From NCBI GenBank assembly GCA_964544225.1, contig CAZIZK010000002.1:141212-205211 (forward strand): a DNA stretch of 64,000 nucleotides, read 5' to 3'. The translations under genes were made by a program, and so were the position numbers. Source of the DNA: an uncultured Candidatus Saccharibacteria bacterium. GTDB taxonomy: Bacteria; Patescibacteriota; Minisyncoccia; Phycocordibacterales; UBA9973. Below the pieces are notes generated by a model. That model saw only the letters and a program-made list of their open reading frames with translations. It had not been told where the DNA came from and made no database searches. Positions 1 through 64,000 of the stretch are shown in pieces (the stretch's first letter is position 1; each line of letters starts with the position of its first letter).

Positions 1-1
1 T

Positions 2-340
2 GGTAAGAAGTTCTTTGGCCCGGACTTTGCATACTATTTGTCCGCTACTATTGGTGAATTTACAAAGACAGTATCTATCATGGACAGCCATAAAGAGATC
101 ATCGATGATCTTCGTGAGACCAACGACTCATTATTGTCTAGTAAGACAAACGAGACAATGCGTATATTGACCATCATTACCTTTATCACCTCCCCTGTGA
201 TGGTTATATCGAGTATCTTTATGATGAACACTGACTTTGTCCTTCTAAATGGTGCTACAGAATTTATTATACTTGTAGGGATAATGCTCAGTATGAGTAT
301 TCTAATATTTATCTACTTCAAACTTAAAAAATGGCTCTAA
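2..340 (+). CDS. CorA-family Mg2+/Co2+ transporter, C-terminal fragment (gene continues upstream of window)
   Basis: Open frame from base 2 with no start. Two C-terminal TM helices, the signature region ...MRILTIITFITSPVMVISSIFMMNTDF..., and the terminal basic tail YFKLKKWL typical of CorA. The canonical GMN motif reads MMN here. Confidence 0.7.
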   Translation, partial: GKKFFGPDFAYYLSATIGEFTKTVSIMDSHKEIIDDLRETNDSLLSSKTNETMRILTIITFITSPVMVISSIFMMNTDFVLLNGATEFIILVGIMLSMSILIFIYFKLKKWL

Positions 341-1692
341 AAGTTTACAATACATTAACACATACAGAGGAAGACTTTGTTCCGATACACAGTGACACTG
401 TATCGCTGTATACTTGTGGCCCTACAGTGTATGACTACCCACATATAGGTAACTACCGTGCGTACGTTTTTGGCGACATGCTAAAGAGGTACCTGACTTA
501 TCGTGGATACAATGTAGACCATGTTATGAATATTACCGATATCGACGACAAGACTATCAAAAAGTCGCAAGAAAAAGGCCAAACTTTGGAAGAATTTACC
601 GACTTCTATACCGAAGAATTCTACAAGGATCGTGACGCTCTCAATATCATCCCTGCGAATAAGTATACAAAGGCTACCAACTATGTAGATGTGATGATAG
701 AGATGATCGAAGGTTTATTGGAAAGTGGTCATGCATACCGTGGTGAAGATGGCTCAGTGTATTTCAAGATAGCAAGCTTCCCTGACTATGGTAAACTCTC
801 GCACCTAGACTTATCAACGCTGAAAGAGAATGCAAAGGGTCGCATGGCAAGTGATGAATATGATAAAGACAATGCCCAAGACTTTGCATTATGGAAAGCG
901 TGGGGTGAAGAAGATGGTGAAGTATTCTGGAACACAACTCTTGGTAAAGGGCGCCCAGGCTGGCATATCGAATGTTCTGCTATGGCCACCAACGAACTTG
1001 GTAATAGTATCGACATACACACAGGTGGAGTCGACAACATATTCCCCCACCACGAGAACGAGATAGCCCAGAGTCAGTGTGTGACCGGAGAGATTTTTGT
1101 AAAATACTGGATGCACAATGAACATCTATTAGTAGACGGCAAGAAGATGGCGAAATCTGCAGGCAACTTCTATACCCTACGCGACTTTATGAAAAAAGGT
1201 ATTACTCCGCTCGGTTACCGCATGTGGCTATACACCGCGCATTATCGTACGCAAGTGAATCTGAGTATTGATACTGTTATGGGTGCAGACAAGGCCCTAG
1301 CCCGCCTCAGAGAGGCTTATAAAGCCCTAGATAGTGGTATTGCTGGCCATGTGGATCAAGCTTACAAGGCGAAATTCGTAGAATATATGGATGAAGACCT
1401 AAATTCACCAAAGGCTGTAGCACTCATGTATGAACTATTGAAAGACGATGAAGTTACTGATGCGAACAAACGCGCAACCCTACTCGACTTTGATCGTGTA
1501 TTTGGGTTCGAGATAGATCAAGTAGAAGCTGAAATAGAAATCCCAGATGAAGTTATGGGTCTTGCCAAAGAGCGCCAACAAGCTCGCAAGGATCAAGACT
1601 GGGCAAAGAGCGACATGCTCCGCGCTAAAATTGAACTCCTCGGATACAACGTCAAAGACACCCCCGACGGATACAAAATCACAAAAATATAA
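331..1692 (+). CDS. cysS: cysteinyl-tRNA synthetase
   Basis: Class I aaRS. HIGH motif (CGPTVYDYPHIGNYR), KMSKS variant (KMAKSAGN), cysteine/Zn-binding context (WHIECS). Size 453 aa. Confidence 0.95.
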   Translation: MALKVYNTLTHTEEDFVPIHSDTVSLYTCGPTVYDYPHIGNYRAYVFGDMLKRYLTYRGYNVDHVMNITDIDDKTIKKSQEKGQTLEEFTDFYTEEFYKDRDALNIIPANKYTKATNYVDVMIEMIEGLLESGHAYRGEDGSVYFKIASFPDYGKLSHLDLSTLKENAKGRMASDEYDKDNAQDFALWKAWGEEDGEVFWNTTLGKGRPGWHIECSAMATNELGNSIDIHTGGVDNIFPHHENEIAQSQCVTGEIFVKYWMHNEHLLVDGKKMAKSAGNFYTLRDFMKKGITPLGYRMWLYTAHYRTQVNLSIDTVMGADKALARLREAYKALDSGIAGHVDQAYKAKFVEYMDEDLNSPKAVALMYELLKDDEVTDANKRATLLDFDRVFGFEIDQVEAEIEIPDEVMGLAKERQQARKDQDWAKSDMLRAKIELLGYNVKDTPDGYKITKI

Positions 1693-1700
1693 ATAAAAAT

Positions 1701-1755
1701 CTGGAAGTTCGACTTCCAGATTTTTATTTTCTTAGACCGTGCTTTAGGCACGGGC
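1701..1755. terminator. tandem hairpins forming a bidirectional terminator between cysS (+) and the histidine kinase (-)
   Basis: ctggaagttcgacttccag followed by a T-run, then ccgtgctttaggcacgg. Perfect inverted repeats. Confidence 0.6.
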
Positions 1756-1760
1756 TGATA

Positions 1761-3440
1761 TTATTTCACACTATCAAGTTCCATCCAGAATGTAGAGCCA
1801 AGGTTTGGGCCTGGTGAGTCTACACCTACATTTCCGTTGTGAGCTTTGGCTATTTCTTTTGCGAGATACAGGCCTAGTCCTGAACCAGAAGAGTTGACCT
1901 TGCCACCTTCACCTCGAGCAAACTTTTGGAACAATGTAGCCTTTACCATTGGTGTCATACCCATGCCAGTATCTTTGATAGCAAAGCGAACTTTACCATC
2001 TACATGACTGAGTCCTACTTCAATACTACCCTCCTTTGTATACTTGATAGAATTGTCGATAAAGTTCAGTGCTACTTGGCGGAGCTTCTCCTTATCGCCG
2101 TGTACATTGTATGGGCCTGTTTTATCATCGGTATATGACAACTTTAGACCCTTCTTCTCGGCAGTTATGGACAAGTCCTTTGCCATGTTGGAAGCAAGTT
2201 CGGTAAAATCGAAATCTATCATCTCATACTTCATACCACCGGACTCGATCTTTGACACACTTAGGAAATCTTCCACCACGATGGCTAGGTTCGAGCTAGA
2301 CTCAAATATACGACTTGCCGCCTCTTTTGCTTTATCATTTATCTTGCCGAAATCTCCATCTACAAGCATTGAAGAGTAACCCTTTATTGCAGTTAGTGGA
2401 CTGCGTAGCTGGTGTGAAGCAAGTGACAGGAACTCGGTCTTTAATTTATCCAATTCTTTCAATTTATCATTTGCATTTTCAAGCTTCATGTTCGTTTCTT
2501 CAAGGCGCATTTTGGAAGCTTCTAGGTCTTTTGACAAGTTTTCAATACGAACACGCTGGTCAGACTCTTTCTTTAGATTTCGGAACAATATAATACTCAA
2601 TACTAAAGTTAATACGATAGTAATGATAGTCAATAATCGGTCGGCATCACCACTGATAAAGAATAGTTGCCCACCCACTAGTACAACAAGTCCAACAACC
2701 AGATAGTGTGTACCTAGTATGTTGAAGTGGAATATATCGAATTCAAATACGGCATAAATAATAGCAAGTAGGAATAGTGGGAGTATAAATAGACTATATA
2801 GATTGATCTCGTATATACCTGTCAGTGATGATATATACTCAGACACACCAAATACTGAAAGGAATAGTATGATACTACCTAGTACTATCAAGTCAGCCTT
2901 CTTATCTTTCTTATCCTGCTTTTTGAAAATAGATTGAACGAAATATATTACTATAGTGATACCAATACCACTCTCTATGAATAACTTGTAGTTATCAAGG
3001 AATGTATTGTTCACAGCCTCGCACACAGACTGGTCGAACCCTAATACGGACTTCTTCATAAGAGTAAATACTAAAGGTACTAGTGTAATACCCACAAAGA
3101 GCATCTTTACCCACTTGGATATATCCCTTTCTCGAACGAATACAAAGGCAAAGTACATAGCCAATACGAAGAACACTATCTCTATGTATAACAAGAATGA
3201 CCATACAGCGTAAACTAAATTGTAGTTACTTGATGTCCAAACTATATAATCACCAACAAGCCATATTGATATAAAAGATACGAATGTAAGAAATATTTTA
3301 GAAAACAGGTTGAACTTTGCCTTAAATGCTACAAATATAGCAAGAAGTAATGAGAGTACAACAGGAATAAGGTGTGAATAAGAAGCGATGACTCGTATAT
3401 CTTGTGTTAAAACATAACATGTATTGATTATTTCATTCAT
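1761..3440 (-). CDS. sensor histidine kinase (multi-TM N-terminal sensor, HisKA + HATPase_c)
   Basis: About 7 hydrophobic helices N-terminal, coiled-coil linker, H-box SHQLRSPLTAIKGY, N/G boxes (NFIDNSIKYT, DTGMGM, GSGLGLYLAKEI). Confidence 0.85.
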   Translation of the reverse strand: MNEIINTCYVLTQDIRVIASYSHLIPVVLSLLLAIFVAFKAKFNLFSKIFLTFVSFISIWLVGDYIVWTSSNYNLVYAVWSFLLYIEIVFFVLAMYFAFVFVRERDISKWVKMLFVGITLVPLVFTLMKKSVLGFDQSVCEAVNNTFLDNYKLFIESGIGITIVIYFVQSIFKKQDKKDKKADLIVLGSIILFLSVFGVSEYISSLTGIYEINLYSLFILPLFLLAIIYAVFEFDIFHFNILGTHYLVVGLVVLVGGQLFFISGDADRLLTIITIVLTLVLSIILFRNLKKESDQRVRIENLSKDLEASKMRLEETNMKLENANDKLKELDKLKTEFLSLASHQLRSPLTAIKGYSSMLVDGDFGKINDKAKEAASRIFESSSNLAIVVEDFLSVSKIESGGMKYEMIDFDFTELASNMAKDLSITAEKKGLKLSYTDDKTGPYNVHGDKEKLRQVALNFIDNSIKYTKEGSIEVGLSHVDGKVRFAIKDTGMGMTPMVKATLFQKFARGEGGKVNSSGSGLGLYLAKEIAKAHNGNVGVDSPGPNLGSTFWMELDSVK

Positions 3441-3447
3441 ATTTTTA

Positions 3448-4251
3448 TTAAATTATTTCTTTTATACCTGGTTTATAAGAAACCCAATACTCACCATCTT
3501 CAATATCCATAGGGGGTATTGGTACTATTAAAGGTTTTTCATTTGTAAGACTATACACATAATCAATTGCAGGAAGCACTATATTTTTTGAAAAAATAGC
3601 ATTTGAACCTGTAGTTAAAAAATTCTCAAATAAAATACCATTACATAGAAACATTAAAAAGAGTTTTTTATAATAATCTTCCGGTTTACCACCATTTTTA
3701 TGTATCCATTCTGATAAATCGTAAAAAGTTAGATTATTAATATGATCATTGTGAGCAAATTCAAATAATTTTCTATGTAAACTTAACAAGGATTCACCTT
3801 TTATTGTCGGAACATCGCACAATTTTTTACCATCGTGTTTACTAAAATCAACAATGGTACATTTTTGAATTTGGTATTCCCCTTTCTTGTCGACACCATT
3901 ATTTATACGAAGTTGACCTAGAGAATGCTTGAAGTCATTATTTGATGTAAATTTATCATCAAGATATTCAAAGAAAATAGGTTTTATATGATTTTCTTTG
4001 GTTATTTGTAAGAAATGTTGTGCATCCATATTCGGTGTAGCTATTTGCCTAAACTGCACACCGCATTTATCACCTGTATTTAAACATTCGGGGATATCAC
4101 CTTTTAAAAGTTCTGTGACTTTTGCAACTAGGTCTTTATTGTTGCGTCTTTCCTCCAATATTTCCAAAGCTTCTGATAGTGGAGTATATACAACACTATT
4201 AAAAAGCTTTTTGTCAGACATTATTTCATCATAATTACCTATAGAAGTCAT
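3448..4251 (-). CDS. hypothetical protein (267 aa), translationally coupled to upstream Cys-rich protein gene
   Basis: Long ORF, 3-nt gap to upstream gene and 7-nt gap to downstream kinase gene. No motif I recognise. Confidence 0.5.
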   Translation of the reverse strand: MTSIGNYDEIMSDKKLFNSVVYTPLSEALEILEERRNNKDLVAKVTELLKGDIPECLNTGDKCGVQFRQIATPNMDAQHFLQITKENHIKPIFFEYLDDKFTSNNDFKHSLGQLRINNGVDKKGEYQIQKCTIVDFSKHDGKKLCDVPTIKGESLLSLHRKLFEFAHNDHINNLTFYDLSEWIHKNGGKPEDYYKKLFLMFLCNGILFENFLTTGSNAIFSKNIVLPAIDYVYSLTNEKPLIVPIPPMDIEDGEYWVSYKPGIKEII

Positions 4252-4254
4252 ATA

Positions 4255-4656
4255 TTACTTTTTCTTATTTATTATTGTCGGTATAATTTCGGGTGGCTCT
4301 GGTACAGTACATATACCCGCGTCGATATCATCATTTGTACATTCTTGTTCTTGACACTGTATGACACCACCTTCACAAGCACTCTGACAGTCTTCGTTCG
4401 AACAGTATTTGAAATCAGAAGCTTTGATGTCGTACACTTTATAGTATGAATAATTGTTAGGTGGACACTCGGCGTCAGGCAATGTACAGTCGCGATAACG
4501 GCATGTCTGGGTAGTTGGGTCACAAGAAGTTTCAACAATAAAATTGAAGTCCTGTTTGAAATAAAAGAAGTAAATCATGCTAGTAATACAAACAACACAA
4601 CAAATCAATAATACTGACAAAAATTTACTTTTAGAATTAATTATATCTTCTGGCAT
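4255..4656 (-). CDS. small membrane-anchored cysteine-rich protein (133 aa)
   Basis: N-terminal TM (FLSVLLICCVVCITSMIYFFYF) followed by about 14 Cys in an extracytoplasmic domain. Looks like a disulfide-rich secreted domain. Confidence 0.5.
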   Translation of the reverse strand: MPEDIINSKSKFLSVLLICCVVCITSMIYFFYFKQDFNFIVETSCDPTTQTCRYRDCTLPDAECPPNNYSYYKVYDIKASDFKYCSNEDCQSACEGGVIQCQEQECTNDDIDAGICTVPEPPEIIPTIINKKK

Positions 4657-4680
4657 ATATGTATTATTTTATCATATTTA

Positions 4681-5592
4681 TTAATTAAAAAGTATCACAC
4701 TACCGCATATCATGATAAGTATAGCGATTATTTTTGGTATCAAGACACCTTTTGACATATCTTCTTTTACAATATTTGGGTAAGTGTATGTAAATATTAT
4801 AGTCATGATCAATAGTATCGCCGGCTGAAAGCTACCTACCAGGTAGACCATGGTAACTGGTGCCAGGAGCAGAGCAAAGTTAGTAAGCATGTTACCAATC
4901 ACTGTTAGGATCTCGCTTGATACGTTTAAAGAAAATATTGTCTTGCCACCGAGCTTGTTCATATGCATGAACTCCTTGCGATATTTCGGTACGAATATAT
5001 AAAGGATTACTCCTGCAATACCTAGACCCACATATTCCCAGAATGATGCTACCCAGAAGTTATCCTCCACTGTTACGTATTTAAATATTATCCCTGCCGA
5101 TGCTATAAGCAGGCAGGCTATCAACATATATAGGGCTGGCTTCCAGCGGAACTTCCTATTATTCTTGAAATCTATCGATACGATACCCACACCAAGCAAT
5201 ACAATCAGCGAGCCTATTTGCTGGTGAACTGTCAGAGTCTCACCTAGAAATATATACCCCAACAAATACCCAAATACTGGCACAGTCAGGAACCACGGTA
5301 CGAGTGTGGATATATCCTCAAGTTCGATAGTGAACAAGTACAATATGATCCATATGATAGTAATGAAGCCGGTAATGATGAGGAGGATCTTGTCTAAGCT
5401 TGATATGTCGAAAACATTTGGATTGAATATCCATATACCGAGTGCCACAAATATACCTATCAAACTCGAGAAAAGTACCAGGCCCCCCGAGCCACGCTCG
5501 CCTATTGAATACTTTGCAACTAAATATTGATCAAATATGTTTACCAATGCCCACAGGAATGGTGCACCGAGTGCTATTAAAAACCAATTCAT
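4681..5592 (-). CDS. EamA/DMT-superfamily transporter
   Basis: 303 aa, about 10 TM helices, two EamA-like halves. N-terminus MNWFLIALGAPFLWALVNIFDQYLV. Confidence 0.65.
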   Translation of the reverse strand: MNWFLIALGAPFLWALVNIFDQYLVAKYSIGERGSGGLVLFSSLIGIFVALGIWIFNPNVFDISSLDKILLIITGFITIIWIILYLFTIELEDISTLVPWFLTVPVFGYLLGYIFLGETLTVHQQIGSLIVLLGVGIVSIDFKNNRKFRWKPALYMLIACLLIASAGIIFKYVTVEDNFWVASFWEYVGLGIAGVILYIFVPKYRKEFMHMNKLGGKTIFSLNVSSEILTVIGNMLTNFALLLAPVTMVYLVGSFQPAILLIMTIIFTYTYPNIVKEDMSKGVLIPKIIAILIMICGSVILFN

Positions 5593-5686
5593 ATAAATAT
5601 TATAACATATCTATATTCATAAATTGCCAAAGGGGTAAAATTTGTGTACTATTTCCATATATTTAATTATTTAATTTTTAATCAAA

Positions 5687-6598
5687 ATGATAGATACAAT
5701 ATTGAGCGCAGGTAAAAATATAGACAAGTCTGATGTGGTGATAGTAAGTGCCGGTTATGAAAAGACAGCAAGTAGCCGTAAAGGTACAGCAAAGGGCCCA
5801 AAGGCTGTTATGAAGATGCTCGATAGCAAGCTCGAGCTCTTTGACCGTAATTTCAAGAAGGAGGCTAGCAAATTTATCGGTATTGCAGCCAAAGACCTAG
5901 GTGATATCAGTAAATTAACTCCCGAAGGTGCATTGAAGAAGATCACGGCTGAATGCGACAAGATAGTGTCCAAAGGTAAGTTCGTATTGTTGCTAGGTGG
6001 TGAGCACTCTGTATCATTAGGCCTATTCCAATCCCTTGCGAAAGTTCACAACCCAAAAGATGTCACAATATTACAAATCGATGCGCACTGTGACCTACGC
6101 GATACTGACGCCGACTACAACCCAAAGCCTACAAAGTATGCGCACTCTTGTGTACTACACCGTGCCACTGACTTACAATACCCACTAGTTCAGGTAGGTA
6201 TCCGCACATATTCAATACACGAATACAAGTATTTCAGTGATCCAAAGAATAATATTACAGTATTTGAATGGGGTAACCCAGACAGTGCCCATGATGTATG
6301 GCAAGCACCAAGTATCGACGAGATACTAGCTTCAATAAAGACAAAGTATGTATATCTAACTATCGATGTAGACGGCTTTGACCCTGCATATATGCCTGGT
6401 ACAGGTACACCTGTCCAAGGGGGCCTAGAGTGGTGGTATGGTGTAGAATTGATCAATAGATTGATAAATGAAAAGGTATTGATAGGTGCCGACATTGTGG
6501 AAGTCTCCCCTATGAAGGATTCCGTCCTTACTGAATACGGCGCAGCCCAGCTAGCGTATAATATAATCACTAATAAGTTCCGAGACAAGTTGAAATAA
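5687..6598 (+). CDS. speB: agmatinase/arginase-family ureohydrolase (likely agmatinase)
   Basis: Mn-binding signature blocks LLLGGEHSVSLG, ILQIDAHCDLRD, LTIDVDGFDPAYMPGTGTPVQGGL. Confidence 0.8.
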   Translation: MIDTILSAGKNIDKSDVVIVSAGYEKTASSRKGTAKGPKAVMKMLDSKLELFDRNFKKEASKFIGIAAKDLGDISKLTPEGALKKITAECDKIVSKGKFVLLLGGEHSVSLGLFQSLAKVHNPKDVTILQIDAHCDLRDTDADYNPKPTKYAHSCVLHRATDLQYPLVQVGIRTYSIHEYKYFSDPKNNITVFEWGNPDSAHDVWQAPSIDEILASIKTKYVYLTIDVDGFDPAYMPGTGTPVQGGLEWWYGVELINRLINEKVLIGADIVEVSPMKDSVLTEYGAAQLAYNIITNKFRDKLK

Positions 6599-6614
6599 GC
6601 ATTATTTGACAGAT

Positions 6615-6652
6615 GTGTATTTTTAGTTTATAAATAAATAAAAATACACATG
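6615..6652. terminator. hairpin (tgtgtattttta...taaaaatacaca) after the agmatinase gene
   Basis: 11-bp perfect inverted repeat with AT-rich loop. Marks the 5' border of an AT-rich cassette. Confidence 0.45.
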
Positions 6653-6653
6653 T

Positions 6654-7202
6654 ATGAAAAAACTATACTTAGCTAAAAGGATACAAAAGAACCCGGATCC
6701 CAGATTTATACTTTCAGTAAATACAAACATGAGCTTGGAAAATGTAATCGAGGCATATGTTGAAAAAATTTATGTCACAAAAAGATACATTTATAATGGC
6801 CCGTGGGTACTAAGAGCACCATTCTATGAAAATGTTTTTGCTGAAAATAATATGCCCCCAGATTTAAAACCTATTAATGTGTGGGAAATGGTCAAACAAA
6901 AAATAGATTCTAGCGATATTTTTATAGGTATAATAAGTGGAAAATCTTATGGAACTATTGCAGAGGTTGGATATGCCTGTAACTCCACTAAAATTGCAGT
7001 ATATGTACTACCTGAAATAAATTTAAGTTATGATGAATTACAAGATTTGTGGTTTGTATTTCAAATGGCATTTAATACAGAAAATTTATGGTTAGATGAG
7101 GATATAAAAAATATAGAAGAATTTAATCATCTAAATATTTTTTCTATTAATGACTATAAATCGTATGTAAGTAAAATAATACCAAATTTTATGAAAAAAT
7201 AA
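6654..7202 (+). CDS. nucleoside 2-deoxyribosyltransferase-like (NDT/Rcl/YtoQ-type Rossmann-like) protein
   Basis: Motif SDIFIGIISGKSYGTIAEVGYACNSTKIAVYVL matches the D...G..sGTa.ElGyA...kpv core of the NDT family, with a conserved Glu in AEVGYA. Very AT-rich gene. Confidence 0.5.
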   Translation: MKKLYLAKRIQKNPDPRFILSVNTNMSLENVIEAYVEKIYVTKRYIYNGPWVLRAPFYENVFAENNMPPDLKPINVWEMVKQKIDSSDIFIGIISGKSYGTIAEVGYACNSTKIAVYVLPEINLSYDELQDLWFVFQMAFNTENLWLDEDIKNIEEFNHLNIFSINDYKSYVSKIIPNFMKK

Positions 7203-7207
7203 AAATC

Positions 7208-7248
7208 AATAAAAACCTTTCTTTTTAAAAAATTGAAAGGTTTTTTTA
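7208..7248. terminator. hairpin aaaaacctttc-N13-gaaaggttttttt between NDT-like and NUDIX genes
   Basis: Perfect 8-bp stem flanked by A-run and T-run. Confidence 0.5.
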
Positions 7249-7271
7249 TTTATGATACAATTACCTTTATA

Positions 7272-7685
7272 ATGAATATACGTATAAACTCTTTAGTTTT
7301 AATTTATAATAAAGAAAAAGTTTTGCTCCAGAAAGGATATGATCATTTTAAAAATATTATTTTTTATAGACCATTAGGAGGAGGTATCGAATTCGGAGAA
7401 AAAGCTGTAGAAGCAGTAAAAAGAGAGATCATGGAAGAAATTGGAGCTACCTTAATAAAGGAAAAATTCCTTACTGTTTTTGAAAATATATTTGAATTTA
7501 ATGGAAATAAATTTCATGAAATAACATTTTTATTTACTGCAGAATTAGCAGAAGAAGAGATGAATAAAAAGAAATTCTTACAAATTTTAGACAAGAAAGG
7601 AGCACAAGCAGAGTGGGTTCTACTATCAGATATAAAAAATGGAGTAGTAAAAATTTTACCAGAAAATTGTATCAATTTTATGTAA
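7272..7685 (+). CDS. NUDIX hydrolase
   Basis: Nudix box GGGIEFGEKAVEAVKREIMEEIGA (GX5EX7REUXEEXGU). The start at 7272 (MNIRINS) is preferred because the 7233 ATG lies inside the upstream hairpin. Confidence 0.8.
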   Translation: MNIRINSLVLIYNKEKVLLQKGYDHFKNIIFYRPLGGGIEFGEKAVEAVKREIMEEIGATLIKEKFLTVFENIFEFNGNKFHEITFLFTAELAEEEMNKKKFLQILDKKGAQAEWVLLSDIKNGVVKILPENCINFM

Positions 7686-7716
7686 AAATACTTAAATTTC
7701 ATTCAGAGTTGAAATT

Positions 7717-7748
7717 AAAAAACACTAGGTCTTGCCTAGTGTTTTTTA
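7717..7748. terminator. bidirectional terminator hairpin cactagg-tcttg-cctagtg with A/T runs
   Basis: Perfect 7-bp stem, A5 upstream and T6 downstream. Lies between the convergent NUDIX and DHS-like genes. Confidence 0.65.
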
Positions 7749-7761
7749 ATTGGTTAGAATT

Positions 7762-8781
7762 TTAGCCTAAATACTGTTGTATTAGTTTGTTAGCCTCGTC
7801 AGGATTTGCCTTCATTTCCAATAGTGCTGTGAGCATTAGTGGGGCTACTATTGTAGCGTCAGATTCCACCACGAACATTGGAGTCTCCTCGGTCAATTTA
7901 TCCCAAGTGATCTTCTCGTTTGGAGTTGCACCGGAATATGAACCATATGATGTTGTAGAGTCAGATATCTGGCAGAAGTATGCCCAAGGCTTTGCCTGTT
8001 GTTCCATATCGTATTTCAGTGATGGAACTACACATATCGGGAAGTCTCCAGCGATACCTCCACCGATCTGGAAGAATCCGATACCCTTGCCCTCGGACAA
8101 TGTCTGATACTGGTCATATAATGCACCCATGTACTCTACACCGCTCTTTGCGATAGTTGCACTACAGTCCCCCATCTTTACGTGTGAAGCAAAGATATTT
8201 CCAAAAGTAGAGTCCTCGTATCCTGGCACCACTATTGGCAAGTTTGCCTGTGCAGCTGCAAGTAGCCAGCATTCATCGGCCTTACCTTCATGATCCTCCT
8301 TGTCTATCTTCTGTATTAATTCGTAGAAATATTCATGCCAGAAACGTCTGTCGCCTTTTGCATCTGCGTCCTTCCACATTGGGACAATAAACTTCTCCAC
8401 CTTGCGGAAAGCCTCATCCTCGGGGATACTAGTGTCTGTAACACGGCGCATACGATCCTCCAATATCTTTGTATCATCTTCTTTTGTAAAGTAACGATAA
8501 TCTGGAAAGTCCTTGTAACTATCATGGGCAACAAGGCGGAAAAGTGATTCCTCCAGGTTCGCACCTGTTACAGACATACCGTGGATAAGGCCTGCGCGGA
8601 TTGCCGGTGCAAGAGTGATACCCATCTGTGCAGAAGACATAGCCCCAGCGACAGCCCAGAACATACGGCCCCCACCTTCTACGTGGCGCCAATACGCTAT
8701 CAATGCATCACGAGTAGCACGAGAGTTAAAGTTCTTATAATTCTTTAAAACAAATTCTAATGTTGGAAGATTTGGATTCAT
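7762..8781 (-). CDS. deoxyhypusine synthase-like protein (bacterial DHS/homospermidine-synthase-like family)
   Basis: MFWAVAGAMSSAQMGITLAPAIRAGLIHGMSVTGANLEESLF aligns with the eukaryotic DHS core [42 protein letters not shown]. Size 339 aa. Confidence 0.7.
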   Translation of the reverse strand: MNPNLPTLEFVLKNYKNFNSRATRDALIAYWRHVEGGGRMFWAVAGAMSSAQMGITLAPAIRAGLIHGMSVTGANLEESLFRLVAHDSYKDFPDYRYFTKEDDTKILEDRMRRVTDTSIPEDEAFRKVEKFIVPMWKDADAKGDRRFWHEYFYELIQKIDKEDHEGKADECWLLAAAQANLPIVVPGYEDSTFGNIFASHVKMGDCSATIAKSGVEYMGALYDQYQTLSEGKGIGFFQIGGGIAGDFPICVVPSLKYDMEQQAKPWAYFCQISDSTTSYGSYSGATPNEKITWDKLTEETPMFVVESDATIVAPLMLTALLEMKANPDEANKLIQQYLG

Positions 8782-8832
8782 AATTTTTAAACTATTAATT
8801 TTATAAATATAAAAACATTATAACATTTTTTA

Positions 8833-8953
8833 AAAATCAAGATATTGCTGTAGATACAAGGCGACGATGAGCATTGCGACCAAAATGTAGACATCTACAT
8901 TGCGGAAGCAAGAGGAGTCGTCAACGCAGTAGGTATAGTAATATCTTGATTTT
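8833..8953 (-). ncRNA. structured intergenic element between speA and the DHS-like gene (candidate regulatory RNA or attenuator)
   Basis: 14-bp perfect outer inverted repeat (aaaatcaagatatt / aatatcttgatttt) enclosing about 90 nt that contain the palindrome atgtagacatctacat and repeated cattgcg motifs. The 176-nt intergenic gap is unusually long for this genome. Confidence 0.35.
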
Positions 8954-8957
8954 TATT

Positions 8958-10340
8958 TTACCAGCCAAAATTCTTGCCCACTTCGTCGGCTGTCTCACGT
9001 TTACGAGCAATAACAATGTGGCCGTTCTCCACTATCAACTTCAATGGTGAAGACAACATGCAGTGGTGTGCTGCTAGTGGGTCTTGGTATGCACCTGTGT
9101 CGAACACGGCTATGTACATCGGGTCGCCACCTTCACTGGAATCATAATCTGGTAATGTTACAGCGCCATCTACGCCTGTATATATGTCGTCACTATCACA
9201 AGATGAACCAGCGAGCCATACATCATTTAACTCGCCATCACGTTTGTTGTTTACTGGTGCCAATGCCCACTTCTGGCCAATAGCCCAAGTGTCTAGCAAG
9301 TCGTTCATAAAGCTTCCGTCTATTACGTACCACTTTTTTGCAGGAGCCTTTTTATTATTTATCGGCTTTGTATCGATAACTTTAAATACAGTTATCTGGG
9401 CAGGGGCTACAATATAGCGACCCCATTCGCAAATCAGGTTTGGGTGCGCAACTCCACGCTTGTCGGCCTCGTCCCTCATTAATTTCAATATCTTATCCAT
9501 TAATTTATCCACTGGATAGCTCTTGTTCCTTGTATACGGTATTGGCATACCACCACCAATGTCGAGTGTGTCGAGTGATGGATTAATCTCCTTTAGTTTA
9601 AAGAATACATCCAGAGCGTATTTAATAGGGCCTAGTACGTCAGACAATTTCTCTATCTGTGAACCTATATGATAATGTAATATTTTTAGATTTTTAAATT
9701 TACCCATTTCCAATATCTCCTTTGCGCCGAACCCAAAACGGTCGATGGGCTTGTTCCAGTACGAATCAGCCTTTACTGGCATGTCTAGGCGTATACCCAC
9801 ATCGTATTTAGAATGCTGTAGGAACTTCAATTCATTTGGCCCTTCGATAAGTGGAAATATCTTCACACCTTTGTGTTGTAGGTCGTCGATGAGGTTTATG
9901 TATTTGTCAGTTTTAGGGCCCGAGCAAAGTATGCGAATATCTGGGTTGAACTTCTCTTGTTCCAACATCTTCTTTATTAGGTACAGATCATTGAAAGATG
10001 AAGTTTCGAGGTGGGCACCCTCACCCACGATACTCATAACAATTTCCTTATTCTGGTTCACCTTCATCGGGTAATGGTAGAAGAACTTGCCTTTGTAGCC
10101 CACCTTCTTTGAAAGTGATGCTGTTAGGTCTAGGAAGTCCTCCAGCCTCTCCTCCACCACGAATGGCAAAAGAATCTCCAGTGATGTACCGAACTTCTCT
10201 GCAAGATATCGAACGTTATAAATATTGTGCCCTTCTTTGATTATCAAGTCACCCTCCTTGCTGTAATCAAAATATTGAGTATTGAACTCGGTAGCCCCAA
10301 GCTTCCAAAGTTTCTTAGAAGCTACTGATTTTTTGGTCAT
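8958..10340 (-). CDS. speA: biosynthetic arginine decarboxylase, SpeA-type (PLP fold-III decarboxylase), short form
   Basis: YPMKVNQ (SpeA-type PIKVNQ PLP-lysine motif rather than the ODC/LysA YAVKxN), YHIGSQ, LDIGGGMPIPY, EWGRYIVAPA, SSCDSDD substrate-loop Cys. 460 aa. Confidence 0.75.
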   Translation of the reverse strand: MTKKSVASKKLWKLGATEFNTQYFDYSKEGDLIIKEGHNIYNVRYLAEKFGTSLEILLPFVVEERLEDFLDLTASLSKKVGYKGKFFYHYPMKVNQNKEIVMSIVGEGAHLETSSFNDLYLIKKMLEQEKFNPDIRILCSGPKTDKYINLIDDLQHKGVKIFPLIEGPNELKFLQHSKYDVGIRLDMPVKADSYWNKPIDRFGFGAKEILEMGKFKNLKILHYHIGSQIEKLSDVLGPIKYALDVFFKLKEINPSLDTLDIGGGMPIPYTRNKSYPVDKLMDKILKLMRDEADKRGVAHPNLICEWGRYIVAPAQITVFKVIDTKPINNKKAPAKKWYVIDGSFMNDLLDTWAIGQKWALAPVNNKRDGELNDVWLAGSSCDSDDIYTGVDGAVTLPDYDSSEGGDPMYIAVFDTGAYQDPLAAHHCMLSSPLKLIVENGHIVIARKRETADEVGKNFGW

Positions 10341-10418
10341 TTCATATAAGCAAGCCTACTGCTCGCACTAAACGAATAATAAAGTAATAATAGCAGAAAT
10401 GAAGGATATGTAAATAGT

Positions 10419-11252
10419 TTAGATATTCTTACCAACAAGGAATCCCTCTGAACCCTTTTTGTTGCAATTATGAGCAAAAACAATCAATCCATCCTTTGAA
10501 GCTTTCACAACCTTGCATCCATCAAGAGCTACAATTTGACCTTTTTTTATTTTTTCGAAATCTTTAAATTTCTTTTTTAAAACAAATGAATCTGTCTTTG
10601 TGTGGTAAATAGAGGTCATTTTAATATTCTCTCTTGCAACTTTTATACTTTTTTTAGATTCTATATGACCTTGAGCTTGCAAGAAAGACTGTATTGCATT
10701 AAATGCATTTTTTATAGACTTTTTATCATTATGCTGACCACACTCGACACAAATACCTACCTTACCTATATCATTCATATAACCCTCGGTTCCACCGGGT
10801 TCAATAGTATTAAAATTGTATAACACTCTTTTGAAATCTTTTGGAAATGAATTGATTATTTTATTTGCATTTTTCTCACAAATTATAAAGGGTGCATTTT
10901 TGTGGGTTGTGGAATGTATATCCAACAATGCATCGGCTTTGTTTAACAATTTCTTTATGAACAATGACCTCTTGTACTCATATGATGATTTTATGTTCTT
11001 AGTATATTTATTATCTCTACTGAATAATCTATTTAAGTTAACTTCAGTAAATCTCTTTTTTTGTTCTATTGCTTTTGGATTACCAAAAATAAATACAACC
11101 TTACCTTTTTGTATTTCTAAGTTTGGTAAAATTAATTTAAAAGCTTCAACTCCACAGCCTTCGTCACCATGAGTGCCTGCCATAATAACACTTACTTTAC
11201 CTGGTTTTATTCCTTTTTTCTCTATTACTTCTTCCATGCATATAAAATACAT
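10419..11252 (-). CDS. succinylglutamate desuccinylase/aspartoacylase (AstE/AspA) family Zn-dependent deacylase
   Basis: N-terminal MAGTHGDEGCG matches the family GTHGNE zinc-binding motif. Size 277 aa. Confidence 0.6.
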   Translation of the reverse strand: MYFICMEEVIEKKGIKPGKVSVIMAGTHGDEGCGVEAFKLILPNLEIQKGKVVFIFGNPKAIEQKKRFTEVNLNRLFSRDNKYTKNIKSSYEYKRSLFIKKLLNKADALLDIHSTTHKNAPFIICEKNANKIINSFPKDFKRVLYNFNTIEPGGTEGYMNDIGKVGICVECGQHNDKKSIKNAFNAIQSFLQAQGHIESKKSIKVARENIKMTSIYHTKTDSFVLKKKFKDFEKIKKGQIVALDGCKVVKASKDGLIVFAHNCNKKGSEGFLVGKNI

Positions 11253-11332
11253 TAAATAAATTTTATATGCAAATAAAAAAGGCCCGTGCTGTATATACAG
11301 TCGGTGCCCTTTTTCAAAATATTGTTTGTTTA

Positions 11333-12565
11333 CTAATCAGCTTTGATTAGCTCACGAGCTTCATCCAACATATTGAATGCATGCTCGTGTGAAAGAAAAG
11401 AGATAGCGGTCAGGTCCACAGAACCATGCCTTATGATTCCTGGATTTGTAACGAGTACAAAACCACTCTTTTTTGGCACGAGGCGTTTACCCAACAACAC
11501 CTGAAGTTCTGCAAAAGATGATACCTTTGCGTGGCTGGTGTGCTGATGCCGAACAAAGTGAGGCTTGCCCTCCATTTCTTTATTCTTCAGATACCGGTTT
11601 ACAGCATCATAGATGAACAGGATCGCACCTTTGCGTGGATTCAGGTCACTCCAATAGAAGTGTCCATCATTGCAAACAAGGATATCACAACACATAAAGC
11701 CAAGGCCTCCGCGTTTTGCAATACACTCGGTCAGCATTTTGTACTCTACAAAAATACTGTCCAACAAATCGTTTGGGATTTTTGTGGGAAAAATTGTTCC
11801 CACATAGCTAACATTCTCAGCCAGCTGCTCAAAACAATTCAGGAACTTTACGTTTCCATTAAAATCAATTTCCCAATGCATGGAGATTTCCATTGCCACG
11901 GGGATAAGCTTTTCAATAATGTACTCATCTTTGAGTGCATCATATTCAGCTTTTGATTTTATCGGGACTATTGTTCCGAGGCCTGCACCACCGGTACCAT
12001 ACACATGCTTTGCGATGTACCCATTTTGGCTTTCGCCAAGCATTAATACAACATCTTCCCACTCTACTCCACCGTGTGTTTTATCAACATACGGTAATGC
12101 AGAAATTCCGGCTTGCTTGCAAAGCTCCTTGAAATTTGATTTCCTTTGGAACTCATTTGCAAACTCGAAATTGATATAGGAAGGCATCTTTAACTCTTCA
12201 GCCAAGCGCTGTTCCTTTACCGACGGAGTAAAAAACTCCAGTCGTACATCATACCCATTTACCGCTTTCAGCAGACTTGATTTAACCTCATTTTTGTTCA
12301 AGATTAATTCAGAAAGGATCTGATTTTGCTCAAAAGGCCCAGCGGTTAGTAAAGTTGGGATACTGAAACCAAGATGCTTCCAGTATTTAACATAATCAGA
12401 ATCAATAGGGTTCGTTGTTATTACAACATCACCTGATTTACCCTGACTAAGGGCTGCTCTTTGATCGAAATCTTGTTCAGATTCCAACCCTAAGAAATGT
12501 GGATTACTTTGGCTATCAATGATAACTCTTCGTACCCTTGCTGCTTCAACCGATTCTCTTTTCAT
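11333..12565 (-). CDS. ATP-grasp family ligase (amide/peptide ligase-like)
   Basis: C-terminal ATP-grasp hallmark CDILVCNDGHFYWSDLNPRKGA (D.l...dG..y.lE/DlNprpG) and a Gly-rich loop GTGGAGLG. 410 aa, N-terminal pre-ATP-grasp-like region. Confidence 0.6.
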   Translation of the reverse strand: MKRESVEAARVRRVIIDSQSNPHFLGLESEQDFDQRAALSQGKSGDVVITTNPIDSDYVKYWKHLGFSIPTLLTAGPFEQNQILSELILNKNEVKSSLLKAVNGYDVRLEFFTPSVKEQRLAEELKMPSYINFEFANEFQRKSNFKELCKQAGISALPYVDKTHGGVEWEDVVLMLGESQNGYIAKHVYGTGGAGLGTIVPIKSKAEYDALKDEYIIEKLIPVAMEISMHWEIDFNGNVKFLNCFEQLAENVSYVGTIFPTKIPNDLLDSIFVEYKMLTECIAKRGGLGFMCCDILVCNDGHFYWSDLNPRKGAILFIYDAVNRYLKNKEMEGKPHFVRHQHTSHAKVSSFAELQVLLGKRLVPKKSGFVLVTNPGIIRHGSVDLTAISFLSHEHAFNMLDEARELIKAD

Positions 12566-12676
12566 TTTGCTATTATTTTATTTTAAACATAATATACAAC
12601 ATTTTACAAAAAATGCAATACCTACATAAAAATAACCCCACCAAATGGCAGGGTTATAAATTTGTTTTAATAAGTC

Positions 12677-12985
12677 TCAAATTGGGATTATTTTTATATC
12701 CCACTCCCAGCCATTTAGCCGGTATTGAGTTTTTGATACAATTTTTTGATCTGGAAATTTTTGTTCTATCAACCCAATAGCAATATTTACTATAGGTTGG
12801 TATTTAAAACTTTCCTCTTGAATAATTCTATCATTCAATCTTCGGATCACTATCTTTGGAGTAATTCCATCCGAAGCGATTCTCTGCTCCGCAATAAAAT
12901 TTTTACCCAATCTCCTTTGAACATAAAGTGAGATAATTGGTAAAACTTCAGGTAGTATGGACTTTATGTTTTGTGTCTTTTCCAT
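12677..12985 (-). CDS. hypothetical small protein (102 aa)
   Basis: ORF only. AT-rich region between the ATP-grasp gene and dnaJ. No motif recognised. Confidence 0.3.
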   Translation of the reverse strand: MEKTQNIKSILPEVLPIISLYVQRRLGKNFIAEQRIASDGITPKIVIRRLNDRIIQEESFKYQPIVNIAIGLIEQKFPDQKIVSKTQYRLNGWEWDIKIIPI

Positions 12986-12996
12986 ATTCTTAGAGT

Positions 12997-13254
12997 TTAA
13001 AGGATTTTTACAGTTAGTTCATTTGTGTTGTTGAAAATGAAATCAAATTTATTGGAACTGAATTCAAATGAAATCTTTTCCTTTAATTCTTTTACCACTT
13101 CTGCTGATAGTGCCAATTGAACATTGGGATTACGGATAACAATACTATCCAATTCCAGAGATATAATCTCCAATGAAAAATGTGATCTCCTCCATACTAT
13201 TTCCTGCACTTTAGACAGAAAATTGTGATCTACTTGAGTTACTACTCTACTCAT
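12997..13254 (-). CDS. hypothetical small protein (85 aa)
   Basis: ORF only. Adjacent to the 102-aa ORF on the same strand. Confidence 0.3.
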   Translation of the reverse strand: MSRVVTQVDHNFLSKVQEIVWRRSHFSLEIISLELDSIVIRNPNVQLALSAEVVKELKEKISFEFSSNKFDFIFNNTNELTVKIL

Positions 13255-13321
13255 AATATTACGTTTTTATTTTTCAACACAATAACACAAAAAGTGATTT
13301 TACGCAACAATACTAAAACAA

Positions 13322-13375
13322 AAATACATAGGACGGTCCTATGTATTTCCCAGATAGTTACCAGGTAACTATCTG
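13322..13375 (-). terminator. dnaJ terminator: two tandem perfect hairpins followed by a T-run on the minus strand
   Basis: cagatagttacc-agg-taactatctg (10-bp stem) and aaatacatagga-cg-gtcctatgtattt (12-bp stem) with T-run. Confidence 0.65.
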
Positions 13376-14476
13376 TTAGATTCCCTCTTCTTTTAGCTTC
13401 TCGATTAGTTCGCGGGACTTTTTATTTAGTTTGTTTGGCATCTTGATCTGGATACGTAGGATAATGTCACCACGATTTCGTCCACCTTGTGGCACACCCT
13501 TGCCACGCACTCGTAGTAGTTCGCCATGACCGATACCTTCGGGGATTGTTACTTCGAGCTTACCATCCAGTGTTGTAAGCTCGTATTTCATGCCTAGGAG
13601 CGCTTCTGAGAGCTTTATAGGTAGATCCATAGTTAGGTTGGCACCATCACGTTTGAAAGTACTGTGGGGCTTTACATTGATCTTGATATACAAGTCACCA
13701 CTTTGGCCACCCTTTACCGCCTCGCCCATTGCTGTCATGCGGATCATTTCGCCATTGTTTATACCTGCTGGGATCTTGATATCTATCTCAGACTGTTTGC
13801 GGGCTACACCTGCACCACGACATTCGGTACACTTTTCTTCAGGAATTTTTCCAGCACCTTCACATTTGCTACACTCTACAACTGTCTGGAATGTGCCAAG
13901 CATGGAGCGCTTCATCTCGCGGACTTTACCCTGACCATTACATGCCGTACAAGTGTTTGTCTTTGTACCTTTCTTTGCACCAGATCCACTACAGATGTCG
14001 CACTGTGATTGCTTTGTGATTAGTACCTTCCTCTCTACGCCGAATACTGAATCCTCGAAGCTAATATCTATCTCAGTAGAAATGTCGCGTCCACGGCGTG
14101 ACTGTGCACGGCCACGGCCCATACCTCCGCCGAAAAAGTCACCAAATATATCACCAAGGTCACCCATGTCGAACTCTACTCCGCTACCATTTTGGAATCC
14201 TGAAAAGTCGAATCCGCCAAATCCTCCGCCTTGGCCACCACCGTATCCACCACCGAAGCCTTGTGGGCCGTCGGCTGAACCAAACTGATCATAGCTTGAA
14301 CGCTTCTTGTCATCAGAAAGAACCTGGTAGGCTTCGTTGACCTCCTTGAATTTACTATCGTCACCTTTATTTTTATCTGGGTGGTATTTATGAGCAAGTT
14401 TATGAAAAGCCTTCTTTATCTCATCCTTACTTGCCCCCTTATTTACCCCCAATGTTTCGTAGTAATCTTTCGCCAT
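13376..14476 (-). CDS. dnaJ: chaperone DnaJ
   Basis: J-domain with HPD (YHPDKN), G/F-rich linker, four CxxCxGxG zinc-finger repeats, C-terminal domain. Confidence 0.95.
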
Positions 14477-14498
14477 AGTATTTTTATACTATCACAAA

Positions 14499-16391
14499 TT
14501 ATTTCTGCTCACCACTCTCATTAGTTTCTGCATCCTTGATCTCTTCTGATTGAGGTTCAGCTGTAGTGCCGGCCTCTGGAGTGGCACCTGCCTTGCTCAT
14601 AGCTTCACCAATTTTTGACATCTCGGCTGACAATTCCTCGGCGGATTTCTTGATAGCGTCTATGTCTGTGCCATCCTTTGCAGTGCGAAGTGCTGTGATC
14701 TTTTCCTCTACACTTGCCTTCAAAGTTGCATCTACCTTATCGCCGTATTCCTTTATAGACTTCTCGGCAGAGAATATCATCATCTCGGCAGTATTCTTCT
14801 CATCCACTAGGGCCTTCTTCTTTGCGTCTTCTTCGGCATGTAGCTCGGCATCCTGTTGCATCTTCTTTATATCCTCGTCTGTTAGGCCTGAACCTGCTTC
14901 GATACGGATACTCTGTTCCTTGCCACTTGCTTTATCCTTTGCCTTTACATTCAATATTCCGTTCGCATCTACGTCGAAAGTAACCTCTACCTGTGGCATA
15001 CCACGTGGTGCTGGAGGAATACCGTCCAGAATAAATCGGCCTAGAGATTTGTTGTCAGTTGCCATTGGGCGCTCACCCTGAGTGATGTGTATTTCTACAC
15101 TTGTCTGATTGTCGGCAGCAGTAGAGAATGTTTGTGATTTGGAACTTGGGATAGTTGTATTACGCTCTATCAACTTTGTAGCGACACCTCCAAGAGTCTC
15201 GATACCGAGTGATAGTGGTATAACATCGAGCAACAATACATCCTTTACATCACCTTGCAATACACCTGCCTGCACGGCTGCACCTAGGGCTACAACTTCA
15301 TCTGGGTTGATAGAACGGTTTGGTTCCTTGCCACCGAACAATGCTTTTACCGCTTCGATTATGGCTGGCATACGAGTCTGTCCACCAACGAGGATCACTT
15401 CATTGATCTCATTCATCTTGAAAGGTGAAGCTTCCATCGCGCGCTTTGTAATAGCGATCGACTGTTCGATATATTCAGAAGCTAGAGATTCTAATTGTGC
15501 ACGAGACATCTTCTCCACCAAGTGCTCGGGGCCGTTGGCACCACTTGTGATAAATGGAATATTTATTTCAGTTTCAGGAGTTGTAGAAAGTTCGATCTTT
15601 GCCTTTTCTGCAGCTTCATCCAGACGCTGGATAGCAAGAGGGTCCTTACTGATATCAATACCGGTCTTCTTCTTGAACTCGTCTGCAAGCCAGCTTATTA
15701 TCTTCTGATCGATATCGCGGCCTCCCATATGAGAGTCTCCATCTGTAGACTTTACTTCAATAACGTCGCCTGACACTTCTAGAACTGACACATCGAAAGT
15801 TCCACCCCCAAAGTCGTAGACAACTATCTTTTCATCTTTTTTTGTATTGAAGCCGTATGCAAGGGCTGCTGCTGTAGGCTCATTAATAATCCTCTTTACA
15901 TCCAACCCTGCGATAGCACCTGCATCCTTTGTGGCTTTACGTTGTGAGTCGTTGAAGTATGCTGGAACTGTAATGATAGCCTCGGTTACCTTCTCGCCCA
16001 ATTTTGCCTCTACATCGGCCTTTATCTTTGCTAGTATCATTGCAGATATTTCCTCGGGGCGTGACCACTTGTCACCAATGTTTACTTCTGCTCCACCGTC
16101 TGTACCTGCTTGGATCTTGAAAGGAGCGGTCTTTTGAGTCTTCTGGATTTCTGGATCCTCAAATCGGTGACCCATGAAGCGCTTTATACCGTAGATAGTG
16201 TTGGCAGGGTTTGTAACAGCCTGACGCTTTGCGAGCAAGCCTACAAGCCTGTCACCATTCTTACCCACAGCAACGATAGATGGAGTTGTACGTCCACCTT
16301 CGATATTCTCGATTATCTTTGGCTGACCACCTTCAATGATAGCCACCGCACTGTTTGTTGTACCCAAATCTATACCAATTATTTTACTCAT
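14499..16391 (-). CDS. dnaK: chaperone DnaK (Hsp70)
   Basis: [18 protein letters not shown], full-length Hsp70 with acidic C-terminal tail. Confidence 0.97.
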
Positions 16392-16458
16392 ATGTTTTTA
16401 TATATTAATTAATAATAATTTCTAATTTGTAAATCAATTATATACTCACTTTTACTTT

Positions 16459-16496
16459 TTGACAAGTATTTAGCGACCGCTGAATACTTGTATATC
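16459..16496. promoter_or_regulatory. TTGACA -35-like hexamer overlapping a 28-bp near-perfect palindrome (candidate operator) in the dnaK / regulator divergent intergenic region
   Basis: ttgaca at 16459-16464. caagtatt-TAGCGACCGCTG-aatacttg at 16463-16490 (8-bp perfect arms, spacer itself partly palindromic gcgaccgc). Confidence 0.45.
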
Positions 16497-16522
16497 GATA
16501 ATATACATGATAATATATTTTT

Positions 16523-17035
16523 ATGTCAAGTAAAAAGGACTATTCGAAGAAAATCATAAATATATTGGCGAAAAAGCCAGCCGTAGCTATAAATGACATA
16601 GTGGGTAATGACGCCGGCAAGTCCAAATATGCCATTATTCGCTCCATAAAAGGCCTACAGGAGGCTGGATTGGTAGAACAGGTATCTTCAGGTCAGAACG
16701 ATTATGCCCGCCTTACAAAGCAAGGCAAGAAAAAGGCCCTCAGTATCCGCCTAGATAGCACAGATAGCCTCAGTACCAACTGGGATGGCAAATGGCGCAT
16801 AATACTCCTAGACCTGCCCGAGAGTCGCAAGAACGAACGCGAGAGCCTTCGCTACCTACTAAAAAAAGCAGGGTTCACCTGCATGAAGAATTCTGCTTGG
16901 ATATCCCCTTACCCATTCGAACACATGTTCTACAATATTAAAAAGGATCTGAGTCTCACCACTGAAATGATGATCATCGTCACCGACAACCTCGACCCCG
17001 AAACAGAGAACGCATTTCTAAATTTACATAAATAA
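16523..17035 (+). CDS. putative transcriptional regulator: N-terminal winged-HTH plus C-terminal Cas2-like/PaaX-C-like domain
   Basis: N-terminal about 60 aa HTH-like (KKPAVAINDIVGNDAGKSKYAIIRSIKGLQEAGLV). C-terminal WRIILLDLPESRKNERESLRYLLKKAGFTCMKNSAWIS follows the Cas2 beta-alpha-beta pattern (hhhhhD..., RR.K..K.L...G, RvQ.SVf). Divergent from dnaK. Confidence 0.5.
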   Translation: MSSKKDYSKKIINILAKKPAVAINDIVGNDAGKSKYAIIRSIKGLQEAGLVEQVSSGQNDYARLTKQGKKKALSIRLDSTDSLSTNWDGKWRIILLDLPESRKNERESLRYLLKKAGFTCMKNSAWISPYPFEHMFYNIKKDLSLTTEMMIIVTDNLDPETENAFLNLHK

Positions 17036-17058
17036 AAACACCCATTGGGTGTTTTTAT
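17033..17058. terminator. bidirectional terminator acaccca-t-tgggtgt with flanking A/T runs
   Basis: Perfect 7-bp stem between convergent genes. Confidence 0.6.
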
Positions 17059-18044
17059 TTATGTTTATGATTACGCCGGAAAGCACGATCTAAGCTTTTT
17101 ATATCTTCAAATTTTTTCTCTAGATATGGTTCGATGATCTTGTGTGCATCATACTCTATAGAACCGGGTTTGTTATATTCTTTTAATTGTGATTTTATAA
17201 AACTGTGCTCTTTAGATGTTACAACATCACCAGCAATTCTTAAACCATCTTGAATCATTTGCAAAGTAGAGCCAACAGGATGTTCATCAAATTGTTTAGC
17301 ATGAGCCCATTCAGCAACTAAATCTCTTAATTGGAAATGTCCACCCAAGCTTTTATAATCTTGTGCATTTATAAAAACAGTATGTGTAAAAGAATTATAA
17401 TGAGCTACTTTATTATCATTGGAAATCAAAAAATCTCGGTTTTTACCGAAAGTCCAATCTATTTTAGGAGACCCACATTCTTTTTCCACCTCCCACAACT
17501 TTTTATAAATAGTGTCATTGTATTCATACTTTTTAGGATAGTATCTACTTAATGATCTTTCAAAATATTTCAAAGTTTCCTGTTCATTTTCCAATTCTTG
17601 TTTTTTATCATTTATCTTATCTAATTTTGATAAAAATTTAACTAATTCCTGTTTATTAAAATTTATAAAATTTTCTGGAAGTGTTAATTTACTATCACCT
17701 TGCGAAGACCAACCAATAATATATTCTTTGAAAAAATGCATTTGTTCTTCTTCACTAAGAGAATCCAAACCTCCTAAATAATTCAATATATGGGTAGTTT
17801 GCTTGTCTGAGTGTGTATATACCTCTTTACCATCAACATTTGAAGCTTCTATTGTATTATTATGGGTAGCTTGATAATCAGCTATCAAACCAATAGTTAT
17901 GATAGTTGCCACTTGTCGTGTCCTCTTTAAGAATTTTAAAGCTTTTTCTTTAACCTGCTCTAAAGTAGACTTTTTTTCAGGAGTCTTTGGTTCTTCAGTG
18001 GTATTTACCGGTTCTGGATTTGTTTGTTTATTTATTCCCTCCAT
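17055..18044 (-). CDS. hypothetical protein (329 aa), Lys/Glu-rich, inserted between grpE and the dnaK regulator
   Basis: ORF only. N-terminal region with a probable TM (VATIITIGLIA). No motif recognised. Confidence 0.45.
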   Translation of the reverse strand: MEGINKQTNPEPVNTTEEPKTPEKKSTLEQVKEKALKFLKRTRQVATIITIGLIADYQATHNNTIEASNVDGKEVYTHSDKQTTHILNYLGGLDSLSEEEQMHFFKEYIIGWSSQGDSKLTLPENFINFNKQELVKFLSKLDKINDKKQELENEQETLKYFERSLSRYYPKKYEYNDTIYKKLWEVEKECGSPKIDWTFGKNRDFLISNDNKVAHYNSFTHTVFINAQDYKSLGGHFQLRDLVAEWAHAKQFDEHPVGSTLQMIQDGLRIAGDVVTSKEHSFIKSQLKEYNKPGSIEYDAHKIIEPYLEKKFEDIKSLDRAFRRNHKHK

Positions 18045-18176
18045 TTTCTAATTCTGTATTATTTATTTCATTTACAAAAGGCTCGGCTTCTTTTATGAGC
18101 TCCTTTGCGTCTTTTTCAAGAATGCTTAATAAGTCTTTTATATCTTCTTCGGTCATGGGTATATTATATACTTTTT

Positions 18177-18734
18177 TTATTTTAAACTATAGACTTTTAC
18201 TCTTGCGGGTCTTATGATACGGTCGCCTATTTTGTACCCTGATTGCACAATAGTTGCAATAGTATGGTCTTGCGATGCGTCAGTAGTTTCAATAGTCTCG
18301 ATACTTTCATGTAGATTTGGGTCAAAGGCTACACCTGTCTGGTTGATAGCAGTTACATTGTTGTCCTCCAATACACGGGCGAACTGTGCACGTATGTATT
18401 CAATACCATTGCGCCAGTTTGCATCTACCTTCTCCCAAGCCTCTTTGTTACCCATAGCCATGTCAAAACTGTCGAGGGCTGGCAACAAGTCCTCTACAAA
18501 GTTGCTAGTTACTAGAGCCTTGATATCCTTTACCCTATTGTCTGTATCTTTCTGCAAGTTCACATAGTCGGCCTTTGCCCTCTGCCAGCCTGTTAGATAC
18601 TCCTCCTTTTCCTTCCTACAAACTTTTAAATCTTCGCGCAATTTCTTTGCGACGTCTTTTGTAGGCAGGGCCTCACCATCCTCGGTACTCTCGACAAATT
18701 CTAAGTCTTCGAATTTTTCTTCATTTTCTTCCAT
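18177..18734 (-). CDS. grpE: nucleotide exchange factor GrpE
   Basis: Coiled-coil N-terminus, GWQRAKADYVNLQKD, C-terminal beta domain with FDPNLHESI. Confidence 0.9.
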   Translation of the reverse strand: MEENEEKFEDLEFVESTEDGEALPTKDVAKKLREDLKVCRKEKEEYLTGWQRAKADYVNLQKDTDNRVKDIKALVTSNFVEDLLPALDSFDMAMGNKEAWEKVDANWRNGIEYIRAQFARVLEDNNVTAINQTGVAFDPNLHESIETIETTDASQDHTIATIVQSGYKIGDRIIRPARVKVYSLK

Positions 18735-18744
18735 AGTTTTCGTA

Positions 18745-18750
18745 TTATAA
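18745..18750 (-). promoter_or_regulatory. exact TATAAT -10 box, 11-16 nt upstream of the grpE ATG (very short leader, no SD)
   Basis: Minus-strand reading ...ttgTTATAATacgaaaactATG. No Shine-Dalgarno visible. Confidence 0.35.
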
Positions 18751-18752
18751 CA

Positions 18753-18783
18753 AAAAACACCTCCTTTCGGAAGTGTTTTTTTG
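18753..18783 (-). terminator. rpsI-operon terminator hairpin + T-run (minus strand)
   Basis: Minus strand: aaaaaaacacttccgaaaggaggtgttttttg. 8-bp stem with one mismatch. Confidence 0.55.
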
Positions 18784-18786
18784 AGA

Positions 18787-19197
18787 CTAACGTTTTGACC
18801 ATTGAGGGCTCTTTCTCGCTTTCTTCAAACCGAATTTCTTTCTTTCTACTTGACGAGGGTCGCGCTTTAGCATCTTGTTCTTCTTCAATGTTGAACGTAG
18901 TTCACCATCACTTTCAACTAGACAGCGAGCGATACCATGACGTACTGCTTCTGCCTGAGCGTGCACACCACCACCCTTTGTTGTTACGATAACTTCGAAC
19001 TTCTCTACACCTTCTGAAATATTTAGTGGGTCTGTAACTATCTTCTGGAGTTCTAGTGTTGGGAAGTAAACTTTCATTTCCTTGCCGTTGATAGTATATG
19101 AGTTCTTGCTAGCTTTGATAAGCTTTACAACTGCTGTTGATGTCTTGCGACGTCCAACTGCACGAATATATTCTTTTGTTGTTTTCTTTTCTGTCAT
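18787..19197 (-). CDS. rpsI: 30S ribosomal protein S9
   Basis: C-terminal RDPRQVERKKFGLKKARKSPQWSKR and GGGVHAQAEAVRHGIARCLV. Confidence 0.95.
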   Translation of the reverse strand: MTEKKTTKEYIRAVGRRKTSTAVVKLIKASKNSYTINGKEMKVYFPTLELQKIVTDPLNISEGVEKFEVIVTTKGGGVHAQAEAVRHGIARCLVESDGELRSTLKKNKMLKRDPRQVERKKFGLKKARKSPQWSKR

Positions 19198-19200
19198 ATA

Positions 19201-19563
19201 TTATTCTTTTATTGTTAAATTCTTCATCATAAGTGGACGAAGCTTGTTCGCAGGCAACATGTTGTATATTGCTAGACGGTAAAGCTCGGCTACACCCTTC
19301 TTGTCCAAGATAGCCTTGTTTGAAGCGAACTTCAAACCTCCTGGAAAACCTGAGTAGCGTTCATGCATAGTCTCGAGCATTCTCTTCTCAGACATCTTTG
19401 TCTTTGATGCATTTATGATCTCTACCTTTACAGTTGGAGCAACGTTTGCTGTGTAGTCTGGACGGTCTTTACCCATCAGAGCTTTTGCAACCACAGAAGA
19501 AACACGTCCTAGGGCCTTACCCTCTGCATCAATAGTTATTTTTGTTTTATTTGTGTTTGTCAT
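19201..19563 (-). CDS. rplM: 50S ribosomal protein L13
   Basis: Typical L13 N-terminus (IDAEGKALGRVSSVVAKALMGK) and operon position before rpsI. Confidence 0.93.
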   Translation of the reverse strand: MTNTNKTKITIDAEGKALGRVSSVVAKALMGKDRPDYTANVAPTVKVEIINASKTKMSEKRMLETMHERYSGFPGGLKFASNKAILDKKGVAELYRLAIYNMLPANKLRPLMMKNLTIKE

Positions 19564-19568
19564 AAATA

Positions 19569-19922
19569 TTATATAAATTCTATTATTGCCATCTTACTTG
19601 CATCACCAAGACGTGGAGGTAGCTTTGTAACACGTGTGTATCCACCTGTGCGATCCTTGTATTTTGGTGCGATAGTATCGAACAATTTACCTGCCTCTGC
19701 ACTGCGATTGTAAAGACGTGATATAACCAGTCTGCGTGCAGACAATGTGCCTACGTTACAGTTTGTTATTAGCTTCTCGATCATTGGTTGTAGTTCCTTT
19801 GCTTTTGCCTCTGTAGTCTCTATACGGCCGTGTGCAATCATAGCAAGCACAAGACCCTTCATAAGAGCGTTACGTTGGTTCTTTGTTCTTCCGAATTTTC
19901 TTTTGTTATCGTGATGACGCAT
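19569..19922 (-). CDS. rplQ: 50S ribosomal protein L17
   Basis: MRHHDNKRKFGRTKNQRNALMKGLVLAMIAHGRIETT is the canonical L17 N-terminus. Follows rpoA. Confidence 0.92.
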   Translation of the reverse strand: MRHHDNKRKFGRTKNQRNALMKGLVLAMIAHGRIETTEAKAKELQPMIEKLITNCNVGTLSARRLVISRLYNRSAEAGKLFDTIAPKYKDRTGGYTRVTKLPPRLGDASKMAIIEFI

Positions 19923-19956
19923 ATAATTTCATTAATTAAACAAGTGTGTTACTAAA

Positions 19957-20934
19957 TTATTCTTTCAGTGTTAAACCATAATTACCTAAAACTTTCTTGA
20001 TCTCTTGGATACCTTTCTCACCGATACCTTCGATGTCAAGCAAGTCCTCCTTCTTCTTACGTGCAATACCTCCTACTGTGCGGATATTTGCAGTCATAAG
20101 AGAATTGAGTGTACGTGTTGAGAAGTCTAGAGTGTCGATACGAGTCTTCAGTATATCTGTAAATTCACCACTCTCCTCCTTTGACTCTTCCTTTGAGGCA
20201 ACCTGAGCTACTTCAGCGGCTATTTCCTTTGCCTTTATCTTTTCCTTTGTGAAGCCTGCGATAGAAACTAACTGTTCGATCATTATCTCAATAGCGTTCT
20301 CCAAAGCCTGCTTTGGTGTAAGAGTGCCATCTGTCTCGATAGTCATACGTAGACGGTTGTGGTTTGTCTTGTCACCTACGCGCATGTTCTCTACTTCGTA
20401 TGATACACGGCGGATAGGAGTAAATATAGCATCTACTGCAATAGCACCGATCTCTGTCTTTGCCTTTTGGTGCATGTCCTTTGATACGAAGCCTAGGCCC
20501 TTTTCGATAGTCATTTCAATATTCAAAGATGCCTTGCCTGTAAGCTCAGCTATGTACATATCTGGGTTTAGTACTTCTACCTGGCCAGATGTTGTAATAT
20601 CAGATGCAGTAACAGTCTTTGGACCCTTTACTGAAAGTGTTACAGTCTGTGGCTCGTCTGTTGAAAGACGGAAGCGTACAGTCTTTAGATGTAGGAGGAT
20701 TGTGATAACGTCTTCCTTTACGCCGTCGATAGTTGAGAATTCGTGATCAACACCATCGATCTTCAATGATGTGATAGCTGCACCTGGGAGTGATGAAAGG
20801 ATGATGCGACGTAGAGAGTTACCTAATGTGTGGCCATAACCAGGATAAAGGCCATCTATTTCGTAGATACCTTTTGTTTCTTCCTCTTTAACTGTTGTTA
20901 ACTTTGATGGCAATATGATGTTTAAATCAGACAT
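19957..20934 (-). CDS. rpoA: DNA-directed RNA polymerase alpha subunit
   Basis: N-terminal domain ([24 protein letters not shown]) and C-terminal alphaCTD (HhH). 325 aa. Confidence 0.95.
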   Translation of the reverse strand: [325 protein letters not shown]

Positions 20935-20991
20935 ATGATTTGGGCAAGCAATGCTTGCAAATTATTATTTATAAAAAATAACCATACGTTA

Positions 20992-21600
20992 TTATCTACT
21001 GTAGAACTCAAGCACTGTGTTGAGATCGAGATAATCTTCTGTATTCTTTGGCTTACCTTCTACGACCCCAGTAAGCGTTTCTACATTGAACTTTAACCAT
21101 GCTGGCATAGTGTATTCCTTCATCTTCTCCGCAACATTTGCGAACAATACACTCTTCTTGATTCCTTCACGAACAGATATCTTGTCGCCTACACGTACAC
21201 GCTGTGATGCAACTGTACTTTTTACGCCATTCACTAGGAAGTGTCCATGAGATACCATCTGACGAGATAGACGGCGTGTGTGTGCAAGACCTAGGCGGTA
21301 TACCACGTTATCAAGTCTTGTTTCTAGTAGTTCGAACAATTGTTCCTTTGCTGGAGTAGTCTTTGAAGCTACAGATTCGTTGATGTAGTTTGCGAATTGC
21401 TTCTCACTTAGTCCGTAAGTAAAGCGAACCTTTTGCTTCTCGATGAATTGTAGAGCGTAACCAGATAGCTGCTTTGGGCGCTTGTCCTTGCGAGCTTTAT
21501 CGTGGCGAGCAGTAGACGCAACGAATTTAGGTGTTTGACATTTCTCAAACACTCCAGGACCCAATCTTCGGCAAATTTTATATTTTTGTGCTGTTTTCAT
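20992..21600 (-). CDS. rpsD: 30S ribosomal protein S4
   Basis: KICRRLG N-terminus, S4 RNA-binding domain (RLDNVVYRLGLAHTRRLSRQMVSHGHFLVNG). Confidence 0.95.
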   Translation of the reverse strand: MKTAQKYKICRRLGPGVFEKCQTPKFVASTARHDKARKDKRPKQLSGYALQFIEKQKVRFTYGLSEKQFANYINESVASKTTPAKEQLFELLETRLDNVVYRLGLAHTRRLSRQMVSHGHFLVNGVKSTVASQRVRVGDKISVREGIKKSVLFANVAEKMKEYTMPAWLKFNVETLTGVVEGKPKNTEDYLDLNTVLEFYSR

Positions 21601-21603
21601 ATT

Positions 21604-22014
21604 TTATACTCGTCTTGGTTTCTTAGGTTTAGGACCATTGTGTGGAACTGGTGTCATGTCTTTGATCATTGATATTTCAATATCATGAGCCATGAACGCA
21701 CGTACTGTAGGCTCACGACCACTACCAACTCCCTTTATAACTACATCTACTTCTTTTATACCGATAGCCTTTGCCTTTTCACCCAATACAGAACCTACTT
21801 TTGATGCAGCAAATGGTGTACCCTTCTTTGCTCCACGAAAACCTTGGCTACCTGCTGATGTCCAGAACAATGTGTTACCTTCTTTGTCAGATACAACAGC
21901 CTTTGTGTTGTTGAATGTTGCTTCAACGTGCAAAGTACCTGCAACCACCTTCTTCTTTGGAGTTTTTACAGCCTTTGGAGCACTATCTTTAGTTTTTGTA
22001 TTTTCTTTTCCCAC
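21604..22014 (-). CDS. rpsK: 30S ribosomal protein S11
   Basis: GTLHVEATFNNTKAVVSDKEGNTLFWTSAG...GVGSGREPTVRAF. Confidence 0.95.
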   Translation of the reverse strand: MGKENTKTKDSAPKAVKTPKKKVVAGTLHVEATFNNTKAVVSDKEGNTLFWTSAGSQGFRGAKKGTPFAASKVGSVLGEKAKAIGIKEVDVVIKGVGSGREPTVRAFMAHDIEISMIKDMTPVPHNGPKPKKPRRV

Positions 22015-22058
22015 GGTTTTAAAAGTTATAAATTGTTAAATAAAAATCAAGTTCAATC

Positions 22059-22439
22059 CTAAGTCTTTTCTGCCTTTCTGCGACCGCTTGTCATAGTCTT
22101 GCGAACGTTACCACGAACAGTACGAGAGTTTGTCTTTGTGCGCTGGCCATTTACTGGCATACGACGCATGTGGCGAACTCCACGGTAAGCTTTGATGTCT
22201 TTTAGACGCTTTACATTTGCTGCTATTTCACGCTTTAGTGTACCTTCGATAGTTAGACTTTCGATAACCTTACGGATAGCGTTCTCCTCATCTACTGATA
22301 GAGAGTCAGCTTTACGTATAGGGTCAACACCTGCTTCGGCTAGAACTTTACGTGCACGTGATAGACCAACACCATACAGAACTGTAAGTCCTATATCGAG
22401 ATGCTTTTCATTTGGGATGTTTATACCTAGGATTCTCAT
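22059..22439 (-). CDS. rpsM: 30S ribosomal protein S13
   Basis: MRILGINIPNEKHLDIGLTVLYGVG, C-terminal basic tail. Confidence 0.95.
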   Translation of the reverse strand: MRILGINIPNEKHLDIGLTVLYGVGLSRARKVLAEAGVDPIRKADSLSVDEENAIRKVIESLTIEGTLKREIAANVKRLKDIKAYRGVRHMRRMPVNGQRTKTNSRTVRGNVRKTMTSGRRKAEKT

Positions 22440-22441
22440 AA

Positions 22442-22552
22442 TTATTGTTTTTGTTTATGCTTAGGATTTGTACAAATAACACGCAAATGACCTGCGCGCT
22501 TTACGATCTTACAATTTGAACAAATTTTTTTAACTGCGGCTTTGATTTTCAT
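22442..22552 (-). CDS. rpmJ: 50S ribosomal protein L36
   Basis: Not in the supplied ORF track (36 aa). Manual translation of the minus strand gives [36 protein letters not shown] with the C-x2-C-x12-C-x4-H zinc ribbon. Canonical position between infA and rpsM. Confidence 0.85.
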
Positions 22553-22669
22553 ATTTATAAAAATGACGAAATAAAATTAAAAGAATAAAGGATAATTACC
22601 CTAAATTCTTTGTTCGGCATATATCGGTGAATACTACACTATATCTATTAAAAATGCAAGTGGATATCA

Positions 22670-22888
22670 TTACAAGCGCTTTGTTATGCGCCCTTTGCCG
22701 CCATATGGGTCTAATAATACTTCTACCCTGTCTCCTATTAAGACCTTGATCCTGTGCATACGCATCTTACCAGACAAATATGCAATAAGTAGATCCTCCT
22801 TGCCTATATTGACTCTGAATTGGGTGTTCGGCAGAGCTTCCTCTACTGTACCTATAACTGTATTTGTACTGTCTTGTTTTTGATTCAT
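22670..22888 (-). CDS. infA: translation initiation factor IF-1
   Basis: S1-like OB fold: GTVEEALPNTQFRVNIGKEDLLIAYLSGKMRMHRIKVLIGDRVEVLLDPYGGKGRITKR. Confidence 0.9.
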   Translation of the reverse strand: MNQKQDSTNTVIGTVEEALPNTQFRVNIGKEDLLIAYLSGKMRMHRIKVLIGDRVEVLLDPYGGKGRITKRL

Positions 22889-22932
22889 GAATTAGTTCTA
22901 TAATAATACCAAATATATTAACGATAGTCAAT

Positions 22933-24369
22933 TTATTCAGTCTTTACAGTGATATAATTGGCTTTTTTAGGCAAGTTCTTCTGCCAAGGTGGGCGCAATA
23001 TTACACGAACATTCTCTATACCTGGGTCAGCCTTGAATATTTTATCCAGTTGGTCCACCTGCATGCCGACTATCGTTGTATGCAACTTCTCTAGATCTGG
23101 GTTCCATACCAAGTCGCCATCGCCAGACAAAGTAAAGTTAATATTGGTTGTTGATTTATTGATAACATCTGTTGGGTTCTTGTAAGCGAATATTAACTTT
23201 GACATGTCGGGTACTGATATTTCAGATATCTCATCAGCACCAACATTGGCATAGACAGCCTTTATGATAGCCTTCTGTAAATCTTCGGACTTGATCAAGA
23301 CGGCAGAGAGTGTGGCCTTGGCCTCGATCTTTGCATCGCTTGTTTTAGATGTTAGATTGTCTGAATTCAAATCTAATGTAAATTGTGAACTACCTGGGTA
23401 AAATATGTAGCCTGGTGGGACTTGGGCTTGGAGCTTCTTTTCTAGCTTGTTACGTAGCAACACTCCTATGTCGGTACTGATTGTGCCCTTTTCTGTAGCT
23501 GAAGGTGTGTATACATTGCCAGTCGCTCCACCTGAAAGCGATGTCTTTGACCGGGCATATATCTTGGTAGCCTTGGCGGTACCTTTGTAGCCAAATATTA
23601 CAAAGTCGCGAGGGTCACCATTGTACTTCTCGCCTGGGTTCTGCGCTGTGATACCTACCACAACACTACCTGGCACCACTTTTGTACCTGACATAGTGTA
23701 GCCTGGTATAGTTACAGCCTTGTCTGTCATATATATGTTCTTTGCATCGTCCTCTAGGCGTGTATTGATAAGTAGCTTTACTGGAGTCTTTGCAAAGGCA
23801 TTGTATATAACCACTTCCCCACGGGCCTTTGTGGAAAGCTCTTTTGTTTCGGTAAAAGTCATTTCCTTACTCTCGGTACCGTCGACTATCATTATCTCAA
23901 AGTGTAGTGCTGAAGACTCGGTCCTTTGCATGTTGAAAGCTTCATCGACAAATGTAAAATGTTGGACTTTATTGTGTACATATAAAGTTGCATGAGCAAA
24001 TATTACAGACAATGCGTATAGTAGGCCGATAAAAGCGAGCGCCAATATTATAAATATGGGCAATTTATTGTTGCGAGGCTTCTTTACTACGACTTTTTTA
24101 TTTATATGAACAGGTTCGTGGTGAACATGATGAGTTTTGCTTGCTTTTGTTACCTTGCCTTCCTCCTTGATTTTGATAGTTGCGACTTCTTCGTCAACAG
24201 AAGAATCGGTGTCTTGCTCCAGGAACTTCTTCTTTGACAACTTTTCTTCGAAAGTTTTGTCTTCGACAGGTTCAATAATATCCGTATCCTTCTGTGTGGA
24301 CTTCTTTTCTTTTACGACAGATATTTTGTTGTTTACACGAACTATATCTTGGATTGGGTTTCTTTTCAT
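22933..24369 (-). CDS. hypothetical membrane protein (478 aa): basic/acidic cytoplasmic N-terminus, single TM, large extracytoplasmic domain
   Basis: TM at LPIFIILALAFIGLLYALSVIFAHA. No catalytic motif recognised. Confidence 0.5.
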   Translation of the reverse strand: MKRNPIQDIVRVNNKISVVKEKKSTQKDTDIIEPVEDKTFEEKLSKKKFLEQDTDSSVDEEVATIKIKEEGKVTKASKTHHVHHEPVHINKKVVVKKPRNNKLPIFIILALAFIGLLYALSVIFAHATLYVHNKVQHFTFVDEAFNMQRTESSALHFEIMIVDGTESKEMTFTETKELSTKARGEVVIYNAFAKTPVKLLINTRLEDDAKNIYMTDKAVTIPGYTMSGTKVVPGSVVVGITAQNPGEKYNGDPRDFVIFGYKGTAKATKIYARSKTSLSGGATGNVYTPSATEKGTISTDIGVLLRNKLEKKLQAQVPPGYIFYPGSSQFTLDLNSDNLTSKTSDAKIEAKATLSAVLIKSEDLQKAIIKAVYANVGADEISEISVPDMSKLIFAYKNPTDVINKSTTNINFTLSGDGDLVWNPDLEKLHTTIVGMQVDQLDKIFKADPGIENVRVILRPPWQKNLPKKANYITVKTE

Positions 24370-24403
24370 ATTATTTATTTAAGATAAATTAATTACATAT
24401 TAA

Positions 24404-25591
24404 TTATAAAGGTAACATACGTGCTAATGCAATAGCTTCTACCATCAGGAACTGGTCACATATACCATCGGTAACTTTGCACATGTCCAAAAGTGCGGGC
24501 CCTTCGACAGTTACTACTGTGAACTTCTTGTCGGTAACAATGTATTGCGAATAATCACCACTTTCCAACACACCTTTGAACCATGATGCTGTGTCCGAGT
24601 CACCTACTAGGAATACTGTTGTTGGCAATGATATGGTTCTAGGCAGTGAAAGTATCGCATCGCGGAAAAGCTTTACCCAATCTTCGTGGATCTTCTGTAA
24701 TACTCCATCGACTTTGACCCTCTCTTCGTCGCTGAGCATACCTGTCGCATACATTCGGAATAGTGATCGTGCACCCTCTTCATCTTTAGCTAAAGATGTG
24801 GCAATACTGCGGATCACCGAGTTCTTACCCATAGGGAAAGACATCATAGCAGACAAAACACTGTTGGAAACTATGGCTACGTCAGTGATCTCGGCATTTA
24901 TATCGATTAGTAAGTACGATGGCGCTGTAATATACCTATCGCGGGCAGTAATAAACAATGATGATACAAAAGAACTATATGACACCTTTGTATTGTGGAA
25001 TACACGGGATACTGACTCCTCGATACCTTGTATACATGATTCCGGGCTAATACTTATAAATAGGTTGATATCGATAGAAGTAGCACGTTTACCTATTGGG
25101 TTGTCTGTACCATAGCCGTTGAGCAAACTATGAAGGACTTTACCTTCGAGTAATTTTGGCTTTGTGTATGAGCCAGCATACATCTTGCTGTATTTATCAG
25201 AAATCATCTTTAACTCTTTATCAATCATCTCATCGACGATCTTCTTTGTGATTAGGAAGGGTGTAGTCTTCTCCAGGTGGATTGTGCGTGTTTCGGACAC
25301 ATACCATGGCGAGTTGAGTGTACAGTATACTTGATCTGGGGCGCCAAGCTTCTTGTCATATAGATTCTGTGCGCAAGCAGCCAAAGATTGCTTCATGTCG
25401 GTGAAGAACTTGTCGAAATCCAACTCGGGTTGGAAAGATATAGGTACACGTGTCTGAGCTATAATATGTGGCGCCCAAAAACCAGTCGTATCCTTTGTAA
25501 ACTTCACAAGTGCCCCGCCAACTGAACCCGAGCCAATACCAAACATAGCTACGAGTTTACTATCATCTTTTTTTGTAGAAAAAATTCCCAT
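24404..25591 (-). CDS. hypothetical protein with possible actin-like ATPase (ASKHA: FtsA/PilM/MreB-like) fold
   Basis: N-terminal phosphate-1-like loop VAMFGIGSGSVGGALVKF. Weak overall. 395 aa. Confidence 0.35.
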   Translation of the reverse strand: MGIFSTKKDDSKLVAMFGIGSGSVGGALVKFTKDTTGFWAPHIIAQTRVPISFQPELDFDKFFTDMKQSLAACAQNLYDKKLGAPDQVYCTLNSPWYVSETRTIHLEKTTPFLITKKIVDEMIDKELKMISDKYSKMYAGSYTKPKLLEGKVLHSLLNGYGTDNPIGKRATSIDINLFISISPESCIQGIEESVSRVFHNTKVSYSSFVSSLFITARDRYITAPSYLLIDINAEITDVAIVSNSVLSAMMSFPMGKNSVIRSIATSLAKDEEGARSLFRMYATGMLSDEERVKVDGVLQKIHEDWVKLFRDAILSLPRTISLPTTVFLVGDSDTASWFKGVLESGDYSQYIVTDKKFTVVTVEGPALLDMCKVTDGICDQFLMVEAIALARMLPL

Positions 25592-25634
25592 GTAGTTCTA
25601 TTATACTACATAGGAATTTTTTGTGTAGATTATT

Positions 25635-27374
25635 TTAATCTAATATTGATTTTATGCGTCGCACACCAGCAGACACTGCTTCTTCTTTTTGGATTTTGAA
25701 GTGTCCAAGCTCCGAAGTATTTGTAACATGAGGTCCACCGCAGAACTCTTTTGATACTGCATTACCATTATTATCCTCAATAAAGTAAACTGAAACTGTT
25801 TCTGGATATTTTGCGCCGAACTCCATCTCGGCACCGAGACTTTCCGCCTCAGAAAGTGGCATCTCACGCCTGATCACATTCAGGCCTTGTGATATCTTTT
25901 CATTTACCATGTCCTCTACTTTCTTTTTTTCCTCATCAGTCATCTTGCGGTCAAATATAAAGTCGATACGTAGGCGTTCCTCGGTAATATTACTTCCACG
26001 CTGTTTAACACTCTTGCCCAATACCTCTTGCAGGCTTGCAAGTAATAGGTGGTGCGCAGTGTGTAGCCTAATAGTCTTTTCATTATGATTCGCAAGGCCC
26101 CCTTTGAACATGCCGGAGCTTGCTGTTTGTGATAATTTCTGGTGCTCGGCCATCTTTTTATTGAAATCTTCCCTATCTATTGCTATACCCTTTTCCTTTG
26201 CCAATTCTTCAGTCACTTCTATAGGGAAGCCGTATGTAGTTGCAAGTATAAATGGGTCTGTACCCTTCTCGAACTCTTTCAAGCCTTGCTCGAGAGTCTT
26301 TGTGAATTTATCATTCTCGCCTTTTATAACTTGGTTTATATTAGAACTATCAATATTTATGTAAGCTTCTTTGTATTTATCCTTTATTAGATTGATACAT
26401 GAATCGATATGACTGAAATCCAAACCCAATTTTTGATTATTCAATATTGCACGGCGAAGTAGTCGGCGAAGTATATAACCACGATCCTTGTTACTTGGTA
26501 GTACACCATCGGCTATCATAAATACAGATGTACGTATATGATCAGTGATAATACGAGCACTGCGTTCGTTGTAATCTGCAGTATTACTCTTTATATATTC
26601 CATTACAGCTTGCAATAGATCAGTATCGTATGCAGTATTCTTGCCTTGCATCACAGCTGTCATACGCTCCAGGCCCGCACCAGTGTCCACATTCTTCTGG
26701 CTCAACTTGCCTACAACTTTGCCATCCTTCTTTTCGTACTCCATGAATACGTCGTTCCAGATCTCTATTATCCTTTCCTCTTGGACAGCTTTTATAAAAT
26801 CATCTTTATTTAGGTCACCTATGCCACACACCATGTCGTAGAACATCTCACTACAAGGGCCACATGGGCCATTGTCGCCAGGACTCCACCAGTTATCTTC
26901 CGCAGGTAATGCGTATATCCTATGTTCAGGTATACCTAGGCTCATCCAAATATCTTTACTCTCGGTATCAATATCAGCATTCTCATCACCGGCAAATATA
27001 GTAACGTAGAGCCTATTTGGGTCAAGGCCAAGACCCTCTTCCTTACTAGTTAGGAATTCATAACTCCATTTTATAGCTTCGTCTTTGAAATAGTCACCAA
27101 GTGACCAGTTACCCAACATTTCAAAGAAAGAAAAGTGCCTATTGTCACCTATGTCATCCAGGTCGCCTGTACGAACACACTTCTGTATATCGGCAATTCG
27201 GTTACCCATTGGGTGCTTCTGACCGAGTAGGTATGGTACTAGTGGTTGCATACCAGCTGTGTTGAACAATACCGAAGGGTCGTTCTCGGGTACGAGTGAT
27301 GCAGAAGGTATTATATTGTGTCCACGAGATTCAAAGAATTTCAAGAATCGTGAACGAATTTCATTTGATTGCAT
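25635..27374 (-). CDS. alaS: alanyl-tRNA synthetase, short form (catalytic + tRNA-recognition + editing domains, no C-Ala domain)
   Basis: Class II motifs (FESRGHNIIPSASLVP, FNTAGMQP, RIADIQKCVRTGD, FEMLGNWSLGDYFK), editing-domain HTAHHLL and CGGPHV. Only 579 aa. Confidence 0.85.
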   Translation of the reverse strand: MQSNEIRSRFLKFFESRGHNIIPSASLVPENDPSVLFNTAGMQPLVPYLLGQKHPMGNRIADIQKCVRTGDLDDIGDNRHFSFFEMLGNWSLGDYFKDEAIKWSYEFLTSKEEGLGLDPNRLYVTIFAGDENADIDTESKDIWMSLGIPEHRIYALPAEDNWWSPGDNGPCGPCSEMFYDMVCGIGDLNKDDFIKAVQEERIIEIWNDVFMEYEKKDGKVVGKLSQKNVDTGAGLERMTAVMQGKNTAYDTDLLQAVMEYIKSNTADYNERSARIITDHIRTSVFMIADGVLPSNKDRGYILRRLLRRAILNNQKLGLDFSHIDSCINLIKDKYKEAYINIDSSNINQVIKGENDKFTKTLEQGLKEFEKGTDPFILATTYGFPIEVTEELAKEKGIAIDREDFNKKMAEHQKLSQTASSGMFKGGLANHNEKTIRLHTAHHLLLASLQEVLGKSVKQRGSNITEERLRIDFIFDRKMTDEEKKKVEDMVNEKISQGLNVIRREMPLSEAESLGAEMEFGAKYPETVSVYFIEDNNGNAVSKEFCGGPHVTNTSELGHFKIQKEEAVSAGVRRIKSILD

Positions 27375-27438
27375 AGAGGTAATATATCAAATTTTACGTA
27401 TTATTGCACTTTTTTTATTATCTTATTTCATTAAATTT

Positions 27439-28569
27439 TTATTTAACGACCCCACCTGCAAGGCATGCATCCCCATAGTAGATTACGACAGATTGGCCCG
27501 GGGCAACAGTTGGGTCGGGGTTGGTAAATGACACAGTCATAGTCTGTGTATCTTTATTATAATCCAATACTTCAACAGGCAAATATTCACCATGGTATCG
27601 CACCTGTGCAGTGTACTTGGAAGCCTTGCTTCCAAGTAGTATCTCACCACGAACTACCACATTACCCAGCTTCACTTCCCATAGGTCGGACCTATGGGAA
27701 GTGTTTTTGTCAAGATTTGCGTATTTATCAACAGAGACCGTAATAGTATTGTTCACAATATCTTTTGCAATTATAAAGTACGGCTTATCGTTTGGGGTTT
27801 TCTTTATGATATTGAAGCCGTGGCGTTCACCTAGTGTGTATAACAATGCGCCCTCGTGAGTACCGATAATATTGCCATCGGTATCTAGCACATTACCCTC
27901 GGTACTTTTTATATAATGCTTTAGGAAATCTTTCATATCCAATGGGCCCAGGAAGCAGACACCTTGGCTATCTTTCTTGTCAGCAACTGGAATATTAAAT
28001 TTTGTAGCCAACTTTCTAACTTCACTCTTCTCTAAATGACCTATCGGGAATAATGTATGGGCTAGATCGTCCTGTGTCAAAGTCCAAAGGAAATAACTTT
28101 GGTCTTTCGCTTGATCTTTGGAGCGAGCAAGAGAGAATACTTTCTGAGAAGCGACGGGTGAACCTATTATATTCTGTGCATAATGCCCTGTAGCAATAAA
28201 GTCTGCGCCACGTTCACGTGCGAACTGCCAAAATACTCCAAACTTCACTTCACGATTGCACATTACATCTGGGTTTGGAGTACGGCCAGCCTTGTACTCA
28301 CTGATCATATAATCGGCTACGCCCTCTTTATAAGCCTGTTCTGCATCACATTCCAGAAATGGCACGTCCAGGTGTGCGCACACACGCATAGCGTCCCTAC
28401 GCTCGTCACGCCAAGTACACTCGATAAAGTCGGGTTGCCATGTGCGGATAAAAACTCCAACAACGTTGTACCCTTGTTTTTTAAGCAACGCTAAAGAAAC
28501 CGAGCTATCCACTCCGCCACTTACACCCACGAATACTGTTGTATCCTTTATATCCTTCATGTTTTTCAC
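27439..28569 (-). CDS. mnmA: tRNA-specific 2-thiouridylase MnmA
   Basis: PP-loop VGVSGGVDSSV, catalytic Cys context (CNREVKFG, GVCFLG). 376 aa. Confidence 0.9.
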   Translation of the reverse strand: MKNMKDIKDTTVFVGVSGGVDSSVSLALLKKQGYNVVGVFIRTWQPDFIECTWRDERRDAMRVCAHLDVPFLECDAEQAYKEGVADYMISEYKAGRTPNPDVMCNREVKFGVFWQFARERGADFIATGHYAQNIIGSPVASQKVFSLARSKDQAKDQSYFLWTLTQDDLAHTLFPIGHLEKSEVRKLATKFNIPVADKKDSQGVCFLGPLDMKDFLKHYIKSTEGNVLDTDGNIIGTHEGALLYTLGERHGFNIIKKTPNDKPYFIIAKDIVNNTITVSVDKYANLDKNTSHRSDLWEVKLGNVVVRGEILLGSKASKYTAQVRYHGEYLPVEVLDYNKDTQTMTVSFTNPDPTVAPGQSVVIYYGDACLAGGVVK

Positions 28570-28611
28570 TATATAATAAATATATGTTAAAAGCTATGGT
28601 AATATAAGTAT

Positions 28612-29325
28612 ATGCATAAACTTATTCTTGTCATACTTATTACCCTATCAATAATACTTGGCATTAGACTTTTTTTAAATGAAAAAGTTACTACTGTTGT
28701 AAACACACCCGAACCAATATCTGAAAACACTCAAGACACAGCAAAGCAACCAACTACTGTAGTAAAATCTGAACAAGTAGTAAAGCCTGTTATAGACCAA
28801 ATGTATCTTATACGTAACTACTCTAAAGAACTTTTTAAAGGCACGTATATAGTAGTGTCTGTTCCAAAGCAAGAACTGTACACAGTAAATAATGGTAAGG
28901 TATTGAAAACATATAAAATATCAACTGCTAAAAAAGGTGTAGGTAATATTATGAATAGTTTGCAGACTCCACTTGGCCTACACCAAATCGCAAGCAAAAT
29001 AGGAGCTAATGCACCTATCGGCACTATTATAAAAGCTGGTGTGGTTACCGATAAAACAACTGAAATAATAATAGAGCACAAAAGTATTGGTACCGACTTG
29101 TTGATTACACGAGTTATGCCCTTAACAGGACTTGAACCAGGTATAAACAGAGGTGGTAAAGTTGACTCTTATAACCGAGGGATCATGATCCATGGAACTC
29201 CAGAAGAAGGACTCATAGGCGAGGAAGTCAGCCATGGGTGTATACGCATGATAAATACTGACATTATTGAATTGTTTAACTCCATACCAAAAGGTACAAA
29301 AGTTTTAATAGAAAATGAACTTTAG
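28612..29325 (+). CDS. L,D-transpeptidase (YkuD-domain) with N-terminal membrane anchor
   Basis: Catalytic HG...SHGCIRM motif (IMIHGTPEEGLIGEEVSHGCIRM), N-terminal TM. Confidence 0.85.
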   Translation: MHKLILVILITLSIILGIRLFLNEKVTTVVNTPEPISENTQDTAKQPTTVVKSEQVVKPVIDQMYLIRNYSKELFKGTYIVVSVPKQELYTVNNGKVLKTYKISTAKKGVGNIMNSLQTPLGLHQIASKIGANAPIGTIIKAGVVTDKTTEIIIEHKSIGTDLLITRVMPLTGLEPGINRGGKVDSYNRGIMIHGTPEEGLIGEEVSHGCIRMINTDIIELFNSIPKGTKVLIENEL

Positions 29326-29326
29326 A

Positions 29327-30190
29327 TTATTTAGACCAGCGGGCAAATATTCCACAAGGTAATAGCCTGTCACCTTTTGATTCTTCTATTACCAACTCAC
29401 CTATTTCTATTTTGCCATCCTTCCCCTTCATCATATCCTTTAGAGTATTTTCATAAGCGATCGGTGAATATCCAGCTGTGTAGCCGTTGATCAATACGAA
29501 AAGTGGGTCATCTGATAGTACAGCTTGGCATAAGTCCATCAATTCTATAAAATGTTCCTCGATCTTCCACAATTCATCTTTCGGACCGTGGCCAAAAGCT
29601 GGTGGGTCCATAACAATAGCATCGTATTTATTACCCCTCTTTACTTCGCGACGCAAGAATACGATACAATCCTCCACTATCCAGCGTATTGGCTTGTCGG
29701 CAAGTCCTGAGAGTTCCGCATTCTCACGGCCCCATGATACAGCAGTTTTAGAGCCGTCTACATGGCATACTTCGGCACCGGCATTTGCACAAGCGAGGCT
29801 TGCACCACCAGTATATGCAAATAGGTTCAATACTTTAGGCTTGTCCATCTTTGACCCTTTAATCACTTTTTCCATCCATTGCCAGTTTGCTAACTGCTCG
29901 GGGAAAAGCCCTGTGTGTTTAAAAGATGTAGGGCGTATAGAAAAAGTAAATCCACCAAATTCGATATTCCACTTCTTTGGTACTGTTGGCTTTAACTTCC
30001 ACTCATTCTTCATACCACGGCGGATAAATACCGCGTCGGCATTGTTCCAAGTATTTGTAGCAATATTCTGCTTCCACAAAGCTTCTGGATCTGGTCGTGA
30101 GAATACAACATCAGCATATCTCTCTAGCTTATATCCGTTGCCAGAATCTAACAATTCATAATCTTTACTTGGTCCTGTTCTTAATATCAT
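29327..30190 (-). CDS. class I SAM-dependent methyltransferase (COG1092/RlmI-like rRNA MTase family)
   Basis: SAM-binding motif I LNLFAYTGGASLACANAGA, acidic motif II EVCHVD, motif IV AIVMDPPAFG. Confidence 0.6.
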   Translation of the reverse strand: MILRTGPSKDYELLDSGNGYKLERYADVVFSRPDPEALWKQNIATNTWNNADAVFIRRGMKNEWKLKPTVPKKWNIEFGGFTFSIRPTSFKHTGLFPEQLANWQWMEKVIKGSKMDKPKVLNLFAYTGGASLACANAGAEVCHVDGSKTAVSWGRENAELSGLADKPIRWIVEDCIVFLRREVKRGNKYDAIVMDPPAFGHGPKDELWKIEEHFIELMDLCQAVLSDDPLFVLINGYTAGYSPIAYENTLKDMMKGKDGKIEIGELVIEESKGDRLLPCGIFARWSK

Positions 30191-30197
30191 AATTTAT

Positions 30198-30746
30198 TTA
30201 TATATTTAATAATTTCTCATACAAAGCATACAATGCACGGGCATCAGACAGTGCAGTGTGGGCTTTCTTGTTATCAATATTGAAATACTCGCACAATGTA
30301 CGCAAAGAATATTTATCGATATCGTCACGGCCATGTAGCTTGGCAAAGGCCATAGTGATAGTGTCGATACGTAGATAATGCATTGTATTGGCAATACCTG
30401 TTTCTTTGAAAGCTTTGTCTATGAACCCTGCGTCAAAGCACAAGTTGTGTGCCACCATAATACAATCCTTCGTCTTGTCCGCCAACATCTGCATGCCTTC
30501 TGGTAATGTATAGGCCAATACCCAGTCCGCCTCGTCATATTTATTCACTCTCAGTGACACTGGGTCGGCTGTTTCTATATGAGCAGGCTTAATCTTTATA
30601 TCAAATTCATCTACCAATGTAAAAGTGGGTTTGTCGCCAGTCCAATCCTGATCAACAAGAACAACACCTATTTCTATAAGCTCGTGTTTATCATTGTCGA
30701 AACCAGTTGTTTCTGTGTCTATAAATGCTAATCGGTGTTTCCTCAT
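30198..30746 (-). CDS. DnaQ-like 3'-5' exonuclease (DEDDh)
   Basis: Exo I AFIDTETTG, Exo II VAHNLCFDAGFI, Exo III YHTALSDARALYALY. Confidence 0.85.
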   Translation of the reverse strand: MRKHRLAFIDTETTGFDNDKHELIEIGVVLVDQDWTGDKPTFTLVDEFDIKIKPAHIETADPVSLRVNKYDEADWVLAYTLPEGMQMLADKTKDCIMVAHNLCFDAGFIDKAFKETGIANTMHYLRIDTITMAFAKLHGRDDIDKYSLRTLCEYFNIDNKKAHTALSDARALYALYEKLLNI

Positions 30747-30751
30747 TTAAT

Positions 30752-31666
30752 TTATCTCAAATATTTTGCAATATTGTGCTTGTGGTCTGTATAAGTAACA
30801 GCCGTGTGTATCATACCATCTTTATCGTGTAAATAATAAATAGCGTTACTTGCTACAGGTTCTACTGTTGCATTCAGTGCAATTAGGCCAAAGTTGGTAA
30901 TAGGCTCAGTTGGTAAGCCTTTTACCTTGTAAGTTATAGGTGCCACATCTACCTGCAGTGGCATACCTTTTTGTAACCTATTCCACAATATACCTGATAT
31001 AATATTGGCATCAGATTTACCTTTTGCCTCTTCTTCTACGAGTGATGCCATGACTACTATATCTTCTTCGCTATAGCCATTGTAACCTTTATCGAGTACC
31101 TTTTTTGTCTTCTTTGTGAAAGTTGTCTCAAGTATCGATACTATTTCATCGATTGAAGTCATTGGATAGAAGAAATAAGTATCCGGGAATAGATATCCCT
31201 GCTTGCCGTCTACTTGATCCAAAAAATTTATCTTATCAAAGTTATCGATCTTACTAGATAGTATATTTGCTATTTCAATATTTGTCTTACCTTCGGGTAT
31301 GGTAACCTTTATCGGTGACACGTGGTGCAAACCTCGTGAGAGCCTGTACCCCACCACTGGTAGTGATATACCCTTTTCAAATTTATAATCCCCTACACTC
31401 AGGCTCTGGTCAGATCCAAAGAATGCTACAAATGATTGCAATAATTTCGGAGATTTTACCACCCCAGCTTGATATAGTTGCTCTGATACATCTTTTATCG
31501 ATTGGCCATATGTGATATGCACAATAACATCAGCTTTATTATTTGGAGATTTTAAAAACAAGAAATAGAAAGATATTAGAAATACAAATATCAAAATAAA
31601 TAAAACAAACAAGCGCTTTGCCGGGCGCCTAGTTGTTGTATTATTTATCTCTATATTTTCTTCCAT
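30752..31666 (-). CDS. mltG: endolytic murein transglycosylase MltG (YceG family)
   Basis: N-terminal TM, YceG signature GLPTEPITNFGLIALNATVEP ... YYLHDKDGMIHTAVTYTDHKHNI. Confidence 0.75.
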   Translation of the reverse strand: MEENIEINNTTTRRPAKRLFVLFILIFVFLISFYFLFLKSPNNKADVIVHITYGQSIKDVSEQLYQAGVVKSPKLLQSFVAFFGSDQSLSVGDYKFEKGISLPVVGYRLSRGLHHVSPIKVTIPEGKTNIEIANILSSKIDNFDKINFLDQVDGKQGYLFPDTYFFYPMTSIDEIVSILETTFTKKTKKVLDKGYNGYSEEDIVVMASLVEEEAKGKSDANIISGILWNRLQKGMPLQVDVAPITYKVKGLPTEPITNFGLIALNATVEPVASNAIYYLHDKDGMIHTAVTYTDHKHNIAKYLR

Positions 31667-31690
31667 CGTTACGAAATTTTATTGTAATAA

Positions 31691-32989
31691 TTATGAAGGC
31701 AAGTTTGCAGGAGGCTTCGCGATCTTGCTCTCTACACGCTTGAATGATGGAGTCTCAGATACCATACCTGGGAAGTGGAACAATGTTGCCAATTCTTCGA
31801 CACTCAGTACAAATATCTCTGGCCGTCCAGGTGGTAGGAATGTTCCTATGAGTTTCGGATACTTGAAGGAGTATTGTATAGGTGGGTGGAACATGACACG
31901 TAGGCGGTAGAAGTCTACATGGCGACGCTTGATCTTGTTGAGTGCAAGTCCTGTAGGGTCTGACCATGGCGCATCGAACTGTGTAGAGTTGAAGCGTTCT
32001 AGCTGGTTACGATTCGGGTAAGCAAACTGGCGGAATATAAGGCGCACTGAACGACGTAGGTTCATAAATTCGTCGAATGATACCAGGTCCTTGTTCGCAA
32101 GAGTAACCACACGGATACCACAGTCAAAGTGGATCTGGTTAATATGGCGAAAAGTTTCTTTTACCAAGTCCTTCAGTGGGTCAGGAGTACGCATATCCTG
32201 ACCAAAGTCGTCTTTATTGTCGTTCTTCTGAGTACGAGTATATGGCTTCAGTAATGTAGCGATCTCTTCCATCGCGGCCTCGTAGATGCTGATATGGCCA
32301 CCTGTATTGTGGCTGTGATATTGCTTGATATTCTGACGCACTATGATCTGTATCCAGACTTGTTCACCAGGCTTCAGTGAGCCCAGGTATTCAATAGTTG
32401 GGGTTAGTGGGTCGATCTTGAACTCTTCCTTCACACCAGTCTTCATATCATCACCAAAGTCTTTGTAAGTTTTTATCGGGTATATATCATGCTTTTCCTT
32501 CTTCCAGTCGGCACCCCAGGTATTCCACTTTCCATTCTTTGTGATCTGAGGTATGTGAAATACATAATCATCTACCTCGAACACTTTTGCCTGTGGGTAT
32601 TGTGAATATATCTGTGTCTCTACTAGGTTACGCATACGTGATGGTGTACGGATAAAGAAGTGTACTTTGCCATCGATAGACACCATCTCGCAAGAGAACC
32701 AGAACCAAGGCGCACCTTGTATATACACTTCCCAGAAGCCTTTCATACTCTTGTGATAGAAAGCGTTCGAGAATATGAGCTCCATAGCTGCAGGAGTCTT
32801 GTTCACATCACGAGGAACCATGATCTCCAGTAGTGTCCACTTGATACCCATGATGAACCTCTCTTGGCGGTAGTGGTGCCATACATGAAGTGCAATAAAT
32901 GACAAAGGTATAGGCATGAGGTAACCAATGATCTTTAATAAAACATTTAGTAGGTTTATATTGTGTGCTGCTAGGAATTCATTAAGCAT
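31691..32989 (-). CDS. hypothetical membrane-anchored protein (432 aa)
   Basis: N-terminal TM (NVLLKIIGYLMPIPLSFIALHVW), large soluble domain. No motif recognised. Confidence 0.5.
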   Translation of the reverse strand: MLNEFLAAHNINLLNVLLKIIGYLMPIPLSFIALHVWHHYRQERFIMGIKWTLLEIMVPRDVNKTPAAMELIFSNAFYHKSMKGFWEVYIQGAPWFWFSCEMVSIDGKVHFFIRTPSRMRNLVETQIYSQYPQAKVFEVDDYVFHIPQITKNGKWNTWGADWKKEKHDIYPIKTYKDFGDDMKTGVKEEFKIDPLTPTIEYLGSLKPGEQVWIQIIVRQNIKQYHSHNTGGHISIYEAAMEEIATLLKPYTRTQKNDNKDDFGQDMRTPDPLKDLVKETFRHINQIHFDCGIRVVTLANKDLVSFDEFMNLRRSVRLIFRQFAYPNRNQLERFNSTQFDAPWSDPTGLALNKIKRRHVDFYRLRVMFHPPIQYSFKYPKLIGTFLPPGRPEIFVLSVEELATLFHFPGMVSETPSFKRVESKIAKPPANLPS

Positions 32990-32992
32990 ATA

Positions 32993-33076
32993 TTATTTGA
33001 TATACCCAATAAGCAAGCCTATGATGATTAGGCCAATTGCAATAATAATTAAATTCACAAAACCTCTTTGATACAT
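32993..33076 (-). CDS. candidate 27-aa hydrophobic micropeptide (single TM), coupled to downstream 432-aa gene
   Basis: Manual translation: MYQRGFVNLIIIAIGLIIIGLLIGYIK. Its stop is 3 nt from the next ATG. Below the ORF-track size cutoff. Sits just downstream of a terminator and a promoter-like region. Confidence 0.3.
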   Translation of the reverse strand: MYQRGFVNLIIIAIGLIIIGLLIGYIK

Positions 33077-33100
33077 ATTAAATATTATATCACACACAAA

Positions 33101-33132
33101 ACAAAAATTCCTGATAATTCAGGAATTTTTGT
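33101..33132 (-). terminator. perfect hairpin aattcctga-taat-tcaggaatt with A/T runs
   Basis: 9-bp perfect stem. Terminates the 343-aa HTH gene. Confidence 0.65.
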
Positions 33133-33145
33133 GAAAATCTTTTTA

Positions 33146-34177
33146 TTATATTGCAGTGTACAAGCCCTGCTTGTTCTTCTTGAAATATTTTGAGTTCTGC
33201 AAGTTCACAAGGATTGTGTTCTTCTTCAAGTAACGTTCCTTCATGACTGCTTCTACTATGTCGTCTTTTGACATTGGGCCATTTGCCTTCAATAGATCCT
33301 TTATAACATCGCGGACAACGCCAGTCTTGTAACCCCATTCCTTTAGCGCGTATATACCACGGCCTACTAGAACGAAACGCTGGTCCTTTATAAGTTCGTT
33401 GTGGCAAGTTGCTGTATGAGTCTTCTTACCGAAAGTATCACAGATAGAGTTAGCTACTTCACGGAAGTGCATAGGGCTACCATGCTTGCGCATCATAAGG
33501 AATGCATAATCCTTGATACCACGAGTCTTGATATTTGAAGAAGTAGACTTACCCCATTCACCGAGTGGGTTCTTACTCATCTTCTTGCTCATTGATAACC
33601 ATCGGCGAGCCATCTCTTCGTCACGGTATTTATCAGAAAGGTCCTTCAATTCATCTAGGAACTTCTTTACCAATTCACTTTCTGGAATCAATTCATCGTC
33701 ACTTAGGTTTGTATACAAGTTCTTCAGAGCGTTGTGAATATTTTCTGACACAGAGTCATCGATACTCCAGCGACTCTTGAAATGTTCGTCTTCCTTACTC
33801 TTTGTAAAGTCATCACCTAGTGTTAGGTATAGGTGTATATGGTTCTGAGTTGTTAAGTCCTTTGAGATATGTGACAGTAGTTCATCTTCACCAACGATAG
33901 AGCCTAGCTTCTGCATAACCTCCTTTAGTTCTGTAAATACAGATTGTTCTGTTTTATATGCATCAGATTTGCGGATCAAAGATAGTGCCGAGTTCTCGAT
34001 CTGGCGAACACGTTCGCGAGTAATGCCATACTTGCCACCAATAGCCTCGAGAGTCTTGCGCTCTGGTTCATCACCAAGACCAAATCGACTTATGATAACT
34101 TCATAAGAACGTTCTGGTAAGTGAGACAGGATCCTCTTTGTGACTTGCTTTGGTTTAAATGTTACTGTTGTTGGCAT
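33146..34177 (-). CDS. DNA-binding protein with N-terminal sigma-70 region-4-like HTH and C-terminal HARE-HTH-like domain
   Basis: N-terminus ERSYEVIISRFGLGDEPERKTLEAIGGKYGITRERVRQIENSAL is a classic sigma70 r4 pattern. C-terminus PMHFREVANSI...RFVLVGRGIYALKEWGY resembles the HARE-HTH of the RNAP delta subunit. Confidence 0.5.
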   Translation of the reverse strand: MPTTVTFKPKQVTKRILSHLPERSYEVIISRFGLGDEPERKTLEAIGGKYGITRERVRQIENSALSLIRKSDAYKTEQSVFTELKEVMQKLGSIVGEDELLSHISKDLTTQNHIHLYLTLGDDFTKSKEDEHFKSRWSIDDSVSENIHNALKNLYTNLSDDELIPESELVKKFLDELKDLSDKYRDEEMARRWLSMSKKMSKNPLGEWGKSTSSNIKTRGIKDYAFLMMRKHGSPMHFREVANSICDTFGKKTHTATCHNELIKDQRFVLVGRGIYALKEWGYKTGVVRDVIKDLLKANGPMSKDDIVEAVMKERYLKKNTILVNLQNSKYFKKNKQGLYTAI

Positions 34178-34289
34178 TTGATTTTATATTTATCTATTTA
34201 TAATAAATTTAGCTTTAATCATAATATCATTACTATCATATAAAGTCAACTATTTTTAAAACCCTTATATTATAAGGGTTTTAAAATGT

Positions 34290-36083
34290 TTACTTCGATG
34301 ATTTGTTACGTGAACGAGCAGATTCAGTCAAAAACTTCTTGCGCAAACGTACGTTCTTTGGTGTAATTTCGAGGTATTCGTCGTCAGCCATGATCTCAAG
34401 CCCTCGCTCGATAGATAGTATGTATGCAGGCTTCACATTTACCGCTTCGTCAGAGCCAGAAGCACGCATGTTGGTTAGTTGTTTACCCTTTATTGGGTTT
34501 ACGGCCATCTCATCACCCTTTGTAACGTTACCGATAACCATACCCTCGTACACCTGAGTGCCGTGTTCTACATACAATATTCCACGCTCTTGTAGATTCC
34601 ACAATGCAAACGCTACAGCCATACCAGATATCATAGATGTCATTGAACCTACATCACGCTTCTTTATCTCGCCAGCGTAATCCTTAAATCCGATAAATTG
34701 TGAAGATAGTAGCCCCTCGCCTTTTGTGTCCACAACGAACTGTCCGCGATAGCCGAGTAGCCCACGAGTTGGCATCTCTATTAGGATACGAGTTATACCC
34801 TCCTTATCATTCATAGAAGTTATCATTCCACGACGTGCAGTTAGCTTCTCTATCACTGAGCCTGCCAATTCTGAACGTACATCGATAGTTACCTCTTCAT
34901 AAGGTTCCTTCTTGCCATCGCCTTCGTCTTTGATGATAACGTGTGGTTGTGACACTTGTAGTTCATAACCTTCACGACGCATGTTTTCCAGCAATACAGC
35001 AATATGCAATTCACCACGTCCGTATACTAGGTATCCATCTGGTGCGTCAAAGTCTACTTTCAAACCGACGTTGATCTCCAATTCCTTCTCCAATCTTTCG
35101 CGGATCTGGCGACCTGTAACGTATTTACCTTCACGGCCAGCAAATGGTGAGTCGTTCACCAAGAAGTTTAGCGAGATAGTTGGCTCATCGATAGCGATAG
35201 CGGGCATAGGGTTAACAGTTGGGTCAGTACAGATTGTCTCACCGATGAATACGTCTGGTATACCTGCAACGATAGCGATGTCACCTGTTGTTAGAACGTC
35301 AGCTTCTTTACGAGCGATACCATGGAATGTAAACATCTTTGTGATCTTTGCATTACGAGACTCACCATCAGCCTTCTTTACTATCAGATTTGAACCTGTT
35401 TTAACAGACCCAGCATATGCACGCACGATAGCCAAACGTCCTAGGAAGTTGTCATATCCGAGGTTGAAAACCTGAGCTTGGAAAGGCTTCTCGGCGTCCT
35501 TTGAAGCTTCTGGAACAACTTCTAATATTAGGTCTAGTAGTGGAGTTAGGTCCTTTGATTCATCTGCTAGGTTCTTCTTTGCGATACCTTGGCGACCGAT
35601 AGCGTAGATAGTTTTGAAGTCGATCTGTTCGTCGTTGGCACCAAGCTCAAGGAATAGTTCCAGAACTTCTTCGTGAACTTTGTCAGGATTTGCAGCTGGC
35701 TTGTCGATCTTGTTTATAACTACGATAGGTTTGAGCCCTAGTTCCAAAGACTTCTTTAATACAAAACGTGTCTGTGGCATTGGACCTTCTTGGGCATCTA
35801 CTAGTAGTAGAACAGAGTCGATAGCACGTAAAACGCGCTCTACCTCAGAGCCGAAGTCCGCGTGTCCTGGAGTGTCCACGATATTGATCTTTGTACCTTT
35901 GTAATTAACTGAAGTGTTCTTCGAGTAGATAGTGATACCACGCTCAAGCTCCAAGGCGTTTGAGTCCATACTTGCACCGTCGTCATTCATACCACACTGC
36001 TTCATAAGCTCGTCTGTCAGAGTTGTCTTGCCGTGGTCCACGTGGGCGATGATTGCTATGTTTCTGATTTCTTGGTTTTCCAT
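34290..36083 (-). CDS. typA: translational GTPase TypA/BipA
   Basis: [36 protein letters not shown]-like domain order. 597 aa. Confidence 0.95.
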
Positions 36084-36223
36084 AATTTTGTTATTTAAAA
36101 TAAAAATAAAACGCCTTATTGGCGAAATGTATATGGATTATAGCACACAAGTATTGACAACGCAAGGAAAATATGGAAATAAAAAACCGACATTTTCCAT
36201 GTCGGTTTTTTATTTATTTTGAT

Positions 36224-37321
36224 TTAGAATAATTTTGCAATATCGTGATATGTGACTACTGCCATAAGTAACATCAGTATACCAAAGCCGATAGCATTGG
36301 CCATATTAGCCACCTTTGGCTTTATACGTGAACCCTTGATCTTCTCTATTAGTAGGAACAAGAGTCTTCCACCATCAAGCGCTGGAAATGGAAGCAGATT
36401 GATCACAGCCAAGTTGATAGATATAAGTGCAGTGAATGATAGTAGGTAGATAAATCCAAAGCTTGCTGCAGAGCCCACCATATTTACAATACCTACAGGG
36501 CCTGTAATTGCTGACATATCGGCTTGTCCTATCACTGCATTATGTATCAGAGTATAGAAGCCTTTTACTGTTGCTCCTACCAGATTCGTAGACAATTTCA
36601 AACCTTCCCACAGAGCCTTGTGTAATGGTAGTGACAATGTTCCAACCATATCCATACCAATACCTATGCCTGGTTCCTCCCCAGCCATATTATCTTGTGG
36701 AGTTAGCTTTGTAGTTAGAGACTCTTCTTTGCCACGATTGTATGTAATGGTTATCTCGTCTTTTATATGTGTGCGGATAAAGTATTGTACCGCTGAAGTT
36801 GAAGGAACCTCAGTTTCGCTTTTATTTGATGACAAGTGTGTTATACGGTCACCCACCTCAAGCCCTGCTATGTCTGCAGGTGAACCGGGCAATATATTTG
36901 TCACAGCGAGTTGCGCATTCTCTAGTTTTGCACCAGCTGGTACAGAGTCAACAGATGTAGGCAACCCTGTCATAAATCCAACAGAGAATAGTAGCCATGC
37001 AACGAGGAAGTTCATCGCTACACCTGCGAACAGTACTGCGGCTTGTATATATCGAGGCTTGTTAGCAAAGCTACGCATAGCATCGGGGCCATTGAGTGAC
37101 TCTTCATCCGGATTCTCGCCAAAGATTTTTACATAACCACCAAGTGGTAGTGCATTGAAGCTATAGCGTGTCTCACCCTTCTTTACACTTGCGATACGTG
37201 GTGGAAAGCCGAAAGCGAATTCATCTACCCTAATGCCACTTTTCTTTGCGACAATAAAATGCCCAAATTCATGCGACACAACCAATATCAAAAGTATTAC
37301 AAGGAAAATTATTATGTTCAT
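36224..37321 (-). CDS. rseP: RIP metalloprotease RseP (site-2 protease, M50 family)
   Basis: HEFGHFIVAK (HExxH in TM1), PDZ domain, C-terminal LDGG motif (PFPALDGGRLLF). Confidence 0.9.
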   Translation of the reverse strand: MNIIIFLVILLILVVSHEFGHFIVAKKSGIRVDEFAFGFPPRIASVKKGETRYSFNALPLGGYVKIFGENPDEESLNGPDAMRSFANKPRYIQAAVLFAGVAMNFLVAWLLFSVGFMTGLPTSVDSVPAGAKLENAQLAVTNILPGSPADIAGLEVGDRITHLSSNKSETEVPSTSAVQYFIRTHIKDEITITYNRGKEESLTTKLTPQDNMAGEEPGIGIGMDMVGTLSLPLHKALWEGLKLSTNLVGATVKGFYTLIHNAVIGQADMSAITGPVGIVNMVGSAASFGFIYLLSFTALISINLAVINLLPFPALDGGRLLFLLIEKIKGSRIKPKVANMANAIGFGILMLLMAVVTYHDIAKLF

Positions 37322-37325
37322 ATTA

Positions 37326-37859
37326 TTAATTCATTACTTCAGTTTCCTTCTTTGCAAATATTGCTTCGAGGTTACTATTACTTTCATCTACACATTTCTG
37401 GATATCATCCTTACCCCTCTTTTGTTCGTCTTCGGTTAGGTCATCTAATAGGTCCATCTCCTCCTGGCGGGCTTTGCGTACAGATATACGTGCATCCTCG
37501 AGCTTGTCTTTCAATACTTTTACTAATTTTTGTCTTGTTTCAGTAGTAAGCATGGGGAATATTGCACGCACACCATCACTGTCTGACAATACTGAAAGAC
37601 CTAGGTTGGCAGCTTGGATCGCCTTCTCGATCTCTTTTATATGAGCTTTGTCCCATGGGGCGATGCGCAGAGTCTTTGGGTCCTCTACTGTAACACTCGC
37701 AACGTTCTTTATAGGCTGGTAGCTACCATAACTCTCGATATTTACAGAGTCCAGTATCATAGGTGTTGCACGGCCTGTATGCACAGATCCGAACTCTTTT
37801 GATAACCATTCCTCTATCTTTTTTAATTCTTGTTTAAAATTTTGTGTATTGTATGCCAT
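37326..37859 (-). CDS. frr: ribosome recycling factor
   Basis: VHTGRATPMILDSVNIESYGS, KIAPWDK, C-terminal coiled coil. 177 aa. Confidence 0.95.
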   Translation of the reverse strand: MAYNTQNFKQELKKIEEWLSKEFGSVHTGRATPMILDSVNIESYGSYQPIKNVASVTVEDPKTLRIAPWDKAHIKEIEKAIQAANLGLSVLSDSDGVRAIFPMLTTETRQKLVKVLKDKLEDARISVRKARQEEMDLLDDLTEDEQKRGKDDIQKCVDESNSNLEAIFAKKETEVMN

Positions 37860-37868
37860 ATGTTTGTA

Positions 37869-38546
37869 TTATATCACAAGTGCTATATGTTCTAAAATCA
37901 TCTTTACCGCAGAGCCTGGTAGTGCCAGGTTGTGGCGTGCTTTCAGTATCTCTTCGTATTTAAATATATTATCTTTTGTTATGCGACCCTCTTTGTCATG
38001 CATCAACTTCTCTAAGTTATCGAGTATCGAAACTGCGTGGTCACGTAGTGGGCCACTGGTTTCGGCGTCTTTATGCATAGCTACTACTTCAGCAATACTT
38101 TTAATACGGTCACCTATATTCTGCTTCAAGAAATTGCGAGCGAAAGTATCTGGGCTCACAAAATCTGTATATATCACATGTGCACGTGAGCGCAATGTAT
38201 TATGCAATACATCCACCTTTGGCAATATGAAGAACATGTATGTGCCTTCGGTCGGCTCTTCGAGCATCTTTAGTAATGCATTCTCGGCTTCGTGGTTAAT
38301 ACCAGTGGCTTTAACTATAAAATATTTATTCTCACCATTGTTGGACCTTTCGGATTGATAACTATTTAACAAAAGAGCCTTTTCTATATTTAATGATTCA
38401 TAATTCTCGATCATCAGATTGCTTGTATTTATTCCACGAGATATTAGGAAGTCTTTTAGATTTTGTTCGGTCTGATCTGCCTCGCCTTCTATCAGATATG
38501 CGTGGTGTAGAGTATGACCTATCTTTTTATCGAAAATATTTATCAT
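37869..38546 (-). CDS. holB: DNA polymerase III delta'-like clamp-loader subunit (short)
   Basis: HAYLIEG (degenerate P-loop position typical of delta'), NALLKMLEEP sensor motif. Only 225 aa. Confidence 0.5.
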   Translation of the reverse strand: MINIFDKKIGHTLHHAYLIEGEADQTEQNLKDFLISRGINTSNLMIENYESLNIEKALLLNSYQSERSNNGENKYFIVKATGINHEAENALLKMLEEPTEGTYMFFILPKVDVLHNTLRSRAHVIYTDFVSPDTFARNFLKQNIGDRIKSIAEVVAMHKDAETSGPLRDHAVSILDNLEKLMHDKEGRITKDNIFKYEEILKARHNLALPGSAVKMILEHIALVI

Positions 38547-38550
38547 TTAT

Positions 38551-39621
38551 TTATTCTATCACGTCTAGTGGAAACAATTCAGCCAACTCGCCTGAATAAT
38601 AAAACTCGTAAGCCAAATCACCAAAATTATAATCCTTACCTGCGACTTGTATAACAGCACCGCCTGACATCGGTTCGGCCTTTGGCTTGGAATAGTAGAA
38701 CCCTAGGTTGTAAAGTGTCGCCAACACATCGGGCCTGTTGTTTATATTGTATCCGGCATTCTGCCATTGTGTCTGTATCTGTCTCATATATAACCCTACA
38801 TATAGATACGAGTAGTATGGGTCCTTTACATTTGTGATGCGACTCATCCTCTCTGCATATTTATCAACACCTTCTCTATAATCTAGAATGTGCTCATATT
38901 GTGGACCAAGGTAGTAAGGTGAATTTATATCTTTTAGATTATCTTCTATTTGTGTTGCGGTCTTTGGCTTTATACCAGCGATACCGTAGGAAATATCTGA
39001 TAGGGATGCTAACAATTTCATCGGCTCGAAATATTGCTTGAAAGATTCCCTTCTATTCCCAAAAAAGCGGAATTGCTCGCCGATAATACCACCGAGCAGT
39101 AACCGGGTAGATATCCCAGCATCCTTTGCAGCTTTGTTTATTGTAGCCTGGTCACGAGTAAACGAATACTTCATGACACCCCACTCGGCAGTGTCGGCCC
39201 ATTGGTATGCAGTATTAGGTAGGTCCACACTCTTTACATTCTTTGTATAACAAGTACGCATTTGTTTATTGAAGTCAGTATTGTTTGCAAATCGTGTGCT
39301 TGCAGTATTGATCATAGACTCTATAGTCTTATCGCTTGCGCCACTTGTCAGACTCTTGTATATTGCCACGCCTGTAGCTGGCGCATAAATATTTAGTACT
39401 TCTATCTGGCAAACATTCTTCATGCTAATATCGTTTTCATTATTTATATTATATATAGAACCGGTAAAGTATGAATTGCGTTGGCTCACTGAACCAGCTA
39501 CATTTAAAAGTCCGAATTTCTGTGCGAAAAATACAAACACAAATACAATACCAATAATGGCAAAAATATAAATAAAAATATTAAATATTTTATTCTTTTT
39601 CAAACTATTGATTATAAACAT
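38551..39621 (-). CDS. hypothetical membrane-anchored protein (356 aa)
   Basis: N-terminal TM (IFNIFIYIFAIIGIVFVFVFFA), extracytoplasmic domain with no motif recognised. Immediately downstream of mreB on the same strand. Confidence 0.5.
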   Translation of the reverse strand: MFIINSLKKNKIFNIFIYIFAIIGIVFVFVFFAQKFGLLNVAGSVSQRNSYFTGSIYNINNENDISMKNVCQIEVLNIYAPATGVAIYKSLTSGASDKTIESMINTASTRFANNTDFNKQMRTCYTKNVKSVDLPNTAYQWADTAEWGVMKYSFTRDQATINKAAKDAGISTRLLLGGIIGEQFRFFGNRRESFKQYFEPMKLLASLSDISYGIAGIKPKTATQIEDNLKDINSPYYLGPQYEHILDYREGVDKYAERMSRITNVKDPYYSYLYVGLYMRQIQTQWQNAGYNINNRPDVLATLYNLGFYYSKPKAEPMSGGAVIQVAGKDYNFGDLAYEFYYSGELAELFPLDVIE

Positions 39622-40634
39622 TACTTTTTCGAGATTATTGTCTTCTTGTATGTGTCTAGGTGGTTGAGTGCCTCACCGGTTCCGTTCACCACACAATATA
39701 GTGCATCATTTGCCAGGCGGGCTTTGACACCAGTCTTCCTATACACCAAGTCGGGCAAGTTACGTAACTGCGATGAACCACCTGTCATGATAATGCCTGA
39801 GTCGATAATATCGGCAGCAAGTTCCGGAGGTGTCTCGGCCAATACATCCTTGATGGCACTTACCATCATGCGTAGTTCCTTGTCGATAGCACGGACTATC
39901 TCGTTTGTAGATATCTGAGCTGTGCGTGGTAGACCTTGCACAAAGTCACGCCCTTTTATAGTCATGGTTAGTTCCTCTTCCAGTGGGACAGCAGCGCCGA
40001 TCTTCATCTTTATTTCCTCGGCTGTCTTATCACCAATAGCTAGGTTGAATGTCTTCTTTATATAGTCTGTTATCGCTGCGTCGATCTTGTCGCCGGCACA
40101 TTTTACAGAAGTCGATGCCACAATACCCCCGAGTGCTATCACAGCTACGTCTGTTGTACCACCACCGATATCTACGATCATGTGGCCGTTTGATTCATGT
40201 ATTGGAATACCTGCACCGATGGCTGCAAGGATTGGCTCCTTCACTACATAAGCGTTCTTTGCACCGGCACGTATAGCAGCCTCTACCACCGCACGACGCT
40301 CGGTAGAAGTAATACCCGCAGGTACAGACACCATCACGTCAGGCTTGAACATGTTCCACTTGCCCAGTGCTTTGTGTATGAAATATTTCAACATTGCTTC
40401 GGTTACGCGGTAGTCAGCTATAACACCGTCCTTCATAGGCCTGTATGCGATGATCGATTCTGGAGTCTTACCTATCATGTCCTTTGCTTCCTTCCCAATA
40501 GCAAGAATACTATTATCCTGTTCAGATACAGCTACCACTGATGGCTCGTTCAGCACTACACCACGGCCCGGGAAATACACCAGCGTGTTGGCTGTGCCTA
40601 AATCGATACCCAATTTTCTAGAAAATATTCCCAT
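39621..40634 (-). CDS. mreB: rod shape-determining protein MreB
   Basis: LGIDLGTANTLVY, DIGGGTTDVAVI, actin-fold motifs. 337 aa. Confidence 0.95.
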   Translation of the reverse strand: MGIFSRKLGIDLGTANTLVYFPGRGVVLNEPSVVAVSEQDNSILAIGKEAKDMIGKTPESIIAYRPMKDGVIADYRVTEAMLKYFIHKALGKWNMFKPDVMVSVPAGITSTERRAVVEAAIRAGAKNAYVVKEPILAAIGAGIPIHESNGHMIVDIGGGTTDVAVIALGGIVASTSVKCAGDKIDAAITDYIKKTFNLAIGDKTAEEIKMKIGAAVPLEEELTMTIKGRDFVQGLPRTAQISTNEIVRAIDKELRMMVSAIKDVLAETPPELAADIIDSGIIMTGGSSQLRNLPDLVYRKTGVKARLANDALYCVVNGTGEALNHLDTYKKTIISKK

Positions 40635-40657
40635 TTGTATGGGTGATTATACCACAA

Positions 40658-40700
40658 TCTCCCAAATAAAAAACCCGCTCTTTTGAAGAGGGGTTTTCCA
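40658..40700 (-). terminator. hairpin + T-run terminating the 40719..41630 gene
   Basis: Minus strand: ggaaaacccctcttcaaaagagcgggtttttt (imperfect 9-bp stem). Confidence 0.5.
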
Positions 40701-40718
40701 AAATTTTAAACTTTAGTT

Positions 40719-41630
40719 TTATTCCAAAGCCCAACCGATAAAAGTTTTACCGGAAAGTTTGTACGAGGACCATATCATGGCAATAAATGTAAGAACAATG
40801 TAAACAATGGATATCATCGCCATACTAGAAGCTATAAATAGCATAGCAAAAACAATGACAACTTCTATAAAATAAAACCAGTCACTGGACCAAAAATTTA
40901 TCACTCTTTTCTTGGGCCAATCTGCAGACAAAGATTTTAACACAAGTATGGCTACTAAATACACACACATGATTATACTCCACCAAATATTCCAACCTAT
41001 TTCATCTGCATATATTGCGCCAAAAATAAATAATACAAAAGATATTACACTCATAAACGTTGAAAAAAAACTATCTCTAGAAACATCATTAGATTCAAGA
41101 TATTTATTAGTATCTGCTTTTTTTCTGTAAAAATGACGCGTACTATAAATTATAGAAATAAAGTAAAAGATAAATCCTAAAAAAATAAAATTTAAATCAT
41201 AATCAATTTCTTTATTTATTTTAGAATAGAAAATACCCTTTTCTTTATCAACAGCTGGCGTCTTTGTAAACATTTCTGTTCTTGAAAATAGTAAGCTGTT
41301 TTTATTTGAAGGTTTTTCAAACTTTCCTACACTGTCTCCAAAAAGTACCAGTGGGGGTCTTACGGAAACTTTCCAATCAAAGATCTGACCCTGGTAATAC
41401 AGATAGGTTAAATCTTCGTTATTGAATTGGGCTAATACTTTAGCCAATTGTGGGTCAGAAATTTTCATTTCCGAAATAGTATGACTGTAGACAGTTTTTA
41501 TTATGTTTACAATCTTGACCTTCATTCCACTCACACTGATCTGTTTAATATTTTCATTTTTTACAGAATCCTGTCCCTGCAGAGTTGCTAATCCTAACAA
41601 AAGGAATAACAAAATGATTAGTTTTCTCAT
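40719..41630 (-). CDS. hypothetical polytopic membrane protein with N-terminal signal peptide (303 aa from ATG at 41630)
   Basis: Signal peptide MRKLIILLFLLLGLATLQG, followed by about 5 TM helices in the C-terminal half. The ORF-track extension to 41672 is a TTG/ATG artefact reading through the promoter-leader repeat. Confidence 0.5.
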   Translation of the reverse strand: MRKLIILLFLLLGLATLQGQDSVKNENIKQISVSGMKVKIVNIIKTVYSHTISEMKISDPQLAKVLAQFNNEDLTYLYYQGQIFDWKVSVRPPLVLFGDSVGKFEKPSNKNSLLFSRTEMFTKTPAVDKEKGIFYSKINKEIDYDLNFIFLGFIFYFISIIYSTRHFYRKKADTNKYLESNDVSRDSFFSTFMSVISFVLFIFGAIYADEIGWNIWWSIIMCVYLVAILVLKSLSADWPKKRVINFWSSDWFYFIEVVIVFAMLFIASSMAMISIVYIVLTFIAMIWSSYKLSGKTFIGWALE

Positions 41631-41648
41631 AGTCGTATTTATTTGTTT

Positions 41649-41682
41649 TTCTTTACAATACAACTTCCACACAAAATGTCAA
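41649..41682 (-). promoter_or_regulatory. promoter-leader module copy 1: TTGACA-16-TATTGT plus a 22-nt leader identical to copy 2
   Basis: Minus strand: TTGACAttttgtgtggaagttgTATTGTaaagaaaaacaaataaatacga(ct)ATG. A 35-bp block (41631-41665) is identical to 42344-42378. Confidence 0.5.
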
Positions 41683-41696
41683 CAAGATAAAACATA

Positions 41697-41775
41697 ACTG
41701 CGTTAGGCCTTGCCTAACGCAGTACAAACACCAAAATAAAAACCCATCATTTCAAGACGGGTTTTTGTGCAATCA
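41697..41775 (-). terminator. two tandem hairpins terminating the 41798..42343 gene
   Basis: ctgcgttagg-cctt-gcctaacgcag (perfect 10-bp stem) and aaaacccatc-atttcaa-gacgggttttt. Confidence 0.55.
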
Positions 41776-41797
41776 CGATAATGTGATTGTAGTATTT

Positions 41798-42343
41798 TTA
41801 CCTAAATGGTTTTGAATCAGACCAGAACGGTATTTTTCGGTTTGCAGACAAAGCTGTACCATAAGACGGGAGGCTACTCCACATAAATGCTATGTCAAAA
41901 CTTTTTGAAAATATCTGCCAAAATCTTATAACATTATTAAGTGTTAATTCCTCTTCCTCGTAAGGTATTTTTACTTTTTTAAGAAAAAGCTTTAGGCTTT
42001 CTTTGCTCTGCTCCAAATCCTCGTATTTATTTTGACTCGAGAACAAAACAAATTCATGATTTATATCTTCAAATATATATAGAGATTTTTCGCTTGAAAC
42101 AGATTTTCCTTTTTCTTTTTCCCAAATCCACCCTTCAAAACTTTTAAAGAATAAAAGTATGTGCTCTAACTCATACCTCAGATTATTACTATTTGGGATA
42201 AGCACAATTTTCCTGTAGTAAGGAGGACGGAATCGACTTACTGTTTGAGGGAGTAGATTCTTTGATATTTCAATCACAAAATTATATCTTTTTACTTGCC
42301 CCTCGGGTAGTAAAATCAAAAAAGGTAATTTATTATTTTCCAT
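41798..42343 (-). CDS. hypothetical protein (181 aa from ATG at 42343)
   Basis: ORF only. Shares an identical promoter-leader with the downstream membrane-protein gene. Confidence 0.45.
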   Translation of the reverse strand: MENNKLPFLILLPEGQVKRYNFVIEISKNLLPQTVSRFRPPYYRKIVLIPNSNNLRYELEHILLFFKSFEGWIWEKEKGKSVSSEKSLYIFEDINHEFVLFSSQNKYEDLEQSKESLKLFLKKVKIPYEEEELTLNNVIRFWQIFSKSFDIAFMWSSLPSYGTALSANRKIPFWSDSKPFR

Positions 42344-42361
42344 AATCGTATTTATTTGTTT

Positions 42362-42395
42362 TTCTTTACAATACAACTTTCAGATTAATTGTCAA
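42362..42395 (-). promoter_or_regulatory. promoter-leader module copy 2: TTGACA-16-TATTGT plus conserved leader
   Basis: Minus strand: TTGACAattaatctgaaagttgTATTGTaaagaaaaacaaataaatacgattATG. Confidence 0.5.
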
Positions 42396-42455
42396 ACCCA
42401 AAGGCTATTCTACTTGCTACTTTCTACTTGCTACTTATTCTGCTACGATGTGTAT

Positions 42456-44420
42456 ATGTATATCGCTACTGTTATCCCTATTTCAAAAAGTGTTCAGAAA
42501 GAACAGCTAACATATTTCACTGCAAAGGAAATCCCCCTTGGCTCTGTTGTTATGGTGCCTGTACGTTCACGTACAGTCGAGGCAATAGTCATCAATCTAG
42601 AAGAAGCAAAGGATCTGAAGAGTGCAGTCAAAGACGCATCCTATCAACTAAAAAAGATCGAGAGTGTCAAAGGTATCGCCCCGTATCGCAAATCTTTCTT
42701 TGAAGCATGCGAACTAATGAAGAACTATAGTGTCAGTACTACAGGCACAGTGATCGATGCATTACTTCCACAAATATTGATAGAGAAGTACGCCGATATA
42801 AAAAAGGTTCCATATATAGAGCCCGATATTGCGAGGAAAGATATAAAGCACGAGAAGCTAATATTCCAAGCACTGACAAAGGACCGCATGTCTTGGTACC
42901 GTACACTGATCCGCGAATCTTTTGCAAAGAAGGAGTCAGTATATATATGTGTACCTACAGAGTATGATATCGATAAATTCTATGCCAATTTTTCAAAAGG
43001 TATCGAACAATATGTTTACAAGTTCCACAGCCATATAGCAAAAAAGAAGTTGGTAGAGGATTACAACAGTGCAGTTACCGAAGTTCACCCAATACTTATA
43101 ATAGGTACAGGCATGTACCTGTCGATACCACGCTATGACATACGCACTATAATAGTCGAACACGAAAGTTCGGAGAGTTACAAACAAATAGGCCGGCCTT
43201 ATATCGACATCCGTAGCTTTGCCGAAGTCTTGGCAGGTTGCGAAAAGATAAAGCTGATATATGGTGACACACTATTGCGCCCAGAGACATTGCACAGGCA
43301 TGACATGGGTGAGTTGGGTGAAGTAGCTTCCCCACTTTTCCGCCTGCCACAAGTCGAGCGACAGATTATTGTCGACATGAAAGACGAAGTCGATGATAAG
43401 GGCCAGCACTCTTTCACTGTACTTTCAGATACGACAAAGAAGATGGTGGCATACGCATTGGAACACAACGAATCAGTATTCCTATTCTCTGTACGTAAAG
43501 GGTTGGCGGGTATTACTGTGTGCCATGATTGCGGACACACATTATTGTGTGAAAATTGTCATACTCCAGTAGTGCTCTATGGTAGCAAGCAAAAGACTGC
43601 CGACAAGGAAGCGACCGACAGGATATTCATGTGCAACAAATGTGGGCACAAAGGTAGCACCCAAGTCAGATGCCCAGACTGCGACAGCTGGAACCTCACA
43701 CCACTTGGTATCGGTACCGACAGAGTTGTCGAAGAGTTGTCGCGCGAGTTCCCCGAAGCCACAATAGTGCAGATAGACAAGGAAACAACTAGCAACGATA
43801 GTGAGATGCAAAAAGCTTGCAACGTTTTCTACAATACAAAAGGTGCAATACTCGTAGGTACCGAGATGGCCTTCTCTTGCATGAAAGAAGAAGTGACTCA
43901 TAGCGCTATTGTGTCACTAGATGGGCTACTATCAATACCTAGCTACAATATAAACCAAAAGATACTGCACTTGATCGAGAAATTGTCTTCAGTAACTATA
44001 CGCAACATGATTATCCAGACTCGTATCCCTGACAATATAGTGCTAAAGCATGTATTGGTAGGTAATGTACTTCCACTATACAGGAGCGACCTAAAAGAGC
44101 GCGAGGACTTCGGCTACCCACCATACAAACGATTGATAAAGATCACCTTTACCGGCACCGCTAGGGAGAACGAGAAGGCCCGCGATTATCTGGAAAAGAT
44201 CTTTACTCAATACGAACCCCAAATATTCTCGGCCTTCGTGTCTCGTGTAAAAGGCCAGTATATTACAAATACTGTAATAAAATTAGACAAGACAATTTGG
44301 CCATTTCCCCCAAAAGAAAATTTATTAAAGGACAATACTAACTATCACGACTTGTATAGCAAGCTCGCCTCCCTACCACCCCAGTTCTCCATCAACGTGG
44401 ACCCAGAGGATCTACTATAG
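42456..44420 (+). CDS. priA: primosomal protein N' (PriA)-like, with degenerate helicase ATPase motifs
   Basis: PriA-type Cys-rich zinc region (CHDCGHTLLCENCHT...FMCNKCGH...RCPDCDS), PriA-like N-terminus (IATVIPISKS). The Walker A position reads QALTKDRMS instead of GxTGSGKT, and the DEEH box reads IIVEHESSESYKQ. Confidence 0.65.
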   Translation: MYIATVIPISKSVQKEQLTYFTAKEIPLGSVVMVPVRSRTVEAIVINLEEAKDLKSAVKDASYQLKKIESVKGIAPYRKSFFEACELMKNYSVSTTGTVIDALLPQILIEKYADIKKVPYIEPDIARKDIKHEKLIFQALTKDRMSWYRTLIRESFAKKESVYICVPTEYDIDKFYANFSKGIEQYVYKFHSHIAKKKLVEDYNSAVTEVHPILIIGTGMYLSIPRYDIRTIIVEHESSESYKQIGRPYIDIRSFAEVLAGCEKIKLIYGDTLLRPETLHRHDMGELGEVASPLFRLPQVERQIIVDMKDEVDDKGQHSFTVLSDTTKKMVAYALEHNESVFLFSVRKGLAGITVCHDCGHTLLCENCHTPVVLYGSKQKTADKEATDRIFMCNKCGHKGSTQVRCPDCDSWNLTPLGIGTDRVVEELSREFPEATIVQIDKETTSNDSEMQKACNVFYNTKGAILVGTEMAFSCMKEEVTHSAIVSLDGLLSIPSYNINQKILHLIEKLSSVTIRNMIIQTRIPDNIVLKHVLVGNVLPLYRSDLKEREDFGYPPYKRLIKITFTGTARENEKARDYLEKIFTQYEPQIFSAFVSRVKGQYITNTVIKLDKTIWPFPPKENLLKDNTNYHDLYSKLASLPPQFSINVDPEDLL

Positions 44421-44427
44421 TTTTATT

Positions 44428-44485
44428 CCCAGATAGGGACTCGGTCCCTATCTGGGAGGTATTAAAATACCTATTTTATTCTTGA
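44428..44485 (+). terminator. priA terminator: hairpin cccagataggga-ctcg-gtccctatctggg followed by a second small hairpin ggtatt-aaaa-tacc and T-rich tail
   Basis: Perfect 12-bp stem. Confidence 0.6.
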
Positions 44486-44648
44486 CTTTTTTATATAAAT
44501 ATGTTATAAACTAAAAGTTCCTAATGTTTGGAAATATAGGGTAAAGAAACATATCCAGAATGGCATGTAGCAAACAAAATCCGTTTTTCTAATTGCGGTA
44601 ATCAGAATATTCCCTTATGGTACTGGGAAGAAAATATGTACAAAAAAA

Positions 44649-45512
44649 ATGTTATTAGTTCTTTTAAAAATCAATGTTGGATCTACGATCCTCTATCTTT
44701 TTGTTGGTGTATTATGCATGTATGTAGGCATTCGTCGTCTACGTAAAGACAAGCGGCAAAACAAAAATCTTTTGTTAAACATGACTAATCCTACTGAGGA
44801 CCTCGCAACAGAATCAACAAGTAGCCTGTCAGATGAAGTCTCTAATGATGAGACTACCCAAACAGAGTCAGTTGAAAAAATTGAGTATGGGCCTGGTGAT
44901 TATCATGTTGACCCAAAAGACAAGAACCTTTTTATGAGTCATCTACAAAATGAACTTACAATGAGGGTTATCTTGAATTCGAGTTCAAAAGATTGGCTAT
45001 CTATCTCATTTTCTTTTCCTCACAATTTTACAAATGACTCCTTGAATCAAATCTTGGGTTCATGTATTGGGGTAAACAAAGTCACTATTGGTGATAAATA
45101 CTCAATAGAAGTAGAAAAGTCTTCTGCTAGAAAATGGCTTGGTTTAGAAGATACAATTTTAAAATTGTTGTTTCGTTATATGTACAACACATATAATTAC
45201 ATACATGAAAAACAAGGAATTAAAGTTGTATTAGACCATAAAAACCGTTGCACTTTCTATTGGAGACTTGAAACTAAAAATCACTTAGATTTTGGCAGAG
45301 CTTTGTATGCGATTCATGGGATTGAACAGGACATTGTTGAATCTTACCCATTGTGTATGAATCATGAAGGTAATTATAATTTTTCTTTAGGTAAAGCTGA
45401 GATGTTTAGCTGGGAAGAATTATTTCCTGAAATTGAAAAGGTAATGCAGCATTATTTTCCTTCAGGTGTAAATCTGACAGGATATGTTCCAACAAAACAA
45501 GTATTAGCATAA
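44649..45512 (+). CDS. hypothetical membrane-anchored protein (287 aa)
   Basis: N-terminal TM (GSTILYLFVGVLCMYVGI), acidic Ser/Thr-rich linker. AT-rich. No motif recognised. Confidence 0.45.
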   Translation: MLLVLLKINVGSTILYLFVGVLCMYVGIRRLRKDKRQNKNLLLNMTNPTEDLATESTSSLSDEVSNDETTQTESVEKIEYGPGDYHVDPKDKNLFMSHLQNELTMRVILNSSSKDWLSISFSFPHNFTNDSLNQILGSCIGVNKVTIGDKYSIEVEKSSARKWLGLEDTILKLLFRYMYNTYNYIHEKQGIKVVLDHKNRCTFYWRLETKNHLDFGRALYAIHGIEQDIVESYPLCMNHEGNYNFSLGKAEMFSWEELFPEIEKVMQHYFPSGVNLTGYVPTKQVLA

Positions 45513-45520
45513 ATTATGCA

Positions 45521-45559
45521 ACAACCCCGTATAAATACAACTTACGGGGTTGTTTTTTA
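45521..45559 (+). terminator. hairpin caaccccgta-N12-tacggggttg + T-run
   Basis: 10-bp perfect stem followed by TTTTTT. Confidence 0.65.
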
Positions 45560-45607
45560 TTACCTGTTTTGTTGTATAATAAGATCAAACAATTAAAAAA
45601 CACTGCT

Positions 45608-46186
45608 ATGAAAAAAGTCTTTATCTTTTTGGGTTGTTTAGTTTACTTTACATTCCCCATTATTAAAAACAAGAGAACTTGGATACCAATAGAAAAGAAA
45701 TCCAAGATCAGTGATCCTAAGCCAGAAAAAAGAAAAAGTTCGGCTTGGTCGAGTAACTCTTTGCACAAATTAGTATTACTGTTTATTTTATTTCTAATGT
45801 TTATGCCTACCAAAGCACAAACGCAAGAAGAAACTTACGCAGAATACATGGCAAAAGAAAGTTATCAAGAAATTGATACAAGTGGTATTGATTCACTAAA
45901 CTGTGATTCTTTCGTAACCAAATTGACTCGTACACAAGTGAAGATTGGATTTACCAGCTCAGTAATTGTTGACCCAAAAGCAATAATTTCAGTAAAAAAT
46001 TCCGATTGGAACATTTTACTACAAAAAGATTCCATTTATTTCGAGTTCTTGTCAGACACAACAGCCATTGTGCTACTTGAAGGAAACTTATTTAAAAGAA
46101 GTGGACATTGGTGGTGTTATTGTACAAAAGATTCTAAGGACTGGTATATAGACCAGATAGGATTACTAAGACAACAGCTAGAATAG
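45608..46186 (+). CDS. hypothetical secreted/membrane protein
   Basis: Start chosen at MKKVFIFLGCLVYFTFPI (signal/TM-like). Second hydrophobic segment LVLLFILFLMFMP. No motif recognised. Confidence 0.45.
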   Translation: MKKVFIFLGCLVYFTFPIIKNKRTWIPIEKKSKISDPKPEKRKSSAWSSNSLHKLVLLFILFLMFMPTKAQTQEETYAEYMAKESYQEIDTSGIDSLNCDSFVTKLTRTQVKIGFTSSVIVDPKAIISVKNSDWNILLQKDSIYFEFLSDTTAIVLLEGNLFKRSGHWWCYCTKDSKDWYIDQIGLLRQQLE

Positions 46187-46208
46187 CTCTAAAATAAAAT
46201 GACATCTA

Positions 46209-46248
46209 GGCTCTGGAGGGTATTTATACCCTTTAGAGCCTATTTTTT
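46209..46248 (+). terminator. 14-bp stem (two G-U pairs) hairpin + T-run
   Basis: ggctctggagggta-tttat-accctttagagcc followed by tatttttt. Confidence 0.55.
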
Positions 46249-46319
46249 ATACCCAATTGCCATATTAGCCATATACCTCTTGCACGAAATGGCTTTATAT
46301 GATATCGTAATTGTTACAT

Positions 46320-46571
46320 ATGGCAAATACAACAGTAGAAGTAAAAAAGAACGCAAACGAAAACAACATGAACCTCATGCGTCGTTTTTCACGCAAGGTG
46401 CAAGAAACTGGCAATATCCAGAAAGTAAAAGGCAAGCGCTACAATGAACGCAAGCTTTCAAAGCTAAAAGTAAAGGAAGCAACTCTAAAGCGTCTAGCAA
46501 AGAGAAAGGTAAATGAGAAGCTTTTCAAACTCGGTAAACTAAACAAGACTTCACGTTTTACAAAGAAATAA
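46320..46571 (+). CDS. rpsU: 30S ribosomal protein S21
   Basis: VEVKKNANENNMNLMRRFSRKVQETGNIQKVKGKRYNERK resembles the S21 core (ALRRFKRSCEKAG...RREFYEKP), with a basic C-terminal tail. Start at MANTTVEV. Confidence 0.7.
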   Translation: MANTTVEVKKNANENNMNLMRRFSRKVQETGNIQKVKGKRYNERKLSKLKVKEATLKRLAKRKVNEKLFKLGKLNKTSRFTKK

Positions 46572-46573
46572 AA

Positions 46574-46960
46574 ATGTCTTTGAAAGAGTCCAACATCGTT
46601 ATAAACAAAACAAAAGGCAAGCTTCCAAGCTTGCCTTTTGTTTCTATTGCAAGATCCATACTTGGCAAGGATTATGATATCTCTGTAGTATTTGTATCGG
46701 GTGCAAAATCAAGAATCATAAACCGTACATATCGTAGCAAGGATTATGCCACCAATGTATTGTCATTCCCTCTTACAAAAAATTCTGGCGAGATCGTAAT
46801 GTGTCCCGATGTTATGAAGAAGGAATACTCCTCTTTCGACATGAATTACAAGAAATTTGTGACTTTTTTATTTATCCACGGTTGTCTACATTTGAAAGGA
46901 ATGGAACATAGTAGTACAATGGAGAAAGAGGAGAAAAAATTTCTAAAGAAATTTTCTTAA
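46574..46960 (+). CDS. ybeY: endoribonuclease YbeY
   Basis: Zinc-binding HxxxHxxGxxH motif: IHGCLHLKGMEH. 128 aa. Confidence 0.8.
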   Translation: MSLKESNIVINKTKGKLPSLPFVSIARSILGKDYDISVVFVSGAKSRIINRTYRSKDYATNVLSFPLTKNSGEIVMCPDVMKKEYSSFDMNYKKFVTFLFIHGCLHLKGMEHSSTMEKEEKKFLKKFS

Positions 46961-46990
46961 TATAATAAACCTCTATAGAATTATTTAATT

Positions 46991-48160
46991 ATGCGGCGAT
47001 CAATTGCTTGTGGTATAGACGTAGGCACTCACACAGTTCGTGTGGTGGTTATTGAACGCGACAAGGCAACATCACAGCCGACAGTTATTGCCCGTGGCCA
47101 GGCCGGCACATCTGGAGTTCGCCTTGGTTATATTACCAACATAGACTCTGTGGCTGTATCTATCCGCGAGGCTGTAAAGAAGGCCGAGGATGCCTGCGGT
47201 GTAAAGATCAAGCGCGCATATATATCTGTAGGTGGTATAGGCCTTTCATCAGAAGTATCTATCGGTAGTGCTATTATATCTCGTGCCGACAAAGAGGTTA
47301 CCGAACTAGATATCCAGAAGGCCATAGCTGAGAGTGAAGAAAATATAAACCTATCCAACAAAAAAGTGATCCATGTTGTACCCACTATGTACAAGCTCGA
47401 TGGCAAAGAAGTTCATGGCCGACCAGAAGGTATGAAGGGTGTGAAGCTAGAGGTAAAGACATTGTTCGTAACTGTATTGAAGCAACACATAGAGGACCTA
47501 GCCACAGCTGTTACCGAGGCTGGTATCGAGGTGCTGGATATTGTAGCAGGTGCAGTTGCTGAAAGCACTTTGATACTAACTGAGAAGGACAAGATAGCTG
47601 GATGCGCACTATTGAACATTGGTGCAGAGACAGTGAACCTAGCAGTGTTTGAAAACAACGTTCTAACATCACTCCAAGTATTCTCTATTGGTGGAATGGA
47701 TATTACCAAAGACATAGCTCTGGGATTCAAAGTAGCCCTGGATGAAGCTGAGGGTGTAAAGATTGGTCAGGTTACAGGCGACTACCCAAAGAGGAAGCTC
47801 GACGAGATAGTCGATGCCCGCCTCGGTGACATATTCGAACTAGTAGAGAACCACCTAAAGAGGATAAAGCGCAGTGGCCTACTACCTGCTGGAGTTATTA
47901 TCACCGGTGGAGGCTCACGAGTAGTCCAGATAGAAAGTGTAGCAAAGGAGTATCTACGCCTACCTGCACATGCAGGCATGAAGGCCGAACATAATGCATC
48001 GAGATACAAGATTCGTGATGAAGCCTGGTTCACAGCCCTGGGCCTTGCCCTATTGGCAAATCCAAAGATATCCGGCACCGACACAGGTATGTCCGCCGGT
48101 GACACCATAAAAGGCATGCGTACGTTCTTTAAAAATCTATTATCCCAACTCCTCCCATAA
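46991..48160 (+). CDS. ftsA: cell division protein FtsA
   Basis: Actin-fold phosphate-1 IACGIDVGTHTVRVVV, FtsA-like 1C-subdomain arrangement. 389 aa. Same strand and close upstream of ftsZ. Confidence 0.8.
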   Translation: MRRSIACGIDVGTHTVRVVVIERDKATSQPTVIARGQAGTSGVRLGYITNIDSVAVSIREAVKKAEDACGVKIKRAYISVGGIGLSSEVSIGSAIISRADKEVTELDIQKAIAESEENINLSNKKVIHVVPTMYKLDGKEVHGRPEGMKGVKLEVKTLFVTVLKQHIEDLATAVTEAGIEVLDIVAGAVAESTLILTEKDKIAGCALLNIGAETVNLAVFENNVLTSLQVFSIGGMDITKDIALGFKVALDEAEGVKIGQVTGDYPKRKLDEIVDARLGDIFELVENHLKRIKRSGLLPAGVIITGGGSRVVQIESVAKEYLRLPAHAGMKAEHNASRYKIRDEAWFTALGLALLANPKISGTDTGMSAGDTIKGMRTFFKNLLSQLLP

Positions 48161-48220
48161 ACAACCGCACCTTGCGGTTGTTTTACTTTTAGTCTAATAT
48201 GAAAGAAAAATTTAAAAAAT

Positions 48221-49144
48221 ATGAATATTCTATTAGGAACCCAAAAACCATTCAGTAAAGAAACTGAACTAGCGATCGACAAAATTCTAAAAAACTCAGG
48301 TCATGAATTAATAATTCATGAAAACAGTCTAAAAGAACTTTTAGTGAAGAAATTTTCAAAAATTAATGGACTGATTGTCAGAAGTGATATTGTAGATGGG
48401 GAGACATTAAAGATGTTTCCAAATTTACAGATTATTGTTCGTGCAGGTTCAGGCTATGACAACATTGATGTGGCCGAGTGCACCAAACGTGACATTGTAG
48501 TGGAAACCACTCCAGGTGCCAATGCCAATGCAGTAGCCGAGCTTACTATTGCATTACTGTTCCGACACTCACGCAATGATTTAAATGGTACTGTCGGGTA
48601 CGAATTGTCTGGTAAAACGCTAGGTATTCATGGGTTTGGTAACATAGGTAAACTTATTGCAAAGAAGGCCGTAGCTCTGGGTATGCAGGTATATACATAC
48701 GACCCATTTATTCCAAATCAAATGATTGAAGTATTAGATGCTCATGTGGTAACAAATATAAAAGATTTGTATAAAAAATGCCAACATGTATCACTCAATA
48801 TTCCATTGAATGATAGTACTAAGAAAATTATCGGCAAAGATCTGATGTCGTCTATGCCACCAAATGCAGTACTTATAAATACAGCACGCGGGGGTATTAT
48901 CAACGATCAGGAACTAAAAGATGTTCTTGGTGTAATAAGACCAAATGACTTTTCATACATTTCTGACGTGGAACTTCCTTGTCGAGAATGGCTGGAAAGA
49001 ATTTATCCAAAACCTAAAGTATTTTTCACACCAGTAAAGCAAGGTGCGCAAACTGCCGAGGCTAACATGAACGCCGGCATCGCAACTGCAAACCAAATTG
49101 TAGAATTCCTCAAAACCGGAGTTGCAAAATTCCGAATCAATTAA
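48221..49144 (+). CDS. D-isomer-specific 2-hydroxyacid dehydrogenase (NAD-binding)
   Basis: GIHGFGNIGKLIAKKA (GxGxxG), INTARGGIIN, catalytic-domain arrangement. 307 aa. Confidence 0.8.
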   Translation: MNILLGTQKPFSKETELAIDKILKNSGHELIIHENSLKELLVKKFSKINGLIVRSDIVDGETLKMFPNLQIIVRAGSGYDNIDVAECTKRDIVVETTPGANANAVAELTIALLFRHSRNDLNGTVGYELSGKTLGIHGFGNIGKLIAKKAVALGMQVYTYDPFIPNQMIEVLDAHVVTNIKDLYKKCQHVSLNIPLNDSTKKIIGKDLMSSMPPNAVLINTARGGIINDQELKDVLGVIRPNDFSYISDVELPCREWLERIYPKPKVFFTPVKQGAQTAEANMNAGIATANQIVEFLKTGVAKFRIN

Positions 49145-49164
49145 AATTTTAGGGGTATAATCCC

Positions 49165-49200
49165 CTTTTGTAAAATCCCATCGTAACTGTTGGGATTTTT
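49165..49200 (+). terminator. hairpin atccca-N10-tgggat + T-run
   Basis: aaaatcccatcgtaactgttgggatttttttatttat. Confidence 0.5.
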
Positions 49201-49366
49201 TTATTTATATTTTATTTTTTAGTAAAATTTTAGTATTGAAAATGACACAATTGTCTATTTTGTCAATAAAAAGTCGAGCTTGTTTATTTTGAATATTTTC
49301 TGCTATTATGGGTAGGTAATATTAATAGATTGAAGACGAAAGTCTCCGTAACAACAGAAACACTAT

Positions 49367-50569
49367 ATGCCTAAAATAAACCCAGCAGTAGAGTCCTTTG
49401 CCCGAATCAAAGTTATCGGTGTCGGCGGTTCAGGTAAGAATGCTCTAAATCACATGATCAGCTCCAAAGTAAAAGGGGTTGAATTTATCGTTATGAACAC
49501 CGATACTCAAGACCTTCACAACTCTCTAGCCGAGAAGAAGATCCACATAGGGAAGAACTTAACAAAAGGCCTAGGTGCAGGTATGAACCCAGAAGTGGGT
49601 CGCCGTGCAGCCGAAGAAACAAAAGCTGAAATCCAAGACGTTATAAAGGGTGCCGACATGGTATTCGTAGCGTGTGGTATGGGTGGAGGTACAGGTACAG
49701 GTGCTGCACCTATCATTGCTCAGGCTGCAAAGGAACAAGGCATACTGACAGTAGCTGTGGTTACAAAGCCGTTCTCATTCGAAGGTAACCAGCGTATGCG
49801 CCTAGCCGAGGCCGGCCTTGCCGAACTTGAACGCGAGGTAGATGCAATCCTTGTTATCCAGAACGATCGCCTTCTAGCCATATCAGGACCCGATGTTGGA
49901 TACCGCCAAGCTTTTGCAATGTGTGACGAGATATTGAAGCAGGCTGTAGAAGGTATCTCAGAACTGATCACTACTCCGGGTATGATCAATGTGGACTTTG
50001 CCGATATCAAAGCTGTTATGTCAGACGCAGGCTCAGCACTCATGGGTGTGGGTAATGCTTCTGGTGAAGGCAGGGCCGAACGTGCCGCTATGGATGCTAT
50101 CAACTCACCACTTTTGGACCTATCTATATCAGGGGCCAAGGGTGTATTGTTCGCAATATCTGGTGGCGAGGACTTAACAATCCACGAGATCCAAGAAGCC
50201 GCTCGTATCATAACTGAGAGCGTGGACAAGGATGCAAAGATTATCTTTGGTACTATCCACGATGAAAAGTTGAAGAAGGGCGAGATGAAGGTAACAGTTA
50301 TCGCTACTGGCTTCCCTACTGACATGCCAAAGAAGTCATTGTTCCAATCTTCACAAATGTCCAAACCTGAGCCAACAATATCTAACACTTCAAAGGAAGA
50401 TATACTGTCTGCAGTAAAGAAGGAGATAGCTACAGAGCGCCCAGTATCTGCAAACAGCGACTATATAAAGAAAGTTGAAAAGCCAGTAACAACTGAAGAT
50501 GAGTTGTTCGGCGACGATACAGACGACTGGAGTGCAGTACCTGCATTCTTGCGAAGAGGAAAAAAGTAA
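49367..50569 (+). CDS. ftsZ: cell division protein FtsZ
   Basis: GVGGSGKNALNHM, tubulin signature GGGTGTGAAPIIAQ, T7 loop, C-terminal conserved peptide (DDWSAVPAFLRRGKK). Confidence 0.95.
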   Translation: MPKINPAVESFARIKVIGVGGSGKNALNHMISSKVKGVEFIVMNTDTQDLHNSLAEKKIHIGKNLTKGLGAGMNPEVGRRAAEETKAEIQDVIKGADMVFVACGMGGGTGTGAAPIIAQAAKEQGILTVAVVTKPFSFEGNQRMRLAEAGLAELEREVDAILVIQNDRLLAISGPDVGYRQAFAMCDEILKQAVEGISELITTPGMINVDFADIKAVMSDAGSALMGVGNASGEGRAERAAMDAINSPLLDLSISGAKGVLFAISGGEDLTIHEIQEAARIITESVDKDAKIIFGTIHDEKLKKGEMKVTVIATGFPTDMPKKSLFQSSQMSKPEPTISNTSKEDILSAVKKEIATERPVSANSDYIKKVEKPVTTEDELFGDDTDDWSAVPAFLRRGKK

Positions 50570-50582
50570 GTAGTAAGTAGTA

Positions 50583-50733
50583 AAAAACAGAGATAGTCCT
50601 TGAGAAAAGACTTGCGCAGGAGTTTAGAAAATAAACGAACCATGTGAGTATTATTTTCTTGAACAACGAGCAGAGGAATTTTCCAGCAGGAAAATATACG
50701 TGTTTTTCGAGAGGAGCTATCTCTGTTTTTTTG
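50583..50733 (+). ncRNA. structured element downstream of ftsZ (complex terminator or small structured RNA)
   Basis: 11-bp perfect long-range stem aacagagatag (50586-50596) / ctatctctgtt (50717-50727), preceded by an A-run and followed by T7. Internal perfect hairpin ttttcc-agcag-ggaaaa (50679-50694). Confidence 0.3.
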
Positions 50734-50761
50734 TTGCCATTTTTATGTTAGAATAGACTTT

Positions 50762-51709
50762 ATGTACGATTTAATTATTTTAGGTGGAGGCCCTGCAGGT
50801 ACAGCAGCTGCTGTATATGCCGCCCGTAAACAACTCAAGACTGCAATTATCACTACCGAATTCGGTGGCCAATCTACCGTATCTGAGACTATTTATAACT
50901 GGATAGGTACCCCCGAGATAGCTGGTACAAAGCTAGGCGAAGATCTAAAGAAGCACGTCATGTATTACAAAGGCGAATTTCTAGATATTATCGAAGGCGA
51001 GAAGATACAGAAGATATCAAAGACTGAAAATACTTTCAATGTTAAAAGTGAAAGTGGCAAGGAATATAGTGCAAAGGCTGTATTGGTAGCTACTGGTAGT
51101 GGCCGTAGGAAGCTACAAGCACTAAATTCTGACAAGTTCGAACACAAAGGTATTACTTATTGTGCGTCTTGTGACGGCCCATTGTTTGCAGGCCAAGACG
51201 TAGTAGTTATCGGTGGTGGTAATGCTGGATTTGAAAGCGCAGCCCAGCTACTTGCCTACTGTAACTCGGTAACCCTAATACACAAGAACGAGGAATTCAA
51301 AGCCGACGAGATCACTGTAAAGAAGGTTATGGCCAATCCAAAGTTCAAGGCTATTACAAATGCCGACACTGTTCGTGTAGATGGCGTAGCCCCAGCCGAA
51401 GGCTTGCCAGAATTCGTATCATCTCTAACCTATAAGGACAACAAATCAGGGCAGGAACACACCCTAAACACTACAGGGGTATTCGTAGAGATAGGCCAGA
51501 TACCAAACACAGGCTTTGTAAGTGGCCTTGTGGACCTTACACCAACCAATAACATAATAGTGGACCCAACTACCCAAGCCTCCTCTGTGGCAGGTCTATG
51601 GGCCGCTGGTGACTGCACCAATGGTAAGTACCATCAGAACAACATCGCCGCTGGTGACGCTGTTCGTGCACTCGAAGATATATATATCTGGATCCACAAG
51701 AATTCATAA
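50762..51709 (+). CDS. trxB: thioredoxin-disulfide reductase
   Basis: FAD-binding GGGPAGTAAAVYAAR, redox-active CASCDG, NADPH-binding GGGNAG. 315 aa. Confidence 0.9.
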   Translation: MYDLIILGGGPAGTAAAVYAARKQLKTAIITTEFGGQSTVSETIYNWIGTPEIAGTKLGEDLKKHVMYYKGEFLDIIEGEKIQKISKTENTFNVKSESGKEYSAKAVLVATGSGRRKLQALNSDKFEHKGITYCASCDGPLFAGQDVVVIGGGNAGFESAAQLLAYCNSVTLIHKNEEFKADEITVKKVMANPKFKAITNADTVRVDGVAPAEGLPEFVSSLTYKDNKSGQEHTLNTTGVFVEIGQIPNTGFVSGLVDLTPTNNIIVDPTTQASSVAGLWAAGDCTNGKYHQNNIAAGDAVRALEDIYIWIHKNS

Positions 51710-51961
51710 TAAAATGGGTTGCCATTACTGACAACCCATTTACCTAATGTAAAAAATTTTGTTTTTGTACTTTTTCTTAGTTTTTCTTTTTTTCTCCTTT
51801 CTTTTTTGAATTGTTTGTCTTCGGCAACTTCACCGAATAATTTTCGTTGTCCCAATCATGGTAATTACGACTTCCCCAGTTATTGTGAAAGGTGTCCCCT
51901 CCACGACCACTAGGCCTGTCTGATTTTCCATGATGTCTTGTTCGCCCTGACATTGTTCTGT

Positions 51962-52453
51962 TTATTTAAATAAGTTTAAAACATATGTAAACCAACTCAA
52001 TTTAATGGATGGTAAAACTGAAAGAATGGTTGGCTTTTTATGGAGGCCAACTTTGTTGATATCAAATACGACATTGCCATATCTTTTTATCTCCATTCTT
52101 ACACGGACTTCTTTTATTGCATCACGCAACATCTTTTTCTCATCATGATCTTTCCTATGATACTTTTTATCGTGATGGAAATGTTTGAATCCAAATTTGG
52201 ATTCTGTACCGTCATTAACAAAGAATTCATGTAACTCCATCTCAAAAACCTTTAAAACCTCTTCCAATGAATCCTTCGTCATGTCATTAATCCTTTGGTT
52301 CAATAACATGTTGCATTTTACGAAATTTTTACTGGGAAGTTTTTCAGCTTCTTTTTGGCTAATACGTTTCCCCTCATTTACAGCTTGAGCAGCTGTATTA
52401 GAGAAGATTTTTCTTGGCAAACTACATAGAGCTCTCTTAACCATATTAAACAA
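51962..52453 (-). CDS. hypothetical protein (163 aa), basic/His-rich
   Basis: ORF only. Confidence 0.4.
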   Translation of the reverse strand: MFNMVKRALCSLPRKIFSNTAAQAVNEGKRISQKEAEKLPSKNFVKCNMLLNQRINDMTKDSLEEVLKVFEMELHEFFVNDGTESKFGFKHFHHDKKYHRKDHDEKKMLRDAIKEVRVRMEIKRYGNVVFDINKVGLHKKPTILSVLPSIKLSWFTYVLNLFK

Positions 52454-52493
52454 TTTTAATTTTTATAAATGGTACCATAACCATATAATATGT

Positions 52494-52525
52494 AAACCCC
52501 CACACTCATGCATGAGTGTGGGGGG
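52494..52525 (-). terminator. perfect 13-bp palindrome ccccacactcatg/catgagtgtgggg
   Basis: Downstream (minus strand) of the nucleotidyltransferase gene. Confidence 0.55.
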
Positions 52526-52554
52526 TAAACCCACTTATATATAAATCTAAGTTT

Positions 52555-53307
52555 CTACTTTTTTACTATCTGTTCTAGCCTTTCTAGCTCCTCTATCGAG
52601 TTGACCCCTAGGGCCTCTTCTGGACTGATAGATACACTGGCAATACTTGCCTCATTTGCCGCCATTTGGACCAGATCAGTCAGATAGTACTCGCCTTGGG
52701 CATTGGTATTACCTATCTGTTCTAGACTATCAAATAGCCATTTCTTGTCGAATGCAAAGTAGCATGGGTTGATCTCGGTTATAACCTTTTGATCATCACT
52801 AGCATCCTTGAACTCGACGCTCTTTAGTATCTTGCCATCAATATCACGAACAATACGGCTGAATGGCTTATAGAATACTTCATACCAGCCTTCAAAGTTG
52901 GGCACGGTAACTGTAGCCATAGTTAATACAGAAGCACTTGCCCGGTGAACATTGTTGAGGTTCGCTATCATTGCGCCTGTTACAGCTGGTGCATCGCCGT
53001 ATAGGACTATTACAGTGTCGACTTCTTCATCGATACTATCCTTTGTGATCTTTACTGCATGGCCTGTACCTAGCTGTTCCTCTTGGTATACGAACTTGGC
53101 CTTTAAACCTACATGGTTCATGACCTCCTCCTTCTTATATCCTACTACTACAATAGGCTTTGTCTGTACGCCACTGTGCTTTACAGCGTCTAATAGGTAG
53201 TCGATCATAGGGCGCCCATGAAAATGCACGAGCACCTTTGGGTGCTCGACATTCATTCTTTTACCTTTGCCTCCGGCAAGGATTATAACTTGAGTCTGTG
53301 GGTTCAT
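52555..53307 (-). CDS. GlmU-type sugar-1-phosphate nucleotidyltransferase domain protein (no hexapeptide acetyltransferase domain)
   Basis: VIILAGGKGKRM, QEEQLGTGHAV, LYGDAP, YYLTDLV closely parallel the GlmU N-terminal uridylyltransferase domain. Only 250 aa. Confidence 0.75.
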   Translation of the reverse strand: MNPQTQVIILAGGKGKRMNVEHPKVLVHFHGRPMIDYLLDAVKHSGVQTKPIVVVGYKKEEVMNHVGLKAKFVYQEEQLGTGHAVKITKDSIDEEVDTVIVLYGDAPAVTGAMIANLNNVHRASASVLTMATVTVPNFEGWYEVFYKPFSRIVRDIDGKILKSVEFKDASDDQKVITEINPCYFAFDKKWLFDSLEQIGNTNAQGEYYLTDLVQMAANEASIASVSISPEEALGVNSIEELERLEQIVKK

Positions 53308-53332
53308 AACCGAAATATTTTATATTGAAAAT

Positions 53333-53695
53333 TTATCTACTCGTACCGTACAAAGTTACATTATAAACATTAAAAGGAACTTCATCTAATACACAAGTAG
53401 GAGTTAATGCAGGTAGGTGTAATCCAAGAATCCAACGTCCAGAACTAACAGCACTAGAAGTACGTGTACCTACCGGTATATGCAATAATGCTGGTGTCCC
53501 ATATGTACCAGAAGTAGATATATCACCTTGTCCTGGACAAACCAAGCTAGGAGTAGTTGGGTACGATGTTATACGCCCACCAAATGGTCTGTACATATTT
53601 AAATAAGCAAATGTCGTATTAGCCATAAAGCTAGCAAATAGCAAAACAAATACAAAAACACCCGCATCTAGTATTCCTTTTGTTTTATTCTTCAT
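53333..53695 (-). CDS. hypothetical small secreted protein (120 aa)
   Basis: N-terminal signal/TM (GVFVFVLLFASFMANTTFA). Ser/Thr/Gly/Pro-rich. Confidence 0.4.
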   Translation of the reverse strand: MKNKTKGILDAGVFVFVLLFASFMANTTFAYLNMYRPFGGRITSYPTTPSLVCPGQGDISTSGTYGTPALLHIPVGTRTSSAVSSGRWILGLHLPALTPTCVLDEVPFNVYNVTLYGTSR

Positions 53696-53970
53696 CCCGT
53701 GTGAAATTTAATCCTTATAATAAATGGTTTCTTTACATGCCATTTGCCCTATTAAATTTAATAACAACAGAAAGTAATTATTAAATTTCTATCGGGATTC
53801 ATATATGTATTGTACCACAAATAAGTCAATTAATAAAGGGATTCTACTGGGACCGCGAGTACGCTTATCGCCGACTACATCGGCAGGTACTTTTCCGGTT
53901 GTAAACAACACGGAAAAGTCTTTCGCTTCCCGGACGCATGTAAAGCAGTTCACATGCTTAGGGTCACGCA

Positions 53971-54000
53971 ATAAAAAAGACCGCATAAAGCGGTACTTTT
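53971..54000 (-). terminator. hairpin accgc-ataa-gcggt with A/T runs, downstream of tRNA-Glu
   Basis: aaaaaagaccgcataaagcggtactttttt. Confidence 0.55.
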
Positions 54001-54009
54001 TTAAACGCG

Positions 54010-54081
54010 TGACCCTACCGGGAATCGAACCCGGATTAACGGCTTGAAAAGCCGGCGTCCTAACCGTTAGACGATAGGGCC
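54010..54081 (-). tRNA. tRNA-Glu (anticodon UUC)
   Basis: Manually folded: acceptor GGCCCUA/UAGGGUC (one G-U), D-arm GUCU/GGAC, anticodon loop UUUUCAA, T-arm CCGGG-UUCGAUU-CCCGG, discriminator A. 72 nt, CCA not encoded. Confidence 0.8.
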
Positions 54082-54133
54082 AAAAAACACTGAAATAGTA
54101 TACCACTTTTTACAAAAAATGCAAAAATTAAGG

Positions 54134-54206
54134 TGCGCGGTGAGGGATTCGAACCCCCGACATCGTCAACGTCAATGACGCGCTCTACCAACTGAGCTAA
54201 CCGCGC
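54134..54206 (-). tRNA. tRNA-Val (anticodon GAC)
   Basis: Manually folded: acceptor GCGCGGU/ACCGCGC, D-arm GCUC-AGUUGGUA-GAGC, anticodon stem CGUCA/UGACG with loop UUGACGU, T-arm GGGGG-UUCGAAU-CCCUC. 73 nt. Confidence 0.8.
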
Positions 54207-54212
54207 AATTCT

Positions 54213-54788
54213 TTATTTATCCAAAAACTTTTTTACTATTTCTGTCGCATCTAGGACCGCTTTATTCAGATCAATATTCTCCACAACAGCGTCGCACTTC
54301 CCTTCGTAAGTGAACTCTTCTTCGGCGCGGGCTATGCGCATATTTATCTTGTCCTCTGTCTCGGTACCGCGTGACACTAAGCGCTCGCGGATCAGTTCCA
54401 ATGGAGTCTTTACGAAGACTACCAGTGCACTGTCGCCATATATTTCCTTTATATGCATTGCACCTTTTACATCCACATCTGACACTGGAACTTTGTCGAG
54501 TTTATGAATCCTTTCTATTTCTGATTTTAATGTTCCATAAAATGTGTCTTTATAAACTTCTTCATGTTCGATAAATTCGCCTGCCTCTACCTTACTACGA
54601 AATTCATCAGCTGTTATAAAGTAATAGTCCACTCCATCACGCTCACCACCACGTATGGCTCGGCTAGTTGCACTCACGTAGAATGTCAGGTCGGGTATCC
54701 AGCCCATAACACTACGCAGAACTGTGGTCTTACCACTACCTGACGGTCCGCAGAATACTATGATCTTGTTCTTCCAGTTCTCGTGCAT
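54213..54788 (-). CDS. gmk: guanylate kinase
   Basis: P-loop GPSGSGKTT, SATSRAIRGGERDGVDYYF. 191 aa. Confidence 0.9.
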   Translation of the reverse strand: MHENWKNKIIVFCGPSGSGKTTVLRSVMGWIPDLTFYVSATSRAIRGGERDGVDYYFITADEFRSKVEAGEFIEHEEVYKDTFYGTLKSEIERIHKLDKVPVSDVDVKGAMHIKEIYGDSALVVFVKTPLELIRERLVSRGTETEDKINMRIARAEEEFTYEGKCDAVVENIDLNKAVLDATEIVKKFLDK

Positions 54789-54838
54789 ATATATGCTAAT
54801 ACTACTAAAATCTGACTTTTTTTGCTAGAGTATTAAAT

Positions 54839-55903
54839 ATGAGAATTTTAAGCATAGAAACAAGTTGTGACGACACAGGTATAGCCATAGTGCAATACAG
54901 TGGAAACAATATCACTATCTTGTCGAACATAGTAAATACTCAGACCATACACGCCGGCTACGGTGGTGTATTCCCTGCTATGGCCAAACGCGAACATATA
55001 GCCAATATCCAAGGCGTATACGAAGAAGCCTGCCAAAATGCTGGTATCGATGCCAGTGCCTTGAATGTAGACGCTATCGCCGTTACCGTAGGCCCCGGAT
55101 TGGAGCCATCACTTTGGGTGGGTATCACATTTGCAAAGGAACTTTCTGATAAATTCAATATCCCGATAATCAAGGTGAACCATATGGAGGGCCACTTATT
55201 ATCTAGTCTCTTGCCAACATATGAAATAGGTAAAGAGGTAGAGTTCCGTGCTATGCCACAAAAGGCCATATCACTACTTGTGTCGGGTGGGCACACACAG
55301 CTAGTACATATAGACGGTGTGGGTAATTACGATATCATAGGCACGACACTGGACGATGCTGTGGGTGAAGCATTCGATAAAGTTGCTCGTATGCTCGACC
55401 TGCCATATCCAGGTGGACCAGCTATTTCCAAACTCGCTGAAGCATACAGAAGTAAGAATATTGAAACAGGGTTAAAGTTCCCCCGCCCAATGTTGCACTC
55501 GGGTGATTACAATTTCTCCTTCTCGGGGTTAAAAACTGCAATCCTTTACTACATCCGTGACTTACAAAAAGAACATTCCGACATTCTTGAGAATGTCGGA
55601 ATAAAAGAAGCCATAGCTTGCGAGTTCGAGAACGCTGCCATCGAAGTAATAGTAAAGAAGACCGTAAAGGCTGTAGAAGAGTATGGTGCTACTCATGTCC
55701 TACTAGGTGGAGGTGTAGCAGCCAATAAATATTTACAAAATGAATTGGACCGCGTAGGCGCAGAAAATGGGTTCATTATATACCACCCTGTTCGGCAAAT
55801 CACTGGCGACAATGCCCTGATGATATCTATCGCCGGGTACTTCAACCCAAATAATAAAAAAATTCCCGATGAGCTAAAAGCCATCGGGAATCTCAAAGTG
55901 TAG
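54839..55903 (+). CDS. tsaD: tRNA N6-adenosine threonylcarbamoyltransferase TsaD
   Basis: MRILSIETSCDDTGIAIV, metal-binding HMEGHLL, VSGGHT. Kae1/TsaD family. 354 aa. Confidence 0.9.
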   Translation: MRILSIETSCDDTGIAIVQYSGNNITILSNIVNTQTIHAGYGGVFPAMAKREHIANIQGVYEEACQNAGIDASALNVDAIAVTVGPGLEPSLWVGITFAKELSDKFNIPIIKVNHMEGHLLSSLLPTYEIGKEVEFRAMPQKAISLLVSGGHTQLVHIDGVGNYDIIGTTLDDAVGEAFDKVARMLDLPYPGGPAISKLAEAYRSKNIETGLKFPRPMLHSGDYNFSFSGLKTAILYYIRDLQKEHSDILENVGIKEAIACEFENAAIEVIVKKTVKAVEEYGATHVLLGGGVAANKYLQNELDRVGAENGFIIYHPVRQITGDNALMISIAGYFNPNNKKIPDELKAIGNLKV

Positions 55904-55904
55904 G

Positions 55905-56318
55905 TTATTTATCCCACACATTTTTGCCAAAAATATTTGGCTTTAGAAACGTTCTTTCATCCTGCACATTTGCATATTCAGCAGGATCTGTAACAGGAAT
56001 ACCATTTCTTATAATAAGCCTATATATAGCAATAGCCCCATACCAAGATATAAATATTACCTGTTTAGTTGTATAAGCAGACCGTATCCAACTAAAATTT
56101 GCATTATAGTTCCAAGAATCGTACTTAGGAACACGCATTGGTGGAGTGCGTCTTTGTGAAGCTTCATATGCTTCCTTTTCAATTTTATCCATGATCTCAG
56201 TCATTCTAGACCAAGCATCAGAAAAATTTCTAAAAGGCTCTGCTTTATTTAACTCACAAAAGAACCTTTTTACCCTTTCGGATTTACTTTCATCTTTTTC
56301 TTGTAAATTTGTTACCAT
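55905..56318 (-). CDS. hypothetical protein (137 aa)
   Basis: ORF only. One hydrophobic segment (VIFISWYGAIAIYRLII). Confidence 0.4.
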   Translation of the reverse strand: MVTNLQEKDESKSERVKRFFCELNKAEPFRNFSDAWSRMTEIMDKIEKEAYEASQRRTPPMRVPKYDSWNYNANFSWIRSAYTTKQVIFISWYGAIAIYRLIIRNGIPVTDPAEYANVQDERTFLKPNIFGKNVWDK

Positions 56319-56407
56319 TGCTGTAAAAATTTATTTTTATACAAATTACTACATTTATAGATATTTGTCAATTATCCATAAATCACCAAAAATGCTATAT
56401 TTTACAT

Positions 56408-58597
56408 ATGGAAAATAAGGAACCTAATATAGATTCGAAATTACTTTCACCCTACAACCCAGGCGCTACCGAAGACCGTATTTATAAACTCTGGGAGGAG
56501 AGCGGTTTTTTCAACCCTGATATATGTATAGAAAAGGGTGTGACAGATGAAAATGCGGAGCCCTTCTCTATCGTGTTACCACCACCAAATGTTACAGGAA
56601 CTCTACACATAGGTCACGCAGCTATGCTCGTGATCGAAGACATAATGGTACGCTTTGCGCGCATGCAAGGTCGCCCAACACTATGGCTACCTGGTACTGA
56701 CCACGCAGCTATCGCTACTCAGAGCAAGGTAGAAAAGATATTGGAGAAGGAAGAAGGCAAAAGAAAGTCAGACTTGGGTCGCGAAGAATTTCTAAACCGT
56801 GTAAACCAATTTGCCCAAGAATCACACGACACAATAGTGAACCAGATGAAGAAGATGGGTACATCTGTGGACTGGTCCCGCGAAGCATTTACGCTCGATG
56901 ACAAGCGCAACTTTGCTGTACGCACCGCTTTCAAGAAGATGTACGACGATGGCCTGATATATCGTGGCCACCGCATAGTGAACTGGGATCCAAAAGGCCA
57001 AACTGTAATATCTGATGACGAAGTTGTATATGAGGAGCGTAAGGCAAAGCTGTACACATTTAAATACTCAGCCGACTTCCCTATCTCTATATCAACAACT
57101 CGACCTGAGACCAAAGTTGGTGACACAGCAGTAGCTGTAAATCCAGCAGATGAGCGCTATACACAATACATAGGTAAAGAATACGATCTTGTATTCTGTG
57201 GAGTTCCAATCCATATCAAGATAATTGCCGATGAAAGTGTAGAGAAGGATTTCGGTACAGGAGCATTAGGTGTCACACCGGCACACAGCCAGATAGATGC
57301 AGACATAGCAACTCGACACAATCTACCAACAATGCAAGTTATCAACGAATTTGCAAAGATGATGATAGGTGCCGACAACCTAATGGGTAAGAAGGTTACA
57401 GAAGCTCGCGAAATAATTACCGAATGGCTACGCAATGAAGGATTAATGGAGAAAGAAGAGGAAATAACTCAGAATGTTTCTACTGCAGAACGTACAGGGG
57501 CTATTATCGAACCATTACCAAAGTTACAATGGTTCATAAATGTAAACAAAGGAATTGCCGATCGTGGTAACAAAACTCTAAAGGAACTAATGCTTGCCCC
57601 TATTAAAGATGGTGCGATAGGTATACTGCCGGACCGTTTTGAAAAGGTGTACTACAACTGGGTAGAGAACTTGCGTGATTGGTGTATTAGTCGCCAGATA
57701 TGGTACGGACACAGAATCCCTGTATGGTACAAAGGTGAAGAAATATATTGCGGTATTGAATCACCTGAGGGTGATGGCTGGGTACAAGATGAAGATACAC
57801 TAGATACATGGTTCTCTTCAGGCCTTTGGACATTCTCCACACTTGGCTGGCCAGACATGGATAGCCCTGACTTGAAGAAGTACCACCCTACTACAGTCCT
57901 TGAAACAGGTTACGATATCATATTCTTCTGGGTGGCACGTATGATACTAATGTCGCAATACCTAATGGGTGAAGTACCTTTCCGTACTGTATACATGCAC
58001 GGCCTTGTTCGCGATGCAAAGGGTCGCAAGATGAGTAAGTCACTAGGCAATATTATCGACCCACTAGATATGATAACGAAATATGGTGCCGATGCTGTAC
58101 GTATGTCACTAATCATTGGTACAGGCCCTGGTAACGATACTAAAATGTCAGAAGATAAAATAAAGGCTTACAAACACTTTGCAAACAAGTTGTGGAATAT
58201 TACACGATTCATCATGACATATACCGAAGGCACACAATACGACCCAACATTTAAGAACTTTACGAATGTAGATTTGAAATTAATAAAAGAGCGCGATGAA
58301 CTGATCAGCACAATCACAAAAGAAATATCTGAATACAAGTTCTACCTTGCAGGCGACAAGATATACCAATACACTTGGGCACGACTTGCCGATGTGATAC
58401 TGGAGGAAAGTCGCCCAATATTTATGGATGGTACCGATGAGGACAAAGCTTCACGTGCACAGTTCCTTCTTTCAACTCTGCAAACAATTATTAAAACTCT
58501 CCACCCATTCATGCCATATGTCACAGAAGAATTGTGGTCAATATTACCAATTGATAACAAGAACCTATTGATGGTTACAAAATGGCCACAGTCATAA
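56408..58597 (+). CDS. valS: valyl-tRNA synthetase (short form, no C-terminal coiled-coil)
   Basis: PPPNVTGTLHIGHA (HIGH), KMSKSLGN, ValRS-type editing/CP1 region. 729 aa. Confidence 0.9.
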   Translation: MENKEPNIDSKLLSPYNPGATEDRIYKLWEESGFFNPDICIEKGVTDENAEPFSIVLPPPNVTGTLHIGHAAMLVIEDIMVRFARMQGRPTLWLPGTDHAAIATQSKVEKILEKEEGKRKSDLGREEFLNRVNQFAQESHDTIVNQMKKMGTSVDWSREAFTLDDKRNFAVRTAFKKMYDDGLIYRGHRIVNWDPKGQTVISDDEVVYEERKAKLYTFKYSADFPISISTTRPETKVGDTAVAVNPADERYTQYIGKEYDLVFCGVPIHIKIIADESVEKDFGTGALGVTPAHSQIDADIATRHNLPTMQVINEFAKMMIGADNLMGKKVTEAREIITEWLRNEGLMEKEEEITQNVSTAERTGAIIEPLPKLQWFINVNKGIADRGNKTLKELMLAPIKDGAIGILPDRFEKVYYNWVENLRDWCISRQIWYGHRIPVWYKGEEIYCGIESPEGDGWVQDEDTLDTWFSSGLWTFSTLGWPDMDSPDLKKYHPTTVLETGYDIIFFWVARMILMSQYLMGEVPFRTVYMHGLVRDAKGRKMSKSLGNIIDPLDMITKYGADAVRMSLIIGTGPGNDTKMSEDKIKAYKHFANKLWNITRFIMTYTEGTQYDPTFKNFTNVDLKLIKERDELISTITKEISEYKFYLAGDKIYQYTWARLADVILEESRPIFMDGTDEDKASRAQFLLSTLQTIIKTLHPFMPYVTEELWSILPIDNKNLLMVTKWPQS

Positions 58598-59289
58598 CAC
58601 TCAAAACTATTGTTTATGCAATACTCGGAGGGGCTCTCCCCGCAGTATTCTGGCTATGGTTCTGGCTTCGTGAAGAGGACAAGAACAATAAGGAGCCAAG
58701 AGGGTTAATAGCATTGTCATTTATCACAGGTGCACTCGTAGTTATACTTGCACTCGGTGTAGAGAGGCTTACATCACAATTCATGGGGCCTGGAACTGTA
58801 CGTACTATCGCCTGGGCTGCCGTAGAAGAATTGTTGAAATACGCAGCTGTAGCAACTGTAGTCATAGGTAGCAGTGCCATACGCAAGCCTATCGACTACC
58901 CTATGTATTTTATAGCAGTGGCATTGGGCTTTGCAGCACTCGAGAATGTCCTATTCCTACTACACCCTATCGCAACCAATGGAACTATCGTTGGTGCACT
59001 CACAGGTAACTTGCGATTCCTCGGTTCCACACTATTGCATGCTATTGCAAGTGCGATGATCGGTTCAGCTATGGGGCTGGCATTCTATCAGGATTGGTTC
59101 CGAAGAAATTTATATGTATTTATTGGAGTAATCAGTGCTATTACCTTGCACTCATTGTTTAATTTATTTATAATGAAAGGAAGCGGGGAGAATTTCCTAC
59201 AAGTATTCGGATTCATCTGGATCGTCGCGATTATAAATATACTTATTTTTGAAAAGCTAAAGCGTATGGGTGGTGAAGTAGACGCTTAA
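58582..59289 (+). CDS. PrsW-family intramembrane metalloprotease-like protein
   Basis: Polytopic. EExxK motif (VEELLKYAAV), FAALEN, His-containing helices (LLHAIASAM, LHSLFN) matching PrsW/CAAX-protease-like signatures. Overlaps the valS stop by 16 nt. Confidence 0.6.
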   Translation: MATVITLKTIVYAILGGALPAVFWLWFWLREEDKNNKEPRGLIALSFITGALVVILALGVERLTSQFMGPGTVRTIAWAAVEELLKYAAVATVVIGSSAIRKPIDYPMYFIAVALGFAALENVLFLLHPIATNGTIVGALTGNLRFLGSTLLHAIASAMIGSAMGLAFYQDWFRRNLYVFIGVISAITLHSLFNLFIMKGSGENFLQVFGFIWIVAIINILIFEKLKRMGGEVDA

Positions 59290-59301
59290 ATTTAAATTAT
59301 T

Positions 59302-59811
59302 ATGACAAAAAAGAAATCATTTTTTGAAAGACTCACAGGTGGTATGCGCATGGATGATGAAGAAGAAGTGGATGAATCAGTCACTACAAAACGTGGCTCT
59401 ACTATAGCGAATCTTCACACAAAGAACCCTATTATAAAAGGCATGGATGCCGATGAAGAGTCTACTGAGGTGGAAGACGAGGAAGGCCAGCTAACAGTCG
59501 ATGTATACCAAACAGCCAATGAAATAGTGGTTCAGACTATGGTAGCAGGGGTTGAACCTCAGCACCTATCAGTAACTATCACACACGAGATGATCACTAT
59601 CCGTGGCAAGCGCGAGGCTCCTCGTGGTATCGATGAAGACAAATACATTACTCGCGAACTTTATTGGGGTTCATTCTCACGAACTATCGAGTTCCCCCAG
59701 GAAATAGAGCCCGATGAAGCCGAAGCAGTGGAAAAGAATGGATTGCTAACTATCAAACTCCCTATCATAAACAAACAAAAGCAAACAGTTCTAAAAGTAA
59801 AATCATTCTAA
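59302..59811 (+). CDS. Hsp20/alpha-crystallin family small heat shock protein
   Basis: Alpha-crystallin domain (LTVDVYQTANEIVVQTMVAGVEPQHLSVTITHEMITIRGKRE...LLTIKLPI), acidic N-terminal region. Confidence 0.8.
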   Translation: MTKKKSFFERLTGGMRMDDEEEVDESVTTKRGSTIANLHTKNPIIKGMDADEESTEVEDEEGQLTVDVYQTANEIVVQTMVAGVEPQHLSVTITHEMITIRGKREAPRGIDEDKYITRELYWGSFSRTIEFPQEIEPDEAEAVEKNGLLTIKLPIINKQKQTVLKVKSF

Positions 59812-59815
59812 ACAA

Positions 59816-59841
59816 AAAGCTCCCATACGGGAGCTTTTTGT
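59816..59841. terminator. bidirectional terminator gctccc-atac-gggagc with A/T runs
   Basis: aaaaagctcccatacgggagcttttt. Confidence 0.65.
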
Positions 59842-59859
59842 TTATTAGTTATTTTTTTG

Positions 59860-59932
59860 TGCTCGGGACCAGGGTCGAACTGGTGACCTATCCCTCTTCA
59901 GGGGAGCGCTCTACCAACTGAGCTACCCGAGC
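59860..59932 (-). tRNA. tRNA-Phe (anticodon GAA)
   Basis: Manually folded: acceptor GCUCGGG/CCCGAGC, D-arm GCUC-AGUUGGUA-GAGC, anticodon loop CUGAAGA, T-arm ACCAG-UUCGACC-CUGGU, discriminator A. 73 nt. Confidence 0.8.
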
Positions 59933-60078
59933 ATTTTGTAAACCATTTATCTTTAATTTAAAGTGCGTGTCGCGTTATCCCTACCAAAACAGCTACCTGA
60001 ACAAATTGTTTAAAACCATTTATCTTTAATTTAAAGTGCGTGTCGCGTTATCCCTACCAAAACAGCTACCCGAGCGAT
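59933..60078 (-). repeat. two tandem 73-bp direct repeats derived from the tRNA-Phe 5' end
   Basis: 57-nt identical core at 59941-59997 and 60014-60070, period 73 bp (the tRNA length). Each unit begins (minus strand) with about 22 nt matching the tRNA-Phe 5' end (GCUCGGGUAGCU...UUGGUAG), then diverges into non-tRNA sequence. Confidence 0.7.
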
Positions 60079-60374
60079 TAATTCTGAATTTGATTCAACA
60101 ATTCTTGCAAATGTTTAACATCTGGAACAGAGTTACTAACCTTCTTTAGAGTATCTACATCATCGCTTACACCATTATAATAAGACAAAAGACCGTCTAT
60201 ATATGGCTGTATAAAGTAGTATGCACCAAATGAGATTCCAAGTATTATAATCCAATAAAATACTCGGTATATCTGGGTCCATCGCTGGATACGAAGCATC
60301 TTGCGAAGCATATCATTGTTATCCTTCGATAAACGAAGGTTTTCTTGTAGCATCTTTTTTACTTCAGGATCCAT
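60078..60374 (-). CDS. hypothetical small membrane protein (98 aa)
   Basis: Single TM (IYRVFYWIIILGISFGAYYFI). Stop codon 4 nt from the tRNA-derived repeat. Confidence 0.4.
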   Translation of the reverse strand: MDPEVKKMLQENLRLSKDNNDMLRKMLRIQRWTQIYRVFYWIIILGISFGAYYFIQPYIDGLLSYYNGVSDDVDTLKKVSNSVPDVKHLQELLNQIQN

Positions 60375-60433
60375 AGACAGATATTAGCATAAAAGCCTAT
60401 AAAAATAAAGGTGCCCTCACTTGCTTTATAATG

Positions 60434-60505
60434 TGCCCTCGTCAGGAGTCGAACCTGAATCAGCTCGTTAGGAGTGAGCCGTTCTATCCATTGAACTACG
60501 AGGGC
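60434..60505 (-). tRNA. tRNA-Arg (anticodon CCU)
   Basis: Manually folded: acceptor GCCCUCG/CGAGGGC, D-arm GUUC-AAUGGAUA-GAAC, anticodon loop CUCCUAA (A-C mismatch closing the stem), T-arm UCAGG-UUCGACU-CCUGA. 72 nt. Isotype is less certain than for the other three. Confidence 0.65.
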
Positions 60506-60563
60506 ATTATACTAAAAGCACCCTTTCGGGTGCCTCTATAATACGATATTTCGAGATAAATTG

Positions 60564-60803
60564 CTATTCTGTAATACCCAATAGTTCTACTATCTTTGGC
60601 TTGTTAAAACCTACGATAAGGTTGTTGTCTATCTGTATAACTGGCACACCCATCTGACCAGACTTCTGGATCATTTCAGTACGCTTTGCAGGATCCTCCC
60701 CTACGTTATAGTCGGTAAATTCTACATTGTGTTCTTTAAAGAAATCCTTGGCCATGTGGCAAAAGTGACATGTTGGTGTACTGTATATTGTAACTGTACT
60801 CAT
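60564..60803 (-). CDS. glutaredoxin-like/NrdH-like thiol-disulfide oxidoreductase
   Basis: CxxC active site TCHFCH near the N-terminus, thioredoxin-fold spacing, cis-Pro context GVPVIQI. 79 aa. Confidence 0.8.
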   Translation of the reverse strand: MSTVTIYSTPTCHFCHMAKDFFKEHNVEFTDYNVGEDPAKRTEMIQKSGQMGVPVIQIDNNLIVGFNKPKIVELLGITE

Positions 60804-60877
60804 AAAATAAATATAAATTAATTAATAAGGTCTAGGTATTGTATCACAAAAAATCAAAATGGGTAAACTACGCACAA

Positions 60878-61270
60878 TTAATTAAAAAGGTTCTTAAAGA
60901 ATCCAATAAATCCGGAACTTTTCTGTACTATAGGAGCCTGCGGGTTCGCTACATCATCCTTGTTATCTTGGTCGACTATTACCACCATCTTCTCACCTGG
61001 CTTTACTAGCTGATATTTATCTCGGATAGCTTCTTCGGTACCTATCTCTGTATTTAGCTTGTCTATATTGCCTTGTAAGTTGGCTTCCCTCCCTTTTAGT
61101 GAGTTGATCTGGGTCGATACTGTATCTTTCTTCTTCTTTGTATCACGCATTTTGTCCACCAAGCCGATCATATTATACATAAATACCAATACTACACACA
61201 AAAGTAAGAATAGTGTCAATGGTGAATATTTAATACTAGTTTTTTGTGATGTTTTTTGCAAATCTTTCAT
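60878..61270 (-). CDS. septum formation initiator (FtsB/DivIC-like)
   Basis: N-terminal TM, coiled coil, EEAIRDKYQLVKPGEKMVVI matches the FtsB ARE.LG...PGE signature. Confidence 0.6.
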   Translation of the reverse strand: MKDLQKTSQKTSIKYSPLTLFLLLCVVLVFMYNMIGLVDKMRDTKKKKDTVSTQINSLKGREANLQGNIDKLNTEIGTEEAIRDKYQLVKPGEKMVVIVDQDNKDDVANPQAPIVQKSSGFIGFFKNLFN

Positions 61271-61403
61271 ATTCTGGTATGATTATAACATGTTTTTCGA
61301 CCCTAAACACCAACGCAAAATAAGGACAGTTTTTGGCATAATATCAGTACTTATCATAATCAGTATGATATTACTTTACATGCCGATATTCCAATAAAGA
61401 TTA

Positions 61404-63263
61404 CTATTCTTTATTGCGCATCATTTTTAGGAAGACATCATGAGGGATGTTTACTTTTCCGGCTGCCGCCATCTTCTTCTTACCCTTCTTTTGCTTCTCC
61501 CATAGCTTCCTCTTACGAGTGATATCACCACCATACATGTGCTGAGTCACGTCTTTACTAAAAGCTTTTACACTTTCAGAAGATATAATACGTCCTAGGG
61601 CCTTGCCCTGGATCTTGAAGGCGAACATTTGTCTTGGCATTACCTTTTGTAGTTTCTCTACCTGAGTCTTTGCCTCCTCTTCTACACGGCGACGTGACAC
61701 AATACGAGTAAAGGCCACCATTGGCTCGTCAGCTACTAGTATGTCTAGGCGTACTACATCGGCCTCGCGGTATTCACCTATATCATACGATATCGATGCG
61801 TATCCAGAACTGAGGCTCTTTAGTTCGTCAAAGAAGTCACGCATTAGTTCACGCAGTGGCATCTCGATAGTTAGGGCGGATCTATTGTCGCCAAAGTTCT
61901 CGGTTATATTTACAGTTGCTTCGTGGTCGTATAGGAATGGCATCAATACAATAATGTATTTTGTAGGCAATATGATCTTTACATCTACCCATGGCTCAAA
62001 TATCTTTACGATATTACCATCATCAGGGAACATGTGTGGTGAGTAAACCACTTGTTCCTTGCCACCTTTTAATACCACTTTATAGTTGATAGATGGCATA
62101 GTTACCACCAGGTCCAGGTCGAACTCGCGACTCAAACGTTCGGTAATTATTTCCAAGTGCAACATACCTAGGAACCCACAGCGGAAGCCTCGGCCCAGCG
62201 AGCCCGATGTCTCTTCTTCATGCGAGAACGATGAGTCTGAAAGGCGCAGTTTACTAAATGCGGCTTTTAATTCTGGAAAGTCGTCCGCACTCTCTGGGTA
62301 TACCGATGCCCACACCACAGGACTTGGCTTCATATAGCCTGGTAGTTCTGGTGAAGGGTTCTTTGTATATGTTATGGTGTCACCCACCGATGCGATACCC
62401 GGCTTCTTTATACCTGTAACTATGTAGCCTATTTCCCCTACACTTATTTTATCTCTCGGAGTTTCTTCGGGTGAGAATGTTCCAACTTCAAGTGAGATAA
62501 ATTTCTCATCAGATATAGCAAATATCATAGACTCACCTTTTATAAAGCTACCGTCCACAACACGTACATACACTATTACCCCACGATGATTGTCGTATTT
62601 AAAGTCAAAAACTAGTGCCCTGTTCAAGTTAGAACTATCTGAACCAGTAGATGTTGTTATAAAGTCTTCTTTACGAAATTCAGGTGAAGGAACACGCTTT
62701 ACTATCTCATCGAGAAGTTCGGCGACACCTGCACCCGTCTTACCAGAAACTTCCAATATTTCACTTGGATCAATATTTAACAACAAAGCCAATTCCATCT
62801 TTACATCGTCTACACGAGCAAGTGGCGAGTCTATCTTGGACAATACAGGGATGATTACAAGGCCTGAATCGCGTGCCATCTGTAATGTGGTAAGTGTCTG
62901 CGCCTGGACACCTTGAGTCGAGTCTACGAGCAATATAGAGCCTTCTACGGCCTTTAGGGCACGTGATACCTCGTAAGAGAAGTCGATATGCCCCGGTGTA
63001 TCGATCAGGTTCAAAATGTATTCCTCTTTTTCATCCTTACTACTTTCTACATTCTGCTTGCTACTTCTCCAAACCATACGAACTGGTTGCATCTTTATGG
63101 TTATGCCACGCTCACGCTCTAGCTCCATCGAGTCTAGGACCTGGTCCTTCATCTTGCGGGCCTCAATAGTACCTGTCACTTCCAACATACGGTCAGCGAG
63201 TGTACTCTTGCCGTGGTCAATGTGAGCTATGATACTGAAATTTCTAATATTTTTTATTTCCAT
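61404..63263 (-). CDS. lepA: elongation factor 4 (LepA)
   Basis: IRNFSIIAHIDHGKSTLADR, DTPGHIDF, LepA-specific C-terminal domain. 619 aa. Confidence 0.95.
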   Translation of the reverse strand: MEIKNIRNFSIIAHIDHGKSTLADRMLEVTGTIEARKMKDQVLDSMELERERGITIKMQPVRMVWRSSKQNVESSKDEKEEYILNLIDTPGHIDFSYEVSRALKAVEGSILLVDSTQGVQAQTLTTLQMARDSGLVIIPVLSKIDSPLARVDDVKMELALLLNIDPSEILEVSGKTGAGVAELLDEIVKRVPSPEFRKEDFITTSTGSDSSNLNRALVFDFKYDNHRGVIVYVRVVDGSFIKGESMIFAISDEKFISLEVGTFSPEETPRDKISVGEIGYIVTGIKKPGIASVGDTITYTKNPSPELPGYMKPSPVVWASVYPESADDFPELKAAFSKLRLSDSSFSHEEETSGSLGRGFRCGFLGMLHLEIITERLSREFDLDLVVTMPSINYKVVLKGGKEQVVYSPHMFPDDGNIVKIFEPWVDVKIILPTKYIIVLMPFLYDHEATVNITENFGDNRSALTIEMPLRELMRDFFDELKSLSSGYASISYDIGEYREADVVRLDILVADEPMVAFTRIVSRRRVEEEAKTQVEKLQKVMPRQMFAFKIQGKALGRIISSESVKAFSKDVTQHMYGGDITRKRKLWEKQKKGKKKMAAAGKVNIPHDVFLKMMRNKE

Positions 63264-63266
63264 ATT

Positions 63267-64000
63267 TTATTCTATAAATCCTCCAGCTTGATGATTCCAC
63301 AAATCAGCATATACACCATTTTTCTCTATTAATTCTTTATGACTACCTTGCTCAACTATATTACCTTCTTCAAGTACTATTATCCTATCCATCTTCTGAA
63401 TTGTTGAGAGTCTATGTGCAATAACTATGGTTGTCTTACCTTCCATAAGTTCACCAAAAGCTTCTTGGATATAACTTTCAGAAACACTGTCGAGCGCTGA
63501 TGTTGCCTCGTCCAATATTAATATTGGTGCATTCTTTATCATAGCACGGGCAATAGACACTCTCTGGCGTTCACCACCAGATAGCTTGACCCCACGCTCA
63601 CCCACCTTTGTATCATAAGTATTTTGTAGCTTTGAAATAAATTCATCTGCATGCGCTTTCTTTGCCACCTCTGCCACTTCTTCATTTGTTGCATTAGGCT
63701 TACCATATGCAATATTCTCGCGGATAGTTCGGTGGAACAATATTGATTCCTGTGGCACATAGGAAATAGCCGAACGCAGATCATCCTGAGTTACGTTGCG
63801 TATATCCTGACCATCGATAGTTATAGAACCTGCTGTAACATCCATGAATCGTAGTATCAAGTTCGTTATAGTAGACTTACCAGCACCAGAGTGACCCACC
63901 ACACCAATACGCTCACCGGGTTTGATATCGAGGTTAAAATTCTTTAGAACTTCTTGATTATTATTATTGTAAACAAAGTCTACATTGTTAAACACCAAAT
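63267..64000 (-). CDS. ABC transporter ATP-binding domain (C-terminal NBD of an MsbA-like exporter), partial - N-terminus beyond window end
   Basis: Walker A GHSGAGKST, signature LSGGERQRVSIARAM, Walker B ILILDEATSALD, H-loop. ORF still open at base 64000. Confidence 0.85.
   Translation of the reverse strand, partial: LVFNNVDFVYNNNNQEVLKNFNLDIKPGERIGVVGHSGAGKSTITNLILRFMDVTAGSITIDGQDIRNVTQDDLRSAISYVPQESILFHRTIRENIAYGKPNATNEEVAEVAKKAHADEFISKLQNTYDTKVGERGVKLSGGERQRVSIARAMIKNAPILILDEATSALDSVSESYIQEAFGELMEGKTTIVIAHRLSTIQKMDRIIVLEEGNIVEQGSHKELIEKNGVYADLWNHQAGGFIE

Follow-up and report, generated by a model that had tools for sequence, protein, structure and literature searches.

In the 64-kb stretch of DNA analysed here (the window), an intact tRNA-Phe gene is directly preceded by two short tandem units, each of which begins with a piece of the tRNA sequence itself. 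The minus-strand order is a Grx gene, tRNA-Arg(CCU) (60433-60505), a 98-aa gene (60374-60078), the two units, tRNA-Phe (59932-59860) and a terminator (59844-59809), and the neighbours ValS, PrsW, Hsp20, Grx, DivIC and LepA are housekeeping genes. Protein relatives carry the labels Nomurabacteria or Paceibacterota, and the host lies within Patescibacteria. A terminator between the 98-aa gene and tRNA-Phe was not found; therefore, the two genes probably share one transcript, in which the units would also lie. The features of the locus are as follows.

59809-59844, bidirectional: terminator hairpin common to tRNA-Phe and the convergent Hsp20 gene (terminator scan)
59859/59860-59932, minus strand: intact tRNA-Phe(GAA), CCA not encoded (ARAGORN; Rfam RF00005, 65.2 bits)
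59933-59939, minus strand: proximal linker ACAAAAT, from the unit to tRNA-Phe, varying among copies and species (sequence comparison)
59940-59990, minus strand: proximal conserved 51-nt body (unit positions 13-63), consisting of GTTTTGGTAG and the 41-nt core; 0/51 differences from the distal body, 48/51 identical to the second species, L017
59991-60002, minus strand: proximal head GTTCAGGTAGCT, a mutated version of tRNA positions 1-12 (10/12; tRNA comparison)
60003-60012, minus strand: inter-unit linker TAAACAATTT, resembling the L017 unit-to-tRNA linker TAAGCAATTT (species comparison)
60013-60063, minus strand: distal conserved 51-nt body (repeat search and L017 comparison)
60064-60075, minus strand: distal head GCTCGGGTAGCT, exactly tRNA positions 1-12, at the site of the tRNA 5' end in array-less relatives (species comparison)
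60078-60374, minus strand: 98-aa gene directly upstream of the array, without a Pfam family (ORF and domain search)

A repeat search of the window returned the direct pair 59940-60000 and 60013-60073, which is 61 nt long with 98% identity and 73-bp spacing, and the spacing from repeat to tRNA-Phe is 70 bp. Read in tRNA orientation, the order is TAA-TC-GCTCGGGTAGCT GTTTTGGTAG GGATAACGCGACACGCACTTTAAATTAAAGATAAATGGTTT-TAAACAATTT-GTTCAGGTAGCT GTTTTGGTAG, followed by an identical 41-nt core, ACAAAAT and tRNA-Phe. The 41-nt core, GGATAACGCGACACGCACTTTAAATTAAAGATAAATGGTTT, is present in exactly two copies in the 64-kb window, against 0 expected from shuffles. The distal 22-nt head, GCTCGGGTAGCTGTTTTGGTAG (60054-60075), matches tRNA-Phe positions 1-22 at 19/22 nucleotides, and the proximal 22-nt head, beginning GTTCAGGTAGCT (59981-60002), at 17/22; over positions 1-12 the scores are 12/12 and 10/12, respectively, and positions 13-22 match at 7/10, with an in-register chance of ~0.01. 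After position 22, in-register identity to tRNA-Phe falls to chance level (13/51 and 11/48). These data bear out the first-pass annotation, which had described two near-identical direct repeats with a 73-bp period upstream of an intact tRNA-Phe(GAA), each starting with ~22 nt of tRNA-like sequence, with a perfect GCUCGGG in the distal copy and a mutated version in the proximal one, before giving way to unrelated AT-rich sequence; its claim of a 4-nt gap after the stop codon of the 98-aa gene needs correction, as the distal head begins 2 nt (TC) after the TAA (60080-60078). Tandem Repeats Finder did not report the array because there are only two copies, and an inverted repeat bounding the unit was not found in the repeat search, so that the unit lacks the terminal inverted repeats of a MITE.

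The array is not an assembly artefact. The same architecture is present in an independent MAG of another species (L017), and Logan contigs from two other samples (L001 and L002) both stop at ...GGATAACGCGACA, the last 31-mer that differs between the copies, which is where a de Bruijn graph branching at the repeat would be expected to stop. Logan contigs of closely related strains (L005, L013, L014-L016, L018 and L021) all break within or beside tRNA-Phe and therefore do not read through the array. Such repeats break short-read assemblies at tRNA loci, as the Logan contigs show.

Orthologous loci were recovered from several lineages with the 98-aa protein and Hsp20 as anchors, and the gene order around tRNA-Phe is kept across all of them. 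L017 (GCA_964639185.1), whose ValS, Hsp20 and 98-aa protein are 85%, 75% and 69% identical to those of the window, carries an orthologous two-unit array at the same site and in the same gene order, reading TAA-TTTTTTTAAAAAGCAT-GTTCGGGTAGTT GTTTTGGTAG GTATAACGCGACACGCACTTTAAATAAAAGATAGATGGTTT-TCATGTTT-GCTCAAGTAGCT, an identical body, TAAGCAATTT and tRNA-Phe. The array is absent from the congeners L003 and L004 (98-aa protein 77-78% identical) and from the outgroups L024 (52%) and L006-L012 (47%), and in all these array-less lineages (L003, L004, L006-L012 and L024) tRNA-Phe follows the upstream stop codon after 14-25 nt. In L017 the distal head is preceded by the leader TTTTTTTAAAAAGCAT, which is similar to the leader ATTTTTTAAAAAAT that precedes tRNA-Phe in L004; therefore, the distal head stands at the original tRNA-Phe 5' end, and the extra DNA behaves like an insertion behind nucleotides 12-22 of the tRNA, with regeneration of the gene.

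The window and L017 do not group together within the genus. Quartet counts favoured L015 with L017 (16) over the window with L015 (8) or with L017 (7), and by four-point sums from distance matrices the window and L017 are not sisters either; therefore, the array was either ancestral to the genus, with one or two losses, or has moved between lineages. All four heads (window and L017) share a change of CAG to GTT at positions 13-15, which argues that they stem from one ancestral unit by tandem duplication and not from separate integrations. In addition, the TAAACAATTT/TAAGCAATTT linker lies between the units in the window and between unit and tRNA in L017, a register shift that is expected of unequal exchange.

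The different parts of the unit have diverged to very different extents. The 51-nt body (unit positions 13-63) is identical at 48/51 positions between the window and L017, compared with 58-69% identity at third codon positions, and this conservation has P<=2e-5 at an assumed neutral identity of 0.70. Other intergenic stretches, which are probably functional, are 75-91% identical between the two species, and therefore the body's 94% is high, at the top of the range, yet not unique. Within each genome the two bodies show 0/51 differences, whereas the heads differ at 2/12 positions in the window and 4/12 in L017 (Fisher 0.03 and 0.0008, respectively, for head versus body divergence), and the linkers vary in sequence and length. 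All six head changes are C:G->T:A transitions, and the body's 18 G/C positions are unchanged. The three body differences between the species occur in both copies and therefore require gene conversion or re-duplication, and the constraint argument rests on few substitutions because only two species carry the array. The heads (positions 1-12) appear to be dead and decaying by C:G->T:A changes, with the bodies being kept identical. Since the bodies are identical within genomes and near-identical between species, they are probably constrained, and the 51-nt body is probably a putative sequence-specific cis element that would act on DNA or on unstructured RNA.

With moderate confidence, we regard the array as a two-copy tandem repeat confined to this locus, in the spacer that separates the 98-aa gene from tRNA-Phe; it may have arisen by duplicative insertion into the 5' part of tRNA-Phe and then unequal crossing-over. 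The ancestor would have had tRNA-Phe after the gene via a 14-25-nt A/T-rich leader, an arrangement that four related lineages still show. Unrelated DNA of about 60 nt would have been inserted into the 5' part of tRNA-Phe, after nucleotides 12-22, and this event would have duplicated the first 12-22 nt of the tRNA, leaving an intact gene regenerated downstream and the original 5' end stranded upstream. The stranded fragment and the 5' end of the tRNA would then have undergone unequal crossing-over, giving the order head-body-head-body-tRNA. The reciprocal product would be a precise loss that returns the locus to the ancestral leader-tRNA junction, as found in L003 and L004, and this would explain the array-less congeners. 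Today, the heads would be dead, decaying relics and the bodies apparently constrained. The architecture, the orthologous array of L017, the empty sites, the difference in conservation and the absence of tRNA identity or RNA structure are observations, whereas we infer the history of insertion and unequal crossing-over, the joint transcription with the upstream gene and any function of the units.

The best candidate for the agent of the first insertion is an integrative element with an attP that restored the 5' end, which was later deleted; such an element is favoured because the neighbourhood shows repeated tRNA-end duplications (in L004, in L014 and at the tRNA-Arg of the window and L003). 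Against an integrative agent, no donor or phage match was found, nor an integrase among the window ORFs screened, and 5'-side duplication is atypical for tRNA-targeting elements. The array is a variant of the known tRNA-fragment repeats beside tRNA genes, and its unusual properties are its 5'-side position, its tandem arrangement and its conservation. Some genomic islands, such as those with dusA-specific integrases (PMC4482086), insert at a gene's 5' end and rebuild that gene. Like those islands, the array would be an insertion near the 5' end of its target, where the incoming DNA provides a replacement; unlike the array, the islands have protein-coding targets, are multi-kilobase and carry an adjacent integrase. 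The 178-bp tandem repeats distal to E. coli tyrT each contain the 3'-terminal nucleotides of tRNA-Tyr and are attributed to unequal recombination. They are likewise tandem units beside a tRNA gene that join a terminal tRNA fragment to unrelated sequence, but their units are longer and are found 3' of the gene, in another organism. CIMEs are kilobase-scale, are bounded by functional att sites, lack recombination genes and can accumulate in tandem. The array resembles CIME remnants in being short att-bounded DNA without recombination genes, in tandem at one site; CIMEs differ in their kilobase scale and functional att sites, whereas any recombination at the repeats of the array would be hypothetical.

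In sum, the array is real: a tandem footprint beside a tRNA gene that is restricted to one lineage and local, in two species and at one locus. If the proposed history is true, tRNA genes in streamlined Patescibacteria can be struck from the 5' side with regeneration of the gene, and such footprints can be amplified, precisely lost and possibly put to use. They would then mark past mobile-element activity in a phylum with few such elements documented, and a 5'-restoring insertion into a bacterial tRNA gene would mirror the att duplication that usually affects the 3' end. The array is of modest interest unless the body turns out to be functional or the footprint records a 5'-restoring integration of a new kind; the body, conserved over 51 nt, offers a small candidate cis element that can be tested.

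Alternatively, the units could be neutral scars of one or two elements that integrated at tRNA-Phe and were nearly fully deleted, leaving attL-like joints, with the conservation reflecting a recent horizontal arrival; we consider this unlikely. Elements targeting tRNA genes usually carry the tRNA 3' fragment. The duplication of att sites at tRNA genes by integrative elements leaves direct repeats of tRNA gene fragments (PMC7192596). Leftover att duplications had been suggested in the first-pass annotation, and part of that suggestion stands: the array holds a partial tRNA copy (the 12-22-nt heads) in direct orientation beside an intact, regenerated tRNA, the site is uninterrupted in relatives (L003, L004, L006 and L024), the distal fragment lies at the original 5' end, the distribution is patchy and discordant with the phylogeny, classic 3'-side tRNA fragments occur in relatives (L004 and L014), and the 3' end of tRNA-Arg is duplicated in both the window and L003. 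Other evidence speaks against it, as what is repeated is the 5' end of the tRNA (positions 1-22) and not the usual 3' portion, and only 51-61 nt lie between the repeats in place of at least 2 kb of element-sized DNA with an integrase. Unlike att duplications, the unit is tandem and its body is conserved between species. Independent events would hardly have left the same deletion end-points in both units and both species, the common CAG->GTT change makes the heads paralogous to one copy, and the heads and linkers have diverged whereas the bodies have not.

The search for a mobile source bears on the same point. Of the window's ORFs, 30 were screened (28 with 250-480 aa and two shorter), and none hit an integrase or transposase family, in agreement with the earlier remark that no integrase is present now. 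A blastn-short search with the unit across the window and every recovered locus yielded matches no longer than 16 nt, at chance level, and phage and plasmid collections returned nothing beyond chance in blastn (E>=0.04). Core and junction patterns are absent from IMG/VR, as are the halves of this tRNA-Phe. Among GTDB species-representative genomes, the 21-mer ATAACGCGACACGCACTTTAA occurs in one only, twice, both times at the tRNA-Phe locus, so the core is not a common dispersed repeat; a search of JGI metagenomes did not find the overlapping 20-mer TAACGCGACACGCACTTTAA. The junction pattern GCTGTTTTGGTAGGNATAACG has one JGI match, at L023 914-934, within the part of a 415-aa ORF that encodes its signal peptide; this match, inside a CDS and away from any tRNA, was judged to be chance. 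A dispersed repeat or MITE was rejected, as the core occurs just twice in the window, is locus-bound in GTDB and lacks terminal inverted repeats.

Returning to the history of insertion and unequal crossing-over, a fuller version of it would make the body a selectively maintained, sequence-specific cis element, such as a binding site for a protein that controls how the 98-aa gene and tRNA-Phe are transcribed or processed; the body would have entered by a 5'-restoring insertion and would be spreading or disappearing among congeners via recombination at the heads. We regard this complete scenario as rather doubtful. No promoter, operator or RNA motif was recognised in the units, which are A/T-rich with a GC-rich centre and unstructured.

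It is also quite improbable, in our estimate, that the units form a tandem promoter or upstream-activating module supplying transcription signals to tRNA-Phe. Tandem promoters and upstream activating sequences occur in stable-RNA operons, and the position directly upstream of tRNA-Phe, a conservation on par with that of other regulatory spacers and the unstructured, A/T-rich composition around a GC-rich centre would all suit such a module; moreover, an insertion that severed the tRNA from upstream transcription would presumably need its own promoter. However, a consensus scan found no sigma-70-type site in the units, and the weighted scan reached a maximum of 5.6 in tRNA orientation and 6.0-6.2 in the opposite one, which is background density (scores of at least 6.0 occur ~3.9 times per kb per strand in the genome), compared with 6.9 for the genome's own tRNA-Glu promoter (TTGCAT-N16/17-TGgTATACT) as a control. 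The candidate hexamers are either partly within the variable linkers or missing from L017, and the relatives do without any such module.

Several other functional readings were considered. A replication origin with DnaA boxes was rejected, since TTATCCCTA matches at only 7/9, consensus boxes do not cluster and the skew shows no inflection around 60 kb. CIRCE and HAIR heat-shock operators, sigma-54 -24/-12 elements, boxA and dif gave partial matches by eye that are unconserved in L017. Small ORFs starting from the conserved ATGGTTT run for 7-19 codons, inconsistent in length and sequence, and were judged non-coding.

A small RNA or structured leader, either in the sense direction or as a plus-strand antisense to the tRNA 5' end or the 98-aa mRNA, is very improbable. 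Each unit does contain a weak plus-strand (TTGTAA/TTTAAA)-N17-TAAAGT followed by a GC-rich stretch, with TAAAGT kept in L017, and a terminator-like plus-strand hairpin lies at 60323-60339; the -35 positions, however, fall within non-conserved linkers, and the promoter scores are at genome background. Folding of the units, of the pair on either strand and of the full leader with the tRNA gave z-scores of +0.5 to +1.9 against dinucleotide shuffles, with the units folding worse than shuffles on both strands (z +0.6 to +1.9), and therefore there is no RNA structure in the units. Together with the lack of any Rfam match at E<=10, these values do not support the tRNA-5'-leader-like small RNA that had been raised at first. 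The other early suggestion, that the units are decayed tandem duplicates of the whole tRNA-Phe gene, is effectively refuted by the sequence, since in spite of the 70-73-bp period near tRNA length and the tRNA-like first 22 nt, identity collapses from 19/22 to 13/51 at position 23 (Fisher 1.6e-6), local gapped alignment of the remainder to tRNA-Phe is equalled or beaten by 1675/2000 shuffles, the remainder is conserved between species instead of decaying, and the units are not scored as tRNA or pseudo-tRNA by ARAGORN, which found only 4 true tRNAs in the window and none in the units, or by Infernal, where cmscan against Rfam at E<=10 gave no tRNA or other match in 59933-60078 and the whole-window Rfam scan gave four tRNAs only.

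Other tRNA ends at these loci show rearrangements of their own. In L004, a pseudo-copy of the tRNA-Phe 3' half (anticodon loop to 3' end) lies directly after tRNA-Phe at 786-827; it contains blocks of 16 and 20 nt identical to tRNA-Phe with a rewritten T-arm between them, a mosaic and not random decay. In L014 (~1701-1800, minus strand), the 29-nt segment of tRNA-Phe from T-loop to 3' flank, TTCGACCCTGGTCCCGAGCACAAAATATA, is repeated 42 nt apart, resembling an att-type 3' duplication; the contig starts inside the first 29-nt copy. The window itself contains a second miniature tRNA-end duplication in the same operon, at 60411-60440 (minus strand), where the 3' end of tRNA-Arg(CCU) is repeated 14 nt downstream as GAGGGCAC-ATTATAAAGCAAGT-GAGGGCAC, that is, 8 nt duplicated around a 14-nt filler. 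A similar 22-nt insertion follows tRNA-Arg in L003, and L004 and L017 are without it. On the other side of tRNA-Phe, the terminator hairpins towards Hsp20 differ among L013 (4511-4559), L021 (1356-1425) and the window (59809-59844), in strains whose Hsp20 is 97-99% identical to that of the window; thus, the DNA just downstream of tRNA-Phe has been replaced at strain level.

The 98-aa gene has two further peculiarities. The hairpin at 60323-60339 has a 6-bp stem within the coding sequence, is terminator-like on the plus strand and is retained in L017 via a double change of G-C to A-T that alters two codons. The last 24 nt of the gene (60078-60101) are identical in L017, and 8 of the last 9 third codon positions match there, despite the 98-aa protein being the most divergent protein pair in the genus; this identity could reflect an embedded signal or a recombination tract. 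Elsewhere in the window, the near-consensus promoter TTGCAT-N16/17-TGgTATACT lies at 54097-54124 (minus strand), between tRNA-Val and tRNA-Glu, and tRNA-Val begins only 6 nt past the stop codon of an upstream 191-aa ORF, a guanylate kinase by its L017 counterpart; tRNAs in this genome are often packed straight behind protein genes. Finally, a cluster of arginase-family, deoxyhypusine-synthase-like and Orn/Arg decarboxylase-like genes occupies 5687-10340 in this reduced Patescibacteria genome.
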